Below are positions 1 through 50,235 of a DNA stretch of 50,235 nucleotides, piece after piece. The stretch is from Candidatus Cryosericum sp. (GTDB lineage Bacteria; Acidobacteriota; Polarisedimenticolia; Gp22-AA2). How positions within the stretch are numbered: the stretch's first letter is position 1; each line of letters starts with the position of its first letter. The notes under the pieces are model-generated. The model did no database searches. It worked only from the letters and a program-made list of their open reading frames with translations, and was not told the origin of the DNA. The translations under genes and the position numbers were made by a program. The stretch is taken from assembly GCA_035649235.1 (NCBI GenBank), contig DASRJX010000026.1:1-50235 (forward strand), in the 5' to 3' direction.

Positions 1-289
1 GGAGACGCACGACGAGCGTCAGCGGATCGGGCCGCTCCACGCCTTCCGCCAGCTCCGGCTCGGGTCGGCCGTCGTCGCCCACGCGGAACAGGGCGCCGTA
101 GACGAGGTCGTTGAAGCGGCGGCTGGCTTCGTCCGACCCGACGCGCGGGTCGAGGCTGTTGGGACCGCTGTCCACGGCGACCGTGAGCGTTCCGGGGTCG
201 GGCGTGCTGAGGGCGCAGCCCGTGACCCAGAGCGCGAGGCAGCACACCGTCGCCAGCGGAGCGAGGTCGCGCGACATCGGCGGGCGCAT
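1..289 (-). CDS. ABC transporter substrate-binding lipoprotein, family 5 (OppA/DppA-like), N-terminal part only; runs off the window
   Basis: Manual translation from ATG 289 (alternative ATG 277) gives MRPPMSRDLAPLATVCCLALWVTGCALSTPDPGTLTVAVDSGPNSLDPRVGSDEASRRFNDLVYGALFRVGDDGRPEPELAEGVERPDPLTLVVRL. It has a lipobox (VTG-C) and the family-5 N-terminal pattern P..LDP...LVY..L......P.LA. Not in the ORF track because no stop lies inside the window. Confidence 0.85.
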   Translation of the reverse strand, partial: MRPPMSRDLAPLATVCCLALWVTGCALSTPDPGTLTVAVDSGPNSLDPRVGSDEASRRFNDLVYGALFRVGDDGRPEPELAEGVERPDPLTLVVRL

Positions 290-299
290 TGGCGGCCGG

Positions 300-305
300 A
301 TGATA
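300..305 (-). promoter_or_regulatory. Candidate -10 element (TATCAT) for the ABC solute-binding gene
   Basis: Plus-strand ATGATA at 300-305, 10 nt before ATG 289; no convincing -35. Confidence 0.4.
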
Positions 306-315
306 GCGGAAAAGA

Positions 316-344
316 TTGTCCGGCGAGCCCTTTTCCCCTATACT
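316..344 (+). promoter_or_regulatory. Sigma70-type promoter TTGTCC-N17-TATACT
   Basis: -35 at 316-321, -10 at 339-344, 17-bp spacer. The ORF track's TTG start at 316 is this -35 box. Confidence 0.7.
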
Positions 345-354
345 TCGACCCCGC

Positions 355-2661
355 ATGCCGACAAGCAACCCCCAGCCTTTCAGTCACTTGGAGAACCATC
401 GACCGAGGTACTTGGCGGCCGCCGGCCGCTGGCTCTCGTGCATGGTGATCGTGGGGCTGGCCGTATTTGCGGGCGCCCGGGCCGCCACCCCCTACGACAA
501 GGTCGTCGTCCTCGGGTTCGACGGCGCCGACGCCGCGCTCGTGGAGCAGGCCATGGCCGCCGGGAGGCTCCCGAATCTGGCGAAGCTGAAAGCGCAGGGG
601 ATGTACGCGCCCCTCCGCAGCACCAACCCTCCCCAGACGCCGGTCTCCTGGGCCTCCTTCGCCACCGGGCTCAATCCGGGGCGGACGGAGATCTTCGATT
701 TCCTGAGGCGGACCGAAGGCACGTACCTGCCGGAGTTCGCCATGATCAAGGAAGGGAAGCGCCCGCTCTTCTTCGGGGCCAGAAACCCGGCGGCCTTCGG
801 CGGGATCGCGGCGGCATTCGGTCTCGTGCTGGGGGGTGGTCTCGGGCTCCTCCTCCGGCGGCGCCGGGGGGCGCTCTGGCTCATGCCCGTCGTGGTCGCC
901 GCGATCGCGGGTGCCGGCGCTGGCCTGCTGGTCTCCCGCTGGATGCCGCGCGAGGTTCCGGACGCGCACAACGCGCGCAAAGGCCTGCCGTTCTGGACGG
1001 CCGCAGCCGCGGCCGGAGTGCAGACGCGCGTCATCCACGTCCCGGACACGTTCCCGGCGGAAAGCCACGATCACCTGACGATGCTCTCGGGCCTGGGCGT
1101 GCCGGACATGCGCGGGCGCATCGGGTCTCCCTCGTTCTACACCTCCGATGCCTCGCTCAGCCTTTCCGACAACCAGTTCAGCGTCGAGATCATCAAGCTC
1201 AAGGCGCGGCGCGGGCGGATCGAGACGGCCGTCGTCGGGCCGCTTAACAAGCCGTTCTACGACTATGCCATCGACGAGGCGCTCAAGGGGATCGACGCGC
1301 CCCAGGCCAGGAAGGAGGCCCGCGCGGCCATCGAGAAGCGGCTCGCCGGGAACGGCGTGCGGCGCAGGCTCGACGTGCCGCTGGTCATCGACGCCCGGGA
1401 CGACTCCGTGATCCTCGAGATGGCCGGGCAGCGCCAGACCCTGACCCCGGGCCAGTGGAGTCCCTTCCTGGTCGTCCCGGTGCGCGTGAATCCCCTCGTC
1501 GACGCGGTCGCCGGGCTGAAGGGGATCGTGCGCTTCAAGCTGCTGGCGCTCGATCCGGAGCTGAAGCTCTACATGAGCCCGCTCAACTTCCATCCCGACT
1601 GCCAGCCGATCCCGTTCACCTCGCCGGTCTCCTACGCGCGCGATCTCGTCCGGGCCTTCGGCCTGTTCAAGACCCTGGGCTGGCCTATCGACACCTGGTC
1701 GCTGCCTTCCGGGCTGACCGACGAGTCGCATTTCCTCGAGGATCTCGAGATGACGGTCGCGACCCAGTTGGCGATGATGAAGAGCGCCCTGGAATCGGGC
1801 CAGGACCGGCTCTACCTGCAGGTCTTCGACTTCACCGATCGCGTCGGGCACATGCTCTGGCGACTGCACGACCCCGGTCATCCTCTGTTCGACGCGGTCC
1901 GGGCGCAGCGCTACGCGGGCGAGATCGACAAGGCCTACGATCGGATGGACGCCATCGTGGGCGAGGCGGTGCAGCGGATGGGCCCAAGGACCGCCCTGAT
2001 CGTCTGCTCTGATCACGGATTCGCCTCCTTCAGGCGCGGGGTCAACTACAACACCTGGCTCGTGAAGAACGGCTTCATGACCTTGCGCGAAGGGTCGTAC
2101 GGCGGCAAGACCCTCGAGGATCTCTTCGACCGCGGCGAGTTGGGGGAGTTCTTCAAGTTCGTGGACTGGTCGCGCACCAAGGCCTACGCCATGGGCCTGG
2201 GGAACATCTACATCAACCTGCTCGGGCGCGAGCCGAAGGGGAGCGTGGCGCCAGGGCGCGAGTACGACGAGGTTCGCGACGCGATCGCCCGGGGCCTCGA
2301 ATCCCTCGTCGATCCCGAGACCGGCGAGAAGCCGGTCCTGAAGGTCTACCGGCGCGAGGAGATCTATTCCGGGTTCGACCCGCGCGTCCTGCCCGATCTC
2401 CGGCCGGCCAACCGCGATCACTACCGCGTGGGGTGGCAGACGGCTCTCGGCGAGGTGCCGCCCAACATCTTCGAGGACAATCTGAAGCCCTGGAGCGGCG
2501 ATCACTGCTCCAACGATCCCTCCGTCGTCCCGGGAGTGCTGTTCTCGAACGTCCGACTCGACCCGGGCGCTCCCGGGATTGGCGACATCTACCCGACCAT
2601 CCTGGAGCTGCTTGGCGTGCCCGGCGTGCCGGGCATCGACGGCAGGAGCCTCGTGCGTTGA
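355..2661 (+). CDS. Alkaline phosphatase superfamily protein (nucleotide pyrophosphatase/phosphodiesterase-like), exported and membrane anchored
   Basis: Motifs VLGFDGAD, PPQTPVSWASFATG (Thr nucleophile), DFTDRVGH, CSDHGF, WSGDH; N-terminal signal peptide and an internal hydrophobic hairpin. Start ATG 355 (alternative 442). Confidence 0.85.
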   Translation: MPTSNPQPFSHLENHRPRYLAAAGRWLSCMVIVGLAVFAGARAATPYDKVVVLGFDGADAALVEQAMAAGRLPNLAKLKAQGMYAPLRSTNPPQTPVSWASFATGLNPGRTEIFDFLRRTEGTYLPEFAMIKEGKRPLFFGARNPAAFGGIAAAFGLVLGGGLGLLLRRRRGALWLMPVVVAAIAGAGAGLLVSRWMPREVPDAHNARKGLPFWTAAAAAGVQTRVIHVPDTFPAESHDHLTMLSGLGVPDMRGRIGSPSFYTSDASLSLSDNQFSVEIIKLKARRGRIETAVVGPLNKPFYDYAIDEALKGIDAPQARKEARAAIEKRLAGNGVRRRLDVPLVIDARDDSVILEMAGQRQTLTPGQWSPFLVVPVRVNPLVDAVAGLKGIVRFKLLALDPELKLYMSPLNFHPDCQPIPFTSPVSYARDLVRAFGLFKTLGWPIDTWSLPSGLTDESHFLEDLEMTVATQLAMMKSALESGQDRLYLQVFDFTDRVGHMLWRLHDPGHPLFDAVRAQRYAGEIDKAYDRMDAIVGEAVQRMGPRTALIVCSDHGFASFRRGVNYNTWLVKNGFMTLREGSYGGKTLEDLFDRGELGEFFKFVDWSRTKAYAMGLGNIYINLLGREPKGSVAPGREYDEVRDAIARGLESLVDPETGEKPVLKVYRREEIYSGFDPRVLPDLRPANRDHYRVGWQTALGEVPPNIFEDNLKPWSGDHCSNDPSVVPGVLFSNVRLDPGAPGIGDIYPTILELLGVPGVPGIDGRSLVR

Positions 2662-3944
2662 AGCGCCGCGCGGGACGGGTGCCAGGGGCGGCCGCAGCCG
2701 GGCTGTGGCTGACCGCCCTGCTCCTGACCGTCTCCGTCCCCCGTCCCTGCCGCGCGCAGGAACCGGGGGCGGGCCCGGCCCAGGAGGAGAGCCCTCCCGC
2801 CGCGGCTCCCACCGAAGGGCCCCGCGAGGACGAGACCCCGGAGGAGACGGCGCGCCTGGAGAAGATTCGGGGCGAGATCGACGCGCTCCGGCAGCGGCTT
2901 CTGCAGGGCGAATCCGACGCCGGGAGCCTGCTGGATCAGCTCGACTCGATCGACCTGACCCTGGCGGTCCTGGGGCGCGAGGCATCGCTCCTGGAGGCGG
3001 GAATCGCCTCCAAGCGCCGCGCCCAGGAGAGGGCGCGCTCCGCGGCCGCTGTGGCGGGGAGGCGGGCGACGCTGGCGGAAAGGGACCTGCGTCGCTGGCT
3101 GGTCGAGATGTACAAGGCCGGACCGTCGCGCGACCTGCGCCTGGTCCTGACGGCCTCGTCGCCGGGGGAGCTGGCAGGCGCCCAGCGCGCCGCCGAGGCC
3201 CTGGCGCGCGAGGAATCGCGGCGGGTCGGGGCGATCCTCGACGAGCGCGCGCGCCTCGATGCCGCCGTGCACGACCTGGAAGAGACGCAGGCCAGCCTGC
3301 AGGGACTCCTGGCGGACAAGGCGCGGCGTCAGGTCGACCTGACGACCGCCCGGAAGACCAAGAACCACCTTCTCTCCGACATCCGCGCCCGGCAGCAGAG
3401 CGGCGAGCAGGCTCTCATGGCGCTGGTGCAGGTGGAACGTGATCTGCAGACGCTGCTCCAGTCTCTCCCTGGCGTCCCAGGGGGGGGCGCCACGCCCTCC
3501 TACGGCCTGCCGCGCTTCCGTGGGCTGCTCAACTGGCCGGTCAGAGGAGAGGTCAGCATCCCCTTCGGGAACGTCCGCCACCCGCGCTTCGCCACCCAGG
3601 TGCCCCACCCGGGGCTGGAGATCGCCTCCCCCCCCGGCGAGCCGGTGCGGGCCCTGTTCGACGGCCGGGTCGCTTTCAGCGCCTGGTTCCGCGGCTACAG
3701 CCAGATGATTGTCATCGACCACGGTGACGAGTATCTTTCTATCTACGGCCAGCTCGGAGAGCGGCTGGTCGAGGCGGGCCAGGAGGTCCGCCGGGATCAG
3801 CCGATCGCCCGAACGGGCGAGCAGGGGACCTTCGGAGCGACGGGCCTTTATTTCGAAGTCCGCCACCACGGGAAAGCCGAGGACCCGGTGCCGTGGCTGA
3901 GGCGCAACGCGGGCCGTGCTGCGACCCGCCCGGAGACGCGATGA
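2658..3944 (+). CDS. envC: Murein hydrolase activator EnvC family (coiled coil plus degenerate M23/LytM domain)
   Basis: Signal peptide, long coiled coil, C-terminal LNWPVRG...HPGLEI...YLSIYGQL...LYFEVR...DP M23 fold with incomplete Zn ligands. TTG 2658 overlaps the upstream TGA, with AGGAG upstream. Precedes an S41 gene, as envC does elsewhere. Confidence 0.8.
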   Translation: MKRRAGRVPGAAAAGLWLTALLLTVSVPRPCRAQEPGAGPAQEESPPAAAPTEGPREDETPEETARLEKIRGEIDALRQRLLQGESDAGSLLDQLDSIDLTLAVLGREASLLEAGIASKRRAQERARSAAAVAGRRATLAERDLRRWLVEMYKAGPSRDLRLVLTASSPGELAGAQRAAEALAREESRRVGAILDERARLDAAVHDLEETQASLQGLLADKARRQVDLTTARKTKNHLLSDIRARQQSGEQALMALVQVERDLQTLLQSLPGVPGGGATPSYGLPRFRGLLNWPVRGEVSIPFGNVRHPRFATQVPHPGLEIASPPGEPVRALFDGRVAFSAWFRGYSQMIVIDHGDEYLSIYGQLGERLVEAGQEVRRDQPIARTGEQGTFGATGLYFEVRHHGKAEDPVPWLRRNAGRAATRPETR

Positions 3945-5116
3945 TGAAATTGTCCATCGAACGAAAGGTGCTCCTCCTGCTGTCGGCGGTGACGATCGCC
4001 CTGACCCTGGCCGGGGGCCTTCTGGGGAGCGCGGCGGCGACCGAAGGAACCTACGACTACCTGCGGGTGTTCAACGAGGCCCTGTACCTCGCCATGAACA
4101 ACTACGTCGAGCCGGTCCAGATCGAGGCACTCATGGAGGGCGCGTACCGCGGCATGCTCGAGTCGCTCGATCCGGGCAACGAGTACCTGACTCCGGCCGA
4201 ATACCAGAAGGCGACGCGCGGCGAGAACGCCGGTCCCGCCGAGGTCGGCGTGAACCTCTCGAAGCGCCACGGCTACGCGATAGTCGTCTCGGCCCTCCCC
4301 GGCAGCCCCGCGGCCTCCTCCGGCGTGAAGAGCGGCGACATCCTCCTCAGCATCGACGGCCGCACGACTCGCCTCATGGGCGCCTGGGAGGCCGCACAGG
4401 CCCTGCGGGGCAAATCCGGGTCGAAGGCGGTGCTGGTGCTGAACCCGGCCGACGGAGGGGATCGCAAGACATTGACCATCGAGCGCAAGGTCCTGCCTCC
4501 GCCCCAGCCCGTGGGGAACTTCGTCGCTCCCGAGGTCGGCGTCGTGCGCATCGCCGGCATCCGCGAGGGGGACGCCCGCCGTCTCGACCAGGCGATCGCT
4601 TCGCTCCGATCGCAGGGCATCAAGCGGTTGCTGCTCGACCTGCGTGGCTGTGCCTCCGAATCGCTGGCGGAGCCGATCGGCATGGCCAGCCTGTTCGTGA
4701 AGGACGGCGTAATCGTGAGCGTCACTGATCGCTTCGACGGCGACAAGGCCTACCGCGCCGATGGCCGCCGGCGCGCCTGGAGCGGACCACTCGCTCTCCT
4801 GGTCGACGGGGGGACCAGCCGGGGATGCGAAGCGCTCACGGCCGGCCTGCGCGATGCCGCGGGCGCCGCGGTGCTGGGGGAGCGCACCTGGGGGACGGGC
4901 ACGGTCGCTTCGATTCTGCCCCTGCGCAACGGCGACGGGGTGATCCTGGCCGTCGGCTCCATGCACTCTCCCACCGGCAAGGAGTGGAACGGCAAGGGGA
5001 TCGATCCCGATCTTGTCATCACCGCCGAGGGCTCGGCCTCGGGCGATTCCCAGCGTCAGAAGGCCATCGAGTACCTGCGCGGGGTTGCCAGGCCCGCGGA
5101 GCGCGAAGCCGCCTGA
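3941..5116 (+). CDS. S41/CtpA-family carboxy-terminal protease homolog with PDZ domain; catalytic Ser and Lys substituted
   Basis: AYRGMLESLDP, PDZ (VVSALPGSPA..SGVKSGD), LLDLRG, VDGGTSRGCE, GERTWGTG. ATG 3941 overlaps the envC stop. Confidence 0.85.
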   Translation: MMKLSIERKVLLLLSAVTIALTLAGGLLGSAAATEGTYDYLRVFNEALYLAMNNYVEPVQIEALMEGAYRGMLESLDPGNEYLTPAEYQKATRGENAGPAEVGVNLSKRHGYAIVVSALPGSPAASSGVKSGDILLSIDGRTTRLMGAWEAAQALRGKSGSKAVLVLNPADGGDRKTLTIERKVLPPPQPVGNFVAPEVGVVRIAGIREGDARRLDQAIASLRSQGIKRLLLDLRGCASESLAEPIGMASLFVKDGVIVSVTDRFDGDKAYRADGRRRAWSGPLALLVDGGTSRGCEALTAGLRDAAGAAVLGERTWGTGTVASILPLRNGDGVILAVGSMHSPTGKEWNGKGIDPDLVITAEGSASGDSQRQKAIEYLRGVARPAEREAA

Positions 5117-5203
5117 GGCAGTCGGGAAGGCGCCTCCCGCCCGGCAAAGACCCCAAACCGGCCCGGACCGATCCCTATTCCGCCGCGCCCCCGGCTTCTT
5201 CTC

Positions 5204-5232
5204 TGGACGCCCGCTGAGCGCGCCCCTATATT
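5204..5232 (+). promoter_or_regulatory. Candidate sigma70 promoter TGGACG-N17-TATATT for the kinase operon
   Basis: -35 at 5204-5209, -10 at 5227-5232, in the 162-bp intergenic gap. Confidence 0.5.
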
Positions 5233-5278
5233 GACTTCAAGTCCGCTGGAGTGCGGACGGGGAGCGAGGTGCGGGCGG

Positions 5279-6742
5279 ATGAGCCTGCCCAAGACCATCG
5301 GGCGCTACGAGGTGCTGGAGGAGATCGGACGCGGTTCGATGGGCGTCGTCTACAAGGCCCGCGATCCCCGCATCGGCCGCGTGGTGGCGCTCAAGTGCGT
5401 GTCCTTCAGCTTTCCCCTCGGCCCGGGGGAGGAGGAGGACTTCCTGCGGCGCTTCTACCATGAGGCGCAGATCGCGGGACGACTCAGCCACAACAACATC
5501 GTGACCATCTACGACGTCGGCGAGAAGGCGGCCGAGGGCGCCGCCTTCATCGCCATGGAGTACGTCACCGGGAACAACCTGCAGGAGCTGCTGGCGGGCG
5601 GCGGGCGTCTGCCGCTGAGCCAGATCGCCGATCTGACCTCGCAGGCGGCCGACGCCCTGGACTACGCGCACGCGAACGGCGTCGTGCACCGCGACATCAA
5701 GCCCGGCAACCTGGTGATGACGGCCTCCGGCCAACTGAAGATCCTCGACTTCGGAATCGCCCGGATGGCCGCCGCGGACGTCACGCGGCCGGGGAAGTTC
5801 CTCGGCACGCCGAACTACATGTCGCCGGAACAGGTGACCGGCGCGTCGGTGGACGGCAGGGCCGACCAGTTCGCGCTCGGCGTGACGCTGTTTCATCTCA
5901 TGACGGGCGAGCGGCCCTTCGCCGGCGAGAGCATCACCGCCATCACCTACCAGGTGGTGAACGTGACGCCCCCACCGCCCTCGCGCCTCAATCCCACGCT
6001 CCCCCCAGCGGTCGATCCGATCGTCGCCCGGGCGCTGGCGAAATCCCCCGCCGAGCGGTACCCGCTCTGCACCGACCTGGCGACCGATCTCAAGTCCGTC
6101 GTGAGTGCCTGGAGGGAGACGGCGAACCGGGCGGGCCCGCCGACGCTCGAATCCTCGCTTCCCTCCCGAGCCGTGATCGCGCCCTCGGTGGCCGAGGGCC
6201 AGCCCCCCGTCCCGCCGCGGCCCGCTCTGTCCCTAACGGGGCCCCGTGCGCTCGCGGGCTGGTCTTTGTTCCTGGTTTCTCTGGCCATCCTGGCTGCCGC
6301 GCCGTATCTCCTACGGGGAGCCGATCGGACTCCGAAGTCCGCGTCAGGGACCCTTCTGGGCTCGGCGCTCTCGACCGATCCCCCCGCGCCACGCGAGGTA
6401 ACTGCGGCGCCGCGCGAGGCATCGGCCCTGCTGGTTCTGAGCCTGCAGCACCGGCTCCGGTCCGGATCGGTGACGGCCCGCCTGGACGGCGTAACGGTGC
6501 TGGATGAATCAATCAAGGGATCGGGAGGCAAGGCGCGATGGGTCCGGGAGATCGCCACGACACCGGGCCGGCATCGGATCGAGGCGCGGCTTGTCGGCGA
6601 CGGAGGCGATGTGGATGACATCGAGGGGATCGACCTCGTTCTCTCGGCCGACCAGCGCGTCATCGTCGACCTGTCCGTGAACCCGCTCTCGCACCGGCTG
6701 AAGATGCGCGCCGACGGTCCGGCAGAAGGCGCCTCCCGATGA
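5279..6742 (+). CDS. Hanks-type Ser/Thr protein kinase with one TM helix and a C-terminal extracytoplasmic beta-rich domain
   Basis: GRGSMGVV, VALK, HRDIKPGN, DFG, GTPNYMSPE; Pro-rich linker; TM ALAGWSLFLVSLAILAAAPYLL. Start ATG 5279. Confidence 0.95.
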   Translation: MSLPKTIGRYEVLEEIGRGSMGVVYKARDPRIGRVVALKCVSFSFPLGPGEEEDFLRRFYHEAQIAGRLSHNNIVTIYDVGEKAAEGAAFIAMEYVTGNNLQELLAGGGRLPLSQIADLTSQAADALDYAHANGVVHRDIKPGNLVMTASGQLKILDFGIARMAAADVTRPGKFLGTPNYMSPEQVTGASVDGRADQFALGVTLFHLMTGERPFAGESITAITYQVVNVTPPPPSRLNPTLPPAVDPIVARALAKSPAERYPLCTDLATDLKSVVSAWRETANRAGPPTLESSLPSRAVIAPSVAEGQPPVPPRPALSLTGPRALAGWSLFLVSLAILAAAPYLLRGADRTPKSASGTLLGSALSTDPPAPREVTAAPREASALLVLSLQHRLRSGSVTARLDGVTVLDESIKGSGGKARWVREIATTPGRHRIEARLVGDGGDVDDIEGIDLVLSADQRVIVDLSVNPLSHRLKMRADGPAEGASR

Positions 6743-8706
6743 CGGCCCGACGTCATCCAACCCTCGGAGCGGCCTGGCTTCTGCCGATGCTGGTCGCGGT
6801 GACCTCTGCCTCCGCGGCCAACGGGGCGGCGGACCTCTCCCGCCGGGCGCAGGCCTATCAGCTCTATGCCCAGGCGCAGATGCTCCTGTTCGACCGCCAG
6901 GAGGAGTCGGCGGTGAAGCTCCTGGAGCAGGCGATCGAGCGCGATCCCGATCCGGCGCTCTTGCTCGAGACCGCCCGGGCCCACGACCTGCTCGGCCACT
7001 TCGAGCGCGCGATCGAGATCACCCGCAAGGCGCTCGCCCAGCGCCCCGGGTGGGCCGAAGCGTGGAGCCTCCTTGGCGACATCCATCTCGGCCAGGCGCG
7101 CGCCGGCATCGACGGCGATCTTCACATCGAGCGGGCGCTCGAGGCCTATCGAGAGGCGGTTCGATCCGATCCCGACGACCAGGCCACGGTGCGGGCCCTG
7201 GCGGAAGTCTGCTTCCAGATGGGGCGAATCCGGGAAGCGGAGGAGGTGCTCGATCGCCTGGCGTCGCGACGGCCGCTGCCTCCCTCGCTGAGCCTCCTCC
7301 AGTCGCGCATCCTCATCAAGACCGGCGAGGCCGAGAAAGCCGAGACCATCCTGACGAACCTCGTCTCCCGCTCGCCTCTCAGCATGGAGGCCGTCGACGC
7401 GCTGGCGGGGATCTATGAAACCGGCGGCCGCCTGGAGGAGGCGCTCGCGCTCTACGACCCGGCGCTGCGCGCCGACATCATCGACACCGGCCTGTTCGAT
7501 CGGGTGGGCCTGCTGCACCTCGAAGCCGGCCACGATCGCGAGGCCATCGACTTCCTGGAGCGGGCCCGCCGGCTGGACGCCGGCGACGCTCGCCGGCTGC
7601 TGCCGCTGGCGCAGGCCTATGAGGCCGTCGGCGAGTACCAGAAGGCGGCGGAGGCCTGCGAAGGCGCCCTGGCAGTCAACCCGACGAGCCTCGAGACCCT
7701 GTTCCACCACGCCCGGCTCCAGCGCAAGATGGGGAACGCCGAGGTCGCCCGGCGCGGCTACGACGAGATGATCCGGCTCGCCGAGTCCCGTGGGAAGCTG
7801 ACCGAGCGCGAGACGACGCTCGTGACGCTCGCGAGCGCGCAGGTCGGACTGCTGGCCATGGAGGTGCACGATTACGCCGCCTCCTCGTCCGCCTTCGCCC
7901 GCGCCGCCAAACTGGACAACGGCACCAGGCCCGAGTTGGTGTTCCTCCTGGCGCGGTCTCTTCTGCTTCAGGGGGACCTGGAGGGGGCCGATCGGACGGC
8001 CGCCGAGGCGACGGAGCGCTTCCCCGAGGCGCTCGAAATGTACGTACTGAGGGGCGAGATCCTCCTGGCCCGCGGCGACGAGAAGGCGGCCGGCGCCTAC
8101 TTCAAGGATCTGCTGAAGCGTCAGGACAGCTCGGTCGAGGCCTACGTGGGCGTCGGCGAGGCCCTGATGCGGAGCAAGCGGTTCGCCGACGCCGAAGCGA
8201 CCCTGTCGGACGGTCTCAAGGGCCACAAGGACGACGACCGGCTGCTGTTCGCGCACGGAGCCGCCCTCGAGCGCCTCGGCCGGATCGATCAGGCCCAGCA
8301 GGCACTGGCGCAGGCGGTGGCCGTGAACCCCGACAACGCCATGGCGCTCAACTATCTCGGCTATCTGCTCGCCGATCAGGGGGTCCGCCTGCGCGACTCC
8401 ATGTCGTACGTCGAGAGGGCCCTTGAGCTCGACCCGGAGAATCCTGCCTACCTCGACAGCCTCGGCTGGGTCCTCTTCAAGCTCGAGCGCTACGAGCCGG
8501 CCGAAGCGAAGTTGCGGGCCGCCTTGCGGTACGATGCGACCGACCCGGCGATCCGGGAGCACCTCGGAGATCTCCTGGTCGCGACGGGTCGGGACGAGGA
8601 GGCGTTGCGCGAGTGGGAGGCGGCGCTGAAGTGCGGGCACGAGGAGCCGGATCGGATCCGGGAGAAGATGGCCAAGGCGAAGGAACGGATCCGCTCCCCC
8701 CACTGA
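6739..8706 (+). CDS. Exported multi-TPR protein (positional equivalent of Pseudomonas LbcA)
   Basis: Signal peptide ending ASA, many TPR units, and C-terminal NAMALNYLGY.LAD...YLDSLGWV.FKL...HLGD typical of the TPR gene upstream of lolB/ispE. Confidence 0.85.
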   Translation: MTARRHPTLGAAWLLPMLVAVTSASAANGAADLSRRAQAYQLYAQAQMLLFDRQEESAVKLLEQAIERDPDPALLLETARAHDLLGHFERAIEITRKALAQRPGWAEAWSLLGDIHLGQARAGIDGDLHIERALEAYREAVRSDPDDQATVRALAEVCFQMGRIREAEEVLDRLASRRPLPPSLSLLQSRILIKTGEAEKAETILTNLVSRSPLSMEAVDALAGIYETGGRLEEALALYDPALRADIIDTGLFDRVGLLHLEAGHDREAIDFLERARRLDAGDARRLLPLAQAYEAVGEYQKAAEACEGALAVNPTSLETLFHHARLQRKMGNAEVARRGYDEMIRLAESRGKLTERETTLVTLASAQVGLLAMEVHDYAASSSAFARAAKLDNGTRPELVFLLARSLLLQGDLEGADRTAAEATERFPEALEMYVLRGEILLARGDEKAAGAYFKDLLKRQDSSVEAYVGVGEALMRSKRFADAEATLSDGLKGHKDDDRLLFAHGAALERLGRIDQAQQALAQAVAVNPDNAMALNYLGYLLADQGVRLRDSMSYVERALELDPENPAYLDSLGWVLFKLERYEPAEAKLRAALRYDATDPAIREHLGDLLVATGRDEEALREWEAALKCGHEEPDRIREKMAKAKERIRSPH

Positions 8707-9500
8707 GCCGCCCGTCTCCCGTTCTTCGCCCGACGGTCCTGCTGCTCCTCGTTGCCGCCTGCGCGGGCGGCCCCCGGCCGGTCACCCAGCCCGTCCCCGA
8801 GGGGGACGGCGTCCGGGTCCTGTTCCGCGTCGAATCGGACGGCCCGCGCGGACGCTCCCGGTTCCGCATGGCGGCGGCGCTGCGCCCCCCTTCGGAGGCC
8901 CGGCTGGAGTTCCTCGGTCCCGTCGGCGGCCCGCGCCTCGTCGTGGCCACGGACGGTGCGCAGGCGACGGCGATCCTGCCCGCGGAGCGGCGCTACGACC
9001 TCACCCGAGCGACCCCCGATGCGATGCACCACCTGCTCGGCCTGCCGCTCGACGGCGCGCGCCTGATCGCCCTGCTCTCGGGAGTTCCTCTCTGCCCGCT
9101 CCCCGCCGCCGCGGGGGCCCCGTCGACCCCCGCCACGGACCTTCGGTGGGACGCCGCGTGCGCGGCGGGGGACATCCGGTTCTCGGGCGTCGTCGGAGCC
9201 GCCGGCGAGCCCTTGCGGGAGGCCGTCCTGAGCGATGCGGTCAGCGGTGCGATCCTCGCCAAGGTGGAATACGGTGACCGGTTCGCTCTGCCGGGCGGGG
9301 GCTGGCCGCGCGACATCAGGATGACTCTGCCCTCGGCGGACGTGACGATCACCCTGACGGCGCTCGAGGCTCCTCTGGCGGCGCGCCTCCCCGACGACCT
9401 GTTCGCGCCCAGCATCCCGGAAAGCTTCGAACGAAGTGCTATCTTCGGCCGGCCGGAGGATCCGGCGCTCTTCGGAGCCGCCGATTCCGGGGGACAATGA
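8703..9500 (+). CDS. Lipoprotein, putative LolB/LolA-like fold
   Basis: Lipobox LLLLVAA-C; beta-rich body (ARLEFLGPVGGPRLVVATDG...WPRDIRMTLP...ITL); sits between the TPR gene and ispE, the lolB position. Start uncertain; CTG 8703 overlapping the upstream TGA is the best in-frame candidate. Confidence 0.55.
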   Translation: MSRPSPVLRPTVLLLLVAACAGGPRPVTQPVPEGDGVRVLFRVESDGPRGRSRFRMAAALRPPSEARLEFLGPVGGPRLVVATDGAQATAILPAERRYDLTRATPDAMHHLLGLPLDGARLIALLSGVPLCPLPAAAGAPSTPATDLRWDAACAAGDIRFSGVVGAAGEPLREAVLSDAVSGAILAKVEYGDRFALPGGGWPRDIRMTLPSADVTITLTALEAPLAARLPDDLFAPSIPESFERSAIFGRPEDPALFGAADSGGQ

Positions 9501-10381
9501 CCTCTCTCCGCCTGCGGGCCCCCGCCAAAATCAATCTCTTCCTCAAGGTCCTGGGACGCCGCCCGGACGGGTTCCACGAGATCGAGACCGTCGTGCAGAG
9601 CGTCACTCTCCACGATGGTCTCGAGCTCGCGATCGGGGGGGACGGGATCAGGCTCGAGGTCGACGACGTTCGCCTGCCGGCCGATCCCACGAACCTCGTC
9701 TGGCGTGCCGCGAGGGCCCTGCTGGGGGAGTGTCCTCCCGACCGCGGCCTCGCCATGCGGCTGCGGAAGCGGATCCCGATCGCGGCCGGCCTGGGCGGCG
9801 GCAGCAGCGACGCGGCGGCGGCCCTGAGAGGGGTCGACGCTCTATACGCCCTGGGGCTCCCGGCCGAGACTCTGGAGCGCCACGCCGCCGCCCTGGGATC
9901 GGACGTGCCGTACTTCCTTGTCGGGGGGGCGGCGCTCCTGAAGGGGAGGGGGACCGTGATCCACCCCCTGCCGGACCTGCCACGGGCCGATCTCGTCGTC
10001 GCCTCTTCCGTCGAGCCCCTTCCGACGCCCCTCGTTTACGCGCAGCTTCAAGAGCCATTGACACTTGCACCCCGAACGGCTAGCATACGCGACTCCGGGC
10101 GTATCCTCGCGGATCTTGAGTCGTTGGTGCGGTTAGGGAACGATCTCGAGCCGCACGCCGAGCGCTTGTGCGCCGAGATCGGTCCGATCCGCGAGGCGCT
10201 CCTCGCGGCGGGTGCGAGGGTGGCTGCCATGAGCGGTAGCGGATCGGCTGTCTTCGGCGTCTTCGCGAGCGCCGCGGCGGCGCGGGAGGCAGCGGGGACA
10301 CTGGAACGACAGGGGTTCCGGGCGCTGGCCTGCGCGACCCTCGACCGGGCCACGTACCAGCGGGACTGGATGGAGCACTGA
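9497..10381 (+). CDS. ispE: 4-diphosphocytidyl-2-C-methyl-D-erythritol kinase
   Basis: APAKINLFL, RIPIAAGLGGGSSDAAA, GSDVP, MSGSGSAVF. Confidence 0.97.
   Translation: MTSLRLRAPAKINLFLKVLGRRPDGFHEIETVVQSVTLHDGLELAIGGDGIRLEVDDVRLPADPTNLVWRAARALLGECPPDRGLAMRLRKRIPIAAGLGGGSSDAAAALRGVDALYALGLPAETLERHAAALGSDVPYFLVGGAALLKGRGTVIHPLPDLPRADLVVASSVEPLPTPLVYAQLQEPLTLAPRTASIRDSGRILADLESLVRLGNDLEPHAERLCAEIGPIREALLAAGARVAAMSGSGSAVFGVFASAAAAREAAGTLERQGFRALACATLDRATYQRDWMEH
10058..10086 (+). promoter_or_regulatory. Internal sigma70 promoter TTGACA-N17-TAGCAT inside ispE
   Basis: Perfect -35 at 10058-10063, -10 at 10081-10086, in a locally AT-richer stretch of the coding sequence. Confidence 0.75.
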
Positions 10382-10420
10382 GAGAGCGTCCGGGCAGGGT
10401 GCCAGGGAAAGGCGCCGGAC

Positions 10421-10771
10421 ATGGAGATCACTGACGTCCGGGTATTCCCCGTCGACGAGGAGAAGCTCAAAGCGTTCGTTTCCATCATCATCGACGACTG
10501 CTTTGTCGTTAGCGACATCAAGATCATCAGCGGCACGAGCGGGCTGTTCATCTCGATGCCGAGCAAGAAAAGGAAGAACGGCACGTTCCGGGACATCGCG
10601 CATCCCTTGAACAGCGAGACGCGGAAGAAAATCGAAGACAGGATCCTGGCGTGCTACCAGGAAGCGGTGGCCCGATCGGGGTCGGAGGCCGGGCCTCCCG
10701 GTCCCTCGGAAGGTTCCGGAGGGGCCGGCGGGCACGAAGGCCCGGACGGGGACGGTGAGGACAGCGCATGA
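10421..10771 (+). CDS. spoVG: SpoVG family nucleic-acid-binding protein
   Basis: MEITDVRVFPV...LKAFVSI..DDCFVV.DIKII.G..GLFISMPSKK...FRDIAHP.N.E.R. Confidence 0.97.
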   Translation: MEITDVRVFPVDEEKLKAFVSIIIDDCFVVSDIKIISGTSGLFISMPSKKRKNGTFRDIAHPLNSETRKKIEDRILACYQEAVARSGSEAGPPGPSEGSGGAGGHEGPDGDGEDSA

Positions 10772-10781
10772 GCCCGCGTGA

Positions 10782-10855
10782 TGGGGCGTCGTCAAGCGGT
10801 AAGACACTGGACTTTGGATCCAGCACCGGAGGTTCGAATCCTCCCGCCCCAACCA
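10782..10855 (+). tRNA. tRNA-Gln (UUG), CCA encoded
   Basis: Acceptor stem TGGGGCG/CGCCCCA, anticodon arm CTGGA-CTTTGGA-TCCAG, T-loop GGTTCGAATCC, 3' ACCA. Confidence 0.97.
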
Positions 10856-10889
10856 GGCGCGGGGGGGCGGGGACTTGGAGCGGCAGGGG

Positions 10890-11849
10890 ATGAACGAAGC
10901 GGCGGGCATCGACGGCGACCTCAAGGTGTTCTCGGGCAGCGCGCATCCCGCGCTGGCACGCGAGATCTGCGCCACGCTCGGCATCGCGCCCGGTGCGGCC
11001 GACGTCCGGCGCTTCGCCGACGGTGAGGCCTACTGCCACATCCTGGAGAACATCCGCGGCACGGATGTGTTCGTGATCCAGCCCACCTGCCCGCCCGTCG
11101 ACGCCAACCTGATGGAGCTCCTGGTCATGCTGGACGCCTTCAAGCGCTCGTCGGCGGCGCGCGTCACCGCGGTGCTCCCGTATTACGGCTATGCTCGGCA
11201 GGACCGCAAGGACAAGCCCCGCGTGCCGATCACGGCCAAGCTGGTGGCGGACCTGCTGACGGCCTCCGGAGCGGACCGCATCCTCGCCATGGACCTGCAC
11301 GCGCCCGCCATCCAGGGCTTCTTCGATATTCCGGTGGACCACCTGTTCGCGGCTCCCGTCCTCATTGAGCACGTGCAGCGTCTCGGTCTCAAGGACCTGG
11401 TCATCGTGTCGCCGGACGCGGGCGGCGTCGAGCGGGCACGCGCCTACGCCAAGAGGCTCAACGGATCGCTGGCGATCATCGACAAGCGGCGCGGCGAGAA
11501 GAACGAACCTCAAGTCATGCACGTCATCGGAGAGGTCGACGGGCGCAATTGTCTCATCGTGGACGACATGATCGACACCGCCGGGACACTCGTCGGCTCG
11601 GTTCAGGCGCTCGCCAAGGAAGGGGCCCGGTCGGTCTACGGCTGCTTCAGCCACGCGGTCCTGTCGGGACCCGCTCTCGAGAGGCTGCGCAGCATCGAGC
11701 TGGCTCAGACCGTGGTCACCAACAGCATCCCGCTCGATCCCGGCAAGGCGAAGGCCGGTCGGGTCACGGTCCTGTCGGTCGCCGAGCTCCTCGGCGAGGC
11801 GATCCGGAGAATCCATACGAACTCGTCCGTCAGCTCCCTGTTCGTCTAG
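10890..11849 (+). CDS. prs: Ribose-phosphate pyrophosphokinase
   Basis: FADGE, PYYGYARQDRK, DLHA, VSPDAGGVERAR, VDDMIDTAGT. Start ATG 10890. Confidence 0.98.
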   Translation: MNEAAGIDGDLKVFSGSAHPALAREICATLGIAPGAADVRRFADGEAYCHILENIRGTDVFVIQPTCPPVDANLMELLVMLDAFKRSSAARVTAVLPYYGYARQDRKDKPRVPITAKLVADLLTASGADRILAMDLHAPAIQGFFDIPVDHLFAAPVLIEHVQRLGLKDLVIVSPDAGGVERARAYAKRLNGSLAIIDKRRGEKNEPQVMHVIGEVDGRNCLIVDDMIDTAGTLVGSVQALAKEGARSVYGCFSHAVLSGPALERLRSIELAQTVVTNSIPLDPGKAKAGRVTVLSVAELLGEAIRRIHTNSSVSSLFV

Positions 11850-11897
11850 GGACTGAGGACCCATGCCCGAGGCGCGCGCCGGCGGAGGTAGGGATCG

Positions 11898-12623
11898 ATG
11901 AACGAACAGGTGGTGGATGTCACGAAGCGGGAGACGAGCGGCAAGAACGTCTCGCGCCGCCTGCGGCGGTCGGGGCAGATCCCGGCCATCCTCTACGGCG
12001 GCGGGCGCGACGCCGTGCCGCTGACGGTCGATCCGGACCGCATCCGGGACATCATCCGGTCTGAATCGGGCGTCAACACGATCTTCCTGCTGAACCTGGC
12101 CGGCACCGATCAGCGGCGACACGTCATGATCAAGGAGTACCAGGTCGACCCCGTGGAGGGCCGGCTGATCCACGCCGACTTCCTCCGCATCCAGATGGAC
12201 GCGGTCATGGAGGTCGAAGTGCCGGTCGTCCTCAAGGGCGAGCCCCAAGGCGTCAAGCTGGATGGCGGGATCCTGGAGCACGTGACGCGTCAGGTGCGCG
12301 TGTCGTGCCTGCCGGGGGACATCCCGGAGCATCTCGACATCGAGGTCACCACGCTCAAGATCGGAGACCACCTGAGCGTCGCCGACCTGCCCAAGAGCGA
12401 CCGCTACCGCATCCTGAGCGACCCGGCGCTGATCGTGGCGGTCTGCTCGCCACCGGCCAAGGAGGAGGTTGCGGCACCGGCGGCCGCCGAGGCCGTGACG
12501 GCGGCTCCGGCGGAACCGGAGGTCCTGAAGAAGGGCAAGGCGGCCGCCGAGGGGGAGGAGGCGGAAGGCGCCGAGGCGGAGGAGAAGAAGAAGGACACCA
12601 AGAAGCCCGAAGGGAAGAAGTAA
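11898..12623 (+). CDS. rplY: 50S ribosomal protein L25, long Ctc/TL5 form
   Basis: SRRLRRSGQIPAILYG, KEYQVDPV...HADF, C-terminal domain and charged tail; GGAGG SD. Confidence 0.96.
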   Translation: MNEQVVDVTKRETSGKNVSRRLRRSGQIPAILYGGGRDAVPLTVDPDRIRDIIRSESGVNTIFLLNLAGTDQRRHVMIKEYQVDPVEGRLIHADFLRIQMDAVMEVEVPVVLKGEPQGVKLDGGILEHVTRQVRVSCLPGDIPEHLDIEVTTLKIGDHLSVADLPKSDRYRILSDPALIVAVCSPPAKEEVAAPAAAEAVTAAPAEPEVLKKGKAAAEGEEAEGAEAEEKKKDTKKPEGKK

Positions 12624-12640
12624 CAGGGTCCGGATGACGC

Positions 12641-13246
12641 GTGATCCGGGTGCTCATCGGTCTCGGCAACCCCGGCGCCCGCTACAAGCGGACGCGACAC
12701 AACGTCGGCTACATGGTGCTCGAGGAGATCGGACGGCGTCACAGCGGAACGGCGGAGCGCGAGGCGTCGCACTGTCTCGTCGGGAGCGCGGATCTGGATG
12801 GCGTCCCGCTGACGCTGGCGCGGCCGATCCTGTTCATGAACCGCAGCGGCCCGGCGGTGCGGGCGCTCCTGGCGGCGGAGGGGGCCGAGCCCGGAGAGGC
12901 GCTGGTCATCTGCGACGATCTGGCGGTCCCTTTCGGAACCCTGCGGCTGAGGCGGCAGGGGAGTCATGGAGGGCACAACGGCCTGCGCTCGATCATCGAG
13001 GCCTTGGGGACCAGGGAGTTTCCGCGGCTCCGCGTGGGCATCGGCCCCGCGGGATCGAGCGCGGAGCACGTCGACTTCGTGCTCGGGCGGTTTCCGCCCG
13101 AGGAGCGCGAGCGGCTGCCGGAGGTGATCGGCGCCGCGGCGGATTGCGCCCTGAGCGTGGTGCGGGATGGGCTCGAACAGGCGATGAACCGTTTCAACCG
13201 CAAGCCGGGCGCTGAGCCGCCCGACGCGGGTCCAGGCGACAGGTGA
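12641..13246 (+). CDS. pth: Peptidyl-tRNA hydrolase
   Basis: GLGNPG..Y..TRHNVG, DDL, HGGHNGLRS; GTG start. Confidence 0.97.
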   Translation: MIRVLIGLGNPGARYKRTRHNVGYMVLEEIGRRHSGTAEREASHCLVGSADLDGVPLTLARPILFMNRSGPAVRALLAAEGAEPGEALVICDDLAVPFGTLRLRRQGSHGGHNGLRSIIEALGTREFPRLRVGIGPAGSSAEHVDFVLGRFPPEERERLPEVIGAAADCALSVVRDGLEQAMNRFNRKPGAEPPDAGPGDR

Positions 13247-13258
13247 GGGACTAGCAGA

Positions 13259-13630
13259 ATGCTACAATACGAGACGATTTTCGTGACCGATCCGAACCTC
13301 TCCGACGGTGAGATCGACGAGTTGGTCCAATTGATCGACCAGCTCACGGTCGCGGCCGGAGGCAAGGTCATCAAGGTAGAAAGGTGGGGCAAGAGACGGC
13401 TCGCCTATACGATCGACCACCGGGAGGAGGGCATCTACGTCCTGATGACGCTCGAGTGTCCTCCGCAGCACGTCAAGGAGGTCGATCGGCGTTACCGGAT
13501 GAACGACAGGATCCTGCGCCACCTGACCGTGCGGGTCGAGGATGAGTCGCAGCTAGGTCCATCGCCGATGATGAAGCCACGTCCGGCGGAGCGGGAGGAC
13601 ATTCCCGCCGAGCAGGGCCTGATGCCCTGA
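13259..13630 (+). CDS. rpsF: 30S ribosomal protein S6
   Basis: YETIF..DP, WGKRRLAY.I, G.Y.L, ILRHL.VR. Confidence 0.97.
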   Translation: MLQYETIFVTDPNLSDGEIDELVQLIDQLTVAAGGKVIKVERWGKRRLAYTIDHREEGIYVLMTLECPPQHVKEVDRRYRMNDRILRHLTVRVEDESQLGPSPMMKPRPAEREDIPAEQGLMP

Positions 13631-13657
13631 CGGCGCGGACCAGGGGAGACACCGAAC

Positions 13658-13939
13658 ATGGGCCGATACGATTCGGGGGGCGGGCGCGACGCCGGCCGAC
13701 CCAAAAAGCAGTTCAAACGCAAGTTCCTGTTCCGAAAGAAGAAGTTCTGCAAGTTCTGCGACGAGAAGATCAAATTCATCGATTACAAGGACATCCGCCT
13801 CCTGCAGGGATTCGTTCCCGAGCGCGCCAAGATCTTCCCGCGGCGCATCTCGGGCACCTGCTCGAAGCACCAGCGCAAGGTCATGCAGGCGATCAAGCGG
13901 GCCCGCGCCTTGGCGCTCGTCCCCTTCACGTCGGACTGA
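13658..13939 (+). CDS. rpsR: 30S ribosomal protein S18 (zinc-binding form)
   Basis: CKFC...IDYKD...[15 protein letters not shown]...AIKRAR.LAL.PF. Confidence 0.98.
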
Positions 13940-13964
13940 GCCTTTCACCCGCGGGGAATCAAGC

Positions 13965-14408
13965 ATGCGCATCGTGTTGAGGGAAGACATCGACAAGCTG
14001 GGGCGCCGGGGCGAGGTCGTGGACGTCGCCGCCGGCTATGCCCGCAACTTCCTCCTGCCCAAAGGCAAGGCCCTGACGGCCACGGAAGGCAACCTCAAGG
14101 TCGTGGAGCGCGAGCGTCGCCGCTACGTCCTGACCCAGGCCAAGGAGCGCGAGGAGGCGGCCGTGGTGGCGCGCCGGCTGGCAGGGATCTCCTGCACCAT
14201 CGTCCGGAAGGTCGGCGAGAACGAGCAGTTGTATGGCTCCGTCACGGCGTCCGACATCGCCGACTACATTGCCAAGGAGGGCGTGGTGATCGACAAGCGG
14301 CGGATCCTGCTCGACGAACCGCTCAAGGCGCTGGGCATCTACACCGTCCCCGTCAAGGTGCACGCCGACGTGATGGGCGAAGTCCGGGTCTGGGTCGTCA
14401 AGGAGTAG
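13965..14408 (+). CDS. rplI: 50S ribosomal protein L9
   Basis: IVLREDIDKLG..GEVVDVAAGYARNFLLP, LYGSVT, KALG.Y. Confidence 0.98.
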   Translation: MRIVLREDIDKLGRRGEVVDVAAGYARNFLLPKGKALTATEGNLKVVERERRRYVLTQAKEREEAAVVARRLAGISCTIVRKVGENEQLYGSVTASDIADYIAKEGVVIDKRRILLDEPLKALGIYTVPVKVHADVMGEVRVWVVKE

Positions 14409-14412
14409 CCGC

Positions 14413-14907
14413 GTGGCCGAGACGGCTCCCGACGCCGTGAGCGGGCCGGAGGGCGCGTCCGAGGCGCCGCTGCCGAGCGTCTCGCCGATCCTGCCCTGCG
14501 TCCTCGGATGGCTGCTTCCGGGACTCGGTCACCTGTACCTGGGGAAGAAAGGGCGCGCGGTCGCCTTCTTTTTCGTGGTCTTCTTCGCCTTCGGCTTCGG
14601 CCTGGCGTCGGGGGGGACGGCCTCCCTCATCGACCCGCAGCAGCCGTTGAGCTACCTCGCGACCTTCGACAACCTGGCGCTCGGGCCACTGGACGTGGTC
14701 GCCCGCATGTCCAGCGTGGGCTCCCTCGTCTATCGCCTGCCCCCCGACGAAGGCGACCCTCGCCGCCAGGCCCTCATGACCCATCTGAGAGAGCGGGTGC
14801 GGCATCCGACCTACGAGTACGGGAACACCTTCCTCCTGACGGCCGGACTGATGAACCTCCTGCTCCTCCTGGACGCCTTCGACATCGCGATGGGGCGGAA
14901 ACGCTGA
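14413..14907 (+). CDS. Uncharacterised membrane protein (DUF6677-like)
   Basis: LGWLLPGLGHLYLG and YEYGNTFLLTAGLMNLL..LDA motifs with hydrophobic segments; family name from recollection, not from a search. Confidence 0.7.
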   Translation: MAETAPDAVSGPEGASEAPLPSVSPILPCVLGWLLPGLGHLYLGKKGRAVAFFFVVFFAFGFGLASGGTASLIDPQQPLSYLATFDNLALGPLDVVARMSSVGSLVYRLPPDEGDPRRQALMTHLRERVRHPTYEYGNTFLLTAGLMNLLLLLDAFDIAMGRKR

Positions 14908-14920
14908 TCGCGGAGGGCGC

Positions 14921-15103
14921 ATGATCCGGAGCCACTTCCTGAACCTGGCGCTGTTCTCGATCCTGGTAGCGATCTTCTTCGCGTTCCTGACGCAGAACCG
15001 GGGCCGCGATCGGGTGCGTGTCATTCTGGTTCTGGGTGGCTCGATGATCGTCCTGTCGCTCATCGTCGCCTACGTGATGTACCCCTTCCCCCTGCAGCGA
15101 TGA
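14921..15103 (+). CDS. Small two-helix membrane protein
   Basis: 60 aa, two hydrophobic helices, ends YVMYPFPLQR; GGAGG SD; stop overlaps the next start. Confidence 0.7.
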   Translation: MIRSHFLNLALFSILVAIFFAFLTQNRGRDRVRVILVLGGSMIVLSLIVAYVMYPFPLQR

Positions 15104-15846
15104 CCCTGGCGTCCCTGGCGCGCAGGCTCTGGCTGTGGGCGCCTCTCGTCGCGTACCTCGGGCTGATCTTCCACCTCTCCGGCCAGCCCAGCATCCCGTG
15201 GGCCCGCGCCTACCCGGACTACCTGCTGCACGCGGCGGAGTACTGCGTGCTGGCGGTCCTTCTGGCGCGCGCCCTCAACGACGGCCTGTCGCGACGGGTG
15301 ACGGACGCGCGCCTCGGGGCCACCTGGCTCCTGAGCGTGCTGTACGCGGTCAGTGACGAGGTGCACCAGTCCTTCGTGCCGGGGCGCTCGCCCGACTATC
15401 GCGACGTCCTCTCCGATGCGGTGGGCGCCGCCCTGGGGATCGCGGCGCTCAGGATCGGGCAGCAGTTGCTGATGATCGGCGCGGACGGGCCACCGGGCGG
15501 TGCGGCCAGGGCGGTGCTCTACAGCCGATCCGGCTGCGCCCCCTGCTTCGCGATGAAGCGGGTCGCCGGCCGCGCGGCGCGCCGGCATGGTGTCCCGGTC
15601 GTCGTCGTCGACGTCGACTCGGACCCGGACCTGCGGCGCCGTCACGGCGACGACGTGCCGGTGCTGGAGCTTCCTGGAGGGCGGCTCCTCCGGGGCCGCG
15701 TCACGTCCGACGAGATCGAGCGCGCGTTCCTCGAGGCCTCGCTCGCCGCGCGACCGGGGCCCGAGCAGCCGGACGCATCGGGTCCTGCTCGCCACGTCGC
15801 CCGGACGATCGACCGGATCCGGAGGCTCCTGGGGGCGGGCGCGTGA
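15100..15846 (+). CDS. VanZ-like membrane domain fused to a glutaredoxin-like (CxxC) domain
   Basis: N-terminal half: LIFHLS...LLHAAEY...YAVSDEVHQSFVPGR...D...D (VanZ). C-terminal half: LYSRSGCAPC...VDVDSDPDL...DVPVL (Grx/DUF836-like). Confidence 0.75.
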   Translation: MTLASLARRLWLWAPLVAYLGLIFHLSGQPSIPWARAYPDYLLHAAEYCVLAVLLARALNDGLSRRVTDARLGATWLLSVLYAVSDEVHQSFVPGRSPDYRDVLSDAVGAALGIAALRIGQQLLMIGADGPPGGAARAVLYSRSGCAPCFAMKRVAGRAARRHGVPVVVVDVDSDPDLRRRHGDDVPVLELPGGRLLRGRVTSDEIERAFLEASLAARPGPEQPDASGPARHVARTIDRIRRLLGAGA

Positions 15847-16910
15847 CCCGGATCGCGGTCATCCCCGGCGACGGCATCGGCGTCGAGGTTACGCGCGAGG
15901 CGGTGCTGGCACTGCGCGAGGTCGCCTCCGCCTCCGGCGTGCCGATCCAGTTCGAAGAATTCCCCTACGGGGCCGAGCACTATCTGAAGACCGGGGAGAC
16001 ACTGCCCGACGCCGGCTTCGAGAGGCTGTCCGCGTTCGACGCCATCCTCCTGGGCGCCCTCGGAGATCCGCGCGTGCCGGACAACCGGCACGCGGCCGAC
16101 ATCCTGCTGGGCCTGCGCTTCCGCCTCGACCTGTACGTCAACGAGCGGCCCGTGCGCCTGCTCGACGAGCGGCTCTGCCCGCTCAAGGGGCGCGCCCGGA
16201 AGGACGTCGACCTCGTCATCTTCCGCGAGAACACCGAGGGGCTGTACGCCGGCGTCGGAGGGTTCTTCAAGAAGGGGACGCCCGACGAAGTGGCGGTGCA
16301 GCAGGACATCAACACCCGCAAGGGCGTGGAACGGATCATCCGCCACGCCTTCGAGCAGGCCCGCGCCCGCGGACGGAAGCGGGTGCTCATGTCGGACAAG
16401 AGCAACGCGCTGACCTACGGGCACGACCTCTGGCAGCGCGTGTTTCGCGAAGTCGCGCCCGCATTTCCCGACATCGAAGCGTCGCACATGTACGTCGATG
16501 CGCTGGCGATGCAGTTCGTGAAGGATCCCTCCCCCTTCGAGATCATCGTGACCTGCAACATGTTCGGCGACATCCTGAGCGATCTGGGCGCCCAGCTCCA
16601 GGGCGGGCTGGGCCTGGCGGCCTCCGCCAACCTGCACCCCGGGCGGCCGGGCTTGTTCGAGCCCGTCCACGGCTCGGCGCCGAAGCATGCGGGCCGCAAC
16701 GTCGCCAATCCCATGGGCGCCATCCTGAGCGCCGCCATGCTGCTCGACAGCGTCGGTCGCGCGGAGGAGGCGCACCGCCTGGAGGAAGCGGTCGCGGCCT
16801 GCGTCGGGGACGGGGAGACGACGCGGGATCTCGGCGGGACGCTCTCCACGACCGAGGTCGGCCAGGCCATCCGCGCCCGGATCGGCGGGCGACGCCCCCA
16901 GCGGCGTTAG
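15843..16910 (+). CDS. leuB: 3-isopropylmalate dehydrogenase / beta-decarboxylating dehydrogenase family
   Basis: IAVIPGDGIGVEV, LRFRLDLYVNERP, FRENTEGLY, NMFGDILSDL, LFEPVHGSAP, ANP. Confidence 0.85.
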   Translation: MTRIAVIPGDGIGVEVTREAVLALREVASASGVPIQFEEFPYGAEHYLKTGETLPDAGFERLSAFDAILLGALGDPRVPDNRHAADILLGLRFRLDLYVNERPVRLLDERLCPLKGRARKDVDLVIFRENTEGLYAGVGGFFKKGTPDEVAVQQDINTRKGVERIIRHAFEQARARGRKRVLMSDKSNALTYGHDLWQRVFREVAPAFPDIEASHMYVDALAMQFVKDPSPFEIIVTCNMFGDILSDLGAQLQGGLGLAASANLHPGRPGLFEPVHGSAPKHAGRNVANPMGAILSAAMLLDSVGRAEEAHRLEEAVAACVGDGETTRDLGGTLSTTEVGQAIRARIGGRRPQRR

Positions 16911-16928
16911 CCGGGATGACTCACCAGG

Positions 16929-18170
16929 CTACTGGACGGGCGGGGCGCCCGGCTTGTCGTCCGGCTTGGCAGGCGGCGGCCCGGCCTCGACCGACAGGAA
17001 CAGGATGCGGCCGGCGTCCCGCCCGTATCCTACTGCCAGGCGGTCGCCCGACACGATCACCGGACGGGTGGTAAACCACTCTCCCTGCGCCTCCAGCCGG
17101 AAGCGCCCCGCCATCCCCAGGTACGGGAAGGCCAGGCCGAGCACCGTCCCCTCCGTGAACGGCGCGACGAACAGGTGGTCGTTGGTGACGCCGCCATCCA
17201 GGATCAGCCTGTGGTCGAGCCGGACCCGCCCCATCAGGTGGCCGCTGCCCGGCTTCAGGACATAGATGTCGTTGTCGTAGCACTGAACGTAGAGCAGGTC
17301 GTCGCGCACCAGGAGCCGCGCCCCCGTGATCGACCCGGTGCGCTGCCGCCAGAGGGGACGCCCACTCTTGAGCCGCAGGCAGCGCAGCGATCGATCGGCC
17401 ACGGCCACGTAGATCCGCTTGTCGTGCACCAGGGGCGGGGCGGTCACCGCACGGCGCAGGTAGCGCCGCCAGCGCACCCGAAGCGTCGGGACGTCGAGCG
17501 CCAGCACCATGCCGTGATCGGTGCCCACGACGGCCATCTCGCCGGCGATCTCGGGGGCAACGGGCCGGCCCGGCAGCGGCAGGCGGGCCAGAATCCGGCC
17601 GTCCTCCGGCCGGAGTGCTATCAGCTCCGGCGCGTCGGTCGCGAGGAGAACGCTCCCGGCCGCCAGCGCGGGAGGCGCCACCGGTGCGCCACCCAGGGCC
17701 ACGCGCCACAGTGTGCGGCCGTCCCGCGCGTCGAGGGCGACGAGTTCGCCGGCGGCGGTCGCCTGCAGGATCACGCCGTCCGCGGCCATGGGCCCCACGC
17801 TCAGTGGTCCGTCCAGCTCGACGCTCCAGGTGGGCCCCGGTCCGCCGGGGTCGAGGGCGGCGAGACGTCCGGCGCGATCGGAGGCGACGAGGCCAGCCCC
17901 GAGGGCGGCCGGATCGCCCGCCAGCGGAGCTGCGAAGCCGTCGAAGGTCCAGATGGGCGACAGCGTGATCGGCTCGGCCGTGGCGCCGGGGCGCAGGGCC
18001 GAGGAGGGCTCGATGGGGAGACCGTGGAACACGCTCTTCTGACGCCGGGCCCAGGCCGGCCCGCCGGAACCCAGCGCGGCGGCCAGGACCAGGACGGCGA
18101 ATCGGGCGGCCGCGCGTCCCAGGGCCCGGGAGAGGTGCTTACGGCCGGGAGTTCCGCTGCGCTGCGGCAC
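16929..18170 (-). CDS. Exported PQQ-like beta-propeller repeat protein (BamB-like fold)
   Basis: Signal peptide ending AWA; repeated ALD..G...W units (ALDARDGRTLW, ALDVPTLRVRW, LKSGRPLW). Start GTG 18170. Confidence 0.8.
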   Translation of the reverse strand: MPQRSGTPGRKHLSRALGRAAARFAVLVLAAALGSGGPAWARRQKSVFHGLPIEPSSALRPGATAEPITLSPIWTFDGFAAPLAGDPAALGAGLVASDRAGRLAALDPGGPGPTWSVELDGPLSVGPMAADGVILQATAAGELVALDARDGRTLWRVALGGAPVAPPALAAGSVLLATDAPELIALRPEDGRILARLPLPGRPVAPEIAGEMAVVGTDHGMVLALDVPTLRVRWRRYLRRAVTAPPLVHDKRIYVAVADRSLRCLRLKSGRPLWRQRTGSITGARLLVRDDLLYVQCYDNDIYVLKPGSGHLMGRVRLDHRLILDGGVTNDHLFVAPFTEGTVLGLAFPYLGMAGRFRLEAQGEWFTTRPVIVSGDRLAVGYGRDAGRILFLSVEAGPPPAKPDDKPGAPPVQ

Positions 18171-18177
18171 GAGCAGG

Positions 18178-18183
18178 ATTATA
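18178..18183 (-). promoter_or_regulatory. -10 element TATAAT, 7 nt before the GTG start (leaderless arrangement)
   Basis: Plus-strand ATTATA at 18178-18183; the spacing places +1 at or next to the start codon. Confidence 0.65.
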
Positions 18184-18221
18184 GTCGCGCGCCCGCAATC
18201 CTTCCGCGCCCGCGGCGGATA

Positions 18222-18230
18222 TGCTATTCT
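18222..18230 (+). promoter_or_regulatory. Extended -10 promoter TGcTATTCT for hisS-aspS
   Basis: TGn motif plus a -10-like hexamer, 53 nt upstream of the hisS ATG. Confidence 0.55.
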
Positions 18231-18283
18231 CCCGCGCTTCCGACGAGACCGCGCCCGTTCGTCCGGGAGGGCGCGACACACAC

Positions 18284-19543
18284 ATGATCGAAGCCGCCAA
18301 GGGAACGCGCGACATCCTGCCCGCCGAGATCGCCCGCTGGCAGCTGGTGGAAGCGCGGGCGCGCGAGACGTTCGCCCTGTTCGGATTCCGCGAGATCAGG
18401 ACGCCCATCTTCGAGGCCACGGAGCTGTTCGCCCGGGGCATCGGGGAGGGGACCGACATCGTCGCCAAAGAGATGTACACCTTCCAGGATCGCAAGGGGC
18501 GCTCGCTGACCCTGAGGCCGGAGAACACGGCGCCCGTGGCGCGCGCCTACATCCAGCACCAGATGCACCGGGGCAGTGACGTGGAGCGGCTTTACTACAT
18601 CGGCCCGATGTTCCGCTACGAGAGGCCGCAGAAGGGCCGGACGCGGCAGTTCCACCAGATCGGCGTGGAGGCGATCGGGAGCGACAACCCGGCGATCGAC
18701 GCCGAGACCCTCCAGATGCTGATGCTGTTCCTGGAGCGGCTAAAGATCCCGTCGCTCACGCTCCAGCTGGGATCCGCCGGCGACGAGACCTGCCGGCCCG
18801 CCTACCGTCAAGCTCTGGTGTCCGAGCTGACACCACACAGAGCGTCCCTGTGCGACGACTGCCGGCGCCGCCTGGAGACGAATCCTCTGCGTTGCCTCGA
18901 CTGCAAGGTCCCAGCGGACCAGGCGCTGATGGCGAAGGTCACCCCGATCTTCGATCACCTCTGCGCGGCCTGCCGCGAGCACCTCGGTGCCGTGCGCGCG
19001 CACCTCGATCGGCTGGGGGTCCGCCACGTGCTGGCGCCCCGCCTCGTGCGCGGCCTCGACTACTACCGGCGCACGACGTTCGAGGTGACGCAGCCCGCGC
19101 TCGGGGCGCAGAGCGCCCTCCTCGGAGGCGGACGGTACGACGGGCTGGTGCAGGAGCTGGGCGGCCCGCCGGTCGCCGGGTTCGGTTTCGCCATCGGGCA
19201 GGACCGGCTGGTCCTCTGCCTGCCGCCGGACCTGGAGGGGTTCGAGGACCGCCTCGACGTCGTCGTGGCCCCGCTGGGGGGGTCCGCCTTGGGGCCGGCG
19301 CTCTCCGCCGCTTCCCGGTTGCGCCTGTCCGGGAAGCGCGTCGTCCTCGACCCGCTTCCCGAGAAGAGCCTCAAGTCCCAGATGCGCCGCGCGCACGACC
19401 TGCAGGCTCGGTTCGTGCTGATCCTCGGCGAAGAGGAAATGAAGAACGGCACCTTCACGCTCAAGCGGATGGCGGACGGGGAGCAGCGCCGCGGGCCCGA
19501 TCCGGATCTGCTGCGGACGCTTTCGGAGATGTCGCATGACTGA
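18284..19543 (+). CDS. hisS: Histidine--tRNA ligase
   Basis: KGTRDILP, LRPENTA, FRYERPQKGR.RQFHQ, LVRGLDYY, GGGRYDGL. Start ATG 18284. Confidence 0.98.
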   Translation: MIEAAKGTRDILPAEIARWQLVEARARETFALFGFREIRTPIFEATELFARGIGEGTDIVAKEMYTFQDRKGRSLTLRPENTAPVARAYIQHQMHRGSDVERLYYIGPMFRYERPQKGRTRQFHQIGVEAIGSDNPAIDAETLQMLMLFLERLKIPSLTLQLGSAGDETCRPAYRQALVSELTPHRASLCDDCRRRLETNPLRCLDCKVPADQALMAKVTPIFDHLCAACREHLGAVRAHLDRLGVRHVLAPRLVRGLDYYRRTTFEVTQPALGAQSALLGGGRYDGLVQELGGPPVAGFGFAIGQDRLVLCLPPDLEGFEDRLDVVVAPLGGSALGPALSAASRLRLSGKRVVLDPLPEKSLKSQMRRAHDLQARFVLILGEEEMKNGTFTLKRMADGEQRRGPDPDLLRTLSEMSHD

Positions 19544-21320
19544 CGGGGCACCAGCTTCGGCGCGCACCCACACCTGCGGCGCCCTCCGCGAGGAGCACGC
19601 CGGCGGCGACGCAGTCCTGCTCGGGTGGATCGACAGCATCCGCGATCACGGGGGTCTGCTGTTCGCCGACCTGCGGGATCGATACGGCGTCACGCAGGCC
19701 GTGTTCAACCCGGAGGCGGCTCCCGAGGCCTTCGTGGCCGCCAAGGATGTCCGCCCGGGCTACGTCGTGGCGGTCACGGGCCAGGTCGTCGCGCGCGCCG
19801 CCGGCAACGTCAACCCATCGATCCCGACGGGCGGCGTCGAGATTCAGGCCCGCCGTCTCGAGATCCTGAACGCCTCGGAGCCGCTGCCGTTTCCGCTCGA
19901 CGACGACACGAGCGCTTCCGAGGAGGTCCGCCTGCGCTACCGGTTCCTCGATCTGCGCCGGGCGCACATGCAGCGAGTCCTGGAAACCCGCCATCGCGTC
20001 CTGCTGGCGGTGCGGCGCTATCTGGACGCCCGCCAGTTTCTCGAGGTCGAGACGCCGATCCTGACCCGCAGCACGCCCGAGGGCTCGCGCGAGTTCCTCG
20101 TGCCGTCGCGCGTCAACCCGGGACGCTTCTATTCGCTGCCGCAATCACCCCAGATCTTCAAGCAGCTCCTGATGGTCTCCGGGTTCGACCGCTACTTCCA
20201 GATCGCCAAGTGCTTCCGGGACGAGGATTCGCGCGCCGACCGCCAGCCCGAGTTCACGCAGATCGACATCGAGATGTCCTTCCCCGAGCGTGAGGCGTTC
20301 TTCGCCCTGATCGAGGGGCTGATGGAGGCGATCTTCCAGGCTGCCGAGATGCCCCTTCAGGGGCCCTATCCGCGCCTGACGTACCGGGACGCGATGGAGC
20401 GCTTCGGAAGCGACAAGCCCGATACGCGCTTCGGCCTGGAGATCCGGGACCTGACGGGAAGCGTCGCGGCAAGCCCGTTCCGGGTCTTCTCCGACACGGT
20501 GCGGGATGGCGGGGTGGTCAAGGGCCTGGCCGTGCCCGGCGGAGGCGCCTGGCCGCGGCAGCGCCTCGACAATCTGGTCGAGGCCGCCCGCGTGCTCGGA
20601 TCCCGCGGGCTCATCTGGATCCGCGCGGGGGAGTCCATCCAGTCGCCGGTCTTGAAGCACCTCGGAGAGGAGGGCTGCCGGACGATCCTCCGGGACCTCG
20701 GCGCCGGAACCGGCGACCTGGCGCTCGTGGTCGCCGATCGCTGGAAGCGGGCCCTGACGATCCTGGGCACCCTCCGACTGCAGATCGCGCGCGCCGGGAA
20801 GCTGGTGGACGAGACAGCGCACCGGCTCCTGTGGATCCACGAGTTCCCGCTCTTCGAGCACAGCGAGGAGGAGAGGCGGCTGGTCTCCTGCCATCACCCG
20901 TTCACGGCACCCGTCGCGGAGGACGTCCCACGCCTCGAGGACCGTCCGGAGTCCGTGCGGGCCCAAGCCTACGACCTGGTGCTGAACGGAAACGAGGTCG
21001 GCGGCGGCAGCGTCCGCATTCATCGTGGGGACCTGCAGGAGCGCGTGTTCCGCGTTCTCGGGATGGACGCGCAGGAGGCCGAGGCTCGCTTCGGGTTCCT
21101 GCTGTCCGCGCTGCGCATGGGAGCGCCCCCGCACGGCGGGATCGCCCTCGGGGTCGATCGACTCATCGCCATCCTGACCGGTTCGGCGTCGATCCGCGAC
21201 GTCATCGCCTTCCCCAAGACGACGAGCGGCATCGATCTCATGACCGGGGCCCCCGGGGAGGTCGCCCCGCATCAGTTGGTCGATCTCGCCCTCCGCATCG
21301 ATCCCCGACCAGGGTCTTAA
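19536..21320 (+). CDS. aspS: Aspartate--tRNA ligase, probably non-discriminating
   Basis: RTHTCG, RDHGG, LRYRFLDLRR, LPQSPQIFKQLLM, FRDED.RADRQPEFTQ, PPHGGIALG.DR. Confidence 0.98.
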   Translation: MTDGAPASARTHTCGALREEHAGGDAVLLGWIDSIRDHGGLLFADLRDRYGVTQAVFNPEAAPEAFVAAKDVRPGYVVAVTGQVVARAAGNVNPSIPTGGVEIQARRLEILNASEPLPFPLDDDTSASEEVRLRYRFLDLRRAHMQRVLETRHRVLLAVRRYLDARQFLEVETPILTRSTPEGSREFLVPSRVNPGRFYSLPQSPQIFKQLLMVSGFDRYFQIAKCFRDEDSRADRQPEFTQIDIEMSFPEREAFFALIEGLMEAIFQAAEMPLQGPYPRLTYRDAMERFGSDKPDTRFGLEIRDLTGSVAASPFRVFSDTVRDGGVVKGLAVPGGGAWPRQRLDNLVEAARVLGSRGLIWIRAGESIQSPVLKHLGEEGCRTILRDLGAGTGDLALVVADRWKRALTILGTLRLQIARAGKLVDETAHRLLWIHEFPLFEHSEEERRLVSCHHPFTAPVAEDVPRLEDRPESVRAQAYDLVLNGNEVGGGSVRIHRGDLQERVFRVLGMDAQEAEARFGFLLSALRMGAPPHGGIALGVDRLIAILTGSASIRDVIAFPKTTSGIDLMTGAPGEVAPHQLVDLALRIDPRPGS

Positions 21321-21368
21321 GCATATATTTGTCATAGAGTTAGAACCGGCTCCTGGAGAGCGCGTTCA

Positions 21369-21397
21369 TTGACAAGGACCGCCCCGGGTGCTAAGTT
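21369..21397 (+). promoter_or_regulatory. Strong sigma70 promoter TTGACA-N17-(TGc)TAAGTT
   Basis: -35 at 21369-21374, extended TG at 21389-21390, -10 at 21392-21397. The ORF track's TTG start is the -35 box. Confidence 0.8.
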
Positions 21398-21422
21398 CCC
21401 CCCTGCCGTCGGGAGGCGCCGG

Positions 21423-22457
21423 TTGCGCAAGTTCTCCATCCCAGAAGACACCCTCGCCGACGTCTTCGGTCACTACGACGAGAACCTCCGCACCATCGAG
21501 AAGGACCTCGGAGTCCGGCTGTCGGCGCGCGGCCCGGAGATTACGGTCCAGGGAGAGAGCGAGCGCGAGACGCTGGCGCTGAACCTGCTGGGCCAGCTCG
21601 CCGCCCTCGTGCAGGGGGGCTACCCCCTCAAGAAGGGGGACGTCGAGATAGCGCTGCGCCTCCTGCGCGACAACCGCGGGGCGCTCCTGCGCGACTTCTT
21701 CGCCACCGCCCGGCTCAAGACCGCCAACGGACGCTTCGTCGCGCCCAAGAGCCCGCACCAGAAGATCCTCCTGGAGGCGATCCAGGAACAGGATCTGGTG
21801 TTCGTCATCGGGCCGGCCGGGACGGGGAAGACCTATCTCGCCGTGGCCTCGGCCGTGGCCCATCTGGCCGAGAAGAAAGTGGAGCGCATCATCCTCTGCC
21901 GGCCCGCCGTGGAGGCGGGTGAGAAGCTCGGCTTCCTGCCGGGCGACATGGCGGAAAAGGTCGATCCCTACTTCCGGCCGCTCTACGACGCGCTCTACCT
22001 GCTGCTCGACCGGGAGCGCGCCAACGCCCACCTGGAACGGGGCGTGATCGAGGTCGCGCCCCTCGCCTTCATGCGCGGCCGCACGCTCAACAACTCGTTC
22101 GTCATCCTGGACGAAGCCCAGAACACCACGTCGGAACAGATGAAGATGTTCCTGACGCGGCTGGGAACGAACTCGAAGGCCCTGATCACGGGCGACGTGA
22201 CCCAGATCGATCTGCCTCCCGGCCGACGCTCCGGGTTGATCGAGGCGAGGCAGGTGATCGCCGCCGTGCCGGGAGTGCGGTTCATCGAGTTCGACGAGAC
22301 GGACGTGGTCCGCCATCCTCTCGTACAGGGGATCGTGCGGGCCTACGAGGCCTACCGCGGCAACGGGGAGGCCACGGCAACGCCCACCTCGCCGCGGGCG
22401 CGCAGCGCCAAGCGACCCAGACGGCGCCGCTCCGCATCGGAGGCCCGGGAAGGATGA
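21423..22457 (+). CDS. phoH: PhoH family ATPase
   Basis: GPAGTGKT, RPAVEAGEKLGFLPG, RGRTL, DEAQN, GDVTQIDL; TTG 21423 with GGAGG 6 nt upstream. Confidence 0.95.
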   Translation: MRKFSIPEDTLADVFGHYDENLRTIEKDLGVRLSARGPEITVQGESERETLALNLLGQLAALVQGGYPLKKGDVEIALRLLRDNRGALLRDFFATARLKTANGRFVAPKSPHQKILLEAIQEQDLVFVIGPAGTGKTYLAVASAVAHLAEKKVERIILCRPAVEAGEKLGFLPGDMAEKVDPYFRPLYDALYLLLDRERANAHLERGVIEVAPLAFMRGRTLNNSFVILDEAQNTTSEQMKMFLTRLGTNSKALITGDVTQIDLPPGRRSGLIEARQVIAAVPGVRFIEFDETDVVRHPLVQGIVRAYEAYRGNGEATATPTSPRARSAKRPRRRRSASEAREG

Positions 22458-24673
22458 CCTTCCGGCGTCTCGTCCGTGGCAGGGAGAGCCTGCGGGGCCG
22501 GCGCTGGGTCTGGTGCGTCGTCTACCTGGCGGCTCTCCTGCCGATCACCCTGGCGCCCCGCCTCGGCGGCGGCGTCCCCGTTCCGCCCGCAGGCACGACC
22601 GCGCCGGCCGACATCCGCGCCCCGCTCCCCCTCGAGCAGCTCGACGCGGAGGCCACGGATCGCCGCCGCCGCGAGGCGCGCGACTCGGTGGCCCCGATCT
22701 ACGATCTGGACGGGGAGGCGGCCGGCCGGGCGCTTCAGTTTCTTGCGGACCAGTTCGACAGGGGCCGGCGATCGGAGCCCTCTTCGGGGCTTCCCGAGGC
22801 GGCGCGCGACTTCCTCGTGGCGAACCGGTTCTCCGGCGACATCGAGGTGCGACTGCGGGAGGCGGTCGGCGCCGGCTTCCGCCGCCCGGTGGCCGGAGGT
22901 CGCAGCCTCCTGCCGGTCACGGGCCCCTTCGTCCTACGCGAGCTTCCCGGAGGGCGGACCTCGCGTCTGACGGCGCCGATCGACGCCGCAACGCCGGACG
23001 AGGCCCGCCGCACGGCCGCCGCCGAGCTGGCGCGTGGCGGGGCCTCGCCCGCGGAGATCGCGGCCCTCGAGCCCCTGCTCGCGGACCTGGTGACGGCCAA
23101 CCTGTCCTACGACGCCGCGCTCACCGAGGCGCGCCGCGCCGAGGCGGCGGAACGCGTCGCCCCGCTCGTCTCGCGCTACCCGGCGGGACGGACCATCGTG
23201 CGCCAGGGAGAGACGGTGGACGAGGGAGCGGAACGCACCCTCGCGGCGCTGAACCGGAGCATGGCCGAGCGGCTCTCCGTGCCGACGATCCTCGGCCACC
23301 TCCTCCTGCTCGGGCTGGTGCTGTTCTTCATCGATCGCTACGTCTTCGTCGACCAGAGGTCCCACCGCAGGGAGCACGAGCTGTTCTCCCTCCTGGTCGT
23401 GGTGACCATAGTGGGGCTGGCCCTCGAGGGCGGCTTCCTGTGGCTCTTCGAGCGCGTCGCCAGCAGCCTGAGCCAGGCGCCGTTCAACGATCCGTCGCTC
23501 TATCTCCCGATGGTGCCCGTGGCGACGGGGACCATGCTGATCACCCTGCTCGTGAGCCCCCGGGCGGGCATGGCCTTCATCCTCTTCTTCCTGCCCCTCC
23601 TGGGCCTCCTGACGGAGTGGGACCTGCGCTCCCTGCTGTTCGGTCTGTTGAGCAGCCTGGCGGCGATCCACGGCATCACGGCCTACCGGCGGCGTTCGAC
23701 GCTCATCCGGGCCGGGCTGCTCCTGGGTGCTATCAACGCCATCGGCGTGCTGGCGCTGCGGGGGGCGGCGACCAGCACCGTGCCGGCGTCCCATGTCGGG
23801 TTCGAGATGGCCTGCGGGTTCGCCGGCGGCATTCTGGTCTCGATCCTGGTCTCCTTCCTGCTCCCGATGCTCGAATCGACCTTCAACATCCTGACCGACG
23901 TCCGGCTGCTGGAGCTGTCGAATCTGGCCAACCCGCTGTTGCGCCGTCTGGCCATGGAGTCGCCCGGCTCGTACCACCACAGCGTTATCGTCGGGACGCT
24001 CGCCGAGGCGGCCGCCGAATCGATCGGCGCCAACGCCCTGTTCTGCCGGGTCGCGGCCTACTACCACGACGTCGGGAAGCTCGTGAAGCCGACCTACTAC
24101 GTCGAGAACCAGAAGCAGGGGGAGAACCGGCATGATCGACTGAAGCCCCACCTCAGCGCCCTGGTGATCGCCAGCCACGTCCGCGAGGGGATGGAACTGG
24201 CGCGCTCCCATGGCGTGCCGGAGTCGATCCTCGACATCATCCCGCAGCACCACGGCACCCGCCGGATCAACTACTTCTACCAGAAGGCCCGGCGCTCCGG
24301 GTCCCTGCAGGAAGGCGAGATCCGCGAGGCCGATTTCCGCTACCCGGGGCCGCGTCCGCAGAGCCGGGAGGCCGCTCTGCTGATGCTCGCCGACTCCATC
24401 GAGGCGGCGGCCCGCAGCCTGGACGACCATCACCCGGGGCGGCTCAAGGGCGTGGTCAACACGATCGTCTCGGACGTGGTGCTGGACGATCAATTCAGCG
24501 AGTGCGACCTCAGCTTCTCCGACCTGGAGCGGGTGCGCGCCGCCTTTTTCAAGGCCCTGTGCAGCATCCATCATCACCGCATCGACTATCCGGGCTTCGA
24601 CTTCGAGGCGGTCGAGGCACGGCCGTTCCGCGCCAGCGCGACGCACGACGTGCCGTCCGCCGACGCCGGCTGA
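22454..24673 (+). CDS. 7TM-HD (HDIG) phosphohydrolase, PgpH/YqfF-like
   Basis: N-terminal TM, extracytoplasmic domain, about 7 TM helices, then PGSYHHS, YYHDVGK, SHV.EG, QHHGT, FRYPGPRP, MLADSIEAAARS. Confidence 0.92.
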   Translation: MTFRRLVRGRESLRGRRWVWCVVYLAALLPITLAPRLGGGVPVPPAGTTAPADIRAPLPLEQLDAEATDRRRREARDSVAPIYDLDGEAAGRALQFLADQFDRGRRSEPSSGLPEAARDFLVANRFSGDIEVRLREAVGAGFRRPVAGGRSLLPVTGPFVLRELPGGRTSRLTAPIDAATPDEARRTAAAELARGGASPAEIAALEPLLADLVTANLSYDAALTEARRAEAAERVAPLVSRYPAGRTIVRQGETVDEGAERTLAALNRSMAERLSVPTILGHLLLLGLVLFFIDRYVFVDQRSHRREHELFSLLVVVTIVGLALEGGFLWLFERVASSLSQAPFNDPSLYLPMVPVATGTMLITLLVSPRAGMAFILFFLPLLGLLTEWDLRSLLFGLLSSLAAIHGITAYRRRSTLIRAGLLLGAINAIGVLALRGAATSTVPASHVGFEMACGFAGGILVSILVSFLLPMLESTFNILTDVRLLELSNLANPLLRRLAMESPGSYHHSVIVGTLAEAAAESIGANALFCRVAAYYHDVGKLVKPTYYVENQKQGENRHDRLKPHLSALVIASHVREGMELARSHGVPESILDIIPQHHGTRRINYFYQKARRSGSLQEGEIREADFRYPGPRPQSREAALLMLADSIEAAARSLDDHHPGRLKGVVNTIVSDVVLDDQFSECDLSFSDLERVRAAFFKALCSIHHHRIDYPGFDFEAVEARPFRASATHDVPSADAG

Positions 24674-24681
24674 GCGGGCCG

Positions 24682-25188
24682 GTGGAGGTCGTGGCGGACG
24701 CGCCCGGGGCGGTCGCCCACGCCGGCGCCTGCCGGGATCTCCTCGTGCGTCTGAGGGTCGCGCTGCACCAGAGCGCCGGCGTCACGCTGCTGCTCGCGAC
24801 CGACCGCACCCTGCGGACCCTCAACCGGCGCTACCGCGGACTGGATAGAGCCACCGACGTGCTCTCCTTCCCGGCCGCCGGGACCCTCGAGCCGGGCGTG
24901 GCGCACCTGGGGGAGATCGCTGTCTCACTGGGCACGGCCGCTCGCCAGGCGCGGCGGGCCGCCTGGCCGCTGGCGAGCGAGATCGCCTTGCTCGTGACGC
25001 ACGGCTTCCTGCACCTCCTGGGCTACGACCACGAGACCGACGACGGGACCATGCGCCGGCTGGAGGAGCGCGTGCTGCGCCGGGTGGCCGGCGTCAGACT
25101 ATCGCGCCGGGCCCTCCCCTGGGGTGACGCGCCTGACCGCCGGACCCGTGCGAAGGCCACGAAGCGAGCGGGGGACCGCCATGACTGA
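24682..25188 (+). CDS. ybeY: rRNA maturation endoribonuclease YbeY
   Basis: LNRRYRG.D.ATDVLSFP, LGEI, HGFLHLLGYDH. Start uncertain (GTG 24682 or CTG 24670). Confidence 0.93.
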   Translation: MEVVADAPGAVAHAGACRDLLVRLRVALHQSAGVTLLLATDRTLRTLNRRYRGLDRATDVLSFPAAGTLEPGVAHLGEIAVSLGTAARQARRAAWPLASEIALLVTHGFLHLLGYDHETDDGTMRRLEERVLRRVAGVRLSRRALPWGDAPDRRTRAKATKRAGDRHD

Positions 25189-26140
25189 AAGCGACCCGCC
25201 GCTCGGACAGGGCGATTCATTCCCGCCTCCGGCCGCGGGGGACCCCGCGTCCGGGAGCTTCCGGTGCGGCTTCGTCGCGCTCGTCGGCCGTCCCAACGTC
25301 GGGAAGTCGACGCTCATGAACCATCTGGTCGGAAGCCGCCTGTCGATCGTCTCGGAGGTCCCGCAGACGACCCGCTTCCCGATCCGGGGCGTCCTGCATC
25401 TGGAGGGGGCGCAGGTGGTGTTCATCGACACGCCCGGCATCCACAAGCCGCGTTATCGCCTCAACGAGGAGATGGTGCGCACGGCGACGCGGGTCCTCAA
25501 GGAGGTCGACCTGGTCGTCGTCCTGGTGGACGCCTCGGACGGCTACGGACCGGGCGACCGCTTCGTGTTCGAGCGGGTGCGCGAATCCGGAGCCAAGGCC
25601 TTCCTGGTCCTCAACAAGGTCGATCGCATGCCGAAGGATCAGCTCCTGCCGCTCATCGACGAGGCGAGTCAGACGGGCCTGTTCGAGGAGATCGTGCCTC
25701 TGTCCGCGCTCTCCGGCGAGAACTGCGAGCGCCTCATGCAGCTCCTGCTCGCGCGTATGCCGGAGGGACCACCGCACTTCCCGCCCGACCACCTGACGGA
25801 CCTGCCGCAGCGGCTGCGGATTTCCGAGATGATCCGCGAGCAGGTCTTCCTGAAGATGCGCCAGGAGGTCCCGCACGCCACGGCCGTGCTCGTCGACTCC
25901 CTGGAGGAGGCGGACGACCTCATCCGGGTGAACGCGACGATCGTGGTGGACCGTGACAGCCAGAAGGGGATCGTCATCGGCGAGGGGGGGCGGATGGTCA
26001 AGGAGATCGGCACCGCCAGCCGGAAGAACATCGAAGCGGCCCTCGGCCGCCGCGTGCATCTCGCGCTGTGGGTCAAGGTCAAAGAGGCCTGGCGCGACGA
26101 TCTCGCTCTGCTGCGTCTCATCGGCCTGTCCCCTCCGTAG
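25181..26140 (+). CDS. era: GTPase Era
   Basis: GRPNVGKSTL, QTTR, DTPG, NKVD, KH motif KGIVIGEGG. Start ATG 25181. Confidence 0.97.
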   Translation: MTESDPPLGQGDSFPPPAAGDPASGSFRCGFVALVGRPNVGKSTLMNHLVGSRLSIVSEVPQTTRFPIRGVLHLEGAQVVFIDTPGIHKPRYRLNEEMVRTATRVLKEVDLVVVLVDASDGYGPGDRFVFERVRESGAKAFLVLNKVDRMPKDQLLPLIDEASQTGLFEEIVPLSALSGENCERLMQLLLARMPEGPPHFPPDHLTDLPQRLRISEMIREQVFLKMRQEVPHATAVLVDSLEEADDLIRVNATIVVDRDSQKGIVIGEGGRMVKEIGTASRKNIEAALGRRVHLALWVKVKEAWRDDLALLRLIGLSPP

Positions 26141-26160
26141 GGGATCGCACTTGGAGTAGA

Positions 26161-26190
26161 ATGGCGCCCGTTTCGGAACGGACGCCATGA
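26161..26190 (+). promoter_or_regulatory. Candidate leader uORF (MAPVSERTP*) and hairpin covering the mgtE start codon
   Basis: ATG 26161 preceded by GGAG; TGA 26188-26190 overlaps the mgtE ATGA; 26161-26172 pairs with 26177-26188 (11 of 12 pairs). Confidence 0.45.
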
Positions 26191-27542
26191 AAGACAACAC
26201 GTTCCTGGTGGAGTCGGTCAAGAAACTCCTCCGCCGGGGGGCCACCACCCACCTTCACAACATGCTGCTCAAGGTCCGCCCGGCGGACCTCGCCGAGGCC
26301 TTCAAGTCGCTCGACGAGCGGGAGCGCTCCCTGGCCTTCCACCTGCTCGCGGAGCGGGACGTTCCGGCGGCCGCCGGGCTGCTGCTGGCGATCCATCCGG
26401 CGCTGCGCGCCGACCTCCTGCGCGGCATGCCTCCCGAGGAGACGGCGCGCGTCCTCCACGGGCTGCCGTCCGACGACGTGGCCGGCATCGTCGCCGAGTG
26501 CCCTCTCGAGACGCGGGATCGGATCCTGTCGCTCATGCAGCGCGAGGCCTCGGAGGAAGTCCAGGACCTGCTCGAGTACGAGGCGGAGACGGCCGGGCGC
26601 ATCATGACGACCCGGTTCCTCGCCCTCTTGGAAGAAACGCTGGTCCAGGAGGCGATCGCGGCCGTCCAGAAGGCGCAGGCGGCGGACATGGTCTTCTACG
26701 TCTACGTCGTGGACGACCACGGCCGTCTCTGCGGGGTCCTCTCGCTGCGCCGCCTCCTGACCGTTCCTCCCACGACGCGGCTCCGGGACATCATGTCGAC
26801 GGACGTGATCTCGGTGCGCACGGACACCGATCAGGAGGAGGTCGCCCGCATCGCCTCCCGTTACGATCTGCTCGGCGTCCCCGTGGTCGACGCCGAGCAC
26901 GTCCTGGCCGGCATCGTGACCATCGACGATCTGATCGACGTCATGCGCGAGGAGGCCACCGAGGATTTCTACAAGCTGGCGGGGACCTCGGACGAGGAGC
27001 GGCTCATCCGATCGACGCTGCGCGCAGCACGCGTGCGCCTCCCGTGGCTGTTCGCGGCCTTCGTGGGCGGCCTGCTGGCCGCCCTCCTGATCAAGGCGTA
27101 CACGCCGCTCCTCGGCCACGCCACGGTCCTGGCCTGCTTCATACCCGTGGTCCTCGGAATGGGGGGCAACATCGGGACTCAGGCCGCCACCATCATGGTG
27201 CGCGGCCTGTCGACCGGACGGATCTCCCTCCTCCAGGCGGGCAGTGTCGTCTTCAAGGAGATCCGCATCGCCATGCTCCTCGGGCTCATCTACGGCGCCC
27301 TTCTCGGCCTCGCTGCGGTCGTCCTGGTCGGGATGCCAGGAGGTGCCGGCTTCACCGTCGGGCTGTCGCTTCTGGCCTCGATGACCATGGCGGCCGTCGT
27401 CGGTTCGATGCTGCCGGTCCTGCTCAAGACGGTGCACATCGATCCGGCGGTCGCGACCAGCCCCTTCGTCACCACGTCGGTCGATCTCCTGGGCCTGCTG
27501 GCGTTCTTCGGACTGGCGGGGCGCCAGCTCGTGTCGGGGTGA
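26187..27542 (+). CDS. mgtE: Magnesium transporter MgtE
   Basis: N domain, CBS pair (TAGRIMT, YVYVVD, G.VTIDD), RLPWL, MGGNIGTQ, DPAVATSPFVTTSVD. Confidence 0.97.
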   Translation: MKDNTFLVESVKKLLRRGATTHLHNMLLKVRPADLAEAFKSLDERERSLAFHLLAERDVPAAAGLLLAIHPALRADLLRGMPPEETARVLHGLPSDDVAGIVAECPLETRDRILSLMQREASEEVQDLLEYEAETAGRIMTTRFLALLEETLVQEAIAAVQKAQAADMVFYVYVVDDHGRLCGVLSLRRLLTVPPTTRLRDIMSTDVISVRTDTDQEEVARIASRYDLLGVPVVDAEHVLAGIVTIDDLIDVMREEATEDFYKLAGTSDEERLIRSTLRAARVRLPWLFAAFVGGLLAALLIKAYTPLLGHATVLACFIPVVLGMGGNIGTQAATIMVRGLSTGRISLLQAGSVVFKEIRIAMLLGLIYGALLGLAAVVLVGMPGGAGFTVGLSLLASMTMAAVVGSMLPVLLKTVHIDPAVATSPFVTTSVDLLGLLAFFGLAGRQLVSG

Positions 27543-27563
27543 GGGCGCAGGAGGACGGCGCTT

Positions 27564-28319
27564 CTGCTCAGGGAGACCGAGGCCTTCGTGCTGCTCTCAC
27601 ATCCGCTCGGCGAGTCGGATCGCGTCGTCACGTTCCTGACCCGGACGGCCGGCAAGGTGCGCGGCGTGGCCAAGGGGGCGCGCCGCAGCCGGCGGCGCTT
27701 CGGCGCGAACCTGCTGGCGCTCAGCAAGGTCCGGCTCCAGTACGTCGAGTCGGAGCGGTCCGCGCTGGCGCGCATCGAGTCGGCCGAGCTCCTGGAGTCG
27801 TATTTCGACCTGCAGGCCGATCCGGCTCGCGCCGCCACGCTGGCCTGCTTCGCGGAGGTGGCCGACGCCTTCGCGCGCGAACAGCAGGAGGACGAGGCGT
27901 TCTTCCGGCTGCTGGGGGCGGTGCTGCGGGCCGTGCGGCAAGGGCTCGATCTCGAGTGGGCGGCGCGCTATTTCGAGATCTGGACGCTCCGGCTGCACGG
28001 CGTGCTCCCGGACCTCGCGGACTGCGGCGTCTGCGGCAAGCCGCTCCAGGGGCGTGGAGGACGGTTGCTGCGCCGCGAGGAGATCGTCGCCTGCCCTTCG
28101 TGCGGCGGTCGGAGCGCCGGGGATCCGGTCCTCCCCCCGGCGGCGATCCAGGCGGCGGCGGCCATCCTGAAGGTCGCCCCGGAAGGGCTCCTCGGGCGTC
28201 CCGTCGATCCGCGGGCGCTGCGACCGCTGGCCGCCCTCGCGGCGGCGAGGTTCCTGGACCTGACGGAAACCCGGTTCCGGAGCTATGAGGTGCTGGAGCG
28301 CCTGCGGAGGGATGGTTGA
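27564..28319 (+). CDS. recO: DNA repair protein RecO
   Basis: [21 protein letters not shown]...[17 protein letters not shown]; Zn motifs CGVC and CPSC. Homology extends 5' of GTG 27588, so CTG 27564 is proposed as start. Confidence 0.93.
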
Positions 28320-29233
28320 AGGACCAAGGGCGTAAGGTGGCGCTCAGCTTCCAGGATCTCGTCCTGAGGCTGCAGGAGTTCTGGGCCCGGCAGGGGTGCG
28401 TCCTGCAGCAACCCTACGACGTCGAGGTCGGGGCGGGGACGATGCATCCTGACACGTTCTTCCGGGTGCTGGGCCCGGAGCCGTGGAAGACCGCCTATTG
28501 CGCCCCGTCCCGGCGGCCGGTCGACGGGCGTTACGGCCAGAACCCGTTCCGGCTCTACCGTCACTACCAGTTCCAGGTCATCCTCAAGCCGTCGCCTCTC
28601 GACGTCCAGGCGATCTTCCTCGAATCGCTGGCGGCGTTCGGCATCGATCCCCGGGAGCACGACATCCGCTTCGAGGAGGACAACTGGGAGTCTCCCACGC
28701 TGGGCGCGGCTGGCGTCGGCTGGCAGGTGATGATGGATGGGATGGAGATCACCCAGTTCACGTACTTCCAGCAGGCGGGAGGGATCGAGCTGAGTCCGAT
28801 CGCGGCCGAGATCACCTACGGGACGGAGCGCATCGCCATGTTCCTGAGCGGCGTCAGCAACGTCTACGACCTCGCCTGGAACGAACGGGTGCGCTACGGC
28901 GACGTGCGCCTCCAGGAAGAGATCGAATTCTCGAAGCACAACTTCGAGGCGGCCGACGTGGACCTGCAGCTCCGTCTCTTCCAGTCCTACGAAACGGAGG
29001 GTCACCGGCTCCTGGGTCTCGGTCTGGTGCTGCCTGCCTACGACTGCGCCCTGCGCTGCTCGCACACCTTCAATGTCCTCGACGCCCGGGGTGCGGTGAG
29101 CGTCACCGAGCGCACGGGATTCATCCAGCGGGTGCGCCGGCTGGCCGTGGCGTGCGCCAAGGGGTACCTGGCACAGCGGGAAGCGTGCGGCTTCCCGATG
29201 CTGCAGGTGGACGGGGGCGCGGCGGCGCGATGA
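28316..29233 (+). CDS. glyQ: Glycine--tRNA ligase alpha subunit
   Basis: FQD....[53 protein letters not shown]. Alternative start GTG 28337. Confidence 0.98.
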
Positions 29234-31446
29234 GACCGGAGCCACGCGTCCGGACCTTCCTGCTCGAGATCGGCACGGAGGAAATGCCGGCGGGCGCCGT
29301 CCAGGGGGCGATCGAGTCACTGGGGAAGGCGCTGCGCGAGGCGCTCGCGAAGGCCGGGCTCCCGCCGCGCGAGGTCCGGGTGTACGGCACGCCACGGCGG
29401 CTGGCGGCCCTGCTCCTGGCTGTCCCCGAACGCCAGCCCGATCAGTCCACCCAGTTCACCGGACCCGCCGTGGCGGCGGCCTTCGACGCCGCGGGACGGC
29501 CCACGCGCGCGGCCGAGGGTTTCGCGCGCGCCCAGGGAGTCCAGGTCGCCGACCTGCTGCGGATCAAGACGCCCAAAGCGGAGTGCGTGGGCGTGGTCCG
29601 GGTCGTCCAGGGACGCGCGGCGGCGGAGATCCTCGCCGAAGCGGTGCCACCTCTCGTGATGTCCCTGGCTTTTCCCAAGACGATGCGCTGGGGATCGGGC
29701 GAGCATCGCTTCGTGCGACCGGTGCACTCGGTCGTCGCCCTGCTCGATGATCAGGTGGTCGACCTGGAGATTGCCGGCGTGCGGTCCGGCCGCGAGACCT
29801 TCGGCCACCGCGTGGCGGGGAAGCCGAGGATCGCCTTGCGCGACGCCTCCGACTACCTCGACGCGCTGCGCGACAACGGCGTCCTGGCCGACGTGACAGA
29901 GCGTCGCGCCGCCATCGCGCAGGGGCTCGCCGACGCGGCGAGCCGCGCCGGCGGGAGGATCGCCGCCGCACCCGGCGCCTCGCCGCGCGCAGGCTCTGAG
30001 GCCGACCCCGAGCTGCTCGACGAGGTGAACCAGCTGGTGGAGTGGCCCGCGGTCCTGACCGGAGAGTTCGACGCGTCGTTTCTCGACCTGCCGGGCGAGA
30101 TCCTGACGACCAGCATGCGGCATCATCAGAAGTACTTCGCTCTCCAGGACGCCTCGAGCGCTCCCCTGAACCGCTTCCTGACCGTCGCCAACGTGAGGTC
30201 CGATCCGCAAGGGGCCATCCGCCGCGGTCACGAGTGGGTCCTGAGGGCCCGCCTGACCGACGCCCGCTTCTTTTACGAGGAGGACCGAAAGCGCCCGCTC
30301 GAGGCGTTCGGGGAGGCCCTGCCGCGCGTCGCGTTCCACGAGAAGCTCGGCTCCTATGCCCTGAAGCGCGACCGCATCGCCCGCCTGGCCGGCCTCCTGG
30401 CGCCGGCCTTCGCCGCGGCCGGTCTGCCGGCCGGCGCCGAGGCGACGGCGCGGGCCGCACACCTGTGCAAGAACGACCTGACGACCCAGATGGTGAAGGA
30501 GTTTCCCGAGCTCGAGGGGATCGTGGGCGGGCTTTACGCCCGGGCCGATCATCTCGAGGAGGCGGTCGCGCACGCCATCTACGAGCACTACCGGCCCCGC
30601 TCGCTCGAGGACCCGATTCCCACAACGGGCGAAGGGGCGCTCCTGTCCCTGGCCGATCGCATCGACACGCAGGCGGGCATCTTCCTGCTGGGGATCGTCC
30701 CGACCGGATCGCGCGACCCTTACGCGCTCCGCCGCTCGGTGCAGGGCGCCTGTCGCATCCTGATCGAGCGCCGCGTCAGCCTCTCGCTCCAGGCGGCGCT
30801 CGGCGAGGGCCTGCGGGGCTATGCCCTGCAGGGCCTCTCGACCGGCAGGGACGAGGCCGCGGCCCTCGCGGCCCTGCTGGAGTTCTACTCGGGCCGCCAG
30901 GAGTTCCTGGCGATCGAGGCGGGGATGAGGCCGGACTCCGTGCGCGCCGCCCTGGCGGCGGGCTCCGACGACCCGTGCGACGCGCGGCTGCGCATGCAGG
31001 GCGTGGAGGCCTTCCGGGGGGAGAAGGGGTTCGAGGACCTCGCCGTGATCCACAAGCGCATCAAGAACATCCTGCGCGAGCAGGAGTCGGATCGCGGCTT
31101 CGATCCGGCCCGCCTGAGCGATGCGGCGGAGCGCCTCCTGGCCGGCCGGCTGGAGGCGGCCCTCCCCGCGATCGCCGAGGCGCGCGGGCGGCGCGACTAT
31201 CCCGCCGCCCTGGTCGCGGTCGCCGGGCTGCGCGAGCCACTCGATCGGTTCTTCACCGAGGTGATGGTCATGGCCGAGGACCGGGCCCTGCGCGAGAACC
31301 GCGTCGCCCTCCTGCGCTCGATTGCCGCCCTCTTCCTGCAGGTGGCCGATCTCTCGGAAATCGCGACCTCGTCCGACAAGGCCGCCGTGGCGGAAGGCGC
31401 GCGACGGCGGCCGGCCGCGGCCCGGGGCGCGCGCGCGGAGGACTGA
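29230..31446 (+). CDS. glyS: Glycine--tRNA ligase beta subunit
   Basis: [21 protein letters not shown]...[38 protein letters not shown]. Start ATG 29230. Confidence 0.97.
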
Positions 31447-34178
31447 TGGCCCACAAGTTCGTGTATTCCTTCGGAGGCGGCCGCGCGGAGGGGGACGGCT
31501 CCATGAAGACCCTCCTGGGCGGGAAGGGAGCCGGGCTGATGGAGATGACCCGCATCGGCCTTCCGGTTCCGGCCGGCTTCGTGATCACGACCGAGGCATG
31601 CGCGCGCTACCTCCGGGAGGGGCCGCGGGCCCTGCGGCCGCTCGAGGCCGAGGTGCGCAAGCACCTGCATCGGCTCGAGACGGTCGCGGGACGGAGGCTC
31701 GGGGACCCGGACGACCCTCTCCTGGTTTCGGTGCGCTCCGGCGCCGCGCGATCGATGCCGGGCATGATGGAGACCATCCTGAACCTGGGGCTCAACGACG
31801 CCACCGTCGAGGGCCTCGCCCGCAGGACCGGCGATCCGCGGTTCGCCTACGACGCCTACCGGCGCTTCCTGACGATGTACGCGTCGGTCGTGTTCGGCGT
31901 GCCGCGAGACACGCTGGAGCGGCGGCTCGGCGAGCTGAAGGCGCGCCTCGGAGTGCGTCTCGACACCGAGATCCCGGCCGACGCGTTGCGCGGCCTGTGC
32001 GCGGATCTCAAGGAGGCGGCGAGCCGCGCGGCCCACAAGCCGGTGCCGCAGGAGCCGATGATGCAGCTCTGGGGGGCCATCGAAGCGGTGTTCCGCTCCT
32101 GGAACGCCGACAAGGCCGTGACCTATCGCCGCGTCGAGAACATCACCGGGCTCACCGGCACCGCGGTGAACGTGGTGCAGATGGTGTTCGGGAATCGCGG
32201 CGAGACTTCGGGCACGGGCGTCGCCTTCACGCGCGATCCGAACAGCGGCGAGCGCCTCTTCTACGGCGACGTGCTCATGAACGCGCAGGGGGAGGACGTC
32301 GTCGCCGGCATCCGCACGCCCCTGTCGCTCGCCGCGCTGAAGCGCAGCATGCCGCCCATCTACCGCCAGCTGGAGCGGGTGCGACGGCGGCTCGAGTCGC
32401 ACTACAGGGAGATGCAGGACATCGAGTTCACGATCGAAGAGGGGACCCTGTACATCCTCCAGTGCCGCGCCGGAAAGCGATCCCCTCGTGCCGCCTTCCG
32501 CATCGCCTACGATCTGCAGCGCGAAGGGCTGATCTCCCGGCAGGAGGCCGTGTCCCGCATCACGCCCGAGGACATCGAGCGCCTTTTCTACCCGGTCCTC
32601 GATCCGGCGGTTCCCGAATCGGATCTGAAGCAGCGGTACCTCGCGACGGGAATCGGCGCGGTCCCCGGGGCCGCGGTGGGGGAGATCGCCTTCACGGCGG
32701 CGGATGCCGAGGCGCGCGCCCGCGCGGGAGCGCGCGTCATCCTGGTGCGGCACGAGACCTCGCCGGAGGACGTCGGCGGCATGCACGCCGCCCAGGGCAT
32801 CCTCACCGCCACCGGCGGCAAGACCTCGCACGCCGCAGTCGTGGCGCGCGGGTGGGGGAAGACCTGCATCGTCGGCTGCGAGGTCCTGCATCCCGACGCC
32901 GAGGCCGGCACGCTGAAGATCGGCGATCGGATCCTGGGGCGTCAGGACGTGATCACCCTCGACGGCACGACGGGCGCGGTCTACACGGGAGAGGTCAAGG
33001 TCATCCGCCCGGAGGTCCCGGCCGCCTTTCACAAGGTCCTCCGTTGGGCCGACGGCCTGCGCCGCATGAAGGTGCGCGCCAACGTCGACACGCCCTACGA
33101 CGCGCGCAAAGCGGTCGAGCTGGGCGCCGAGGGGATCGGGTTGTGCCGGACGGAGCACATGTTCTTCGACACCGAGGAGCGCCGGCTCGCCATCCAGGAG
33201 ATGATCCTGGCCTCCGATCGCGAGCAGCGATCCCGCGCCCTGGCCCGGATCCTGCCGCTGCAGCGCGCGGACTTCGAGGGTATCTTCGAGGCCATGGCGG
33301 GGCGCCCCGTCACCATACGCCTGCTCGATCCCCCGCTCCACGAGTTCGTCCCGCACGATGCGGCCGGACAGGCCGCCCTGGCCGCGTCCCTGGGCGTGCC
33401 CCGCGAGACGGTCGCTGCCCGCATCGCGCAGCTCAAGGAGTCGAACCCGATGCTCGGCCACCGTGGCTGCCGCCTGGCGCTCGTCTATCCGGAGATCCTC
33501 GAAGTCCAGGTCCGCGGCATCGTCGAGGCCGCGGTCGCCGTCCGGAAGCGGGGCGTCGCGGTCCGTCCGGAGATCATGCACCCGCTCACGATGGACCCGC
33601 GCGAGATGGCGATCCTGGTGCGCCGCACCCGGGAGGTCGCCGACCAGGTGCTGCGTGAGCGCCGGGCGCGGCTTCCCTACCTGGTGGGGACGATGATCGA
33701 GGTGCCGCGGGCCGCGCTCCTGGCGGAGAGGATGGCGCGCGAGGTCGATTTCTTCTCCTTCGGGACCAACGACCTGACCCAGATGACCATGGCGCTGTCG
33801 CGCGACGACTCGGGCCGCTTCCTGCCGTTCTACGTCGGCGACGGAGAGCTCGGCGTGTTCGCCGAGGACCCGTTCCAGACCCTGGACCAGGAGGGCGTCG
33901 GCCTCCTGGTGCGCTGGGCGACCGACCGCGGCCGCGCGGCGCGCCCCGGGCTCAAAATCGGCATCTGCGGGGAGCACGGGGGTGAGGCGCGATCGGTTCT
34001 CTTCTGCGACGCGGTGGGCCTCGACTACGTGAGCTGCTCCCCGTATCGCATTCCGATCGCCCGCCTGGCGGCCGCCCACGCGTCGCTGGCGGCGGCCCGG
34101 ACGCGGGGCGCCCGCGCCGGGAGGAAGCGGTCGACCCGGAGGCGCGATGCTCATCGCCGTCCTGTCGCGCAGGCGTAG
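31446..34178 (+). CDS. ppdK: Pyruvate, phosphate dikinase
   Basis: LGGKGAGL.EM, LLVSVRSGA..SMPGMM, TSHAAVVARG (catalytic His), GLCRTEHMF, FSFGTNDLTQ, CGEHGG. ATG 31446 overlaps the glyS TGA. Confidence 0.98.
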   Translation: MAHKFVYSFGGGRAEGDGSMKTLLGGKGAGLMEMTRIGLPVPAGFVITTEACARYLREGPRALRPLEAEVRKHLHRLETVAGRRLGDPDDPLLVSVRSGAARSMPGMMETILNLGLNDATVEGLARRTGDPRFAYDAYRRFLTMYASVVFGVPRDTLERRLGELKARLGVRLDTEIPADALRGLCADLKEAASRAAHKPVPQEPMMQLWGAIEAVFRSWNADKAVTYRRVENITGLTGTAVNVVQMVFGNRGETSGTGVAFTRDPNSGERLFYGDVLMNAQGEDVVAGIRTPLSLAALKRSMPPIYRQLERVRRRLESHYREMQDIEFTIEEGTLYILQCRAGKRSPRAAFRIAYDLQREGLISRQEAVSRITPEDIERLFYPVLDPAVPESDLKQRYLATGIGAVPGAAVGEIAFTAADAEARARAGARVILVRHETSPEDVGGMHAAQGILTATGGKTSHAAVVARGWGKTCIVGCEVLHPDAEAGTLKIGDRILGRQDVITLDGTTGAVYTGEVKVIRPEVPAAFHKVLRWADGLRRMKVRANVDTPYDARKAVELGAEGIGLCRTEHMFFDTEERRLAIQEMILASDREQRSRALARILPLQRADFEGIFEAMAGRPVTIRLLDPPLHEFVPHDAAGQAALAASLGVPRETVAARIAQLKESNPMLGHRGCRLALVYPEILEVQVRGIVEAAVAVRKRGVAVRPEIMHPLTMDPREMAILVRRTREVADQVLRERRARLPYLVGTMIEVPRAALLAERMAREVDFFSFGTNDLTQMTMALSRDDSGRFLPFYVGDGELGVFAEDPFQTLDQEGVGLLVRWATDRGRAARPGLKIGICGEHGGEARSVLFCDAVGLDYVSCSPYRIPIARLAAAHASLAAARTRGARAGRKRSTRRRDAHRRPVAQA

Positions 34179-35058
34179 CCTCTACTCGACCCGCCGGCTC
34201 ATCGAGGCGGCGGTGCAGAAGGGTCATGAGGCGCTCGCCGTCGATCCGCTCCAGTGCTCCCTCGGGCTCGGTCCGGGAACGCCCGCGATCTATTACCGCG
34301 GGCTCGACGGACGCCTGCCTGCCATCGATGTCGTCCTGCCGCGCATCGGAGTCTCGGTGACCGAGGCCGGAATCGCCGTGGTCAACCAGTTCGACATGAT
34401 GGGGGTGCCGCTGGTGAACAATGCCCAGGCGATCGCGCGCTCGCGCGACAAGCTGCGCGCCCTGCAGCTCCTGGTGCGCGCCGGGGTCGCGGTCCCCCGG
34501 ACCGTCCTCGCCCGCCATCCGTCCCAGGTGCACCGCGCCCTGGAGATGGTCGGCGGGCCGCCGGCCATCCTGAAGCTGATGCGCAGCACCCAGGGGATCG
34601 GCGTGGTGCTCGCAGAGACGGAGCAGGCCGCCCAGCAGGTGGTCGAGACGCTCTGGAGCCTGGGGGTGAACGTCCTCATCCAGGAGTTCGTCGAGGAGTC
34701 CGAAGGCCGTGACATCCGGGTCGTCGTCGTGGGCCAGCGGGCGGTCGCCGCGATGCGCCGCCAGGCGCGGGTGGGTGAGTTCCGATCGAACGTCCACCGC
34801 GGCGCCACGGGGCAGGCGGTCGACCTGCCCGCCGACTACGCGCGCGCGGCTCTGCGCGCCACGCGCGCCATGCGCCTGCAGCTCGCGGGCGTCGACCTGC
34901 TGGAGTCCTCACGCGGGCCTCAGGTGCTCGAGGTCAACTCCTCGCCGGGTCTGGAAGGCGTCGAGCAGTGCACTGGCGTCGACGTCGCCGGAGCGGTCAT
35001 CGATTACGCCATCGCCTTGGCCCGCCGCGCCGCGCGCCGGAGGCGGGTGGCCATCTAG
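34147..35058 (+). CDS. rimK: RimK family ATP-grasp alpha-L-glutamate ligase
   Basis: LSR...LYSTRRL.EAA, RSRDKLR.LQLL, TQGIGV, QEFVEE..G.DIR, FRSN.HRG, GVDL, EVNSSPGLEG.E. Confidence 0.93.
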   Translation: MLIAVLSRRRSLYSTRRLIEAAVQKGHEALAVDPLQCSLGLGPGTPAIYYRGLDGRLPAIDVVLPRIGVSVTEAGIAVVNQFDMMGVPLVNNAQAIARSRDKLRALQLLVRAGVAVPRTVLARHPSQVHRALEMVGGPPAILKLMRSTQGIGVVLAETEQAAQQVVETLWSLGVNVLIQEFVEESEGRDIRVVVVGQRAVAAMRRQARVGEFRSNVHRGATGQAVDLPADYARAALRATRAMRLQLAGVDLLESSRGPQVLEVNSSPGLEGVEQCTGVDVAGAVIDYAIALARRAARRRRVAI

Positions 35059-36077
35059 TGAGGCGCCTGTCGATCGGAGGCCGCGCGGTCCGCCGGGGGA
35101 GCACCGAGCAAATCTTCCTCAAGGTCAGCGAGCACTACACCGCGACGCCCGTGAACGTGCTCGTCACCGTGGTCCGCGGACGCAGGAAGGGACCGGCCCT
35201 GTTCCTGGCGGCGGCGGTGCATGGCGACGAGCTCAACGGGGTCGAAGTCGTCCGCCGGATCATGACCTCGACGTCGCCCGAGGATCTGCGGGGCACGCTC
35301 ATCTGCGTGCCGGTCGTGAACCGCATGGGCTTCCTGGCCCACTCACGCTACCTGCCCGGCCACCAGGATCTGAACCGCTGTTTCCCGGGACAGCCGCAGG
35401 GGACCGCCGCGAGCCGCTTGGCCCACACGTTGTTCCGCGAGATCGTCGCTCCCTCCGACTACGGGATCGACCTCCACACCGCCAGCCACGGACGGACCAA
35501 CCTGCCGCACGTGCGGGCGGAGATGTCGAACGACCGCGTCCGCCGGCTGGCTCGCGCCTTCGGCATGGAGATCATCGTGGACACGTCGGGGCCCGCCCGC
35601 ACCCTGCGGGCGGCGGCGACGCGGGCGGGCGTTCCCACCATCCTCTTCGAGGCCGGCGAGACGTTCCGCTTCCAGCGCGCCATGGTGGCGCGCGGCGTCC
35701 AGGGTGCGCGCAACGTGCTCGTCGCCCTGAAGATGATCCCCGGCCAGCGTCGGGAGCCGCGCTTCCAGGTGGTCATCAAGGTCTCGGAGTGGATCCGGGC
35801 GCCGCGCGGCGGCATCGCCGAGGTGCTGATCCGCCCGGGGGAGATCGTCTATGAGGGAGACGAGATCGCCTCGATCACCAATCCGTTCGGCCGCGAGGTC
35901 TCGTCGGTGCGTTCGCCGCTGACCGGGCTCATCCTGGGCACCACGACCGTGCCGCTGGTCAACCCGGGGGACGCGATCTGTCACGTCGCCAAGCTCGAGA
36001 AGACACTGCCGACCGTGGAGCGCTACACCGTCGTCGACTCGCGCGGCCGCCGCACGCTCCTCCTGGAGGGGGCCTGA
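35058..36077 (+). CDS. Succinylglutamate desuccinylase/aspartoacylase family (M14-like zinc peptidase)
   Basis: HGDELNG, DLNRCFPG, IDLHT, LFEAG, C-terminal lipoyl-like hybrid domain; GTG 35058 overlaps the rimK TAG. Confidence 0.92.
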   Translation: MRRLSIGGRAVRRGSTEQIFLKVSEHYTATPVNVLVTVVRGRRKGPALFLAAAVHGDELNGVEVVRRIMTSTSPEDLRGTLICVPVVNRMGFLAHSRYLPGHQDLNRCFPGQPQGTAASRLAHTLFREIVAPSDYGIDLHTASHGRTNLPHVRAEMSNDRVRRLARAFGMEIIVDTSGPARTLRAAATRAGVPTILFEAGETFRFQRAMVARGVQGARNVLVALKMIPGQRREPRFQVVIKVSEWIRAPRGGIAEVLIRPGEIVYEGDEIASITNPFGREVSSVRSPLTGLILGTTTVPLVNPGDAICHVAKLEKTLPTVERYTVVDSRGRRTLLLEGA

Positions 36078-36081
36078 TCCG

Positions 36082-37860
36082 GTGGGCGCCATCCGCGTGC
36101 TCGCTCCCGAAGTCGCCAACCAGATCGCCGCGGGCGAGGTCGTCGAGCGCCCCTCCTCGGTCGTGAAGGAGCTGATGGAGAACGCGCTCGACGCCGGCGC
36201 CTCCCGGATCGATCTGCGCCTGCAGGGCGGTGGCGCGGACCTGATCGAGGTGTCCGACAACGGCTGCGGCATGGACCCCGACGACGCCTCGCTGGCGCTG
36301 CAACGGCACGCCACCAGCAAAGTGAGCGCCCTGGCCGACCTGTCGGCGGTCCGGAGCTTCGGCTTCCGGGGCGAGGCGCTGCCGTCGATCGCGTCCGTGT
36401 CGCGGTTCGTCCTGACCACGTCGACGGGCGGTCCGGGCGAGGGCGTGCGCGTGCGGGTCGAGGGAGGGCGGCTCGTGAGCGCCGATCCGGCGGCGCATCC
36501 CCGCGGCACGACGGTGCGCGTCGAAGCCCTCTTCTACAACGCCCCCGCCCGGCGGAAGTTCCTGCGCGCGCCCGCGACCGAGGCGGCACACATCCACGAG
36601 GCCGTGGGTCGCCTGGCGGCGGCCCAGCCGGCCATCTCGTTCCGCGTCATCTCCTCCGATCGCGAGCTGTTCGACTGGCCCGCCGGCGCGGGCCTCCGGG
36701 ATCGGGTGACGCAGATCCTGGGAGCCTCGGAGGCAACAGCACTGGTGCCGGTCGAGGAGGGGGAGGGCCACCGCCGGGTGGTCGGCCTGGCCTCCACGCC
36801 CGCGCTCCACCGCGCCTCCACCCGCGACGAGCACCTCTACGTCAACGACCGTCCCGTGCGCGATCGCCGCCTGCTGCACGCCGCGCACCTGGCCTACGCC
36901 ACGCTCCTGCCGCGGGGACGGTACCCGGTGCTCTTCCTCTTCCTCTCCCTCCCTCCCGACGAAGTGGATGTCAACGTGCACCCGGCGAAGGCCGAGGTGC
37001 GGTTCCGAAACCCTGGCGCCGCCCATGATCTGGTGCTCCGGGCTCTGCGACGGTGCCAGCCCTCCGCTCGTCCCTGGATAGCAGTCGGCGGCGACCTCGG
37101 GGGCCCGCGTGTCGGGGCCGTGGGAGTGCGCGAGCCGGCGCCTTCGTCCGCGTGGTCCGGGGCGGACGATCTCGAGAGGACGGCGTCCGCGCCGCGGGCC
37201 CCTCTCGAGGTCCTGCCGGCGGGACGACCCGACGCGGCGGGCGAGGCCGCGGAGCCCCGGACGGACCAGGCGCCGCTGATCCCAGACGCGATCGAAGCGC
37301 TCGGTCAGTTCCGGGACACCTACATCCTGGCCGCGGCGCGCGACGGGATCGTCCTGGTCGACCAGCACGCGGCGCACGAGCGCGTGCTCTACGAGCGCCA
37401 CCTGGCCGACGCCGCCGAGGCGCGGGTGGAGCGACAACGACTTCTCTTTCCGTCGATCCTGGACGCGTCCGGCCCGCGGCTTCTGGCCTTCGAGCGCTCG
37501 CAGGACCTGATTCGGGAGCTCGGATTCGTCATCGAGCCCTTCGGCGGCTCGGCACTGCGCGTGGAGGAGGTGCCGGTGTCGATCCCGGCGGTCGCGGCCG
37601 AAGGCCTCATCCGCGACCTGCTGGCAACGCTCGCGGAGAGCGATCGATCCGACGGGATCCAGGACCTCCGGCACCGCATCGCCGCGCTGTCGGCCTGCCA
37701 CGCCGCGGTCCGGGCGGGGGAGACCTTGCCGGTCGAGGGGATGCGCCGCATCATCCGGGACCTCGGGCGCGCCCGGAGCCCGATGACCTGCCCTCATGGA
37801 CGCCCGACCATGCTGCATCTGTCCCTGGACCGAATCGAGCGCGAGTTCCGCCGCCGGTGA
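36082..37860 (+). CDS. mutL: DNA mismatch repair endonuclease MutL
   Basis: IAAGEVVERP.SVVKELMEN, DNG.G, HATSK, GFRGEAL; C-terminal DQHAAHER.LYE, QRLLFP clamp motif, ACHAA, CPHGRP. Confidence 0.98.
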   Translation: MGAIRVLAPEVANQIAAGEVVERPSSVVKELMENALDAGASRIDLRLQGGGADLIEVSDNGCGMDPDDASLALQRHATSKVSALADLSAVRSFGFRGEALPSIASVSRFVLTTSTGGPGEGVRVRVEGGRLVSADPAAHPRGTTVRVEALFYNAPARRKFLRAPATEAAHIHEAVGRLAAAQPAISFRVISSDRELFDWPAGAGLRDRVTQILGASEATALVPVEEGEGHRRVVGLASTPALHRASTRDEHLYVNDRPVRDRRLLHAAHLAYATLLPRGRYPVLFLFLSLPPDEVDVNVHPAKAEVRFRNPGAAHDLVLRALRRCQPSARPWIAVGGDLGGPRVGAVGVREPAPSSAWSGADDLERTASAPRAPLEVLPAGRPDAAGEAAEPRTDQAPLIPDAIEALGQFRDTYILAAARDGIVLVDQHAAHERVLYERHLADAAEARVERQRLLFPSILDASGPRLLAFERSQDLIRELGFVIEPFGGSALRVEEVPVSIPAVAAEGLIRDLLATLAESDRSDGIQDLRHRIAALSACHAAVRAGETLPVEGMRRIIRDLGRARSPMTCPHGRPTMLHLSLDRIEREFRRR

Positions 37861-37918
37861 CCGTGGCGTCGGCCGGCTGACGGGCCGGTCTTCCGGGAAC
37901 CACCTGCTCAGTCTGGCG

Positions 37919-37947
37919 TTGCCGGGCTGGAGAGGTCACCGTATACT
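37919..37947 (+). promoter_or_regulatory. Sigma70 promoter TTGCCG-N17-TATACT
   Basis: -35 at 37919-37924, -10 at 37942-37947, upstream of the transglycosylase ATG. Confidence 0.7.
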
Positions 37948-37978
37948 TGGGCCGCCTCGCGGCAGACTCGGTGAACCC

Positions 37979-38767
37979 ATGAGATCGCTGTTGCGCTGGG
38001 GCCTGGCCTTTTCGGCCCTCTGGATGGGGGCGGATCACGCCCTGGCGGAAGTCGCGTACCTGAGAAACGGCCGCTCGATCGAGGTCTCCTCTTTCAAGGT
38101 GGCGGGAGACAACGTCGTGCTCTCGCTCCAGGGAGGCGGGGAGATGGCGCTGCCGCTGCGGGAGGTCTTGGAGATACGCCGCCAGCCGACCGAGGTTCGA
38201 GCGGCCGGGCCGGTGGTGCCTGACACCCTCGTCGACGCCGCTTCCCGCGCCAACGCAGCGGGGAACGCGGCGCCGGCGCCGCCCCTCCCGCCAGCGGCCA
38301 CGGACCTCGCGGACGCGGCGGGCGACGCCGCCGCCGGTCCCGAGGACGCCCCGGACGACCCTTCGCTTCCCGTCGGAGCGGTCTTCGATCGGACGGCGCT
38401 CCGGGACATGGCGGGGAAGATCGCCCGGCGTCACGGGGTCGACGAGGCGCTCGTGCACGCCGTAATCCAGGTCGAGTCGCGCTACAACGCCTTCGCCGTG
38501 TCGCCGCGCGGCGCCATGGGCCTGATGCAGCTGATGCCGAAGACCGCGGCCCGGTTTGACGTCGACAACGCCTTCGACCCGGTGGAGAACGTCGACGCGG
38601 GAGTGCGCTATCTCAAGGAACTCCTGGAGCGCTACAGTGGCCAGCAGCGCCTGGCGTTGGCCGCCTACAACGCGGGAGAGGAAGCGGTCGAGCGCTACAG
38701 CGGCATCCCTCCCTACCGCGAGACCATCGACTACATCCACCGCGTCCTGGGCCACGTCCGGCGCTAA
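37979..38767 (+). CDS. Exported lytic transglycosylase (SLT domain)
   Basis: Signal peptide, small N-terminal domain, Ala/Pro linker, VIQVES (catalytic Glu), AMGLMQLMP, LAAYNAG. Start ATG 37979. Confidence 0.95.
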   Translation: MRSLLRWGLAFSALWMGADHALAEVAYLRNGRSIEVSSFKVAGDNVVLSLQGGGEMALPLREVLEIRRQPTEVRAAGPVVPDTLVDAASRANAAGNAAPAPPLPPAATDLADAAGDAAAGPEDAPDDPSLPVGAVFDRTALRDMAGKIARRHGVDEALVHAVIQVESRYNAFAVSPRGAMGLMQLMPKTAARFDVDNAFDPVENVDAGVRYLKELLERYSGQQRLALAAYNAGEEAVERYSGIPPYRETIDYIHRVLGHVRR

Positions 38768-38785
38768 CGCGGCGAGACATCCGGG

Positions 38786-40288
38786 CTAGAGCGGTCTCTT
38801 CGCCCCCAGGCAGGCTTCCGCGTCCTCTCCTTTCTCGTCGAGCTCCAACCGGGCCCGGTCAGCCGCCCTGAAATGCCGGATGCCGCTCGCCTTGCGGTAG
38901 TGGGCGCGCGCCTCCTTGAGGTGGCCGAGGCGCGCTTCGGCCATGCCGCTGAGCACCTCGATCCAGCCAGCGAGCCACGCCGGCGCTCCATCCGCGGCGA
39001 CGGCGGCCTCCCCGAGGCTGACGAGCGCCTCTGCCGGTCGTCCGGCCTGCAGGAGAAACCGGCCGCGGAGGTAGCGGGGCGCCGCGTCGCCCGGGTCGGC
39101 CCGGATCGCCTGGTCGATGGCCGCCGGCACATCGCCGCTGCCGCGGCCCGCCAGGCTCGCGAGGAGTGCCATCGCCGGGCGCCTCTGGGCGATCTCCTGC
39201 TCGAGGCGGGACTGGGTCTTGCGCAGGGACGGGGAGAGCGACTCCGGCCCGCGGACCACCTGTCGCAGATTCTCCTCAGCGTCCTCGATCCTCCAGTCGC
39301 CCATGGCGGCCTCCGCGAGGCCGAGCATCAGCCACTGGCGGTGCCGCGATCGCTCGGGGCCGTCGGCTGGGGTCGTCGTGAGCGCTGCAGCGAGCGTGGC
39401 CGTGGCGGCCGTGTACTCGCCGAGACGGATCTGCAGGTCGCCGATCGCCCCCGCGATCAGCGGCGACCCGGGGTTCTCGTCCAGGGCGAGACGGAAGTGA
39501 TCGAGCGCTTCGCGGTAGCTCCTCTGGTGGCGATCCGCGCAGATCTGCGCCAGCAGGAGGCGTCCGTCCGTTCGGAACGGGCCGTGACCGTCCGCGACCT
39601 GGCGGATCTGACGCAGGCCGAGCGCCGCGTCCCCTCCGGGGAAGAGGAAGAGCGGCCGCAAACCCTTGACCACCAGAGGCACGCGGTCGGCGTAGTAGTT
39701 GAGCGCTCCGGCCGGGAACAGCGCCATGTCGAGACCGCTGTCGACGCCGAGCGCCTGCTCCAGAGCCTTCTTTCCACGCCGGGCCTCCTGTCCTGAGCGG
39801 AAGTAGTTGCCCCGCATGGCCTCCAGGTGCGATCGGAGGACCTGGGCCCCGCCCAGGACCGCGAGCGCCGGAGCATCCTTGGGAGACGCCTCCAGGCGGG
39901 CGCGGGCCGCCGCTAGCGTCGCCTCGACGCCCTGATCGAAGGTCGGGTCGCTCTTGGGGACCGGCGATTCCGCGAAGACCAGCTGCCACCAGCGGCTGAA
40001 CACGACGAAGAAGAGCGGCACTGGAGCCCCCGGCGACGCCCGCGCCGCCTGCTCGAACCCGGCGGCGGCGCGCCCGAACTCGCCCTGGTGCAGGGCCCTG
40101 AGGCCCGACTCGATGGCGATGTCGACTGGGGCCCCGGCGACCGGAAGCGCTCTTCCGCCTGCGCTGGCTGGAAGGACGAGGGAGGCGAGCGCGGCGACGA
40201 CAGCCATGAGGCGACCTCGGCGGCGATCCACTCCCGAAGCGGCCCCTCGTCTCCGCTGGCGTCGCGCGTCCGGGCTGCGACGATCCAT
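38786..40288 (-). CDS. Exported TPR-containing protein
   Basis: Arg-rich n-region and hydrophobic signal ending ASA; all-helical TPR-like repeats (LALDENPGSP, IRADPGD..PRYLRG). Confidence 0.8.
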   Translation of the reverse strand: MDRRSPDARRQRRRGAASGVDRRRGRLMAVVAALASLVLPASAGGRALPVAGAPVDIAIESGLRALHQGEFGRAAAGFEQAARASPGAPVPLFFVVFSRWWQLVFAESPVPKSDPTFDQGVEATLAAARARLEASPKDAPALAVLGGAQVLRSHLEAMRGNYFRSGQEARRGKKALEQALGVDSGLDMALFPAGALNYYADRVPLVVKGLRPLFLFPGGDAALGLRQIRQVADGHGPFRTDGRLLLAQICADRHQRSYREALDHFRLALDENPGSPLIAGAIGDLQIRLGEYTAATATLAAALTTTPADGPERSRHRQWLMLGLAEAAMGDWRIEDAEENLRQVVRGPESLSPSLRKTQSRLEQEIAQRRPAMALLASLAGRGSGDVPAAIDQAIRADPGDAAPRYLRGRFLLQAGRPAEALVSLGEAAVAADGAPAWLAGWIEVLSGMAEARLGHLKEARAHYRKASGIRHFRAADRARLELDEKGEDAEACLGAKRPL

Positions 40289-40296
40289 CGCCGGTC

Positions 40297-40305
40297 AATA
40301 TAGCA
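40297..40305 (-). promoter_or_regulatory. Extended -10 promoter TGcTATATT, 8 nt before ATG 40288
   Basis: Plus-strand AATATAGCA at 40297-40305. Confidence 0.65.
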
Positions 40306-40338
40306 CGCGGCCGCGGAGGCGCCCGGAGCCGCCCCCGC

Positions 40339-40387
40339 TCTTACAATTCGCGTCACCTCGGTGCCACTTTTGTCGCAATTCGCGACA
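40339..40387. promoter_or_regulatory. Tandem enhancer-like sites (candidate UAS for a sigma54 activator)
   Basis: Palindrome TGTCGC-AATTC-GCGACA at 40371-40387 and a related copy TCTTACAATTCGCGTCA at 40339-40355; shared CAATTCGCG core 32 bp apart. Confidence 0.65.
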
Positions 40388-40463
40388 CGCCGGACCGATC
40401 GCAGCATTGTCATCGCGGAAGTCTCATGGCTGCCGCACTTGGGGAAGGAGGCATCCGACGCCG

Positions 40464-40478
40464 TGGAATGCTTCTTGC
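40464..40478 (+). promoter_or_regulatory. Sigma54 (-24/-12) promoter TGGAATGCTTCTTGC
   Basis: GG at 40465-40466 and GC at 40477-40478 separated by exactly 10 nt, with TTGC at -12. Confidence 0.7.
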
Positions 40479-40513
40479 CTAACTCCTGGACACGATTGGG
40501 GGTGAAGGAGCCG

Positions 40514-41914
40514 ATGACGCGCAAGGCCAGCATCCTGGTGGTCGACGGCGATCCGGAGTTCGTGCGTTTCGTGGAGGGAACTCTCGCCCAGGCGGGCCAC
40601 CGCCCCCTGGTCGTCCCATCGGAGGCCGAGGCTCTCGAGCGCGTGCGCGCGCTCGTCTTCGACCTGGCGATCGTGGATCTCGATCGGCCCGGGGGGGGAG
40701 CCGCGTTCCTCGAGGAGTTGAAGAGGGCCTCACGCGAGACGCCGGTCGCCGTCACGGGGTCGCGCTTCGACGTCGCGAGCGCCATCACGGCAATGCGGCG
40801 GGGCGCCTACGACATCCTGCGCAAGCCGGTGTCGGCGGACGAGCTCGTCGCGCTGGCTGAGCGCGCCGCGCGCATCAAGGAGCTGGGCACCGAGCGCCGG
40901 CGCACCGTCGAGGACCTGCAGAGCGAGCGGGCCCGCAACGCCGATCTCCGCCGCAGCCTGCAGGGTCAGCATGCCTTCTCCGCCATCCTGGGCAAGAGCC
41001 CGCGCATGAAGCAGATCCACGACCTCCTCCACGAAGTGTGCGCCACCGACTCCACGGTCCTGATCATGGGGGAGAGCGGGACGGGCAAGGGGCTGGTGGC
41101 CCGTATCCTGCACTACAACTCGCATCGGGCGGAGGGTCCGTTCGTCGAGGCCAACTGCGCCGTCTACTCGGAAGGGATCCTGCACTCCGAGCTGTTCGGG
41201 CACGAGAAGGGGGCCTTCACGGGAGCGCTGAAGCAGAAGAAGGGCCGCTTCGAGCTGGCGCACCAGGGGACGGTGTTCCTGGACGAGATCGGGGACCTCA
41301 TGCCCGCGACCCAGCTCATGCTCCTGCGCTTCCTCCAGGAGCGGCGCTTCGAGCGCGTCGGCGGCGAGGAGACGATCCACGTCGACGTGCGGGTCATCGC
41401 GGCCACCAACAAGAACCTCCAGGAGGGCATGGAGCGCGGCAGCTTCCGCAACGACCTGTTCTACCGGCTCAACGTGATCCCGCTCCACATTCCGCCCCTC
41501 AGGGAGCGCATCGAGGACGTCCCCGTCCTCGGGATGGAGTTTCTGGAACGCTTCGCCACCCGAATCGGGAAGAGCATCCGCGGCTTCAGCGAGGGAGCCC
41601 TCGAGGTGCTCACGCGTTACGCGTGGCCGGGCAACGTGCGCGAGCTCGAGAACGTCATCGAAAGGACCGTGGTGCTGGCCAAGGGGGAGCGCATCGAGGT
41701 AGCGGATCTGCCCCCCAACCTGCGCGAGAGCCCCGGCTCCGGATCGGAGCTCCATCTGTCTCTGCACGAGCACGAGCGGCTGTACATCCTGAAGACCCTG
41801 GCCGAGTGCAACTGGAACAAGAAGCTGGCGGCTTCCGTGCTCGGCATCAACCGGAGCAGCCTCTACAGCAAGCTCAAGAAGCACGAGATCGGCCGGGGCA
41901 ACCCGTTCAACTGA
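40514..41914 (+). CDS. Sigma54-dependent response regulator (REC-AAA+-HTH, NtrC/AtoC family)
   Basis: REC; GESGTGK, ELFGHEKGAFTGA, FLDEIG, RVIAATN, DLFYRLNV, WPGNVREL; Fis-type HTH. Start could be a few codons earlier. Confidence 0.96.
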   Translation: MTRKASILVVDGDPEFVRFVEGTLAQAGHRPLVVPSEAEALERVRALVFDLAIVDLDRPGGGAAFLEELKRASRETPVAVTGSRFDVASAITAMRRGAYDILRKPVSADELVALAERAARIKELGTERRRTVEDLQSERARNADLRRSLQGQHAFSAILGKSPRMKQIHDLLHEVCATDSTVLIMGESGTGKGLVARILHYNSHRAEGPFVEANCAVYSEGILHSELFGHEKGAFTGALKQKKGRFELAHQGTVFLDEIGDLMPATQLMLLRFLQERRFERVGGEETIHVDVRVIAATNKNLQEGMERGSFRNDLFYRLNVIPLHIPPLRERIEDVPVLGMEFLERFATRIGKSIRGFSEGALEVLTRYAWPGNVRELENVIERTVVLAKGERIEVADLPPNLRESPGSGSELHLSLHEHERLYILKTLAECNWNKKLAASVLGINRSSLYSKLKKHEIGRGNPFN

Positions 41915-41927
41915 TCGGGTCCTCTCC

Positions 41928-43934
41928 GTGCGCGACCTGAACCGGGGCGTCATCCTCTACATCGCCGCGACCGCCGCGGCGGCGGCGGTGATCGCCTTCA
42001 CGGTCCTCCCGGCGCCCGGGTTCGCCCTCACGACGGAGCTGATGGCGCTGGCGGTCATCGGCGCCCTCGTCGCCCCCCACGTCGTCCATCTGGGCCTGCG
42101 GGTGGAGATGTCGATCTCCCACCCCTTCATCCTCGCGTCGATGATCCTGTACGGGGAGCGCGAGGCGCTCCTGGTGTCGATGACCTGCATCGGGAGCCTG
42201 TGCCTGTTCCGCACCCCGCGCATGACCCCCTACCGGGCCCTGTTCAACATCTCCTCGTTCGTCGTCACAACCTGGCTGACGGCCGAGACCTACCAGGCGT
42301 TCGGCGGCCGGCCGGGGAGCGTCGAGGGCGGATCCTCCATCGTGGCGCTCATGCTGGCGACGCTGGTCTTCTACCTCGCGAACACCTACAGCATCTCCGG
42401 CGTCGTGACCCTCGCGAACCGCCTCAACATCTTCGACGTCTGGCAGGAGAACTTCCTGTGGTCGGCGCCCTCGTTCCTGGCGGGCGGCTCGCTCGCGCTG
42501 GGGATGGCCTACTTCCTGAAGCGGTTCGGCATCGGCTCGTTCCTCCTGTCGCTGCCTTTCTGCCTCCTGATCTACTACTCGTACAAGCTCTACCTCGAGA
42601 AGCTGGACGAGCGGCGCCAGCACCTCCAGGACATCGAGCAGATGAACTCCGATCTCGAGCGCAAGGTGCGCGAACGGACACAGGAGATCGAGATCGTCAA
42701 CCAGAAACTGCTGGACTCGAACACCGCCCTGCAGCGCGCCAACCGGCTCAAGAGCGAGTTCCTCGCCAACATGTCGCACGAGCTGCGGACGCCGCTCAAC
42801 GCCATCATCGGGTTCTCGGAGCTGCTCCTCGATCCGGCCTTCGGGCGCCTCGAGGAGGACCAGCGCGGTTATGCCGCCGACATCCATTCGAGCGGCCGGC
42901 ACCTGCTGGGGCTGATCAACGACATCCTCGACCTGTCGAAGATCGAGGCGGGCCGCATGCGTCTGATCCCCGAGACCTTCGAGGTGGGCCCCGTCGTGGA
43001 CGAGGCGATGGCGCTGTTGCGTCTCGAGGCGGCGCGCAAGCAGATCGATCTCGTAGCGAGCGTCGCGGACCCGCGGGCCACGATGCACGCCGACCGCAGC
43101 AAGGTGAAGCAGGTCCTCTCCAACCTGCTCAGCAACTCGGTGAAATTCACGCCGTCGGGGGGACGCGTCCGCCTCTCGACCACGGGCGCGGGCGATCGAC
43201 TGGTGATCGACGTCGTGGACAACGGTATCGGTATCCGGGAGGAGGATCAGGAGTGGATCTTCGAGCCCTTCACGCAAGTCGACGGCTCCCTCTCCCGCCA
43301 CTACCAGGGGACGGGACTGGGGCTGACGCTGGTGCGGCGGTTCGTGGAGATGCACGGCGGACAGGTGCGGCTGGAGAGCCGACCCGGGGCGGGAAGCCGG
43401 TTCATCGTCGAACTGCCGGGGCTGCGCCCGCGCGACCGGGAGGACCCGGCCCCGGAGCGGCCCCCGGCGTCTCCGACGGACCCGGGAGTGAGTCCGGGCG
43501 TCCCAGGGACGGTCGCGGCCATGGGAAGCGCGCCGGGAGCGGAGGGCGATCTCGTCTTCGTGATCGAGGACAACCCGGCCAACCTGAAGCTGGTCCGGGA
43601 GCTGCTCGAGTCGCGCGGCTATCGTGTGGCGCATTCGCCCAGCGGCGAGGAGGGACTCCTCGCCTTGAAGTTCCTGCGGCCGCGTCTCATATTGATCGAC
43701 ATCCAGCTCCCCGGCATGGACGGGCTGGAGGTCGCCCGACGTCTGCGGGACGACGCCGAGACGCGTGGCATTCCGGCGATCGCCCTCACGGCGCACGCCA
43801 TGAAGGGGGACGAGGAGAGGGCGCGGGAGGCAGGATGCGTTGGGTACGTCACCAAGCCGATCGACACCGCCGTGTTCCTCGACACCGTCGAGGGATGCCT
43901 GGCGCGCGCGGCCCGATCGCGGCATCACGCATGA
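41928..43934 (+). CDS. Hybrid membrane sensor histidine kinase (multi-TM sensor, HisKA, HATPase, REC)
   Basis: About 6-7 TM helices, coiled coil, FLANMSHELRTPLN, NLLSNSVKFT, DNGIGI, GTGLGL, REC with EDN, DIQLP, TKP. Confidence 0.95.
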   Translation: MRDLNRGVILYIAATAAAAAVIAFTVLPAPGFALTTELMALAVIGALVAPHVVHLGLRVEMSISHPFILASMILYGEREALLVSMTCIGSLCLFRTPRMTPYRALFNISSFVVTTWLTAETYQAFGGRPGSVEGGSSIVALMLATLVFYLANTYSISGVVTLANRLNIFDVWQENFLWSAPSFLAGGSLALGMAYFLKRFGIGSFLLSLPFCLLIYYSYKLYLEKLDERRQHLQDIEQMNSDLERKVRERTQEIEIVNQKLLDSNTALQRANRLKSEFLANMSHELRTPLNAIIGFSELLLDPAFGRLEEDQRGYAADIHSSGRHLLGLINDILDLSKIEAGRMRLIPETFEVGPVVDEAMALLRLEAARKQIDLVASVADPRATMHADRSKVKQVLSNLLSNSVKFTPSGGRVRLSTTGAGDRLVIDVVDNGIGIREEDQEWIFEPFTQVDGSLSRHYQGTGLGLTLVRRFVEMHGGQVRLESRPGAGSRFIVELPGLRPRDREDPAPERPPASPTDPGVSPGVPGTVAAMGSAPGAEGDLVFVIEDNPANLKLVRELLESRGYRVAHSPSGEEGLLALKFLRPRLILIDIQLPGMDGLEVARRLRDDAETRGIPAIALTAHAMKGDEERAREAGCVGYVTKPIDTAVFLDTVEGCLARAARSRHHA

Positions 43935-43944
43935 GGGGGAACCG

Positions 43945-45108
43945 ATGAGCGCTCCCCGGGTGTCCTCGACAATCCTCGTGGCCGACGACGATCAGCCCAA
44001 CGTGCGCCTCGTCGAGTCGATCCTGAAATCGAACGGCTACGCAGTCCTCCGCGCCTACGACGGCGACGAGGCACTGCGCATGATCGGTGAGGAGCGCCCC
44101 GATCTCCTGCTCCTCGACGTCATGATGCCCAACCTGTCGGGGTTCGAGGTCTGCCGCCGCCTGCGCGAGCGCCACGAAACCCGTCTCCTTCCGGTCATCA
44201 TGATCACGGCGCTCAACGCCCTGGAGGACAAGGTGCAGGGCCTCGACCTCGGGGCGGACGACTTCCTGAGCAAGCCGATCAACCGGACGGAGCTGCTCGC
44301 CAAGGTCCGATCGATCCTGCGCGTCAGGGCGCTGCAGGAGGAGGTCGAGCGCCAGAAGAAGGAGCTCGAGGCCGCCAACAGCGAGCTCCTCGTCATCCAG
44401 AGGTTCAAGGAATCGATGACCCAGATGGTCGTGCACGACCTGAAGAACCCTCTCGCGGCCATCATGGGGAACATCCAGCTCATGCAGCTGCAGCGCGCGC
44501 AGATGACGCCCACGCGGCTCGGCGAGCTGCTGCAGCGCACCCAGGACAGCGCCCGTCAGATGGCGCGGATGATCCAGAACATCCTGGAGGTGGCCAAGCT
44601 GGAGGAGAATAAGATGCCGCTCCGGCGCCAGGCGGTCGACCTCGCGCGCATCGTGGCGGAGCAGTCGGCGGAGCTGCTGAGCCTGAGTGCCAGGGACGGC
44701 ATCCGGCTCGAAAGCTCCGTGCCGGAGAACCTGCCGACGGTCGACGCGGATCCGGAGCTTCTGGGTCGCATCCTCGCCAACCTGCTGAGCAATGCTTTCA
44801 AGCACACGCCGAGCGGCGGCCGCATCGTGATCGGCGCGCAGGACGAAGGCGGTGACATCGTCATGACGGTCAGCGACGACGGGGAAGGCATCCCGGAGGA
44901 CCTGCAGCCTCACATTTTCGAGAAGTTCGTGGCGGGCGAATCGGACGATCGCCGCCGGCGGACTTACGATTCCGGGCTCGGATTGACCTTCTGCCGCCTC
45001 GCGGTCCAGGCGCACGGCGGCCGGATCTGGGTCAAGAGCCGCCCGGGCGAGGGAACGACCGTGCACATTTCCCTGCCGCGCCACGGAGCCGCCTCGGCGG
45101 CCGCCTAG
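43945..45108 (+). CDS. Cytoplasmic REC-HisKA-HATPase hybrid kinase
   Basis: VADDD, LLDVMMP, LSKP, HDLKNPL, NLLSNAFKH, DDGEGI, SGLGL. Start ATG 43945. Confidence 0.95.
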   Translation: MSAPRVSSTILVADDDQPNVRLVESILKSNGYAVLRAYDGDEALRMIGEERPDLLLLDVMMPNLSGFEVCRRLRERHETRLLPVIMITALNALEDKVQGLDLGADDFLSKPINRTELLAKVRSILRVRALQEEVERQKKELEAANSELLVIQRFKESMTQMVVHDLKNPLAAIMGNIQLMQLQRAQMTPTRLGELLQRTQDSARQMARMIQNILEVAKLEENKMPLRRQAVDLARIVAEQSAELLSLSARDGIRLESSVPENLPTVDADPELLGRILANLLSNAFKHTPSGGRIVIGAQDEGGDIVMTVSDDGEGIPEDLQPHIFEKFVAGESDDRRRRTYDSGLGLTFCRLAVQAHGGRIWVKSRPGEGTTVHISLPRHGAASAAA

Positions 45109-45118
45109 AGGAGGGCGC

Positions 45119-46648
45119 GTGCCGGCTTCGACCTCGAGCGTCGCCGCCCCGCCGGACCTCCGCGGGCACGGCACGCCTCCCGATCTGTCGGAGATCCTGA
45201 GAAACCTGTACCTCGAGGAGCGGTCGGGCACTCTCGTCATCAGCCGCAGCGGAGTCGAGAAGCGCATCTTCCTGGAGCGCGGCATGATCGCCGCGGCGAC
45301 GTCCTCGATCGAGGACGAGCGCCTGCCTGCCTTCCTGGCGCAGCGCGGCCTGCTCCGGGCCGAGGAAGCCAGGTCGCTCAAGGGCCTCGAGGACTGTCGG
45401 GCCGCCCAGGCACTCCTGAGCCGCGGCTCGGTCCAGGCGGAGGGGCTCTCCCGGGCGGTCCTGGACCTGGCGCAGCAGGTGCTGACCTCGGTGTTCCGCT
45501 GGGAGGAACTGGAGTACCACTTCGTGGAGGGAGAGGCTCCCCCCTGGCCCGTCGCGACGAACGTCATGCTGAGCCTCGAGCTGATCATCCGCGCGCTGCG
45601 CTCGATGGCCGGGTTCGATGCCGTGAAGCAGGCGCTGCTCCGCCAGGAACGTGCGGTGCGGCTGTCGGACGATCAGTACCTGCCGTTCGAACAGCTCAGC
45701 CTGACCCCCACGGAGGGCTTCATGGTGTCGCGCATCGACGGGCTGACCCGGCCGCGCGACGTCCTGGCCCAGCTCCCTCCCTCGGAGGAGGAAGTGGCGG
45801 CCCGCTTCCTGTTCGGGCTGCTCATCCTGGGGCTGGCGCAGTTCCATCCGCCCATCGGCACGGGCCTCCTGACCTGCGACTTCCTGTTGCGCGGCGACGC
45901 CGAGAAGCGCCGCCGCGAACAGAACGAGCGGGAGGAGATCCACGCCTTCTACCAGACCTGCTGCGCCGGGGATGCCGCCGCCACGCTGGGCGTCCGCGAC
46001 GGATCGGGCCCCGACGAGATCAAACGCGCGTACGAGCAGAAGAAGGAGCGCTACGACGCGGGGCGCTACCTGCGGCGGGTCCAGGTCGATCTGAGAGAGG
46101 AGCTGCAGATCATCGAGGCACGCCTGCTCGAGGGCTTTCTCGCGCTCCGGGCACGAGCCCTGGAGGCCCGCCAGGCCCAGGCGCCGGGGGAGCGGGCCTC
46201 CGCCACGGAGTATGACGTGACCGGCAAGCGCAAGGAGCTCAGCAAAACGGAGAATCAGTCGGTCGAGGAAGTGCGCCGGCAGATGGCGGAGCGCTATTTC
46301 GCCAAGGCGCGCGACCACTGGAAGTTGGGCGACATCTACAACTGCATCCGCTACTGCGAGTTCGCCCAGACCCATCACGACGACGAGGCCGCCATCCACA
46401 GCCTGCTCGGCCAGGCCCTGGCGCTCAATCCGGACCACCGCTGGCAGCGTCGTGCCGAGGCCGCCCTGATCCGGGCGACCGAGCTCGAGCCTTTCAACGC
46501 CAACCACTTCGTGTTCCTCGGCGAGCTCTACAAAAAGAACGGTCTCTTCGGCAAGGCCCGCAAGCAGTTCGAGAAGGCGATCGCCATCCTGCCCTCGCAC
46601 GCCCAGGCCTGCCAGGCGCTCAAGGACCTCCCGTCCGGAAAGAGCTGA
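45119..46648 (+). CDS. DUF4388 (PATAN-like) domain, degenerate J domain and TPR protein
   Basis: L..LY.EERSGTL.......KRIFLERG.I..A.S....ERL...L..RG.L; J-like TLGV......DEIKRAY......YDAGRY; C-terminal TPRs. Confidence 0.8.
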   Translation: MPASTSSVAAPPDLRGHGTPPDLSEILRNLYLEERSGTLVISRSGVEKRIFLERGMIAAATSSIEDERLPAFLAQRGLLRAEEARSLKGLEDCRAAQALLSRGSVQAEGLSRAVLDLAQQVLTSVFRWEELEYHFVEGEAPPWPVATNVMLSLELIIRALRSMAGFDAVKQALLRQERAVRLSDDQYLPFEQLSLTPTEGFMVSRIDGLTRPRDVLAQLPPSEEEVAARFLFGLLILGLAQFHPPIGTGLLTCDFLLRGDAEKRRREQNEREEIHAFYQTCCAGDAAATLGVRDGSGPDEIKRAYEQKKERYDAGRYLRRVQVDLREELQIIEARLLEGFLALRARALEARQAQAPGERASATEYDVTGKRKELSKTENQSVEEVRRQMAERYFAKARDHWKLGDIYNCIRYCEFAQTHHDDEAAIHSLLGQALALNPDHRWQRRAEAALIRATELEPFNANHFVFLGELYKKNGLFGKARKQFEKAIAILPSHAQACQALKDLPSGKS

Positions 46649-46716
46649 ACCGGGCTCGTTCACAAGCCCGCCCTGTCCGTGCTGCGCCGCCCGGGAACCC
46701 GGGCCGCGACCCACCG

Positions 46717-46744
46717 TTGACAGCGACGACGCCCGTGGTATAAT
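46717..46744 (+). promoter_or_regulatory. Consensus sigma70 promoter TTGACA-N16-(TGg)TATAAT for yceD-rpmF-plsX-fabH-fabD
   Basis: Perfect -35 at 46717-46722 and -10 at 46739-46744 with extended TG. Confidence 0.9.
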
Positions 46745-46771
46745 TCGCGCGACCCCCTGGGATCGATACCC

Positions 46772-47290
46772 ATGTATATAGAAGTAAAGGAGATAGGTCC
46801 CGAGGGGATGGTCGTGGATCGTGACCTCCCCTGCACCCTTCCACTCCCCAAGGAGGGGGAGGATCGGGTGGCGGTGTCATCGGTCCACTTGAGCGGCGAG
46901 TTGCACAAGGACGGCGAGGAGGTCGCGTTCTCGGGCGACATCGAGACGGTCGCGACGCTCCTCTGCAGTCGCTGTCTGGAGACGTACCGTCTGCCGCTCG
47001 ACCTGCATTTCGATCTGAAGTACACGGCGGAGCCAGAGGCCGCCGGGGCGGGGGAGAGCCGGGTTGACGAGCACAGCATCACCGTGGTCCACTTCGACGG
47101 GGCGCGCATCGGTCTCGACGACCTGCTCGCCGAGCAGATTCTCCTCGGCCTGCCGTTGAAGCCGCTCTGCCGCGAGGATTGCGGTGGGTTGTGCCCTCAG
47201 TGCGGGGCGAATCGCAACACGCAGGCCTGCGGATGTTCGACCGAGCGAGGCGCGGATCCGCGCCTCGCCGCACTCAAGAAGCTCCTCTAG
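46772..47290 (+). CDS. yceD: YceD/DUF177 family protein
   Basis: CSRCL, PLKPLCREDCGGLCPQCG.N.N...C.C, DPRLAALKKL; directly upstream of rpmF. Confidence 0.95.
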   Translation: MYIEVKEIGPEGMVVDRDLPCTLPLPKEGEDRVAVSSVHLSGELHKDGEEVAFSGDIETVATLLCSRCLETYRLPLDLHFDLKYTAEPEAAGAGESRVDEHSITVVHFDGARIGLDDLLAEQILLGLPLKPLCREDCGGLCPQCGANRNTQACGCSTERGADPRLAALKKLL

Positions 47291-47312
47291 AGCTTGACAG
47301 GAACGCACGCCA

Positions 47313-47495
47313 ATGCCGAACCCGAAACGCCGTCACTCCCGCGCCCGCCGCGATAAGCGCCGCGCGCACGACAGTCTCAGCCGCCCGGCGCTGTCCCGCT
47401 GCCCGAACTGCGATGAGGCCAGACTGCCGCACCGGGTCTGCCCTCACTGCGGGTACTACAAGGGGCGGGAGGTCATCGAAGGGTCCGAGGCCTAA
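47313..47495 (+). CDS. rpmF: 50S ribosomal protein L32 (zinc-binding form)
   Basis: PNPKRRHSRARRDKRRAH, CPNC...PHRVCPHCGYYKG. Confidence 0.98.
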   Translation: MPNPKRRHSRARRDKRRAHDSLSRPALSRCPNCDEARLPHRVCPHCGYYKGREVIEGSEA

Positions 47496-47516
47496 CCACT
47501 CCTCGACGAGCCAGGG

Positions 47517-48572
47517 ATGGAACGACCGGTAGCCATCGACGCCATGGGCGGCGACCATTCCCCGGCGCACCCCGTGGCCGGCGCCGTGAAGGCGGCCCGG
47601 GAGCTCGGCGTGCCGGTCGTCCTGGTTGGACAGCGCCCCGAGATCGAAGCCGAGCTGCAGCGCCACAAGACCGCCGGCCTTCCCATCACCATCGAGCACG
47701 CCTCGGAAACGGTCGGCATGGACGAGTCGCCGGTGAATGCCTTCCGGCGCAAGAAGGACTCGTCGATCCACGTCGCCTCCAGCCTCATGCGTGACGGCCA
47801 GGTGCAGGGCGTTGTGAGCGCCGGCAACACGGGCGCGGTGATGACCACCGTCAAGGTGCTGTGCGGCGTCCTCGAGGGGGTCGAGAGGCCGGCCCTGTGC
47901 GCCGTCGTCCCCAACCTCACCGGCCCGTCCGTCTGGCTCGACGTCGGCGCCAACGTCGACTGCCGTCCGGTGCACCTCGTCCAGTTCGCCGTCATGGGAC
48001 ACCTCTACGCACGCGAGGTCCTCGGGCTGCCGGTCCCGCGCGTCGGCCTGATGAGCGTGGGGGAGGAAGAGGGGAAGGGAAACGAGGTGACGCGCGAAGC
48101 CTTCCGGATCCTCAAGGACATGCCCCTCAACTTCATCGGTAATGTCGAGGGCCGGGACATCTTCAACGGCAAGGCCGACGTGATCGTGTGCGACGGGTTC
48201 ATCGGCAACGTCTCCCTGAAGGCGGTCGAGAGCGCCGCCGAGGCCCTCCTCCACTTCATGAAGGCCGAGGTCTCCAAGTCGCTCCTGGCCAAGATCGGAT
48301 ATCTCCTGGCGGCTCCCGCCTTCCGCTCCTTCCGGCGCAAGGTGGACTACGCGGAGTACGGTGGCGTGCCGCTGCTGGGCGTGCGGGGGACGGCGATCGT
48401 CTGCCACGGCGGATCGTCGTCCAGGGCGATCCGGAATGCCGTGCGCGTGGCGATCGAATTCAACCGGCACCGGGTCAACGATCGCATCCACGACGAGATC
48501 GCGACGCTGGCCCCGCGCGAGCCTCGCGCCCAGGCCGGCGCGGGCGCCGTGCACCCCGGGAGCCCCGCGTGA
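47517..48572 (+). CDS. plsX: Phosphate acyltransferase PlsX
   Basis: IDAMGGD, SAGNTGA, RPAL, LDVGANVDC, GEEEGKG, NFIGNVEGRD, VCDGFIGN..LK, YGG.PLLG, HG.S. Confidence 0.98.
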   Translation: MERPVAIDAMGGDHSPAHPVAGAVKAARELGVPVVLVGQRPEIEAELQRHKTAGLPITIEHASETVGMDESPVNAFRRKKDSSIHVASSLMRDGQVQGVVSAGNTGAVMTTVKVLCGVLEGVERPALCAVVPNLTGPSVWLDVGANVDCRPVHLVQFAVMGHLYAREVLGLPVPRVGLMSVGEEEGKGNEVTREAFRILKDMPLNFIGNVEGRDIFNGKADVIVCDGFIGNVSLKAVESAAEALLHFMKAEVSKSLLAKIGYLLAAPAFRSFRRKVDYAEYGGVPLLGVRGTAIVCHGGSSSRAIRNAVRVAIEFNRHRVNDRIHDEIATLAPREPRAQAGAGAVHPGSPA

Positions 48573-49567
48573 GCGAAGGCGCCCGCCGCGCGGTGATCCG
48601 CGGCACCGGGTCCTCGCTGCCGGAGGGCGTCATGTCCAACGCCGATCTGGCGCGCATGGTCGACACTTCGGACGAGTGGATCACCTCCCGGACCGGCATC
48701 CGCGAGCGGCGCGTCGCCTCTGCGGAAGAGCCGATGTCCAAGTTCGCCACGCTGGCGGCGCGGCAGGCGCTCGAGGCCGCGGGCGTCACGGCCGCCGATC
48801 TCGACCTGCTGATCTGCGCCAGCGTCACGCCCGACATGCCAATCCCGTCGACCGCGTGCATCATCCAGGACCAGCTGGGAGCCGCGAACGCGGCCGCCTT
48901 CGACCTGGCCGCCGGCTGCACCGGATTCCTCTACGGCCTGGCGGTCGCGGAGCGCTTCCTGGCCTCGCCTCAGTACCGGAACGTCCTGGTGATCGGCGCC
49001 GAGGTCCTGAGCAAGTACGTCGACTGGACGGACAGGACCACCTGCGTCCTGTTCGGCGACGGGGCCGGGGCGGCGGTCCTGTCCGCCGGCGAGGCGCCCT
49101 ATGGCGTCCTGGCCACGGCACTGCGCGCCGACGGCTCGCTGGCCGACTACATCCACGTCCCCGCCGGCGGCACCCGCGAGCCAGCCTCCGAGAAGACCAT
49201 CGCCGACAGGAGGCACTACATCAAGATGAAGGGGAACGAGACCTTCAAGATGGCGGTGCGATCGATGGAGGAGATGTCGCGCGACGTGCTGCAGAAAGCG
49301 GGTCTCGCGACCGGCGACATCGACCTGTTCATCCCGCATCAAGCGAACCGGCGGATCATCGATGCCGTCGGAAGCCGCCTCGGGCTGCGCGAGGACCAGG
49401 TCTTCGTCAACATCGAACGGGTCGGCAACACGGCGGCCGCCTCGATTCCGGTGGCGCTCGACGAGGCGGTGCGACAGGGGCGGCTGAAGTCGGGGGACGT
49501 CGTGCTGTTCACCGCGTTCGGCACCGGCTTGACGTGGGGCGCGTCGGCCGTCCGGTGGGGCGGGTGA
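48569..49567 (+). CDS. fabH: Beta-ketoacyl-ACP synthase III
   Basis: DTSDEWI..RTGI.ERR, AAGC (Cys), FGDGAGA, PHQAN (His), GNT (Asn). GTG 48569. Confidence 0.97.
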   Translation: MSEGARRAVIRGTGSSLPEGVMSNADLARMVDTSDEWITSRTGIRERRVASAEEPMSKFATLAARQALEAAGVTAADLDLLICASVTPDMPIPSTACIIQDQLGAANAAAFDLAAGCTGFLYGLAVAERFLASPQYRNVLVIGAEVLSKYVDWTDRTTCVLFGDGAGAAVLSAGEAPYGVLATALRADGSLADYIHVPAGGTREPASEKTIADRRHYIKMKGNETFKMAVRSMEEMSRDVLQKAGLATGDIDLFIPHQANRRIIDAVGSRLGLREDQVFVNIERVGNTAAASIPVALDEAVRQGRLKSGDVVLFTAFGTGLTWGASAVRWGG

Positions 49568-50235
49568 AGGACCTCCCGCGCCTGGCGCTCCTCTTTCCCG
49601 GCCAGGGCTCTCAGGTGGTCGGCATGGGCCGCTCGGTCTGCGCCCGGCACCCCGAGGCGAAGGCGGTCTTCGATCGTGCCGACCGGGCGCTCGGATTCGC
49701 GCTCAGCGGCGTCTGCTTCGACGGGCCGGAGGAGGCGCTGAAGCTGACCGCCACGACCCAGCCGGCGATCCTGACGACCAGCCTGGCCCTGCTCGCGGCG
49801 CTCCGCGCCGTGGCACCCGATCTCATCCCCGCCCAGGTGGCGTGCGCCGCCGGGCACTCGCTCGGCGAGTATTCCGCCCTGGTGGCCGCCGGCGCGCTCG
49901 ACCTCGAGGACGCCGTCCGCACGGTGAGGCGCCGCGGCGAGTACATGCAGGAGGCGGTTCCGGCGGGCGAGGGAGCGATGGCCGCCGTCCTGGGAGTCCC
50001 GCTGGACACCGTGGAGGCGCTCTGCAAGGAGGCCTCCCAGGGGGAGGTCCTGGCCCCCGCGAATCACAACGCTCCGGATCAGACGGTCGTGGCGGGAACG
50101 GCGGAGGCGGTGCGCCGGCTGGCGCAGATCGCCCGGGGCCGCGGGGCCCGCAAGGTCGTGGAACTGCCCGTGAGCGCGCCTTTCCACTGTGCCCTGATGC
50201 GGCCAGCGCAGGAGCGCTTGGCCCGCGATCTGGCG
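49564..50235 (+). CDS. fabD: Malonyl CoA-ACP transacylase, partial (runs off the window)
   Basis: LFPGQGSQ..GMG, TQPA, AGHSLGEYSAL, RG..MQ, LPVSAPFHC.LM. GTG 49564. Confidence 0.96.
   Translation, partial: MKDLPRLALLFPGQGSQVVGMGRSVCARHPEAKAVFDRADRALGFALSGVCFDGPEEALKLTATTQPAILTTSLALLAALRAVAPDLIPAQVACAAGHSLGEYSALVAAGALDLEDAVRTVRRRGEYMQEAVPAGEGAMAAVLGVPLDTVEALCKEASQGEVLAPANHNAPDQTVVAGTAEAVRRLAQIARGRGARKVVELPVSAPFHCALMRPAQERLARDLA

What the first reader, a model, noticed from the sequence alone, without database searches (positions are those of the whole stretch)
2658..9500. Envelope cluster joins envC-ctpA to the TPR(LbcA-like)-lolB-ispE locus, with a kinase between them
Seen: five co-oriented genes: envC, an S41 homolog, a membrane Ser/Thr kinase, an exported TPR protein and a LolB-like lipoprotein, running into ispE-tRNAGln-prs-rplY-pth. 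Known: in Pseudomonas aeruginosa envC-ctpA and lbcA-lolB-ispE-tRNAGln-prs-rplY-pth are two distant loci, yet CtpA and its TPR adaptor LbcA form a complex that degrades peptidoglycan cross-link hydrolases. Inference: the two loci sit side by side here, which suggests an older CtpA-TPR module. This version has a catalytically dead protease and a kinase, so it may control cell-wall hydrolases by binding or signalling rather than by proteolysis. Caveat: a candidate promoter at 5204-5232 means the halves need not be co-transcribed.
Basis: partly seen in the sequence, partly recalled or inferred. Interest (0 to 1): 0.75.

Follow-up and report, generated by a model that had tools for sequence, protein, structure and literature searches.

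The report
Conserved cell-wall cluster with dead protease
In one class of Acidobacteriota, two old cell-envelope operons (envC-ctpA-yibQ and lbcA/wthA-lolB-ispE) lie head to tail, and the CtpA-type protease in them has lost its catalytic residues, as it has across most of the phylum, so it probably acts by binding rather than cutting.

Summary
Window 2658-9500 encodes, co-oriented: an EnvC-type degenerate-LytM amidase activator, a CtpA-like S41 protein lacking both catalytic residues (Ser->Arg, Lys->Thr), an intact transmembrane Ser/Thr kinase, a secreted LbcA/WthA-family TPR protein, and a lipoprotein with a LolA/LolB fold. ispE-tRNAGln-prs-rplY-pth follow.

The adjacency is not unique. All 32 sampled genomes of the class (Ca. 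Polarisedimenticolia) have it, and so does one family from another acidobacterial class. The other 39 acidobacterial families sampled lack it: TPR-lolB-like-ispE (26 of 40 loci) and envC-S41(-yibQ) are separate loci there. The joint therefore looks derived, not an older CtpA-TPR module.

The dead protease is older than the joint. Most EnvC-type S41 proteins across the phylum lack the dyad, and 64 of the 150 closest 50%-identity clusters lack both residues.

The kinase is an accessory. It occurs in the window's family and, with the same ectodomain, in the second lineage. It is translationally coupled to the TPR gene.

The part of LbcA that docks CtpA is not detectable in this TPR protein, so an S41-TPR complex is unproven. 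Published work already reports wthA/lbcA-lolB synteny, and envC in that operon in Bacteroidota.

Verdict: a new variant of a known kind, of moderate interest.

The parts
316..2661 (+). Membrane type I phosphodiesterase / nucleotide pyrophosphatase family protein (alkaline-phosphatase superfamily). [quoted passage not shown] The start codon is uncertain.
   Evidence: Pfam PF01663 at 6.6e-31. Its TGA stop overlaps the envC TTG start. It lies upstream of envC throughout the class and in some other classes.
2658..3944 (+). EnvC-type murein-hydrolase activator: signal peptide, coiled-coil region and a degenerate LytM domain.
   Evidence: Pfam M23 1.1e-24 and NCBIfam EnvC 4.6e-32. PDB EnvC 4bh5 at 2e-23, plus longer alignments to EnvC chains of FtsEX-EnvC complexes covering query 167-416. 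The metal-ligand motifs are degenerate in the sequence: HPGLE in place of HxxxD, and GLYFE in place of HxH, as in E. coli EnvC (alignment).
3941..5116 (+). CtpA-like S41 pseudo-protease: N-terminal membrane anchor or signal, helix H1, PDZ domain and S41 core without the Ser/Lys dyad.
   Evidence: Pfam S41 3.9e-28 plus PDZ. PDB CtpA 7rpq at 1e-42, with GGTSRGCE aligned to GGSASAAE and TWGTGTV aligned to SFGKGSV. The dyad is absent in all 30 orthologues of the class. The ATG overlaps the envC TGA.
5204..5232 (+). Sigma-70-like promoter match (TGGACG-17-TATATT) inside the 162-nt spacer 5117-5278.
   Evidence: Consensus scan, 9 of 12 matches; sequence. No expression data are available.
5279..6742 (+). 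Hanks-type Ser/Thr kinase: intact kinase domain, one transmembrane helix, and a periplasmic 8-strand beta-sandwich ectodomain (6314-6739).
   Evidence: Pkinase 4.7e-49. The motifs VALK, HRDIKPGN, DFG and SPE are visible in the sequence. The ectodomain model has pLDDT 84 and no significant PDB fold match. The stop overlaps the TPR ATG.
6739..8706 (+). Secreted LbcA/WthA-family TPR protein with a signal peptide and no lipobox Cys.
   Evidence: The profile search against PDB gives LbcA PA4667 as the top natural hit, E 1.6e-51. The C-terminal stretch 426-633 aligns to LbcA 312-518 at 132 bits and shares the motifs NAMALNxLGYxLADR and PAxLDSxGW. It lies immediately upstream of lolB-like-ispE, as lbcA does in P. 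aeruginosa (PMC12569750, PMC12772221).
8703..9500 (+). Lipoprotein with a LolA/LolB fold (LolB-like). The likely start is CTG at 8703, overlapping the TPR stop.
   Evidence: The lipobox L-V-A-A-C is conserved in orthologues. There is no ATG, GTG or TTG between 8631 and the lipobox. The AlphaFold model has pLDDT 84. Foldseek hits: P. gingivalis LolA3 and LolB (9tp6, 9tpm) and E. coli LolB (1iwm), at E 1e-7 to 1e-9. No Pfam, NCBIfam or PDB sequence hit.
9497..10381 (+). IspE (CDP-ME kinase). Its ATG overlaps the lolB-like stop.
   Evidence: NCBIfam ispE equivalogs at 1.6e-63 and 1.2e-57, both above cut-off.
10782..10855 (+). tRNA-Gln (UUG)
   Evidence: ARAGORN.
10875..13246 (+). prs (10875-11849), rplY/L25 (11898-12623) and pth (12641-13246).
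   Evidence: NCBIfam and Pfam hits.

Best explanation
The interval is a conserved cell-envelope supercluster of the acidobacterial class Ca. Polarisedimenticolia. It was made by head-to-tail juxtaposition of two ancient operons that lie apart in most other bacteria.

- Left block: (phosphodiesterase)-envC-ctpA-like-(yibQ/sddA).
- Right block: lbcA/wthA-like TPR-lolB-like-ispE-tRNAGln-prs-rplY-pth.

Shown:
- The identities of the genes.
- Two translationally coupled blocks, PDE-EnvC-S41 and STK-TPR-LolB-like-IspE, separated by one 162-nt spacer.
- Class-wide conservation of the joint.
- Loss of the S41 Ser/Lys dyad across most of the phylum, so the loss predates the joint and does not depend on it.
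- Strong purifying selection on the dead S41.
- A kinase with a specific periplasmic beta-sandwich at the joint in two lineages only.
- Loss of yibQ from this genome.

Inferred:
- The proteins act together in the periplasm to control peptidoglycan hydrolases.
- EnvC activates amidases.
- The LbcA/WthA-like TPR protein scaffolds hydrolases.
- The dyad-less CtpA homologue keeps its PDZ domain and N-terminal H1 helix, and works as a non-degradative binder or adaptor, for example by sequestering or presenting C-termini of hydrolases. Real proteolysis is left to S41 paralogues that keep the dyad.
- The kinase relays a periplasmic cue to cytoplasmic targets.

Whether the pseudo-protease touches the TPR protein directly is open.
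For: Gene identities.

Four-nucleotide start/stop overlaps sit at 2658, 3941, 6739, 8703 and 9497. The single gap is 5117-5278.

Synteny within the class:
- PDE-EnvC-S41-(YibQ)-STK-TPR-LolBl-IspE-Prs-RplY-Pth in 16 of 16 loci from same-family genomes.
- The same order without the kinase in 14 of 14 loci from other families of the class, plus G091 and G105.

Synteny across the phylum:
- TPR lies directly upstream of ispE in 26 of 40 families.
- EnvC-S41 lies within 10 kb of ispE in only one of them, f31.
- All four f31 genomes with enough contig (of five sampled) carry PDE-EnvC-S41-YibQ-STK-LolBl-IspE. The fifth sits at a contig end and shows only STK-LolBl-IspE.

Dyad loss:
- 30 of 30 class orthologues lack it.
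- 22 of 27 S41 loci from other classes lack both residues, many of them flanked by EnvC and YibQ.
- 64 of the 150 closest 50%-identity clusters lack both residues, including 37 of the top 50.

Constraint: mean identity of S41 within the family is 61%, against IspE 50%, Pth 53%, EnvC 49% and TPR 45%.

The most conserved S41 motif is helix H1, 'YxYLKLFNEALYL'. It aligns with CtpA H1 residues L46, F49 and L53, which form the dimer and LbcA-docking face (PMC11021448).

The own genome keeps an S41 paralogue with TASAAE and FGKG, so with the dyad intact.

The kinase ectodomain profile hits the C-termini of all five f31 kinases and no other kinase near ispE.

Literature:
- P. aeruginosa has envC-ctpA-PA5135 and lbcA operons (PMC12569750).
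- WthA/LbcA is a hub for PG hydrolases, is syntenic with lolB(-like), and has envC in its operon in Bacteroidota (PMC12772221).
- YibQ/SddA is a PG deacetylase linked to EnvC (10.1101/2025.02.18.638797).
Against: - No expression or interaction data exist.
- The spacer carries a promoter-like site, so the halves may be separate transcription units.
- LbcA's N-terminal adaptor (aa 1-163), which docks CtpA, is not detectable in this TPR protein. Its N-terminus reads as ordinary TPR repeats.
- The S41 ends about 30 residues after the core, so a CtpA-like C-terminal assembly region was not aligned.
- Family f31 keeps the joint but has no TPR gene there. Most Acidobacteriota keep the pseudo-protease far from the TPR gene. 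S41 function therefore cannot depend on adjacency to the TPR gene.
- The ectodomain fold gives no functional clue.
Confidence: 0.6

Rival explanations
1. Neutral synteny. The two operons became neighbours through one rearrangement in an ancestor of the class and have simply stayed together. They are transcribed and used independently, and the right block is basically a housekeeping ispE-prs-rplY-pth string.
For: - The only sizeable intergenic gap, with a promoter-like site, lies exactly at the joint.
- The joint is where gene content varies, with yibQ and the kinase present or absent.
- 39 of 40 other acidobacterial families keep the operons apart.
Against: - The joint survives in all 32 sampled genomes across at least 13 families, even though genes are inserted and lost at that very point.
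- In families without the kinase, S41 and TPR are about 60-165 nt apart on the same strand.
- A similar joint exists in f31.
- In Bacteroidota envC sits in the wthA operon (PMC12772221).
Confidence: 0.3
2. This is a relic of an ancestral CtpA-TPR module, in which the dead S41 still forms an LbcA-CtpA-type complex with the TPR protein and, together with the kinase, controls hydrolases by binding and signalling.
For: - The TPR protein belongs to the LbcA/WthA family.
- The hydrophobic face of CtpA H1 that LbcA docks on is conserved and is the best-conserved S41 motif.
- S41 and TPR are immediate neighbours in most of the class.
Against: - The joint is restricted to one class plus f31, so it is not ancestral by parsimony.
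- The LbcA adaptor domain is undetectable.
- Dyad loss is phylum-wide and independent of adjacency.
- The kinase is absent from most families of the class.
- f31 lacks the TPR gene at the locus.
Confidence: 0.2
3. The kinase is a chance insertion, since Acidobacteriota carry many Ser/Thr kinases, and has no functional tie to its neighbours.
For: - Unrelated kinases sit near ispE in other families: L098, L110, L118 and G105.
- The kinase is absent from the sister family f2 and from 11 other families of the class.
Against: - Its stop overlaps the TPR start as ATGA.
- It is present in 16 of 16 family genomes.
- A kinase with the same C-terminal ectodomain sits at the same joint in all five f31 genomes and nowhere else among the loci examined.
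Confidence: 0.15
4. The S41 is still a protease that uses substitute residues.
For: A Ser lies one position before the nucleophile site in the window protein (GGT-S-R).
Against: - That Ser is not conserved: orthologues have S, A or G there.
- Orthologues never have Lys at the catalytic Lys position; the residue there varies (T, S, G, A, I, L, E, D, H, M, R).
- The DLRxNPGG oxyanion stretch is also changed.
Confidence: 0.03

Closest known systems
P. aeruginosa envC-ctpA-PA5135 (yibQ/sddA) operon; E. coli gpmM-envC-yibQ
   Same: - The gene order EnvC, CtpA-type S41, YibQ is the same. YibQ (PF04748, 5.4e-69) is present at this position in 6 of 16 family relatives with a full-length hit (a weak partial match in a seventh) and in f31.
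- EnvC has a degenerate LytM domain.
- S41 matches CtpA best among solved structures.
   Different: - The S41 lacks the Ser/Lys dyad.
- yibQ is missing from the window genome (the genome is 86% complete).
- The upstream gene is an NPP-type phosphodiesterase rather than gpmM/pgm.
- The operon abuts the lbcA-like operon.
LbcA (PA4667) / WthA TPR hub proteins and their lbcA-lolB-ispE operon
   Same: - Strong C-terminal homology: 132 bits over about 207 residues, with shared signature motifs.
- The TPR regions are collinear.
- The gene lies immediately upstream of a LolB-fold lipoprotein gene and ispE-tRNAGln-prs-rplY-pth.
- Simpson et al. 2025 report this synteny across Gram-negatives, and envC in the operon in Bacteroidota.
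   Different: - No lipobox, so the protein is predicted to be soluble and periplasmic.
- The N-terminal CtpA-binding adaptor is not detectable.
- The partner S41 is non-catalytic.
- A kinase gene is translationally coupled upstream.
LolB / LolA-fold lipoprotein receptors (E. coli LolB 1iwm; P. gingivalis LolB 9tpm)
   Same: - It is a lipoprotein with the unclosed beta-barrel-plus-helices fold: Foldseek E 1e-7 to 1e-9, and TM 0.63-0.70 on the target.
- It holds the same genomic position, upstream of ispE.
   Different: - No sequence-level similarity (10-16% identity; no Pfam or NCBIfam hit).
- It is about 60-80 residues longer.
- The function is untested.
Degenerate LytM factors (EnvC, NlpD, DipM) as a precedent for dead hydrolase folds that regulate cell-wall enzymes
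   Same: A hydrolase or protease fold that has lost its catalytic residues yet is strongly conserved and encoded among peptidoglycan-remodelling genes.
   Different: The fold is different (S41 serine protease with a PDZ domain). I found no published description of a dyad-less CtpA family in the searchable library.

Membership tests
EnvC-type amidase activator (dLytM) | C-terminal LytM/M23 domain | tested here: met
   Pfam PF01551 at 1.1e-24. The NCBIfam EnvC model is the best hit at 4.6e-32 but scores below the equivalog cut-off. PDB EnvC 4bh5 at 2e-23.
EnvC-type amidase activator (dLytM) | Loss of the Zn-ligand / catalytic motifs (HxxxD, HxH) | tested here: met
   The sequence reads HPGLE and GLYFEVRHHG where active M23 enzymes have HxxxD and HxH. 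It aligns residue for residue with E. coli EnvC SLYFEIRRQG.
EnvC-type amidase activator (dLytM) | N-terminal coiled coil that binds FtsX | tested here: inconclusive
   Alignments to full-length EnvC chains of FtsEX-EnvC complexes extend back to query residues 167-181. The fold was not predicted, and FtsX binding cannot be tested with these tools.
Carboxyl-terminal processing protease, CtpA subfamily (MEROPS S41A) | PDZ domain plus S41 core | tested here: met
   Pfam PDZ_6 at 3.4e-10 and Peptidase_S41 at 3.9e-28. CtpA 7rpq at 1e-42 over residues 54-376.
Carboxyl-terminal processing protease, CtpA subfamily (MEROPS S41A) | Ser/Lys catalytic dyad | tested here: not met
   Arg aligns with CtpA Ser302 and Thr with the catalytic Lys. 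The dyad is absent in 30 of 30 orthologues. The protein is therefore a homologue, not a protease member.
Carboxyl-terminal processing protease, CtpA subfamily (MEROPS S41A) | N-terminal H1 helix with the hydrophobic face that forms the dimer and docks LbcA (L46, F49, L53) | tested here: met
   YDYLRVFNEALYL aligns with LDELRTFAEVLDRV, and L, F and L are conserved. This is the most conserved block in the family alignment. Residue roles are taken from PMC11021448.
LbcA/WthA TPR hub proteins | Homology to the LbcA TPR superhelix, especially the C-terminal signature | tested here: met
   With the profile of 16 orthologues, LbcA is the top natural PDB hit at 1.6e-51. The C-terminal domain scores 132.5 bits over profile positions 426-633 against LbcA 312-518.
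LbcA/WthA TPR hub proteins | Synteny with lolB or a lolB-like gene | tested here: met
   The gene lies directly upstream of a LolB-fold lipoprotein gene and ispE. The same arrangement holds in 26 of 40 acidobacterial families. The criterion is the one used by Simpson et al..
LbcA/WthA TPR hub proteins | [quoted passage not shown] | tested here: not met
   [quoted passage not shown] The region reads as plain TPR repeats. Divergence beyond detection cannot be excluded.
LbcA/WthA TPR hub proteins | Outer-membrane lipoprotein anchor | tested here: not met
   The signal peptide ends ...VTSASA-ANG with no Cys. Simpson et al. also list soluble periplasmic homologues, so this feature is not strictly defining.
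LolB | LolA/LolB fold | tested here: met
   AlphaFold pLDDT 84 and pTM 0.81. Foldseek hits are to LolA, LolB and LolA3 structures at E 9e-9 to 1e-5, and all top hits belong to this superfamily.
LolB | Lipoprotein (lipobox Cys) | tested here: met
   LLLLVAAC in the window; the Cys is conserved in the orthologues that include the N-terminus.
LolB | Receives lipoproteins from LolA and inserts them into the outer membrane | not testable with these tools
   No assay is available, and there is no sequence similarity to proteobacterial LolB.
Hanks-type bacterial Ser/Thr kinase | Intact catalytic motifs (VAIK Lys, HRD, DFG, APE) | tested here: met
   Pkinase at 4.7e-49 covering profile positions 1-252. 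VALK, HRDIKPGN, DFG and SPE are present in the sequence.
PASTA kinases (PknB/StkP) | Extracellular PASTA repeats | tested here: not met
   The NCBIfam PknB_PASTA model matches only the kinase domain, residues 24-301. The ectodomain is a single beta-sandwich with no Pfam hit and no significant fold match.

The most novel reading that the evidence does not exclude
Acidobacteriota carry an old, widespread family of dyad-less CtpA homologues. These act as non-proteolytic regulators of peptidoglycan hydrolases, a serine-protease counterpart of the degenerate-LytM activators. In Polarisedimenticolia this pseudo-protease, EnvC, the LbcA/WthA-like TPR hub, the LolB-like lipoprotein and a dedicated sensor kinase form one physically interacting envelope-remodelling machine, which is why their operons have fused.
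Probability: 0.25. Interest if true: 0.7.

Novelty: new variant of a known kind. Interest (0 to 1): 0.5.

Why it matters
LbcA-CtpA and NlpI-Prc are the model systems for how Gram-negative bacteria hold cell-wall hydrolases in check by proteolysis. WthA has recently widened the role of the TPR partner to a general hub.

This locus gives a natural experiment. The CtpA partner has been kept under strong selection for a long time without its catalytic residues. In one class it is encoded right beside the TPR hub, an EnvC activator and a LolB-like lipoprotein.

If the pseudo-protease regulates by binding, it would add a pseudoenzyme layer to hydrolase control and help separate the scaffold role of CTPs from their protease role. 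The locus also adds Acidobacteriota to the lineages with a LolB-fold lipoprotein next to ispE, which bears on how lipoproteins reach the outer membrane outside Proteobacteria.

If the joint is only inherited synteny, the lasting result is the description of a large dyad-less S41 family.

Tried and rejected
- The search for related loci with a 17-sequence class-wide S41 alignment failed because no block was conserved enough. The 8-sequence alignment worked, but it reached only Polarisedimenticolia-type contigs, so other phyla could not be surveyed directly.
- Distant TPR homologues P0135 and P0139, from the C-terminal-region search, sit in unrelated contexts (FUSC, purH). They said nothing about the cluster.
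- The LolB-like protein has no Pfam, NCBIfam or PDB sequence hit, and only 19 close homologues, all hypothetical. Only the fold identified it.
- The fold search of the kinase ectodomain gave no significant match: best E 1.4e-3, to generic beta-sandwiches.
- Searches for the LbcA N-terminal adaptor in the window TPR found nothing.
- The literature searches for 'LolB + DUF4292' and 'carboxyl-terminal processing protease + pseudoprotease' returned no papers. The search 'S41 + catalytically inactive + EnvC' returned only noise from s41467 DOIs.
- I did not attempt dN/dS, because synonymous sites are saturated at 55-70% amino-acid identity. Relative amino-acid conservation was used instead.
- G105's kinase at the same joint lacks the ectodomain, so I treated it as an independent kinase.

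Full report
**What is there**

The window has about 70% G+C. On the + strand between 316 and 13246 it carries an unbroken string of genes:

- A membrane type I phosphodiesterase/NPP-family protein, 316-2661: Pfam PF01663 at 6.6e-31.
- An EnvC-type protein, 2658-3944: M23 at 1.1e-24 and NCBIfam EnvC at 4.6e-32.
- An S41/PDZ protein, 3941-5116.
- A Ser/Thr kinase, 5279-6742: Pkinase at 4.7e-49.
- A 655-residue TPR protein, 6739-8706.
- A 265-residue protein with no family hit, 8703-9500.
- IspE (9497-10381), tRNA-Gln (10782-10855), Prs, ribosomal protein L25 and Pth.

**Gene boundaries**

Reading the junctions shows two translationally coupled blocks.
- The PDE stop overlaps the envC TTG (TTGA at 2658).
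- The envC stop overlaps the S41 ATG (ATGA at 3941).
- The kinase stop overlaps the TPR ATG (ATGA at 6739).
- The lolB-like stop overlaps the ispE ATG (9497).

The LolB-like frame has no ATG, GTG or TTG between 8631 and its lipobox. A CTG at 8703 overlaps the TPR stop (CTGA) and would give a textbook lipoprotein signal, M-SRPSPVLRPTVLLLLVAA-C.

The only real spacer is 5117-5278, 162 nt. This is one of four consensus hits in 13.5 kb, against 0.5 expected.

**The individual proteins**

*EnvC.* The best solved relatives are E. coli EnvC (4bh5, 2e-23) and the EnvC chains of FtsEX-EnvC complexes, with alignments reaching back to residue 167. The LytM metal and catalytic motifs are degenerate (HPGLE; GLYFEVRHHG), just as in E. 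coli EnvC.

*S41.* The best solved relative is P. aeruginosa CtpA (7rpq, 1e-42, residues 54-376). In that alignment GGTSRGCE faces GGSASAAE, so Arg stands at the nucleophile Ser302. TWGTGTV faces SFGKGSV, so Thr stands at the catalytic Lys. The protein is a CtpA homologue, not a protease.

*Kinase.* VALK, HRDIKPGN, DFG and SPE are all intact. One transmembrane helix follows, then a 142-residue periplasmic tail. Its conserved last ~95 residues model confidently (pLDDT 84) as an eight-strand beta-sandwich. The fold search found nothing significant (best E 1.4e-3). The ectodomain is not PASTA, and its ligand is unknown.

*TPR protein.*
- Alone, its best natural PDB hit is LbcA/PA4667 at 3e-25.
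- As a profile of 16 orthologues, LbcA is again the top natural hit at 1.6e-51.
- The C-terminal match scores 132 bits (profile 426-633 against LbcA 312-518) and shares NAMALNxLGYxLADR, PAxLDSxGW and HLG. The middle repeats are collinear.
- Together with its position directly upstream of lolB-like-ispE-tRNAGln-prs-rplY-pth, this makes it an LbcA/WthA-family member.
- It has a signal peptide but no lipobox Cys.
- The LbcA N-terminal adaptor (aa 1-163) docks on CtpA in the cryo-EM structures (PMC11021448). It has no detectable counterpart here.

*LolB-like protein.*
- It has only 19 close homologues, all unnamed.
- The lipobox Cys is conserved.
- The AlphaFold model (pLDDT 84, pTM 0.81) hits only LolA/LolB-superfamily structures at the top: P. 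gingivalis LolA3 and LolB, E. coli and V. cholerae LolB, and many LolA. E-values run from 9e-9 to 1e-5, and the TM-score on the target reaches 0.70.

**Where the window comes from**

Contigs with the same gene order are titled Acidobacteriota, mostly Candidatus Polarisedimenticolia (gp22). A few are labelled Patescibacteria, Verrucomicrobiia, Dongiaceae or Binatia. Because they share the synteny and 59-67% identity, those labels look like binning or labelling errors.

**Is the adjacency unique?**

No. I fetched 11-17 kb around the S41 orthologue in 30 relatives and mapped the window's ten proteins onto them.
- All 16 loci from the same family have PDE-EnvC-S41-STK-TPR-LolBl-IspE-Prs-RplY-Pth.
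- All 14 loci from the sister family and ten further families of the class have the same order without the kinase. There, S41 and TPR hits lie about 60-165 nt apart.
- Two more class genomes (G091, G105) agree.

**Is the adjacency ancestral?**

The evidence says no. I located ispE in 86 of 91 genomes spread over the phylum and fetched 10 kb upstream of it in 40 different families.
- A TPR gene of this type lies directly upstream of ispE in 26 of the 40. In 14 of these my family-level profile also detects the LolB-like gene between them.
- EnvC-S41 lies nearby in only one family, f31, which belongs to another class.

In the other classes the ~400-residue S41 is at a separate locus. It is flanked by EnvC in at least 11 of 27 loci and by YibQ in 9, which is the P. 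aeruginosa envC-ctpA-PA5135 arrangement (PMC12569750).

The two operons are thus normally apart in Acidobacteriota, as in Pseudomonas. They were joined in Polarisedimenticolia and in f31.

**The f31 version and yibQ**

All four f31 genomes with enough contig (of five sampled) have PDE-EnvC-S41-YibQ-STK-LolBl-IspE, with no TPR gene at the locus. The fifth is at a contig end and shows only STK-LolBl-IspE.

In the window's own family, a YibQ gene (PF04748, 5.4e-69) lies between S41 and the kinase in six of 16 genomes with a full-length match, and a seventh has a weak partial match. The window genome has none anywhere, but it is only 86% complete.

**The kinase**

It is present in all 16 family genomes. 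A profile of its ectodomain also matches, end to end, the C-termini of all five f31 kinases. It matches no other kinase found near ispE, including the unrelated kinase at the joint in G105.

So a kinase with this particular sensor domain is specifically associated with the joint in two lineages, yet it is missing from most families that keep the joint. It is a recurrent accessory, not a core part.

**The dead protease is the bigger story**

- All 30 class orthologues lack both catalytic residues.
- Among 27 S41 loci from other acidobacterial classes, 22 lack both. Only family f42 (three loci, with EnvC and, in two of them, YibQ beside them) and one longer paralogue keep Ser and Lys.
- A full HMMER scan of 1.84 billion cluster representatives found 1,686 relatives at E<=1e-30. 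Of the best 150 clusters, 64 lack both residues, 11 lack one and 73 keep both. In the top 50, 37 are dyad-less, most with GTAGxAE in place of GSASASE.
- The protein is under strong constraint. Within the family it averages 61% identity, above IspE (50%), Pth (53%), EnvC (49%), TPR (45%) and LolB-like (40%).
- Its best-conserved block is the N-terminal helix YxYLKLFNEALYL. This helix aligns with CtpA H1, whose L46, F49 and L53 form the dimer interface and the LbcA-docking face. Those three residues are L, F and L here.
- The own genome keeps at least one other S41 with an intact TASAAE and FGKG. Nearly every relative also has a second, longer CtpA-like paralogue; the one example whose catalytic motifs were read (L158, from another class) keeps Ser and Lys.

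**How it most likely works**

Shown: the anatomy, conservation and coupling described above.

Inferred from the known roles of the families:
- EnvC with FtsEX activates septal amidases.
- LbcA/WthA proteins bind several hydrolase classes and act as hubs (PMC12772221).
- YibQ/SddA deacetylates denuded glycan and modulates amidases.
- CtpA binds substrate C-termini through its PDZ domain and pocket.

I propose that the dyad-less CtpA homologue is a binding-only regulator or adaptor for cell-wall hydrolases. Fusion of the operons in this class would then co-ordinate the dosage of EnvC, the pseudo-protease, the TPR hub and the LolB-like lipoprotein. The kinase would report a periplasmic state to the cytoplasm, since its catalytic domain cannot reach the periplasmic neighbours.

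I put about 0.6 on the whole picture, about 0.5 on functional coupling of the two halves, and about 0.2-0.25 on a direct S41-TPR complex.

**Against the coupling**

- The spacer with a promoter-like site sits exactly at the joint.
- The LbcA adaptor is absent.
- f31 lacks the TPR gene.
- Most of the phylum keeps the pseudo-protease elsewhere.

**What is already known**

Simpson, McLean and Trent (PNAS 2025, PMC12772221) already reported three relevant points:
- WthA/LbcA homologues are widespread in Gram-negatives and syntenic with lolB or divergent lolB-like lipoprotein genes.
- Some of these homologues are soluble periplasmic proteins.
- In Bacteroidota envC lies within the wthA operon.

The two Pseudomonas operons are well described (PMC12569750). 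I found three things in no paper of the searchable library:
- the phylum-wide dyad-less CtpA family;
- its class-wide insertion between envC and the TPR gene;
- the dedicated kinase.

I therefore rate this a new variant of a known kind, with moderate interest.

**Limits**

- Other phyla could not be surveyed, because the one genome-contig scan reached only close relatives.
- No multimer prediction was possible.
- Most genomes are MAGs.

Noticed in passing
window 5117-5278; relatives L067:3600-4508, L068:1601-2554, L071:11122-12090, L079:7481-8488, L086:11101-12099, L093:11122-12099: Six of 16 same-family genomes carry a full yibQ/sddA-type divergent polysaccharide deacetylase gene (PF04748) between S41 and the kinase; a seventh has a weak partial match. 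The window genome has only a 162-nt spacer there and no PF04748 match anywhere in its (86% complete) assembly.
   Followed up: yes
window 316-2661: An NPP/type I phosphodiesterase membrane protein is translationally coupled to envC. It is conserved upstream of envC across the class and in some other classes. In E. coli and P. aeruginosa the gene upstream of envC is gpmM/pgm, also of the alkaline-phosphatase superfamily. Whether this is a coincidence or a conserved link is unclear.
   Followed up: partly
L112, L165-L168 (family f31, another acidobacterial class): A variant cluster, PDE-EnvC-S41-YibQ-STK-LolB-like-IspE, has the same kinase ectodomain but no TPR gene at the locus. I did not check whether a WthA/LbcA-like gene exists elsewhere in these genomes.
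   Followed up: partly
L149, L160, L161 (family f42): This is the only acidobacterial family sampled in which the envC-linked ~400-aa S41 keeps both Ser and Lys (TASGAE and YGK; yibQ follows in L149 and L161). It would be a useful active out-group for dating the loss of the dyad.
   Followed up: no
L068, L069, L074, L080, L094 (record titles): Contigs with the full Polarisedimenticolia-type synteny (59-67% S41 identity in four of them, 34% in L094) are deposited under the names Patescibacteria, Dongiaceae, Verrucomicrobiia and Binatia. These are probably mislabelled MAG records.
   Followed up: no
window 8703: The LolB-like gene appears to start at a CTG that overlaps the TPR stop (CTGA). The only conventional starts (GTG 8613, GTG 8631) would add a 24-30-residue non-signal extension and a 76-94 nt overlap with the TPR gene.
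   Followed up: partly
window 10058-10086: This is the best sigma-70-like match of the region (TTGACA-17-TAGCAT, 10 of 12). It lies inside the 3' part of ispE, about 700 nt upstream of tRNA-Gln and prs, and could be an internal promoter for the downstream housekeeping genes.
   Followed up: no
L118:1133-3796 (family f38); L098:6016-8484: Other Acidobacteriota have unrelated Ser/Thr kinases near ispE. One, fused to PD40 beta-propeller repeats, lies directly upstream of ispE. Another, fused to TPR_12/TPR_10 repeats, lies upstream of the TPR gene.
   Followed up: partly

What the first reader, a model, noticed from the sequence alone, without database searches (positions are those of the whole stretch)
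3941..5116. CtpA/S41 pseudo-protease: both catalytic residues replaced
Seen: VDGGT-S-R-GCE aligns with the canonical VD..S-A-S*-ASE, placing Arg (4820-4822) at the nucleophile Ser. GERTWG-T-GTV aligns with GE.TFG-K*-G.V, placing Thr (4895-4897) at the catalytic Lys. The two positions are 25 residues apart, the Ser/Lys spacing of Prc/CtpA. DLR.NPGG has become DLRGCASE. The PDZ domain, N-terminal anchor and reading frame are intact, with no frameshift or premature stop. Inference: a retained PDZ-bearing scaffold or substrate trap in the usual ctpA position, next to EnvC, itself a pseudo-peptidase.
Basis: partly seen in the sequence, partly recalled or inferred. Interest (0 to 1): 0.65.

Follow-up and report, generated by a model that had tools for sequence, protein, structure and literature searches.

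The report
Conserved catalytically dead CtpA protease homolog
This gene encodes a periplasmic CtpA-type protease look-alike that has lost every catalytic residue yet is kept under purifying selection across the whole phylum Acidobacteriota, beside EnvC and an LbcA-like partner, so it most likely works as a non-cutting binding subunit in cell-wall control.

Summary
ORF 3941-5116 (391 aa) has the CtpA architecture: N-terminal anchor, helical domain, PDZ and S41 core. Its AlphaFold model matches solved CtpA structures (TM 0.77-0.85). Ungapped alignments to P. aeruginosa and H. pylori CtpA, including their active-site mutants, put R294 at the nucleophile Ser, T319 at the general-base Lys and A323 at the Gln. 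NPGG has become CASE.

It is not a decaying copy. dN/dS is 0.13 against a 93% identical ortholog, similar to the flanking genes.

The loss is ancient. In a sample spanning the phylum, 66 of 70 short CtpA-like copies lack the Ser and 67 of 70 lack the Lys. Most genomes also carry a longer paralog (520-545 aa) with canonical residues.

Across the class the gene order is envC, dead ctpA, LbcA-like TPR gene, an ORF at the lolB position, then ispE. This joins two P. aeruginosa operons into one cluster. The helix-1 residues that bind LbcA in P. aeruginosa, a C-terminal helix and a -[KR]xAA tail are all conserved.

Best reading: a natural counterpart of the engineered CtpA-S302A "trap", acting as a non-catalytic scaffold or regulator. 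That function is inferred, not shown. I found no published description in the library searched. Interest is moderate to high.

The parts
3941..5116 (+). ctpX: a CtpA/S41-family pseudoprotease gene (391 aa plus stop)
   Evidence: The ORF is open. Pfam finds CtpB_N-like, PDZ and Peptidase_S41. The best solved relatives are P. aeruginosa and H. pylori CtpA. The AF2 model has pLDDT 84 and TM 0.77-0.85 to CtpA structures.
3941..3944 (+). ATGA overlap between the envC stop (TGA 3942-3944) and the ctpX start (ATG 3941-3943), with GGAGA at 3932-3936 as a likely ribosome-binding site
   Evidence: Read directly from the sequence. It suggests translational coupling; that is an inference.
3965..4033 (+). 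N-terminal hydrophobic anchor or signal helix (residues 9-31)
   Evidence: The sequence is KVLLLLSAVTIALTLAGGLLGSA, and AF2 predicts a helix at 6-30. G25 is conserved in 94% of the clade. No dedicated signal-peptide predictor was run.
4052..4084 (+). Helix-1 residues Y38, L41, F44 and L48, which align with P. aeruginosa CtpA L43, L46, F49 and L53 (dimer and LbcA-binding interface)
   Evidence: Alignment; interface residues from PMC11021448. Y38, L41 and F44 are 86-90% conserved across 70 dead-clade proteins.
4175..4177 (+). G79, at the position of P. aeruginosa CtpA His-84, an auxiliary catalytic residue
   Evidence: 'ldpHsayl' aligns with 'ldpGneyl'. His is present in 0 of 70 dead-clade proteins and in 12 of 12 active paralogs. 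The role of His-84 is from PMC11021448.
4232..4474 (+). PDZ domain (about residues 98-178). The phi-G-phi carboxylate-binding loop is kept (V102-G103-V104); the hinge Phe is absent.
   Evidence: Pfam PDZ_6/PDZ. G103 is present in 68 of 70. The H. pylori F105 equivalent is present in 0 of 70. The H. pylori R162 equivalent (R156) is Arg or Lys in 38 of 70.
4535..5017 (+). S41 protease-fold core (residues 199-359), non-catalytic
   Evidence: Pfam PF03572, E 3.6e-28. The genome search places the match at 4535-5017. dN/dS for this half is 0.095.
4637..4660 (+). DLRGCASE, in place of the DLRxNPGG motif
   Evidence: In 12 of 12 active paralogs the motif is DLRxNPGG.
4820..4822 (+). R294 (CGG) at the nucleophile Ser position
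   Evidence: This column across the clade is G 46, R 5, S 4 and other residues 15, out of 70.
4895..4897 (+). T319 (ACG) at the general-base Lys position
   Evidence: This column is highly variable: Lys occurs in only 3 of 70, and at least eight other residue types are seen.
4907..4909 (+). A323 at the position of the third triad residue (Gln-331 in P. aeruginosa, Gln-329 in H. pylori)
   Evidence: Gln is kept in 45 of 70 dead-clade proteins but not in this one.
5048..5083 (+). Conserved C-terminal amphipathic helix (residues 370-381), at the position of the CtpA C-terminal dimerisation helix
   Evidence: AF2 helix 370-381 with block pLDDT 92. K374, A375, Y378 and L379 are nearly invariant. 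The C-dimer helix in CtpA is described in PMC12749690. That it still mediates oligomerisation here is an inference.
5093..5113 (+). Disordered C-terminal tail ending in a conserved -[KR]xAA-COOH (here ...PAEREAA)
   Evidence: pLDDT is below 50 for residues 385-391. 67 of 88 short-clade loci and 115 of 121 close homologs end in AA; 0 of 12 active long paralogs do.
2433..3944 (+). envC-like gene with coiled-coil N-terminal part and a degenerate LytM/M23 domain (about 3603-3887). The exact start codon was not determined.
   Evidence: Pfam M23. Best solved match is the E. coli EnvC LytM domain, E 3e-23, with 'LYFEVR' in place of the HxH motif. The NCBIfam EnvC model is the top hit. It lies immediately upstream of the ctpA-like gene across the class.
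5231..6742 (+). Hanks-type Ser/Thr kinase gene inserted between ctpX and the TPR gene. The likely true start is the ATG at 5279.
   Evidence: Pfam Pkinase. Outside family f1 it is seen at this position in only one locus, L057. The relative L074 starts at MSLPKTIGRYE.
6739..8706 (+). Exported TPR protein, LbcA-like
   Evidence: Its best solved match among natural, non-designed proteins is P. aeruginosa LbcA (PA4667), E 3e-25 over residues 440-631. It follows the dead ctpA gene directly in all the other families of the class sampled and in family f2.
8703..10381 (+). An ORF at the lolB position (no family match) followed by ispE (9497-10381)
   Evidence: Pfam and NCBIfam give no hit for the first ORF. 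ispE carries GHMP kinase domains. The order matches the lbcA three-gene operon of P. aeruginosa reported in PMC12569750; its lolB and ispE genes are named from my own knowledge. The order is conserved in relatives.

Best explanation
ORF 3941-5116 encodes a catalytically dead member of the CtpA (S41A) family that is nevertheless maintained by selection.

Shown here:
- It keeps the full CtpA fold and domain order.
- It has lost the nucleophile Ser (R294), the general-base Lys (T319), the Gln (A323), the auxiliary His (G79) and the NPGG loop.
- It is under purifying selection.
- It belongs to one clade of short CtpA-like proteins, found throughout Acidobacteriota, in which these residues are almost always missing.
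- Most related genomes carry a second, longer paralog with canonical residues.
- In its class it sits between envC and an LbcA-like TPR gene.

Inferred mechanism: the protein is anchored to, or exported across, the inner membrane. It oligomerises through its conserved N-terminal helices and C-terminal helix, and it binds the LbcA-like TPR protein through the conserved helix-1 hydrophobic residues. It would then act like the engineered P. aeruginosa LbcA-CtpA(S302A) complex, binding cell-wall hydrolases or their regulators without cutting them. The effect would be to sequester, position or hand over these proteins rather than degrade them. Its conserved -[KR]xAA tail is a likely PDZ ligand, used either for self-assembly or to dock onto the active paralog.
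For: Loss of the catalytic residues:
- Searches give ungapped alignments to wild-type and active-site-mutant CtpA structures.
- One search confirms the codons.
- S302A and K327A abolish CtpA activity experimentally (PMC11021448; PMC6050968).

Fold retained: AF2 pLDDT 84.3 and pTM 0.79. The top Foldseek matches are H. pylori and P. aeruginosa CtpA, with TM 0.77-0.85.

Selection:
- Omega is 0.131 for the gene and 0.095 for the S41 half, against 0.199 for envC and 0.145 for the kinase in the same genome pair.
- Omega is 0.06-0.22 in close family pairs.
- The dead paralog changes 1.6-2.2 times faster at the amino-acid level than the active paralog in all but the closest genome pair (1.16 there), but omega stays at 0.06-0.34.

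Lineage:
- All 120 close homolog clusters lack both Ser and Lys.
- So do all class-level orthologs, apart from two that keep the Ser.
- Of 40 genomes sampled from other families of the phylum, 36 lack both.
- The short clade is one group with 100% SH-aLRT support, separate from the active paralogs.
- Of the 150 best 50%-identity representatives worldwide, 65 lack both residues.

Context:
- The gene order envC, ctpX, LbcA-like TPR, an unassigned ORF, ispE holds across the class.
- yibQ follows ctpX in some relatives, as it does in P. aeruginosa envC-ctpA-PA5135.
- The TPR protein's best natural solved match is LbcA.

Interfaces: Y38, L41 and F44 are 86-90% conserved and align with the LbcA-contacting residues L43, L46 and F49.

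Precedent: CtpA-S302A still co-purifies with LbcA and traps MepM and other wall enzymes.
Against: - No binding or activity data exist for any member of this clade. The mechanism rests on synteny, conservation and analogy.
- The hinge Phe (H. pylori F105), which helps bind the substrate C-terminus, is absent in 70 of 70. The PDZ Arg (H. pylori R162) is kept in only about half. PDZ-mediated capture of substrates may therefore be altered or lost.
- The TPR protein matches LbcA only over its C-terminal repeats. Its N-terminal adaptor region could not be compared.
- envC adjacency holds in only about 17 of 40 genomes sampled from other families of the phylum.
- The active long paralog was not found in this genome. 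The assembly is 85.6% complete.
- Rooting of the dead and active clades relative to CtpAs of other phyla was not established.
Confidence: 0.6

Rival explanations
1. The protein is a regulatory partner of the active long CtpA paralog. It would either form mixed oligomers with it, in the manner of ClpR with ClpP, or insert its conserved -[KR]xAA tail into the active enzyme's PDZ domain to gate or target that protease. The LbcA-like protein would be secondary in this model.
For: - Dead and active paralogs co-occur in most genomes of the class and phylum.
- The -[KR]xAA tail follows a disordered linker and is present in 67 of 88 short-clade loci and 0 of 12 long paralogs.
- Binding of a C-terminal peptide to the PDZ domain is how CTPs are usually activated (PMC12749690; CtpB with a bound peptide, 4c2g).
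- The N- and C-terminal dimerisation helices are conserved.
Against: - The active paralog is never encoded next to the dead one. Its neighbours are LPS and TatC/GroEL genes.
- The two clades share only about 30% identity, which makes mixed oligomers less likely.
- The tail also occurs in 8 of 72 canonical Ser/Lys representatives and in L094, which keeps Ser and Lys. It therefore predates the loss of catalysis and may serve self-regulation.
- No interaction data exist.
Confidence: 0.2
2. The protein is still a hydrolase that uses non-canonical residues, for example the family-specific Cys237/Cys296 pair, T292 or S293 as nucleophile.
For: - C237 and C296 are invariant in the 86 aligned close homologs. 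They sit in the former oxyanion loop and two residues after the former nucleophile.
- T292 is 91% conserved across the clade.
- Reviews note that some apparent pseudoenzymes have relocated their catalytic residues (PMC10211241 abstract).
Against: - C296 is Ala in 47 of 70 clade members and C237 is present in only a third. Neither can be the clade's catalytic residue.
- S293 is Ala in 44 of 70.
- T292 corresponds to the structural Ser/Thr two residues before the nucleophile, which active enzymes also have ('GSASAS', 'GTASAAE').
- No conserved base remains: Lys is present in 3 of 70, His-84 in 0 of 70, and the oxyanion motif is lost.
- The Lys column holds many different residue types, the pattern expected of a site with no remaining function.
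Confidence: 0.06
3. The protein has a non-catalytic role unrelated to peptidoglycan hydrolase control, such as a periplasmic chaperone or an assembly factor for outer-membrane or lipoprotein biogenesis. This would fit the link to the ORF at the lolB position and to ispE.
For: - The cluster continues into an ORF at the lolB position and ispE.
- The link to envC holds in only about 40% of genomes sampled from other families of the phylum.
- Other PDZ proteases such as DegP can act as chaperones (my own knowledge).
Against: - The TPR-lolB-ispE arrangement is the P. aeruginosa lbcA operon, whose TPR product serves CtpA and wall-hydrolase control rather than lipoprotein sorting.
- envC, and yibQ in some relatives, flank the gene.
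- The ORF at the lolB position has no detectable family match.
Confidence: 0.1
4. The gene is a recently inactivated, decaying copy with no function.
For: The catalytic residues are gone, and the protein scores below the curated TIGR00225 cut-off (173.9 against 218.6 bits).
Against: - The frame is intact.
- Omega is 0.13, equal to or lower than the neighbouring genes.
- All 119 genomes of the class have a homolog, 179 of 201 in the phylum sample do, and in every sampled case the best match was the short copy.
- The AF2 model is confident.
- The start codon overlaps the envC stop.
Confidence: 0.02

Closest known systems
[quoted passage not shown]
   Same: - Best solved sequence match (E 9e-43) and same fold (TM up to 0.85).
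- Same domain order.
- Same genomic position after envC, with yibQ after it in some relatives.
- An LbcA-like TPR gene followed by an ORF at the lolB position and ispE.
- Conserved helix-1 hydrophobic residues that contact LbcA in P. aeruginosa.
   Different: - Ser302, Lys327, Gln331, His84 and NPGG are all replaced.
- The two P. aeruginosa operons are joined into one cluster here.
- In this family a Hanks kinase gene lies between the two parts.
- The protein ends in a conserved -[KR]xAA tail.
Engineered CtpA-S302A substrate trap (PMC6050968)
   Same: It is a CtpA without its nucleophile. It still binds LbcA and holds MepM and associated wall enzymes without degrading them. This is the behaviour proposed for the natural protein.
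   Different: - The engineered protein differs from the wild type by a single substitution. The natural protein has also lost the Lys, His, Gln, NPGG and hinge Phe.
- The natural protein has evolved for a very long time without catalysis. What it binds may have changed.
Degenerate LytM factors (EnvC, NlpD, DipM, ActS)
   Same: These are bacterial envelope pseudo-peptidases that keep a protease fold and regulate cell-wall hydrolases by binding them (abstracts). One of them, EnvC, is encoded immediately upstream, with overlapping stop and start codons.
   Different: They have an unrelated fold (M23 metallopeptidase rather than S41 serine peptidase). Whether the S41 pseudoenzyme activates, inhibits or merely tethers its targets is unknown.
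Dead protease paralogs that persist beside active ones (ClpR with ClpP; FtsHi with FtsH)
   Same: An inactive paralog is kept under selection alongside an active one in the same genome. The comparison with ClpR and FtsHi comes from my own knowledge.
   Different: ClpR and FtsHi assemble into mixed rings with, or derived from, the active form. There is no evidence for mixed assembly here, and the two paralogs share only about 30% identity.
IRBP / retinol-binding protein 3 (a non-peptidase homolog with the S41 fold)
   Same: It is the known example of an S41-type fold reused for binding rather than catalysis. It gives a weak direct match to the query (9frx, E 1.4e-6).
   Different: It is a vertebrate protein made of tandem modules with no PDZ domain, and it binds retinoids. 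It has no relation to bacterial envelope biology.

Membership tests
MEROPS S41A / C-terminal processing peptidase (CtpA, CtpB, Prc) | S41 protease-fold domain detectable by the family profile | tested here: met
   Pfam PF03572 scores 98.7 bits against a cut-off of 24. Foldseek TM is 0.77-0.85 to CtpA structures.
MEROPS S41A / C-terminal processing peptidase (CtpA, CtpB, Prc) | PDZ domain inserted between the N-terminal helical region and the protease core | tested here: met
   Pfam finds CtpB_N-like at 37-78, PDZ at 98-167 and S41 at 199-359.
MEROPS S41A / C-terminal processing peptidase (CtpA, CtpB, Prc) | Nucleophile Ser in G-[ST]-A-S-A-x-E | tested here: not met
   R294 aligns with Ser302 (P. 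aeruginosa) and Ser300 (H. pylori).
MEROPS S41A / C-terminal processing peptidase (CtpA, CtpB, Prc) | General-base Lys in T-[FW]-G-K-G, 25 residues after the Ser | tested here: not met
   T319 aligns with Lys327 (P. aeruginosa) and Lys325 (H. pylori).
MEROPS S41A / C-terminal processing peptidase (CtpA, CtpB, Prc) | DLRxNPGG motif | tested here: not met
   The motif here is DLRGCASE. Its assignment as the oxyanion loop comes from my own knowledge.
MEROPS S41A / C-terminal processing peptidase (CtpA, CtpB, Prc) | Score above the curated NCBIfam TIGR00225 'prc' cut-off | tested here: not met
   173.9 bits against a cut-off of 218.6.
MEROPS S41A / C-terminal processing peptidase (CtpA, CtpB, Prc) | Proteolytic activity on C-terminally recognised substrates | not testable with these tools
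   This needs a biochemical assay. The prediction is no activity, because S302A or K327A alone abolish activity in P. aeruginosa CtpA.
LbcA-CtpA type complex | ctpA encoded after envC (envC-ctpA-yibQ operon) | tested here: met
   envC lies immediately upstream with an ATGA overlap, and this holds across the class. yibQ follows ctpX in relatives such as L007 but is absent here.
LbcA-CtpA type complex | An LbcA-type TPR partner (encoded ahead of lolB-ispE in P. aeruginosa) | tested here: inconclusive
   The TPR protein's best natural solved match is LbcA, but only over its C-terminal repeats (E 3e-25). Its position ahead of ispE is conserved. The ORF at the lolB position has no family match. The N-terminal adaptor region could not be compared.
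LbcA-CtpA type complex | Hydrophobic helix-1 surface of CtpA that binds LbcA helix 1 | tested here: met
   Y38, L41, F44 and L48 align with L43, L46, F49 and L53. The first three are 86-90% conserved in the clade. Binding itself was not tested.
LbcA-CtpA type complex | Degradation of bound wall hydrolases | tested here: not met
   The catalytic residues are absent. The protein is therefore not filed as a proteolytic complex. A binding-only version remains possible.
Pseudoenzyme (conserved non-catalytic homolog of an enzyme) | Catalytic residues lost, fold kept and sequence under purifying selection | tested here: met

The most novel reading that the evidence does not exclude
An entire bacterial phylum turned its envC- and lbcA-linked CtpA into a non-catalytic subunit while a duplicated, longer CtpA kept the chemistry. 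In this reading the dead subunit, with the LbcA-like TPR protein, selects cell-wall hydrolases. It uses its conserved -[KR]xAA tail as a built-in PDZ ligand to dock onto and switch on the active paralog. That would be a two-protein adaptor-plus-protease relay not described for C-terminal processing proteases.
Probability: 0.15. Interest if true: 0.8.

Novelty: new variant of a known kind. Interest (0 to 1): 0.62.

Why it matters
C-terminal processing proteases are understood as enzymes that control cell-wall hydrolases by destroying them. The examples are LbcA-CtpA in Pseudomonas and NlpI-Prc in E. coli.

Here the copy that sits in the CtpA position has lost its chemistry across an abundant soil and sediment phylum. 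It has nevertheless kept its fold, its partner gene and its interaction surfaces over a very long period. That implies a binding-only function for the CtpA scaffold, one valuable enough to be preserved.

This gives a natural system for separating the adaptor or trap role of CtpA-LbcA complexes from their proteolytic role.

It also has a practical consequence. In the source names I saw, these proteins are labelled 'S41 family peptidase', 'carboxyl-terminal processing protease' or 'PDZ domain-containing protein'. As a functional statement the first two are probably wrong.

Tried and rejected
1. Active PDZ-type CtpA in the window's own genome. tblastn with two long active paralogs found only the dead gene and a weak match to a TPR-S41 fusion on contig C59. 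The assembly is 85.6% complete, so this absence is not evidence of loss.

2. The search for related loci with a phylum-wide alignment of dead forms (A2). It failed because no stretch was conserved enough. I therefore could not test whether the dead lineage extends beyond Acidobacteriota.

3. The listing of cluster members on ten representatives that had lost only Ser or only Lys, to get taxon names. None carried an organism name. An earlier batch named only Acidobacteriota: Bryobacterales and Thermoanaerobaculia.

4. The look-up of sequencing runs, to look for transcription evidence.

5. Literature. Five full-text searches for a natural catalytically dead bacterial CtpA or S41 protein found nothing relevant. 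Subscription journals are not covered, so this is weak evidence of novelty.

6. The conserved aromatic helix at the mature N-terminus of the TPR protein (AYxLYxxAQ). I considered it as an equivalent of LbcA helix 1. It reads as an ordinary first TPR repeat, so I did not use it as evidence.

7. The C237/C296 pair as a new active site or a disulfide. As a clade-wide feature it is rejected, because C296 is confined to one family. Whether the pair forms a disulfide could not be tested, because model coordinates are not returned.

8. Genes around the active paralog. They are a heptosyltransferase, an LPS kinase, TatC and GroEL, with no link to wall-hydrolase regulators.

Full report
**1. The observation**

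The window has 70% G+C. Names attached to close homologs place it in Acidobacteriota, probably the class Candidatus Polarisedimenticolia.

ORF 3941-5116 on the plus strand is open and encodes 391 residues. Pfam finds a CtpB_N-like helical region, a PDZ domain and a Peptidase_S41 domain (E 3.6e-28). The closest solved proteins are P. aeruginosa CtpA (E 9e-43) and H. pylori CtpA (E about 1e-39).

The Protein Data Bank holds both wild-type and active-site-mutant chains of these enzymes, so the catalytic columns can be read directly from the alignments.
- P. aeruginosa wild type reads 'nggsaSaae' and its S302A mutant reads 'nggsaAaae'. The query has 'dggtsRgce'.
- The H. pylori S300A/K325A/Q329A chain, compared with a chain that keeps those residues, marks R294, T319 and A323 in the query.
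- The alignment has no gaps between L287 and E297, or between G313 and G320. Both stretches are bounded by residues that are invariant in the clade.
- 'DLRNNPGG' aligns with 'DLRGCASE'.
- P. aeruginosa His-84, an auxiliary catalytic residue (PMC11021448), aligns with G79.

S302A and K327A each abolish CtpA activity in vivo, and S302A also abolishes it in vitro. The protein is therefore predicted to be inactive by the family's mechanism.

The upstream gene is EnvC-like with a degenerate LytM domain. Its TGA stop overlaps the ATG of the S41 gene, giving ATGA at 3941-3944, with GGAGA five bases upstream.

**2. The gene is not decaying**

A 93% identical ortholog on a metagenome contig (L074) allowed a comparison within the query's own recent lineage.
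- dN/dS is 0.131 for the whole gene.
- It is 0.095 for the S41 half and 0.184 for the N-terminal and PDZ half.
- In the same pair, envC gives 0.199 and the downstream kinase gives 0.145.
- The five closest pairs of family members give 0.06-0.22.

An AlphaFold2 model built from 86 homologs is confident: pLDDT 84.3, pTM 0.79, and above 90 through the PDZ domain and core. Its best structural matches are CtpA structures, with TM 0.77-0.85.

**3. How widespread the loss is**

All 120 close homolog clusters (55-93% identity) lack both the Ser and the Lys. The Ser column holds R, G, H, K or D, and the Lys column holds many different residues. The flanking glycines are invariant.

A search of 119 genomes of the same class found a homolog in every one, and a second match of about 30% identity in most. 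I fetched both kinds of locus.
- In every family sampled, the best match was a short copy (about 385-430 aa) that lacks the Lys. Nearly all lack the Ser as well; two keep it.
- The second copy (520-545 aa) has canonical DLRxNPGG, SASASE and GKG motifs in 12 of 12 cases.

I then sampled 40 genomes from other families across the phylum. Of the short copies, 36 lack both residues, one keeps both (L094), one keeps only the Ser and two keep only the Lys.

In a combined alignment of 70 short-clade proteins the counts are as follows.

| Position | Present in short clade |
|---|---|
| Nucleophile Ser | 4 of 70 (Gly in 46) |
| General-base Lys | 3 of 70 |
| His-84 equivalent | 0 of 70 |
| H. pylori Phe-105 equivalent | 0 of 70 |

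A maximum-likelihood tree separates the short clade from the active paralogs with 100% SH-aLRT support. L094 and its sister lie among the unresolved basal branches.

In all but the closest genome pair (where the ratio is 1.16), the dead paralog accumulates amino-acid changes 1.6-2.2 times faster than the active one. Its omega stays at 0.06-0.34. That is the pattern expected of a pseudoenzyme whose catalytic constraints have gone while its structural and binding constraints remain.

A profile search of 1.84 billion representative proteins returned 150 best hits. Of these, 65 lack both residues, 14 lack one and 72 are canonical. Representatives that carry organism names are all Acidobacteriota. 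I could not establish whether the dead lineage exists outside the phylum.

**4. Genomic context**

Across the class the gene order is:
- a 781-aa alkaline-phosphatase-superfamily protein;
- envC;
- the dead ctpA;
- an exported TPR protein;
- a conserved ORF with no family match;
- ispE.

In the window's own family a Hanks-type Ser/Thr kinase gene is inserted after the dead ctpA. In some members of that family a YibQ-type polysaccharide deacetylase gene precedes the kinase. This genome has no detectable yibQ.

P. aeruginosa has an envC-ctpA-PA5135(yibQ) operon and a separate three-gene operon headed by lbcA (PMC12569750); I name its other two genes, lolB and ispE, from my own knowledge.

The window's TPR protein has LbcA as its best solved match among natural proteins, at E 3e-25. 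The match covers only the C-terminal repeats. The acidobacterial cluster therefore joins the two Pseudomonas operons, with the dead protein at the junction.

The active long paralog lies elsewhere, among LPS, TatC and GroEL genes. It was not found in this genome's 85.6% complete assembly. The genome does encode other S41 proteins that keep a serine at the nucleophile position. These are a TPR-S41 fusion with intact Ser and Lys, two tricorn-like proteins and two of another S41 type.

**5. What has been kept**

Most of the best-conserved positions in the dead clade are structural and are shared with the active paralogs. Three features stand out.

First, Y38, L41 and F44 are 86-90% conserved. Together with L48 they align with L43, L46, F49 and L53 of P. 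aeruginosa CtpA helix 1. Those residues form the N-terminal dimer bundle and the hydrophobic surface into which LbcA helix 1 inserts.

Second, a C-terminal amphipathic helix (residues 370-381) is confidently modelled and nearly invariant within the family. It sits where CtpA has its C-terminal dimerisation helix.

Third, after a disordered and variable linker, the protein ends in -[KR]xAA.
- 67 of 88 short-clade loci end in AA.
- 115 of 121 close homologs end in AA.
- 47 of 62 dead representatives end in AA.
- 0 of 12 long paralogs and 8 of 72 canonical representatives end in AA.

A short apolar C-terminus is the kind of signal that CTP PDZ domains recognise. CtpB, for example, has been solved with a bound peptide ending in Val-Pro-Ala (4c2g). 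The tail also occurs in the few clade members that keep Ser and Lys, so it predates the loss of catalysis.

The PDZ carboxylate-binding loop keeps its central glycine (68 of 70) and its hydrophobic flanks. The hinge Phe is gone, and the PDZ Arg is kept in only about half.

**6. Mechanism**

Shown: the protein is a selectively maintained CtpA-fold protein without catalytic residues, and it is encoded between envC and an LbcA-like gene.

Inferred: it oligomerises like CtpA, binds the TPR protein through helix 1, and binds rather than degrades its clients.

The closest experimental analogue is the engineered CtpA-S302A. That protein still co-purifies with LbcA and traps MepM, other hydrolases and associated lytic transglycosylases (PMC6050968).

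The main rival mechanism is that the protein regulates or feeds the active paralog, through its C-terminal tail or through mixed assembly. Residual non-canonical catalysis is unlikely, because no candidate nucleophile or base is conserved across the clade. A pseudogene reading is excluded.

**7. Comparison with what is known, and novelty**

The protein is an evolutionary member of the S41A family but fails the family's catalytic criteria. It also falls below the curated TIGR00225 cut-off. Source databases label such proteins 'S41 family peptidase', 'carboxyl-terminal processing protease' or 'PDZ domain-containing protein'.

Dead homologs of proteases are a familiar phenomenon. Examples are the degenerate LytM factors next door, ClpR, FtsHi, and IRBP within the S41 fold. 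The kind is therefore known.

What appears to be new is a phylum-wide dead version of the envC/lbcA-linked CtpA with conserved partner synteny. Five full-text searches found no description of it. The library does not cover subscription journals.

I rate it a new variant of a known kind, with moderate to high interest. It is a clean and testable case, and it bears on how CtpA-adaptor complexes work.

**8. Limits**

- Residue equivalences come from sequence alignments with strong anchors and from fold-level matches, not from a residue-level structural superposition.
- The tree has no outgroup from another phylum.
- The dN/dS values are pairwise Nei-Gojobori estimates.

Noticed in passing
window 4649-4651 (C237) and 4826-4828 (C296): Two cysteines flank the former active site, one in the ex-oxyanion loop (DLRGC) and one two residues after the ex-nucleophile (GCE). 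Both are invariant in the 86 aligned close homologs of this family. C296 is essentially absent outside the family, while C237 occurs alone in about a third of the wider clade. They may form a periplasmic disulfide or a redox or metal site.
   Followed up: partly
window 5117-5230; L007:3651-4511: Some relatives in the same family carry a YibQ/SddA-type polysaccharide deacetylase gene (Pfam PF04748, E 4e-73) between the dead ctpA and the kinase, as in P. aeruginosa envC-ctpA-PA5135. The window and its 93% identical relative lack it here. No PF04748 match exists anywhere in this 85.6% complete assembly.
   Followed up: partly
window 5231-6742: A Hanks-type Ser/Thr kinase with a C-terminal extracytoplasmic region lies between the dead ctpA and the LbcA-like TPR gene. 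Outside this family it is seen at this position in only one locus (L057); in the other families of the class sampled the TPR gene follows ctpA directly. This suggests the cluster acquired a signalling input within this lineage.
   Followed up: partly
window 316-2661: A 781-aa protein of the alkaline-phosphatase superfamily (type I phosphodiesterase / nucleotide pyrophosphatase) lies upstream of envC. It is found there in most loci sampled across the class and in some other families of the phylum. That is the position gpmM/gpmI (also alkaline-phosphatase superfamily) occupies upstream of envC in E. coli; the E. coli arrangement is from my own knowledge.
   Followed up: no
own genome contig C59:30648-31118 (L001): An S41 domain with intact DLRGNPGG, TASAAE and FGKG motifs is fused to a long N-terminal TPR region, with no PDZ domain seen in the sequence. 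In effect the adaptor and the protease sit in one polypeptide. It is the strongest Pfam S41 hit in the genome.
   Followed up: no
window 8703-9497: The ORF between the TPR gene and ispE sits where lolB sits in P. aeruginosa and is conserved in relatives. It has no Pfam or NCBIfam match, so its identification as LolB rests on position alone.
   Followed up: partly
L008 (DASRAN010000040.1): A record titled 'Patescibacteria group bacterium' carries a 67% identical ortholog in the same envC-ctpX-yibQ-kinase-TPR-ispE arrangement as the Acidobacteriota genomes. The taxonomic label of that metagenome-assembled genome, or of that contig, is probably wrong.
   Followed up: no
L094 (G195:C34) and L113 (G155:C104): One family in the phylum (f48) has short-clade members that keep the Lys. 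L094 keeps both Ser and Lys, with GNAGG in place of NPGG, but lacks the His-84 and Phe-105 equivalents. It may be a surviving active or half-active intermediate, useful for working out the order in which the residues were lost.
   Followed up: partly
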